Source: Candidatus Heimdallarchaeota archaeon
GTDB lineage: Archaea; Asgardarchaeota; Heimdallarchaeia; Heimdallarchaeales; Kariarchaeaceae
Direction: 5' to 3'
DNA: 11,850 bases
NCBI GenBank assembly: GCA_015523565.1
Contig: WAKA01000011.1
Coordinates: 1-11,850 of the forward strand
The first letter of the stretch is position 1. Each line of letters starts with the position of its first letter. This document shows positions 1 through 11,850 of this stretch, in pieces. A program made the position numbers and the translations under genes. The notes below the pieces were generated by a model that did no database searches, had not been told where the DNA came from, and worked only from the letters and a program-made list of their open reading frames with translations.

Positions 1-1068
1 ATAGCCTTTTACAGAATAATACCCAAGACCATAGGCATATGAAACAAAAAGTGCGGCTGCGGCCAATGCAGGGGCGCTAAAACTGGTGCCATACCCTTCA
101 AAAAAAGATTGAAGGTCATCACTGATAGGAACCCTATGACCAGGCATGACAAAATCCAATGCCAAGGCATCACCCTCATTGTTTGAACCAAAGCTTTCAC
201 AGAAGGGTAAAACAAAGGCATCTTGACACTCATTTGGATGGTCTTTGGCATCTTGCGCCGCACCAGTGTAATAACCCTTTTTGGAATAATAGTCCCAGTC
301 ATACCATTTCCCAACATCCTTATGATCAATGGAACCAACACTATATACCTCTTGCAGATAATTAGGAAATTGACTAGATGGCATAGAAACACCAGTGTTC
401 CCACTAGCGGCGATCATAAATACATTATTGGCATAAAGTGTAGAGACGATATTTTCAATATCTTGATCGACAGTAATAAATTGGGCAAGAGATGTAGTAA
501 TTATACGCACATTTAGTTGACTGTAATTGTTTTCAATCCATCTCCACAAATCAATATCGTATAGATCAAAACCAGCATCGAGTGCATCGACAAAAACCAC
601 CTTGGCTTTCCGTGCGATTGTAGCGATCATGCCCAAAACATTAATACCGTGATCTTGTCCAGGAACATAATTGAGGTCTGCGTCAGTATAAGCGGATAGG
701 TCATCAACGCCAGAACCACCAATTTCACGATAATCCCCGTTTGAATCCTTGGTGACAAACTTCACAATGTCCAGATACATCCCACCAGGATTTGAAGTGT
801 TTTCAATAGCCAACCATTGGTTGATTGACAAACCCCGATCAATCACGAGGATTGTACCCTTATAGTCACCATCAGCAGGAACAAGACCAGTGGGGCATCC
901 AATAAAATCAAACAACTTGTCATTGCATGATGCGACATCCTGGATGCTGATCGAATTTCCATAAAATATGGCATTACTCATAAATCCCATATCCACCCCG
1001 GCATTTACTGCAAAGTTCAGGGACGGATTAATCATCAAAACCATAAGCAATAACGTCCGAAATTGCAT
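1..1068 (-). CDS. Secreted S8 (subtilisin-like) serine protease, divergent; runs off the left edge of the window
   Basis: Manual translation of the minus strand from ATG at 1068 gives 356 codons with no stop before position 1. It is absent from the ORF track because the stop lies outside the window. Signal-peptide-like start MQFRTLLLMVLMINPSLNFAVNA. Catalytic motifs in S8 order: ILVID77RG, QDH140GINV, oxyanion AASGN, GYGTS329FSAP. Confidence 0.9.
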   Translation of the reverse strand, partial: MQFRTLLLMVLMINPSLNFAVNAGVDMGFMSNAIFYGNSISIQDVASCNDKLFDFIGCPTGLVPADGDYKGTILVIDRGLSINQWLAIENTSNPGGMYLDIVKFVTKDSNGDYREIGGSGVDDLSAYTDADLNYVPGQDHGINVLGMIATIARKAKVVFVDALDAGFDLYDIDLWRWIENNYSQLNVRIITTSLAQFITVDQDIENIVSTLYANNVFMIAASGNTGVSMPSSQFPNYLQEVYSVGSIDHKDVGKWYDWDYYSKKGYYTGAAQDAKDHPNECQDAFVLPFCESFGSNNEGDALALDFVMPGHRVPISDDLQSFFEGYGTSFSAPALAAAALFVSYAYGLGYYSVKGY

Positions 1069-1087
1069 AAGAGTGTTGGAAAAAAAA

Positions 1088-1095
1088 TATTTAAA
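1088..1095 (-). promoter_or_regulatory. Putative TATA box (TTTAAATA) for the S8 gene, probably leaderless transcript
   Basis: The minus-strand TTTAAATA lies 20-27 nt upstream of the ATG at 1068, the usual archaeal spacing for a leaderless mRNA. The AT-rich context lowers specificity. Confidence 0.4.
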
Positions 1096-1371
1096 TCTAT
1101 CGGTAAAATTAAAGTTTTAGAGAAAAAAACACAAATTAAATTGAAAAAATGGGAATATGGAAAAAAACTGGAAGAACAAGATGGGAAAGTAATAAAGGGT
1201 TCAATTCGATGTTTCATGCAATTGAAATGTAAATTCAGGAAAAATAATTTAAAGAGACAGCATAAAAAATTGAAGAATAAGAGAAAAATTGGAAAAAATT
1301 TAAGACGATTAATTCATTTATGCCTGACAATTAATTCATTTTCAGATGATCATTGCATTTTTCGAAAGGGA

Positions 1372-2796
1372 TCATACAACGCAACAGCTCATTTTCTGCA
1401 CGTCAATCTTAAATGATTGAGCCACCCGTTTCAATCCTTCAGACATAGTGGGGAATACATGAACGGTATCAATGATGTCATCAATTGTCAGCCCGTATTT
1501 CACAGCAAGGGTTGCCTCGTGAATTAAATCTGCAGCCATGTCAGATACGATGGAGACACCAACAATCACATTTGTCATTGGATCAACCATCATCTTGATC
1601 AGACCAGTCTGGTTTTTGAGGGCTTGAGCCTTTGGAATGGTTGAAAGATCAAGGGTTCGGCAATAACAACTGATGTGTGATTTCAGGTATTCCTTTTCAG
1701 TATAGCCAACCATTGCCACTTGCGGTGTAGTAAACACAGCCAAAGGAACAGTATTATAATTAATCCATTTTTCATTTTTTAGGAGGGCGTTGTGAGCGGC
1801 AAAATATCCTTCTTTTGCGGCAATGGTTTCCAAGAACATATTGCCAGCCACATCCCCAGCAGCATAGATATGTGGCTGTGAAGTTTGCAAGAACTTATTT
1901 ACATTTATGAAGCCTTTTTCGTCTGTGTCCACACCTATAGTAGAAAGATTCAACCCATCTGTATTGGGAGTGACACCAACAGCAATCAAGATGTGAGAAC
2001 AGATTATAGGAGGTTGTCCTTCCACCATCACAATTTTTTTCCCGTCACTATCATTTTTTAGTTGGGTAATGGAAGCATTCAGTAGGAATTGTATACCTTC
2101 TTCTTCCAAAGAGTTTTGCAATTCAATGGCAATTTCGGGATCAGTGTTTGGAAGAATCTGGGGCATTCGTTCGATAACGGTAACCTCACTTCCAAAATGA
2201 CGAAATACTTGCGCCATTTCCAATCCAATAGCACCAGCCCCAATAATCACCAAATGTTCAGGAAGGTCTTTTAGATTGAAAATTTCTCTGCTGGTCAATG
2301 TTTCAACCTCATCAAGACCTTTAAAGGGGATAATTCGTGGGCGAGACCCAGTTGAAATGACAAATTTCTTGCCAGAATATTTTGTGCCGTTCACTTCAAT
2401 TTCAGTGGGGCTCACAAATTTTGCATGACCCTCAACATAAGAGAAGTTTGAGAAAGAAGATGAAACATCGATATAATTAGATTTTCGGAGTTGCAACACC
2501 ATTTTTCGGACTTCATCCATAGCTTCAGGAAATTTGAAGGAGGACACACAAGCTCCGTCAACAGAGTCATACCTAGATTTTGATCCATAATAATAGTTGT
2601 TTGACATTTCGATGAGAATTTTGGAAGGCACACAACCAACATTTACACAGGTTCCTCCGATTGGCAATCCTCCATTGACCATCAGGGTACGGGCACCCAA
2701 TTCAGAAGCACGGGTGGCTGCAGAAAATCCTGCGGCACCACCACCAACAATAATGAGGTCATATTCAGAGGGGTCGCAGGTTTTGCATTCAGACAT
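1372..2796 (-). CDS. merA: Mercuric reductase (class I flavoprotein disulfide reductase) without an NmerA domain
   Basis: FAD motif IIVGGGAAG, redox motif GGTCVNVGCVPSK, NAD(P)H motif IIGAGAIG, YAAGD, and C-terminal vicinal Cys pair MSCCVV diagnostic of MerA. The start is moved to ATG 2796 (MSECKTCDP...) because the 19-codon extension in the ORF track overlaps a TATA-like element. Confidence 0.92.
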   Translation of the reverse strand: MSECKTCDPSEYDLIIVGGGAAGFSAATRASELGARTLMVNGGLPIGGTCVNVGCVPSKILIEMSNNYYYGSKSRYDSVDGACVSSFKFPEAMDEVRKMVLQLRKSNYIDVSSSFSNFSYVEGHAKFVSPTEIEVNGTKYSGKKFVISTGSRPRIIPFKGLDEVETLTSREIFNLKDLPEHLVIIGAGAIGLEMAQVFRHFGSEVTVIERMPQILPNTDPEIAIELQNSLEEEGIQFLLNASITQLKNDSDGKKIVMVEGQPPIICSHILIAVGVTPNTDGLNLSTIGVDTDEKGFINVNKFLQTSQPHIYAAGDVAGNMFLETIAAKEGYFAAHNALLKNEKWINYNTVPLAVFTTPQVAMVGYTEKEYLKSHISCYCRTLDLSTIPKAQALKNQTGLIKMMVDPMTNVIVGVSIVSDMAADLIHEATLAVKYGLTIDDIIDTVHVFPTMSEGLKRVAQSFKIDVQKMSCCVV

Positions 2797-2816
2797 AACC
2801 TTTTTTTCGAGAGCAA

Positions 2817-2841
2817 AGTATTTTGATACTATGTTATAAAA
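2817..2841 (-). promoter_or_regulatory. Putative merA promoter (TTTTATAA) with adjacent palindrome AGTAT-N4-ATACT (possible operator)
   Basis: Minus-strand TTTTATAA at 2841-2834, followed by the inverted repeat 2817-2830, about 20-45 nt upstream of the merA ATG. Confidence 0.4.
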
Positions 2842-3011
2842 ACCATAAAACAAGAGTCATTTTTTTATTGGTTTTGTAATAAAGATATGGGAAAACTATA
2901 ATTTGAACATGACAAATAACATAAGAATAGCTGAGCAAAGCTTTAAGAATTGAAAAATTGTTTATGGGCTACCTTAAAGGGGAAAATTTCCCAAAAGGGA
3001 ATGTGAAAAGA

Positions 3012-3293
3012 ATGGAATATGGAAATGGAGAGATAGAATTAGTTAATCAGTTAGATTTCCAAGAGGAAGTTGTCATCGGCTTTCAAGAAAAGGCAGAAAT
3101 TCAAGAAGATGAAGGAGAAACTGAAAGAAAAGACAAGAAAAAGTACGTAGCGTTTGCTGTAATGGCCTGCTGTTCTGCACTCTCCCCCCCAGTGGCAATC
3201 ACAGGAATTGTTATAGGGGTAATTGCATATCTAGTGAACAAAATTAAGAAAGCATTAAACCATCAAAGGATTAACCACATAGGATCTACTTAA
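3012..3293 (+). CDS. Small membrane protein with intramembrane CC pair, MerF/MerT-like candidate metal transporter
   Basis: 93 aa from ATG 3012 (the ORF track begins at TTG 2958). Acidic N-terminal half, then KKK-YVAFAVMACCSALSPPVAITGIVIGVIAYLV-NKIKK: a hydrophobic hairpin with a vicinal Cys pair followed by Pro. Transcribed divergently from merA. Confidence 0.55.
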   Translation: MEYGNGEIELVNQLDFQEEVVIGFQEKAEIQEDEGETERKDKKKYVAFAVMACCSALSPPVAITGIVIGVIAYLVNKIKKALNHQRINHIGST

Positions 3294-3432
3294 AAAAATC
3301 AGGGATATATCTGTAGATCATTGTCATCAATAATTTTCCCATAGAAATAGTGATTGAGTTGATTATATGTGTACGCCATCTTGATCATTAAGTTGAAAGC
3401 AATATTGAGAAAGGATCAGATATTTTGGGAAC

Positions 3433-3845
3433 ATGCCAACAGGTTTGGGAAAGATCCACTTAGCTGCTTTTGATTCTTCAAAATACCAAAAGGTTCTCTT
3501 CCTCGCGCATAGAAAGAAAATTCTTCGACAAGCACGCAATGTATTTGATGAGGTGCGAGGATTTGGAAAACAACTTTTATTTTCAGAGGGATGGTACACT
3601 AAAGATATTGCAAACTGTCTTTTTGCCATTGTTCAGAAAATGTCCCGGAAAAATGTTCTGGAACGTTTTGAAAAGGATTTCTTTGACTACATCATTGTTG
3701 ATTCCATCACTCCAAAGCCAAAAGCTATGAAAAGATAATTGAGCACTTTGAACCCCAATTCTTTCTGGGTCTCACTGCAACCCCCTATAGAATGGATAAC
3801 AAGGATATCTTCGAGCCTTGCGACAGAAATGCCCCTTGCATATGT
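3433..3845 (+). pseudogene. SF2 DEAD/DEAH-like (ResIII-type) helicase-DUF3427 gene, 5' fragment
   Basis: Walker A MPTGLGK(I)HLAAFD, motif Ia VLFLAHRKKIL, and FDYIIVD. A frameshift at ~3700 (GA|TTC CAT CAC) destroys the expected DEFHH. The shifted frame continues FHHSKAKSYEKIIEHFEPQFFLGLTATPYRMD (motif III) to CDRNAPCIC at the insertion junction. Confidence 0.85.
3839..3845 (+). repeat. 7-bp direct repeat CATATGT, left copy (target-site duplication or crossover core)
   Basis: Identical to 6024-6030, and located exactly where helicase homology stops. Confidence 0.8.
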
Positions 3846-3889
3846 GTTTGGAAATGTAAAAACGGAAAATGTAACAAATAACATGTAAG

Positions 3890-5095
3890 CTATATTTTGA
3901 ATTCATCCAATTCATTCATAAAAAATAGATTGTTGTTTTTTTTCCGAACCAAGAAAATCATTGCAAAAGAAACTAAGGACAAAGAAGGAAAAGAGGATGA
4001 ATTGGACAAGGTTGATAGGCTGTCAAATTTCCCATCAGGATATAACTCACCAGCGTAAAATTGATAGCTTTCAAAGACAAATTTTGCATTGCCCTCTCCC
4101 TCATAGAAAAAGAGTATTGATGAATTTTCGGGATTGAAGTCGGGATAGGGGATTTCTGGGGCAATGTATTTTTTAGATACCAGAAAACTATAAAATAAGC
4201 GGGTATGGGAAAGAAATCCGTTAACAGTCACCTGTATCATTGATGCGATTTCCATATGGTTTTTGTCTAGTTTCCTTGCATAAAATGATTCATTGCTTGT
4301 ATTGGGAAGATGAGAGGGGACGCTTTCTATCAAAGAATACCCTTGGAGATAGTCAGAGTAATCGTCATATTCATCAATGTCTGTATTTGACATAAGCAAG
4401 ATTGTCAGTACCCCATTTGCAGAGACATTGAATAGTTCCACGGCAACAGTTGCAGAGATAAGCATTTGTGGAACTATATCCTTGTAATGGTTTCTGGATG
4501 CAAGTTGTACTGCTTTCGGACGGATGCCATAATACTTGAAGTTGTCTTGCTCAATTTTAATGGTCATCTGGGCAGTGGCATTGCCTTCATAGTAAATGGC
4601 AAACAATCCCGATTTAATGCCACTGCCAGGTCTTAGGGACAGATTTACAACCGTTTGGCTCCCATTCAATTTAAACGGGAAAATGAGTGTAAAATTGCCA
4701 TCGTCACCCAATTCATCCCACCATCTCCCATTCCATTGGTCATCGGAAATCCCTTCGTCGGAGACGTTATAAGGCAATTTCTTGAAATACCTGTCGACAA
4801 CATCTTCAATATGTTCTGGGACAGTCACGTTCCTTTCTGCAAAATTTACCAAATAGAATTGACCTTGCACGGTCGAATCCGAAATGTATAGCCTATTGGG
4901 GGGAAACATGCTGTATTCTGTAAGAAAGGCATATTTAGAGGCATTGACCCAGATAGAGTAAGGATTTCCTGAATGGATGCGGATCTGAGTTGGCGAGAGC
5001 AAAACAAAACGATCCACATCTTGAAGCTCCAAACCAGCAGATACAGGAACCATCAAGGAAATCAGAACCGTAAAGGCAAATAGTTTTTTCATCAT
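3890..5095 (-). CDS. Exported, probably C-terminally anchored surface glycoprotein of unknown function
   Basis: Signal peptide MMKKLFAFTVLISLMVPVSA, 12 N-x-S/T sequons, and a Ser-rich linker followed by a hydrophobic segment and basic cluster (SFPSLSLVSFAMIFLV-RKK) resembling archaeal CTERM sorting signals. The start overlaps the S8 stop (ATGA, 5092-5095). Confidence 0.8.
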   Translation of the reverse strand: MMKKLFAFTVLISLMVPVSAGLELQDVDRFVLLSPTQIRIHSGNPYSIWVNASKYAFLTEYSMFPPNRLYISDSTVQGQFYLVNFAERNVTVPEHIEDVVDRYFKKLPYNVSDEGISDDQWNGRWWDELGDDGNFTLIFPFKLNGSQTVVNLSLRPGSGIKSGLFAIYYEGNATAQMTIKIEQDNFKYYGIRPKAVQLASRNHYKDIVPQMLISATVAVELFNVSANGVLTILLMSNTDIDEYDDYSDYLQGYSLIESVPSHLPNTSNESFYARKLDKNHMEIASMIQVTVNGFLSHTRLFYSFLVSKKYIAPEIPYPDFNPENSSILFFYEGEGNAKFVFESYQFYAGELYPDGKFDSLSTLSNSSSFPSLSLVSFAMIFLVRKKNNNLFFMNELDEFKI

Positions 5096-6030
5096 AGATA
5101 GAAACCTCCAGATGCACCGCCACCAGTTGATTGGTTTGGGGCTTCCACAAACCCTTTTGTAAAGGCAAGCGGATATAAATCATTCAGCGTAAACCAACCC
5201 CATCCCATTTTTTGATCCCAAGCACTTTGTGAGGAAATAGTTTTGAGCCAATCATCAATTTGGTCGGGTGACGGATAAACTATTGGGCAATCAGGATTTT
5301 TTGACATCCAGCCAATTTTGTATGCATACAAAAACACTAGAATCATAGCAGCAAAATATGGTGTGGAATAGCTGGTGCCTACGCCATATACTGCATGTAT
5401 ACCTTCGTTGTAGGTATTTGTATAAATTGGAACGCCATTTCCAGGGAGAACAAAGGACGTCCCTGCAGCGATGGAATTCGCACCATATGAAGAGCAAAGA
5501 GTTAATGGGGCATCAGGACAGTTATGCAAGCCATACTCGGATGTTCCACTGAATTGCCATTTTGCAGAATAATAGTCCCAATCATAAATATCAAGAGGCT
5601 TCCCGTCGATATAAACCGTATAGAGATATTTTTTCCTGTCTTCATGGTCAACTGACCCAATGCTTCTAAATTCAGTTCGGTTTACAGGGAAATTGGGGTT
5701 CATTGTTCCTGAATTGCCAACGCTTGTTATTAAATACACCCCTTTCTGCAAAACATTTTGAAATTTACCAGTGTTATATATCCCCCTGATATCACCTATC
5801 GAAAGAAACAGGACTTTCGCGGCATATTGATCTACTTTTTCAAGAATTAAATTCACAAGGGCGTCACTGTCCAATTTGTATCCCGCGTCATAATCAACTC
5901 TTTTAGAATATTTATCAACATCAATAAAAATAACTTGTGCACCACGAGCGATGGTCATTAAAGCACTTAAAACCTCAAATGAATGATGAGTAGTATAATC
6001 CCATGTTCCCAAATCACCATCATCATATGT
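5092..6030 (-). pseudogene. 5'-truncated S8 protease paralog (lacks signal peptide and catalytic Asp)
   Basis: Retains THHSFEV (His), SVGNSG (oxyanion Asn) and GVGTSYSTP (Ser). Aligns to the 1-1068 protease (GSVDH/GSIDH, YDWDYYS in both, FVLPG/FVMPG). The frame is open up to the junction (TYDDGDL vs AYTDADL), so ~125 N-terminal residues are missing. TTG 6012 is probably not the original start. Confidence 0.8.
6024..6030 (+). repeat. 7-bp direct repeat CATATGT, right copy
   Basis: Identical to 3839-3845. Helicase sequence resumes immediately after it. Confidence 0.8.
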
Positions 6031-6595
6031 AACCTTCCAGAAGCAATTGAAAATAATTGGCTTGTTCCCTTCGAATTCATGGGATCATAGATGACATTGT
6101 TGACTATACCCAAATCACTTGGAAACGGTCAAAGGGATATGATACACAAGAACTGACTGTTGCATTGACTCGTGAAGAACGGGCATCATCTGTTCTTAAG
6201 GAATATCGAGAAATCAGCAAACGACCACCATTGGCATTCTGAGTCTCAATTGAACACTCAAACTACATGACACCTTTCAATGGGAATCCCAAAATAACAC
6301 CACACGAAGCAGTGAAATCGGAAAAATAATCTGTGAAGACCCAAGATATAATAATTACGAAAAATTGCTTTTTGTTAGACTCAAGAAAAATGATCAATTA
6401 TTCAAATACAATTACTTCATTATTGGTTCAGTTAGCCTTATCGCCCATACAGGTGAGAAACCAATTTCCGTCAAATGGAGATTGAACCAACCAATTCCAG
6501 AATATCTTCACAAATATTTCACTGATGCAACCTTCAGAGCATATAGTATCCCTGAAGAAATCCAAATGCTTGAAGGGGTTGAGTACGTTTCCTAA
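6031..6595 (+). pseudogene. SF2 helicase-DUF3427 gene, 3' fragments
   Basis: NLPEAIENNWLVPFE, then a frameshift at ~6076, then HGIIDDIVDYTQITWK...EERASSVL...LAF*VSIEHSNYM (motif IV with TGA at 6240-6242 where Cys is expected). An abrupt jump at ~6266 leads to DTFQWESQNNTT...LFVR...HTGEKPISVKWRLNQPIP, which I recognise as DUF3427-like. Stop at 6595. Confidence 0.8.
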
Positions 6596-6774
6596 AATCA
6601 AAACTTGAAGGGAAACACCATCAATAATTTGATATTTTAGATTAAGGCGCACATCCATCATTACAAAACATTGTGCATTTTATCCATATCGTTGCAGACT
6701 TACACAATGAACCTTTGTCAAAATTTATTAGACATGACATCAATAGGCAATTCGGAGGAATTAACTCCAAATAT

Positions 6775-6864
6775 GAGGCTATAGCTCAGCTTGGAAGAGC
6801 GCCTCCCTTCTAACTGAAAAAGGTGGTTAGGAGGAAGTCGTGGGTTCAAATCCCACTAGCCTCG
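6775..6864 (+). tRNA. tRNA-Arg(TCT) with a 16-nt intron at canonical position 37/38 (6813-6828)
   Basis: Acceptor stem GAGGCTA/TAGCCTC plus G73. D arm GCTC/GAGC with A20 (Arg identity element). Anticodon stem CCTCC/GGAGG with CT-TCT-A. T arm GTGGG-TTCAAAT-CCCAC. No encoded CCA. Confidence 0.93.
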
Positions 6865-6869
6865 TTTTT
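6865..6869 (+). terminator. Oligo-T tract after the tRNA
   Basis: TTTTT directly follows the discriminator base, as expected for archaeal termination. Confidence 0.4.
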
Positions 6870-7075
6870 GGATAAGAGTAGAGGATATGATGTGACATTT
6901 ACCTAAAATAGGGATCTGTTTTGCAATGAACATCAGTTCATTGATTTTTGCTTATGTGATATTTTAGGGAATAAATCTCAGAAAAGTAGATTACTGATAC
7001 GCACTATTATTTTTTGGGATCTCGCCCTAGTTTTTGGGAGAAAACCTTATTAATGACGAGATCGTAATATAACTT

Positions 7076-7131
7076 GCAGCCACCTGATCTTTTTTTAGGT
7101 GGTTGCCTCCCTCCCCCCATGAATAATTTTT
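7076..7131. ncRNA. Candidate small RNA: hairpin plus C-rich tail
   Basis: Stem GCAGCCACCT (7076-7085) / AGGTGGTTGC (7097-7106), followed by CTCCCTCCCCCC and a T5 tract at 7127-7131. TTATTAA at 7047-7053, preceded by purine-rich GAGAAAA, lies ~25 nt upstream. It is a GC-rich patch in an AT-rich spacer. Confidence 0.3.
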
Positions 7132-7410
7132 GTAAATTAAAATTGCAGAAATAGTAAAAAAATATCTTTTTATGAAAAGATGGCGAGAATATATAATTAT
7201 GGAATAAAGCATTATTTCATTTTTCAGCCAATTTACACATCGTTTCAGAACATTATTTTTAATAAACAATAATCCCAACAACCCAAGCAATGATAAGCTT
7301 GAACTTGATTTGGATGATTGCAAATTCCCATTGCACATCCAATTTGTAGTATATGATTGACCATGTGAGAAAAAATGCAAGAAGAAGAATGTTGAAGGGG
7401 ATAACAAGAA

Positions 7411-7457
7411 AAGCAAAGGTTATTTAAGTTACAAATCTAAATATGTTTAAAGAGGAG
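7411..7457 (+). promoter_or_regulatory. BRE/TATA-like element and Shine-Dalgarno of the ESCRT-III operon
   Basis: AAGCAAAGG-TTATTTAAG at 7411-7428. GAGGAG at 7452-7457 lies 7 nt before GTG 7465. Confidence 0.5.
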
Positions 7458-7464
7458 ACCTAAA

Positions 7465-8082
7465 GTGGTACGTGACTTAATAGGTTGGCTTGTAGGTGGC
7501 AAAAGTAAAAAATCTAGTCGAGAGCAAATAACAAACTTGAAACTAGTATCAAAGCGGCTTGCACGATCACAAAGGAAGCTTGAAAGCAAACAGAGGCAGG
7601 CAGAACGAAAGATCAAGCAGGCATTGCAAAAGGGAGATATGGAAGCGGCACGAATGTATGCCAATGATGTAGTTCGTGCCAAGAAATGGGCAAGAGGATA
7701 TCAAAGCCTAATTTCGAAGATAGATGGTTTGATGTTCAAGCTTGAAAGAACGGATGCAGTTCAATCCTTAGCTGGAGAAATGAAGGGAATTGCTACGAGT
7801 CTGAGAGAGGCAAGCGCGGCGTTGAAGATGCAAGGACTTGATGATGTCATTGCAGACATGGAAGAGGCAATGGAAGAGGTGGAGATTTCCAGCGAGGTCA
7901 TGGAGGATTCAGTGGAAGGCTTGTTTACCAGTGACATTGATGAAGGAGAGGTTGACAATCTCCTTGCAGAATATGGAGCAGAGGTTGGCATAAGTGCATC
8001 AAGTGGTTTACCGACACCTATTGCGACCTCAAAGGTTTCCGATCTTGAGAAAGAGATTGAGGAATTACGAAAAGACGATTAG
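7465..8082 (+). CDS. ESCRT-III (Snf7 domain) protein, Vps2/24/46 (CHMP1-3) class
   Basis: Basic N-terminal helical hairpin with the class-typical IKQALQKGDMEAARMYANDVVR, and an acidic C-terminal half. N-terminal amphipathic helix MVRDLIGWLVGG, EVDNLLAEY helix 5, LPTP linker, and C-terminal MIM1-like DLEKEIEELRK. Confidence 0.9.
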   Translation: MVRDLIGWLVGGKSKKSSREQITNLKLVSKRLARSQRKLESKQRQAERKIKQALQKGDMEAARMYANDVVRAKKWARGYQSLISKIDGLMFKLERTDAVQSLAGEMKGIATSLREASAALKMQGLDDVIADMEEAMEEVEISSEVMEDSVEGLFTSDIDEGEVDNLLAEYGAEVGISASSGLPTPIATSKVSDLEKEIEELRKDD

Positions 8083-8089
8083 GTGATGG

Positions 8090-8791
8090 ATGATGGGAAA
8101 GCTTAAGGATTGGTTATTTGGGAAAGACAAAAAATCAACGAAAAATAAAGAGGCAGAAGCCATTGCATTGTTGAAGAAACGTTTGAACAAGTATGAAATA
8201 GAATCAAGGAATCTTCAACAGAAGGCGGATGAACAAAAGGCATTGGCCAAGAAAATGCTGGCGTCAGGCAATAAGGCAGGGGCACGACAGGCATTGATGC
8301 GAAGCAAATTGTATATGCAAAAGTATAACAATACACAGAACCTGATGTTAAATCTCCATACACAGATTGAAACAATAAGCACTGCAAAAGAAACCGTTGA
8401 AACAGTCAAAGCATTGAAAGTAGGCAGTGATGTTGTTGAAACATCCCTTGGGGAGATTTCAGAATTGGATGCAGACAGGGTGATGGTTGAACTTGAAGAG
8501 CAACGTGACAGGCTGGGAGTATTGAATGAAGCATTATCAGACATTTCAGGATTGGAGATGGATCTTGAGGATGATTTTGCAGATAGCATTGATAACGAAC
8601 TGGCACAATTGGAACTCGAAATGGAGGCGGAAAAGCATGGTACCTTACCAGAGGTGGGAGCCAGTCCAGTAACCACCACCTCAGTAACAGAAAGCAAAGA
8701 AGAAGAAAAGGAGACAAAAGAAAGTTCAGAAGAAAGCTCAAATTTGGAAGATGAATTAGAAGCTTTGAAAAAGGAATTAGAGGGAAAATAG
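8090..8791 (+). CDS. ESCRT-III (Snf7 domain) protein, Vps20/32/60 (CHMP4-7) class
   Basis: GNKAGARQALMRSKLY (cf. Snf7 NKRAALQALKRKK), NLHTQIETISTA...TVKALKVG, IDNELAQLE, MIM2-like LPEVGASP, and C-terminal LEDELEALKKEL. AGGTGA RBS overlaps the upstream stop. Confidence 0.9.
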   Translation: MMGKLKDWLFGKDKKSTKNKEAEAIALLKKRLNKYEIESRNLQQKADEQKALAKKMLASGNKAGARQALMRSKLYMQKYNNTQNLMLNLHTQIETISTAKETVETVKALKVGSDVVETSLGEISELDADRVMVELEEQRDRLGVLNEALSDISGLEMDLEDDFADSIDNELAQLELEMEAEKHGTLPEVGASPVTTTSVTESKEEEKETKESSEESSNLEDELEALKKELEGK

Positions 8792-8804
8792 AAAAATAGA
8801 CAAT

Positions 8805-9761
8805 TCAAGACTTATTGTTTTGTGAAAGTCTTTTAATTAAGTCTTCAAGTAAGAGGTTTGAAGCAACATTCCATGTAGTTTTGTGAAGCAAGAGCAGTTC
8901 TGCAATATCATCACCAACATATAGGATTTCAGAAGAGATTGTTGACAAGACGCGATTCCGTAATGCCTTAAGTATTCGATTTTTCTTGGCATTCATCAAA
9001 GTGCCAGTTGCAACCAGCTTCTCTTTTCGTTTCTGAATTGAATCAAGAAGGGTCGGGATACCAGTCCCATTTGTTGCGATGACCTTGATGATCGGGGGAA
9101 TGGGGTTTTCAGAGGGAATAAGAGTCAGCATTGAATGGAGTTGATTTGCAAGACGTTCAGCATTTGGCATGTCGCTTTTGTTGATTACAAAAATATCTGC
9201 AATTTCCATGATGCCTGCTTTTATATGTTGAATGCTGTCCCCCAATCCAGGCACAACAACAACAATGGTTGTATCACAGAGTTCTGCAATTTCCACTTCA
9301 CTTTGACCGGCACCAACAGTTTCTACAATTATTGTGTCAAACCCAAAATGTTCATAGAGGAAGAGGACTTCAAGAGTGACAGCGGCAACACCGCCCAAAT
9401 GCCCCCTAGAACCCATACTTCGCATGTAGAAATTTTCCTTAAGTGTCTGGTCAAGCATTCTAATTCTGTCCCCCAATACAGCCCCTCCAGAAAATGGACT
9501 GGAAGGATCGACTGCAATGACACCAACCTTGTGATTGTTTTTCAGGAGCATCTCCACCATTTTATTGACCAATGTAGATTTTCCTGCTCCAGGCGGACCA
9601 GTAATCCCAATGATATGGGCTTTAGAGTCATTTAAAACGCCAAGTGAATTTAGCAGGGCATTTCCTTCATCAGTTTGGTTTTCAATAAGGGTGATTGCTC
9701 TGGCAAGTGCCCTTTTGTCCCCCTCCTTGATTCGTTTTGCCAAAGACTTGATTTTATCCAC
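8805..9761 (-). CDS. meaB: Methylmalonyl-CoA mutase-associated GTPase (MeaB/ArgK/MMAA family)
   Basis: RALARAITLIEN, IGITGPPGAGKST, AVDPSSPFSGGAVLGDRIRM, ETVGAGQSE, KAGIMEIADIFVINKSD. Confidence 0.95.
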   Translation of the reverse strand: MDKIKSLAKRIKEGDKRALARAITLIENQTDEGNALLNSLGVLNDSKAHIIGITGPPGAGKSTLVNKMVEMLLKNNHKVGVIAVDPSSPFSGGAVLGDRIRMLDQTLKENFYMRSMGSRGHLGGVAAVTLEVLFLYEHFGFDTIIVETVGAGQSEVEIAELCDTTIVVVVPGLGDSIQHIKAGIMEIADIFVINKSDMPNAERLANQLHSMLTLIPSENPIPPIIKVIATNGTGIPTLLDSIQKRKEKLVATGTLMNAKKNRILKALRNRVLSTISSEILYVGDDIAELLLLHKTTWNVASNLLLEDLIKRLSQNNKS

Positions 9762-9765
9762 AGGA

Positions 9766-11850
9766 TTATTTTGAAACTGCCTTCTTAAGGAATTTTCTAT
9801 TAGCAGGACGTTTCTGATTGTTTTGCTTGTTTCTTTCGCAATTTAGGTCAGGGCAAAATATCCAAGGTCTTTTTCCATTCATGATTTTTAACAAAGGAAG
9901 ACCACAGAAGGTACAAGTTTGGGAAGTCCGTAATATTTTTCCTTTTTGAGGCAATGGAAATGTAACATTGCAACTTTTATCTTTAAAGTAACTGGAACAT
10001 CCAATAAACCTTTTCCCGCTAGCGCGTGAGCTAACAATGCTGAGTGTTCCTGTTTTGCACACTGGGCAAGATCCCAATTCCAACGCTTCACGGTTTTGTT
10101 GCATTAATTCCCTTGCAATAATTGAACCAATTTCAAGTTCATTTTGTTGGAGTTCAGACAGTATGGTATGAAGAATTTCAATTCCTTGAAAGACTGCGTC
10201 CTTTAAAGTCAGCGAATTTCCGTTACTGAGGGATCCATTGATGGTCTGTTCAATTTGGTCACCCATTGCTTCCACTTCCCTGGACAATTCAACTGAGAGA
10301 ACCTGTGGAGAATAGTCAAGAAGGACATCATGAACAATTTTCCCCAATCGAGTTATTTTCAAGGGAGTTCCTTCAATATATTTTCGATTTATGAGAACTT
10401 GAATGGTTTCTGCTCTTGTAGCCTTGGTACCGATACCTGCATTTTCCATTTCCTTTAAGAGAGAAGCCTCATTGTAATAGGGTGGAGGAGAAGTGAATTT
10501 TTTAGTGTAGTCAAATTTGGTAAGAGGATAAACATCACCCACTTTTACAGGAGGAAGAGGTTTAAAGGTAGGCACTCCATATGGCATGGCCAAGTTCCAC
10601 CAGCCATTGTGGATGATTCTTTTGCCAGATAGGGTTAATTTGACATTTTTAACAGAGAATGTTATTTTTGTGTTTTCCACTTGGGCAGGGGATCCAAATG
10701 TTGCAAAGTAACGTTTGACAACGAGGTCGTAGATTTTTTCTGCATCAGCAGTCAATTTGGAGGGAGCCTGACCAGTTGGGTGAATGGCAGGATGTGCAGG
10801 GTCAGTTTTGGAACCTTGTTGTGGTTTTAGATTTTTATTCAGAAGTTTTTGGATATCAGGCTTAAGCTCTGCAAATTTTTTTTGTCTAATAAGACCTTTG
10901 AGGATATTGGCATGGTCAGTATTTGGAGGGTATTTCTGACTGGATGTACGTGGGTAGGAAATTGCAGCGTTAAGATACAATTGTTCAGCGGCATCAAGTG
11001 CACGGCGAGGAGTGATTTTGAAGTATCTGTAAGCATCACTTTGCAATTCAGAAAGGTTGTATGGAGGGGGTGGAGGAATTGATTTTTTGGTCTTCACGAC
11101 ATCGGAAACCTCTGCGGAAGGGGAGAAATTTTCCTCAATAATGGATTTAGCCCTTTCTAGTGTTTGAATTTGTGCAGGTGAATAATTAATTTGGAATAAG
11201 TTGTTCTTGATTTTAACTTCCGCTTCAATTTTGAAGTAAGGGATTGGAACAAAAGTATCTATTTCAAGCATCCGGTTAGCGACAAAAGACAGAGTTGGTC
11301 CCTGAACCCGTCCGATTGAAAGGGTTTGGTATCTGCCCGCGGCATTTTTGAGACTGAGAATCAGTGCGCGGGAAAGATTTATTCCCCATAGCCAATCAAG
11401 ATAATGGCGCATGAGCCCCCGTTGATACATCCCAAAGTTGATTCCGTTTTTGTTTGTAAGCGTTTTTGAGAGTGCATTGGTAATTTCTTTTTTTGTCAAT
11501 GATGAAAATTTCATTCGGAGTATATTTTCAAGAGGTACATCAACCAATTCGGAAAATGTTACACCGCCAATTACTTCCCCTTCTTGATCGTAGTCGGTCA
11601 TGATAAGCAAGCGTTTGGCTTTGCCAGCTAATGCTCGAATTGCCTCTACAGTGGCTTCCATTCTTTTTTCATGTTTCGTAAGAGATTTTCTTTTGGCTTT
11701 TGTATAGGATACAGGAACCCATTTATAATCATAAGTCGGATATGTCCACCCTATGCCATTTTGAATTAAGGTAAAAAGATGACCAAGAGCAGGAATTATA
11801 ATGATATAATGATCTTCAAACGTCGTGCTATAAACTTCAATATCTTGGAG
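9766..11850 (-). CDS. topA: DNA topoisomerase type IA (archaeal TopA/Topo III-like), 5' end outside the window
   Basis: The frame is open 63 codons beyond 11661 to the window edge (PALGHLF, TOPRIM domain). Motifs TDYDQEGE, SIGRVQGPTL, catalytic ISYPRTSS, AHPAIHPT and GIGTKATRA, plus two C-terminal C4 zinc ribbons and a basic tail. Confidence 0.95.
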   Translation of the reverse strand, partial: LQDIEVYSTTFEDHYIIIIPALGHLFTLIQNGIGWTYPTYDYKWVPVSYTKAKRKSLTKHEKRMEATVEAIRALAGKAKRLLIMTDYDQEGEVIGGVTFSELVDVPLENILRMKFSSLTKKEITNALSKTLTNKNGINFGMYQRGLMRHYLDWLWGINLSRALILSLKNAAGRYQTLSIGRVQGPTLSFVANRMLEIDTFVPIPYFKIEAEVKIKNNLFQINYSPAQIQTLERAKSIIEENFSPSAEVSDVVKTKKSIPPPPPYNLSELQSDAYRYFKITPRRALDAAEQLYLNAAISYPRTSSQKYPPNTDHANILKGLIRQKKFAELKPDIQKLLNKNLKPQQGSKTDPAHPAIHPTGQAPSKLTADAEKIYDLVVKRYFATFGSPAQVENTKITFSVKNVKLTLSGKRIIHNGWWNLAMPYGVPTFKPLPPVKVGDVYPLTKFDYTKKFTSPPPYYNEASLLKEMENAGIGTKATRAETIQVLINRKYIEGTPLKITRLGKIVHDVLLDYSPQVLSVELSREVEAMGDQIEQTINGSLSNGNSLTLKDAVFQGIEILHTILSELQQNELEIGSIIARELMQQNREALELGSCPVCKTGTLSIVSSRASGKRFIGCSSYFKDKSCNVTFPLPQKGKILRTSQTCTFCGLPLLKIMNGKRPWIFCPDLNCERNKQNNQKRPANRKFLKKAVSK

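Follow-up and report, generated by a model that had tools for sequence, protein, structure and literature searches.

A CATATG palindrome at every breakpoint of an operon fragment inserted into, and partly deleted from, an archaeal helicase pseudogene

Introduction

How does the 3′ part of a protease operon come to lie inside a helicase gene, between two copies of a 7-bp repeat and with no recombinase gene of its own? The question is raised by a locus on the window, i.e., the whole stretch of 11,850 nucleotides analysed here. The initial annotation proposed two kinds of answer. The insert could be a retrocopy made by target-primed reverse transcription of an mRNA, or it could result from DNA-level joining through a short shared core, by integration of a circle or by microhomology. 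We followed up these proposals using the sequence of the locus, its alleles in related genomes and metagenomes, and the distribution of the repeated motif.

Data and scope

The window belongs to contig C11 of a fragmented, 90%-complete MAG (233 contigs) from a vent archaeon population. The comparison genome, G001, is a sister species of the same genus and has a colinear locus on its contig C28. Contigs of three metagenome runs (X1, X2 and X3) were aligned to the window for junctions, alleles and depth. Direct repeats were counted as pairs of 6 bp or more in the region 3780-6090. For the S8 fragment of the insert, the paralogue at 1-1068 and P0002-P0004 served as comparison. The evidence for the whole case comes from one locus and one study.

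Results

Ends of the insert and the empty site

In the window sequence, 2185 bp (3846-6030) lie inserted between two copies of CATATGT, at the positions indicated by the initial annotation (Table 1). The insert sequence at the 3846 boundary is GTTTGGAAATG. Joining the flanks with a single CATATGT gives an insert-free sequence that translates as CDRNAPCIC/NLPEAIENNWLVPF and aligns without gaps across the junction to G001, which reads CDRNVPYICTLPEAIENNWLVPF there, with a single CATCTGT. The exact empty site is present in an X3 contig (depth about 40) that joins 3838 to 6024. The empty helicase allele that had been sought was therefore found twice, in the sister species and in a sister strain. 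Each junction of the insert is supported in an independent run, the left one by X1 record 1 (3300-4228) and the right one by X2 record 14 (5326-6353).

Table 1. Features of the helicase locus and its insert (window coordinates)
Feature	Position	Strand	Remarks
Helicase pseudogene, left part (PLD/ResIII/DUF3427; motifs I-III, frameshifted)	3433..3845	+	Pfam ResIII matches; colinear with G001:C28, 77% nucleotide identity
Left CATATGT (site 1)	3839..3845	.	Copy from target; helicase codons C-I-C; single CATCTGT there in G001
Inserted DNA: promoterless 3′ part of subtilase/secreted-protein operon	3846..6023	-	Missing in G001 and in the X3 contig
401-aa gene	3890..5095	-	Predicted signal peptide, many N-x-S/T sequons, C-terminal TM helix, no Pfam family
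CATATG site 2, inside insert	4253..4258	.	Breakpoint common to both deletion alleles
5′-truncated S8 subtilase fragment	5095..6030	-	312 codons read from junction; retains His and Ser, lacks Asp region
Fourth CATATG, inside insert	5484..5489	.	No variant using this site found in the contigs examined
Right CATATGT (site 3)	6024..6030	.	CATATG common to donor S8 gene (S-Y-D codons); final T is target sequence
Helicase pseudogene, right part and DUF3427 tail	6031..6595	+	1-bp deletion at 6076; 1167-bp deletion junction 6271/6272

The target, a PLD-helicase gene of the DUF3427 type, has become a pseudogene. In addition to the lesions of its right part, its DExH motif has lost 4 bp (at about 3700), a stop lies at 3737, and the PLD N-terminus is absent. 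Removal of the insert restores colinearity with the helicase of G001, but the gene around it is not otherwise intact, which corrects the initial annotation. A tRNA gene lies 750 bp away and was not used as a target.

With 223 direct-repeat pairs at least 7 bp long in the region, a lone 7-bp repeat is not rare. What makes the CATATGT repeat significant is that homology to the empty allele ends exactly where it lies. In agreement with the initial annotation, we found no terminal inverted repeats linking the insert ends and no recombinase or transposase ORF inside the insert, whose ORFs are the S8 fragment and the secreted protein. Apart from CATATG itself, sites 1-3 and the donor site have no flanking sequence in common, which argues that there are no recombinase arm sites. 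The only other copy of insert sequence in the MAG, a remnant on contig C204, ends differently.

Several known kinds of element and of enzyme site were considered and rejected. A DNA transposon, IS or MITE does not fit the lack of linking inverted repeats and transposase, nor the different ends of the C204 copy. Capture by an IS91/Helitron-type rolling-circle element does not fit the ends, and there is no Rep gene. The GTT-containing flanks do not match the GTTRRRY of integron-type sites, and CCCTT, the site of a pox-type topoisomerase IB, occurs at the left junction only. Nothing relevant was found in the literature on CATATG as a target of transposons.

Genes carried by the insert

The insert starts in the middle of an S8 gene, as first proposed: the Pfam Peptidase_S8 match covers only positions 76-288 of the profile, and the first ~125 codons of the subtilase, including the catalytic Asp, are missing. 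The start of the 401-aa gene overlaps the S8 stop (ATGA), and its own stop is at 3890-3892. The distance from this stop to the insert boundary, given earlier as about 45 nt, is 44 nt, with a T5 tract (coding strand) 10-15 nt inside the boundary. Paralogues of the 401-aa gene adjoin S8 genes on contig C193. The insert is a dead copy, since it came without a promoter and without the catalytic Asp region, and its decay has already begun.

Donor of the insert

One X1 contig (record 6) matches 5716-6029 at 100% identity and then continues into upstream S8 sequence in open frame, GGVGQDDLSSYDDGDL, which fits the paralogue motif GGSGVDDLSAYTDADL. Donor and insert are identical through the CATATG at the subtilase breakpoint and diverge at the seventh base. 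The right repeat had been suspected to read as S8 sequence, and the donor contig indeed carries CATATG in the S8 frame. Since the donor has this hexamer at the 5′ breakpoint, the right-hand copy of the "duplicated" 7-mer owes six of its bases to the donor and not to target duplication. CATATG thus bounds the donor fragment at its right (subtilase) end, the one end at which the donor is known.

The search for a donor succeeded for this breakpoint but not for a full donor operon in the MAG, which contains only the degenerate C204 remnant (C204:1491-1796, 88-92% identity, with an internal deletion of its own) and paralogues of 25-40% amino acid identity. No donor turned up when metagenome, genome and viral collections were scanned with protein and DNA patterns, and a search for shorter proteins returned only the ORF of the C204 remnant. 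The closest G001 relative of the 401-aa gene (contig C18, 54% amino acid identity) was rejected as a guide to the donor because it has no adjacent S8 gene and a different context. The donor fragment may come from another strain, since the MAG lacks it and its depth in X1 is only about half that of the host locus.

Four alleles at one locus

The locus is polymorphic. Besides the empty site and the full insert, there are two alleles that have lost either 3839-4252 or 4253-6023. Their joints, 3838>4253 in X2 (where depth is zero over 3870-4211) and 4252>6024 in X1 (depth 24), lie exactly in CATATG. Other public assemblies encode junction-spanning ORFs, one per deletion allele, that are absent from the window and equal the predicted translations exactly (P0010, 139 aa, on a 7038-bp NCBI contig, and P0009, 298 aa, on a 3419-bp ENA contig). 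P0007 is encoded on the same 3419-bp contig as P0009, and P0005 on a 2206-bp contig.

The X3 empty allele has the G001 state at 3517, 3629 and 3764. Both deletion alleles carry a derived A>G at 3686, and sharing this SNP implies that they arose by two separate events from a full-length ancestor. The left flank of the window has a haplotype of its own (3660 G, 3686 A), unlike X1 and X2. In our reading, the insertion is recent.

Specificity of the breakpoints

CATATG is present, and regenerated, at both insertion junctions (3839 and 6024) and at both deletion joints. The region offers 863 direct-repeat pairs at least 6 bp long, of which six are CATATG pairs, and the chance that two random picks would both hit such pairs is about 5e-5. 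Repeats of 10-13 bp, only 160-900 bp apart, were available and not used. The palindromic hexamer in three separate events, the four alleles and the fact that the helicase had decayed before the insertion were not part of the initial annotation.

CATATG was not used in two older rearrangements, the loss of 1167 bp from the helicase and the deletion inside the C204 remnant. Deletions of the lineage other than those at CATATG show microhomology of only 2-3 bp and no special site. There was no clear enrichment of CATATG at contig ends, and no signal at the boundaries of other duplicated segments. The genome has 1302 CATATG sites (O/E 1.01), whereas the ratio is 0.40 for CTCGAG, CTGCAG, CCCGGG and CCTAGG. 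Since CATATG is not avoided, a restriction system specific for it is unlikely to have been resident for long.

We found no CATATG-specific enzyme in the MAG. It encodes several adenine methylases, whose neighbourhoods contain a type III system and, as candidates, three ORFs lacking annotation; no specificity could be assigned to any of these. One unannotated ORF, of 284 aa, adjoins the Dam-family methylase on contig C200. Of the two kinds of enzyme that the initial proposals involve, tyrosine recombinases are present (two genes, outside the insert), whereas RVT_1 (PF00078) had no match in the 90%-complete MAG; control genomes gave matches, and absence from an incomplete MAG is not proof.

Discussion

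We read the insertion as an illegitimate, DNA-level event that joined a piece of an operon into the CATATG hexamer of the helicase gene. Of the initial proposals, joining through a short shared core is the one that fits the donor CATATG and the deletion alleles. As to how the ends were made, we favour a cut-and-rejoin process at CATATG by a putative enzyme, a reading that we regard as somewhat better than an even bet. The operon piece runs from the CATATG in the subtilase gene to about 45 nt beyond the stop of the second gene. All three events would start with a double-strand cut at the palindrome, followed by rejoining of matching ends. The T at the seventh position of the repeat would then match the base beside the left site of the donor by coincidence. 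A candidate agent is an NdeI-type restriction endonuclease (CA^TATG, leaving 2-nt TA overhangs) together with a ligase, or another cutter of this flexible palindrome. Several points count against cut-and-rejoin: the site is not avoided, no cognate enzyme was found, older rearrangements did without CATATG, the 5484 site was not used, the donor is known at one end only, contig ends are not clearly enriched for CATATG, and a single locus in a single study supplies all the evidence.

The main rival, which we consider rather unlikely, is illegitimate recombination of a generic kind, guided by microhomology (MMEJ, replication slippage or a FoSTeS/MMBIR template switch). A nascent end at the helicase CATATG would have switched to the CATATG of the donor subtilase, copied 2.2 kb and returned 7 bp back, thereby duplicating CATATGT; the later deletions would be slippage between short repeats that hit the same hexamer by chance. 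The 6-bp identity of donor and target at the right junction and the 6-7 bp shared at all junctions fit such a mechanism, and a 7-bp duplication is natural when a switched template returns. The other deletions of the lineage had even shorter microhomology, CATATG is not avoided, and no enzyme has to be postulated. Yet the choice of one hexamer in three events is improbable given the 863 pairs available, the 10-13 bp repeats included, and slippage would be expected to favour longer and closer repeats instead of CATATG pairs alone. The same can be said of known cases of MMEJ and FoSTeS/MMBIR. They resemble this locus in the 6-7 bp donor-target identity, the short duplication, the disregard for gene boundaries and the dead product, but they lack site preference and favour longer, closer repeats, whereas here one hexamer was used three times and repeats of up to 13 bp were left unused.

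Site-specific recombination is improbable. A tyrosine or serine recombinase would have excised a circle from the donor locus and integrated it in the manner of Campbell through a 6-7 bp core, the deletions being later excisions. The topology fits, with one core in the empty site and two flanking the insert; excision restores the empty site exactly, and excision between any two cores would give the observed alleles. The two tyrosine recombinase genes of the MAG could be invoked. However, neither the insert nor its surroundings contain a recombinase gene, no binding arms are common to the three sites and the donor site, and an internal third core was used equally. The insert also begins within a gene, unlike a dedicated element, and the nearby tRNA gene was not targeted.

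We think it still less probable that the full 2185-bp insert exists in no cell and that C11 is a chimera, either of the two shorter alleles or of host and donor loci. It is true that no public contig except that of the MAG spans both junctions, that the sole X1 contig over 5808-6023 runs into donor sequence and not into the right flank, and that the MAG is fragmented. But the halves of the donor segment that the two shorter alleles carry adjoin each other and occupy the same site, which requires that there was once a full-length ancestor. The left-flank haplotype differs from those of X1 and X2, and the window was thus not stitched from their alleles. Nor is a k-mer assembler misled by an overlap of 6-7 bp.

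A retrocopy, i.e., a 5′-truncated operon mRNA reverse-transcribed at a nick in the helicase gene with a 7-bp target-site duplication, is barely credible: it resembles LINE-1-type retrocopies in its 5′ truncation, its flanking short direct repeat and its end shortly past the last gene (44 nt beyond the stop and just past the T5 tract), but CATATG stands in donor DNA exactly at the 5′ breakpoint, so that the right repeat is no pure duplication, the 3′ end has no tail, RVT_1 was not found in the MAG while the controls were positive, and two DNA-level deletions used the same hexamer.

Among known systems, cut-and-rejoin has its closest counterparts in restriction-promoted recombination and in REMI (restriction-enzyme-mediated integration). 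Chang and Cohen (1977) reportedly obtained cut-and-ligate recombination with EcoRI in vivo in E. coli, and Kobayashi and co-workers are said to have linked restriction-modification systems to genome rearrangements. As in those systems, a single short palindrome contains all junctions here and is restored at each joint, a fragment was inserted at a pre-existing target site, segments between any two sites were lost, and there is neither an element-encoded recombinase nor terminal repeats. Unlike them, the present case has no CATATG enzyme found, a site that is not avoided and a donor seen at one end, and it comes from a natural population of an uncultured archaeon and not from an experiment. We therefore propose only tentatively, and as the less probable outcome, a natural analogue of REMI, in which a CATATG endonuclease would cut both chromosomal and incoming DNA and a ligase would rejoin the TA-overhang ends. 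Such an endonuclease might have been acquired recently or brought by an invading element; foreign restriction fragments would be pasted into chromosomal sites, and segments between sites would be deleted.

The locus provides a clean natural series of an empty site, an insertion and two independent deletions, with all breakpoints in one palindromic hexamer. The appealing claim of an mRNA-derived retrocopy in an archaeon fails, which removes a false lead. If the pattern is not genome-wide, it would be a case of ordinary illegitimate recombination in a pseudogene. If it is, structural variation and the uptake of fragments in a population of uncultured (Asgard-type) archaea would be shaped by a site-specific cutter. 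If the analogy with REMI is true, archaea would gain transferred gene fragments and structural variants directly through restriction, and the four alleles of this locus would be its visible trace.

An insertion at CATATGT in a helicase pseudogene

The window is one whole contig (C11, 11,850 bp) of a metagenome-assembled genome of 233 contigs that is 90% complete (G000), and the public runs in which it occurs belong to a single hydrothermal-vent metagenome study. Its helicase pseudogene is interrupted by an insert with CATATGT at either end, and the flanks fused through a single copy of this heptamer read CDRNAPCIC followed by NLPEAIENNWLVPF. The initial annotation had proposed that removing the insert leaves the helicase continuous. 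This was confirmed in a sister species of the same genus (G001, contig C28, ~77% nucleotide identity), which aligns gap-free over the junction, reads CDRNVPYICTLPEAIENNWLVPF and has CATCTGT once there. Logan contigs from four runs confirmed it too: a contig of run X3 (depth ~40) joins 3838 straight to 6024, i.e., the exact empty site is present in a close strain. Since contigs also span the left junction (run X1, record 1, 3300-4228) and the right one (run X2, record 14, 5326-6353), the insertion is real, lineage-specific and polymorphic.

The target gene encodes a helicase with PLD, ResIII, Helicase_C and DUF3427 domains. The window copy has lost 4 bp within the DExH motif, 1 bp at 6076 and an internal 1167 bp at 6271/6272; it also carries a stop at 3737, and its PLD part is gone entirely. 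The X3 empty allele retains the missing 4 bp and 1 bp, and at 6269 it runs on into sequence resembling the segment deleted from the window; the helicase gene of the X3 strain therefore looks more intact. The sister-species copy (G001:C28:171-2653) is likewise fragmented, with at least three ORFs. Both copies being broken, the helicase gene is undergoing parallel decay in the two species.

Features of the window discussed in the text
Feature	Position	Strand	Remarks
CATATGT, left	3839-3845
Insert	3846-6030		2185 bp
Two genes of the insert	within 3846-6030	-	ATGA overlap
CATATG, third copy	4253-4258
CATATGT, right	6024-6030
tRNA gene	6775-6864	+	~90 nt; Rfam tRNA match, 60 bits; ~180 nt beyond helicase pseudogene end
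98-nt repeat	7268-7365		93% identity to G000:C53:875-973
Snf7 (ESCRT-III) gene	7465-8082	+	adjacent to the next
Snf7 (ESCRT-III) gene	8090-8791	+
Topoisomerase gene
Second subtilase gene

Content of the insert and its donor

The Pfam match of the first gene of the insert, a fragment of an S8 subtilase, begins at profile position 76; the His and Ser motifs are present, while the signal peptide and the Asp region are missing. The second encodes a protein of 401 aa that has a signal peptide and many sequons for glycosylation and carries a membrane helix at its C-terminus. The insert starts within an S8 gene, as originally described, and its other boundary lies 44 nt beyond the second stop codon (~45 had been given); it holds no recombinase gene and no terminal inverted repeats. 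As it has neither the operon promoter nor the N-terminal part of the protease, this copy is dead. On another contig of the genome (C193), further S8 genes precede relatives of the 401-aa protein. The closest relative of the 401-aa gene in the sister species (on G001:C18, at 4047-5210 of locus L011; 54% amino acid identity) has no adjoining S8 gene, and at the syntenic place in our genome (G000:C61:29852-29920) the gene is missing, with 68 bp between its would-be neighbours.

No complete donor is present in the genome, only a remnant on C204 (G000:C204:1491-1796) that is 88-92% identical and itself internally deleted. This remnant is an older piece of the same cassette, in which window 4025-4222 runs straight into 5669-5779 at a 2-bp microhomology, not at CATATG. 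The cassette family has therefore left dead copies more than once. Another X1 contig (record 6) matches 5716-6029 with zero mismatches and then has 144 nt unlike the window, 30 of which continue the S8 frame as GGVGQDDLSSYDDGDL (the window paralogue reads GGSGVDDLSAYTDADL). Hence, there is a copy that includes the upstream part of the gene. Its depth in X1 (9-14 for donor contigs vs 24 for the host locus) suggests that the donor may be located in another strain. Pattern scans of metagenome, genome and viral collections gave no match for its left end.

At the breakpoint this donor reads A after CATATG, in place of the T of the window; of the seven bases in the right repeat, six therefore come from the donor. 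The right repeat is a shared core and not a pure target-site duplication; of the two earlier suggestions, joining through a short shared core was right in kind.

Alleles and order of events

Two short alleles were found, one in X1 joining 4252 to 6024, the other in X2 joining 3838 to 4253 (X2 depth is zero over 3870-4211). Given the third copy of the hexamer, both joints lie within CATATG. Two proteins from other public assemblies are exactly the predicted translations of these joints, and the window encodes neither of them: P0010 (139 aa) comes from an NCBI contig of 7038 bp and P0009 (298 aa) from an ENA contig of 3419 bp. With the sister species as reference, the X3 empty allele is ancestral at 3517, 3629 and 3764, and a derived change at 3686 is common to both short alleles and absent from the window. 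From these states we infer an order running from the empty site to the full insert, as in the window, and then to two independent deletions. Because the short alleles hold neighbouring halves of a single donor segment at the same site, they require a full-length ancestor, whether or not contig C11 itself is backed by one spanning read.

Genomic context

The Snf7 pair fits the Asgard assignment. The tRNA gene, to which ARAGORN assigned no anticodon, probably contains an intron; adjoining a dead defence-type helicase, it could mark an old integrated element. The left end of the contig (1-90) overlaps C53 (G000:C53:1-6505) by 90 identical bases. C53, which thus abuts the window, encodes a type III restriction-modification pair (a 774-aa N6_N4 methylase and a 969-aa ResIII helicase), and the helicase pseudogene may accordingly sit in a defence island.

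Proposed rejoining at CATATG

CATATG is palindromic, and an enzyme of the NdeI type cuts it as CA^TATG, leaving 2-nt TA overhangs, so that ends from any two cuts can be ligated again, which regenerates the site. A site-bounded fragment would have been pasted into a CATATG of the target after cutting and religation, and either half of the insert could have been lost the same way, by cut-and-rejoin between two such sites. We lean, with only modest confidence, towards this site-directed cut-and-rejoin by a putative enzyme. Several observations weigh against it: CATATG is not avoided genome-wide (O/E 1.01) whereas four other palindromes stand at 0.40; none of the enzymes found in the genome, including the type III system of C53 and several adenine methylases whose neighbours are unannotated, is assignable to it; the older deletions of the lineage are not at CATATG; the copy at 5484 is unused; and contig ends show no clear enrichment. 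These four palindromes (CTCGAG, CTGCAG, CCCGGG and CCTAGG, O/E 0.40-0.41 in the whole genome) are strongly depleted, as restriction acting on them would lead one to expect.

The main rival, joining by plain microhomology or a template switch, is less likely. Positions 3780-6090 hold 863 direct-repeat pairs of at least 6 bp, of which six are CATATG, and the chance that two random microhomology deletions both fall on CATATG pairs is roughly 5e-5. Slippage should prefer longer repeats, and those of 10, 11 and 13 bp were unused. Integration of a circle by a recombinase has little probability left, because the flanks of the three sites and of the donor site share nothing beyond the hexamer, which argues against an enzyme with arm-binding sites. 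An assembly chimera is similarly improbable. The retroposed mRNA fragment of the initial annotation was rejected: CATATG already stands in the donor at the breakpoint, the 90%-complete genome gave no reverse transcriptase (RVT_1) match, and the deletions at the same hexamer occurred at the DNA level.

Recombination promoted by restriction enzymes in vivo, and REMI, are known from experiments. The event described here is a variant of an already known type, and it would gain in interest should variants bounded by CATATG prove common in the population.
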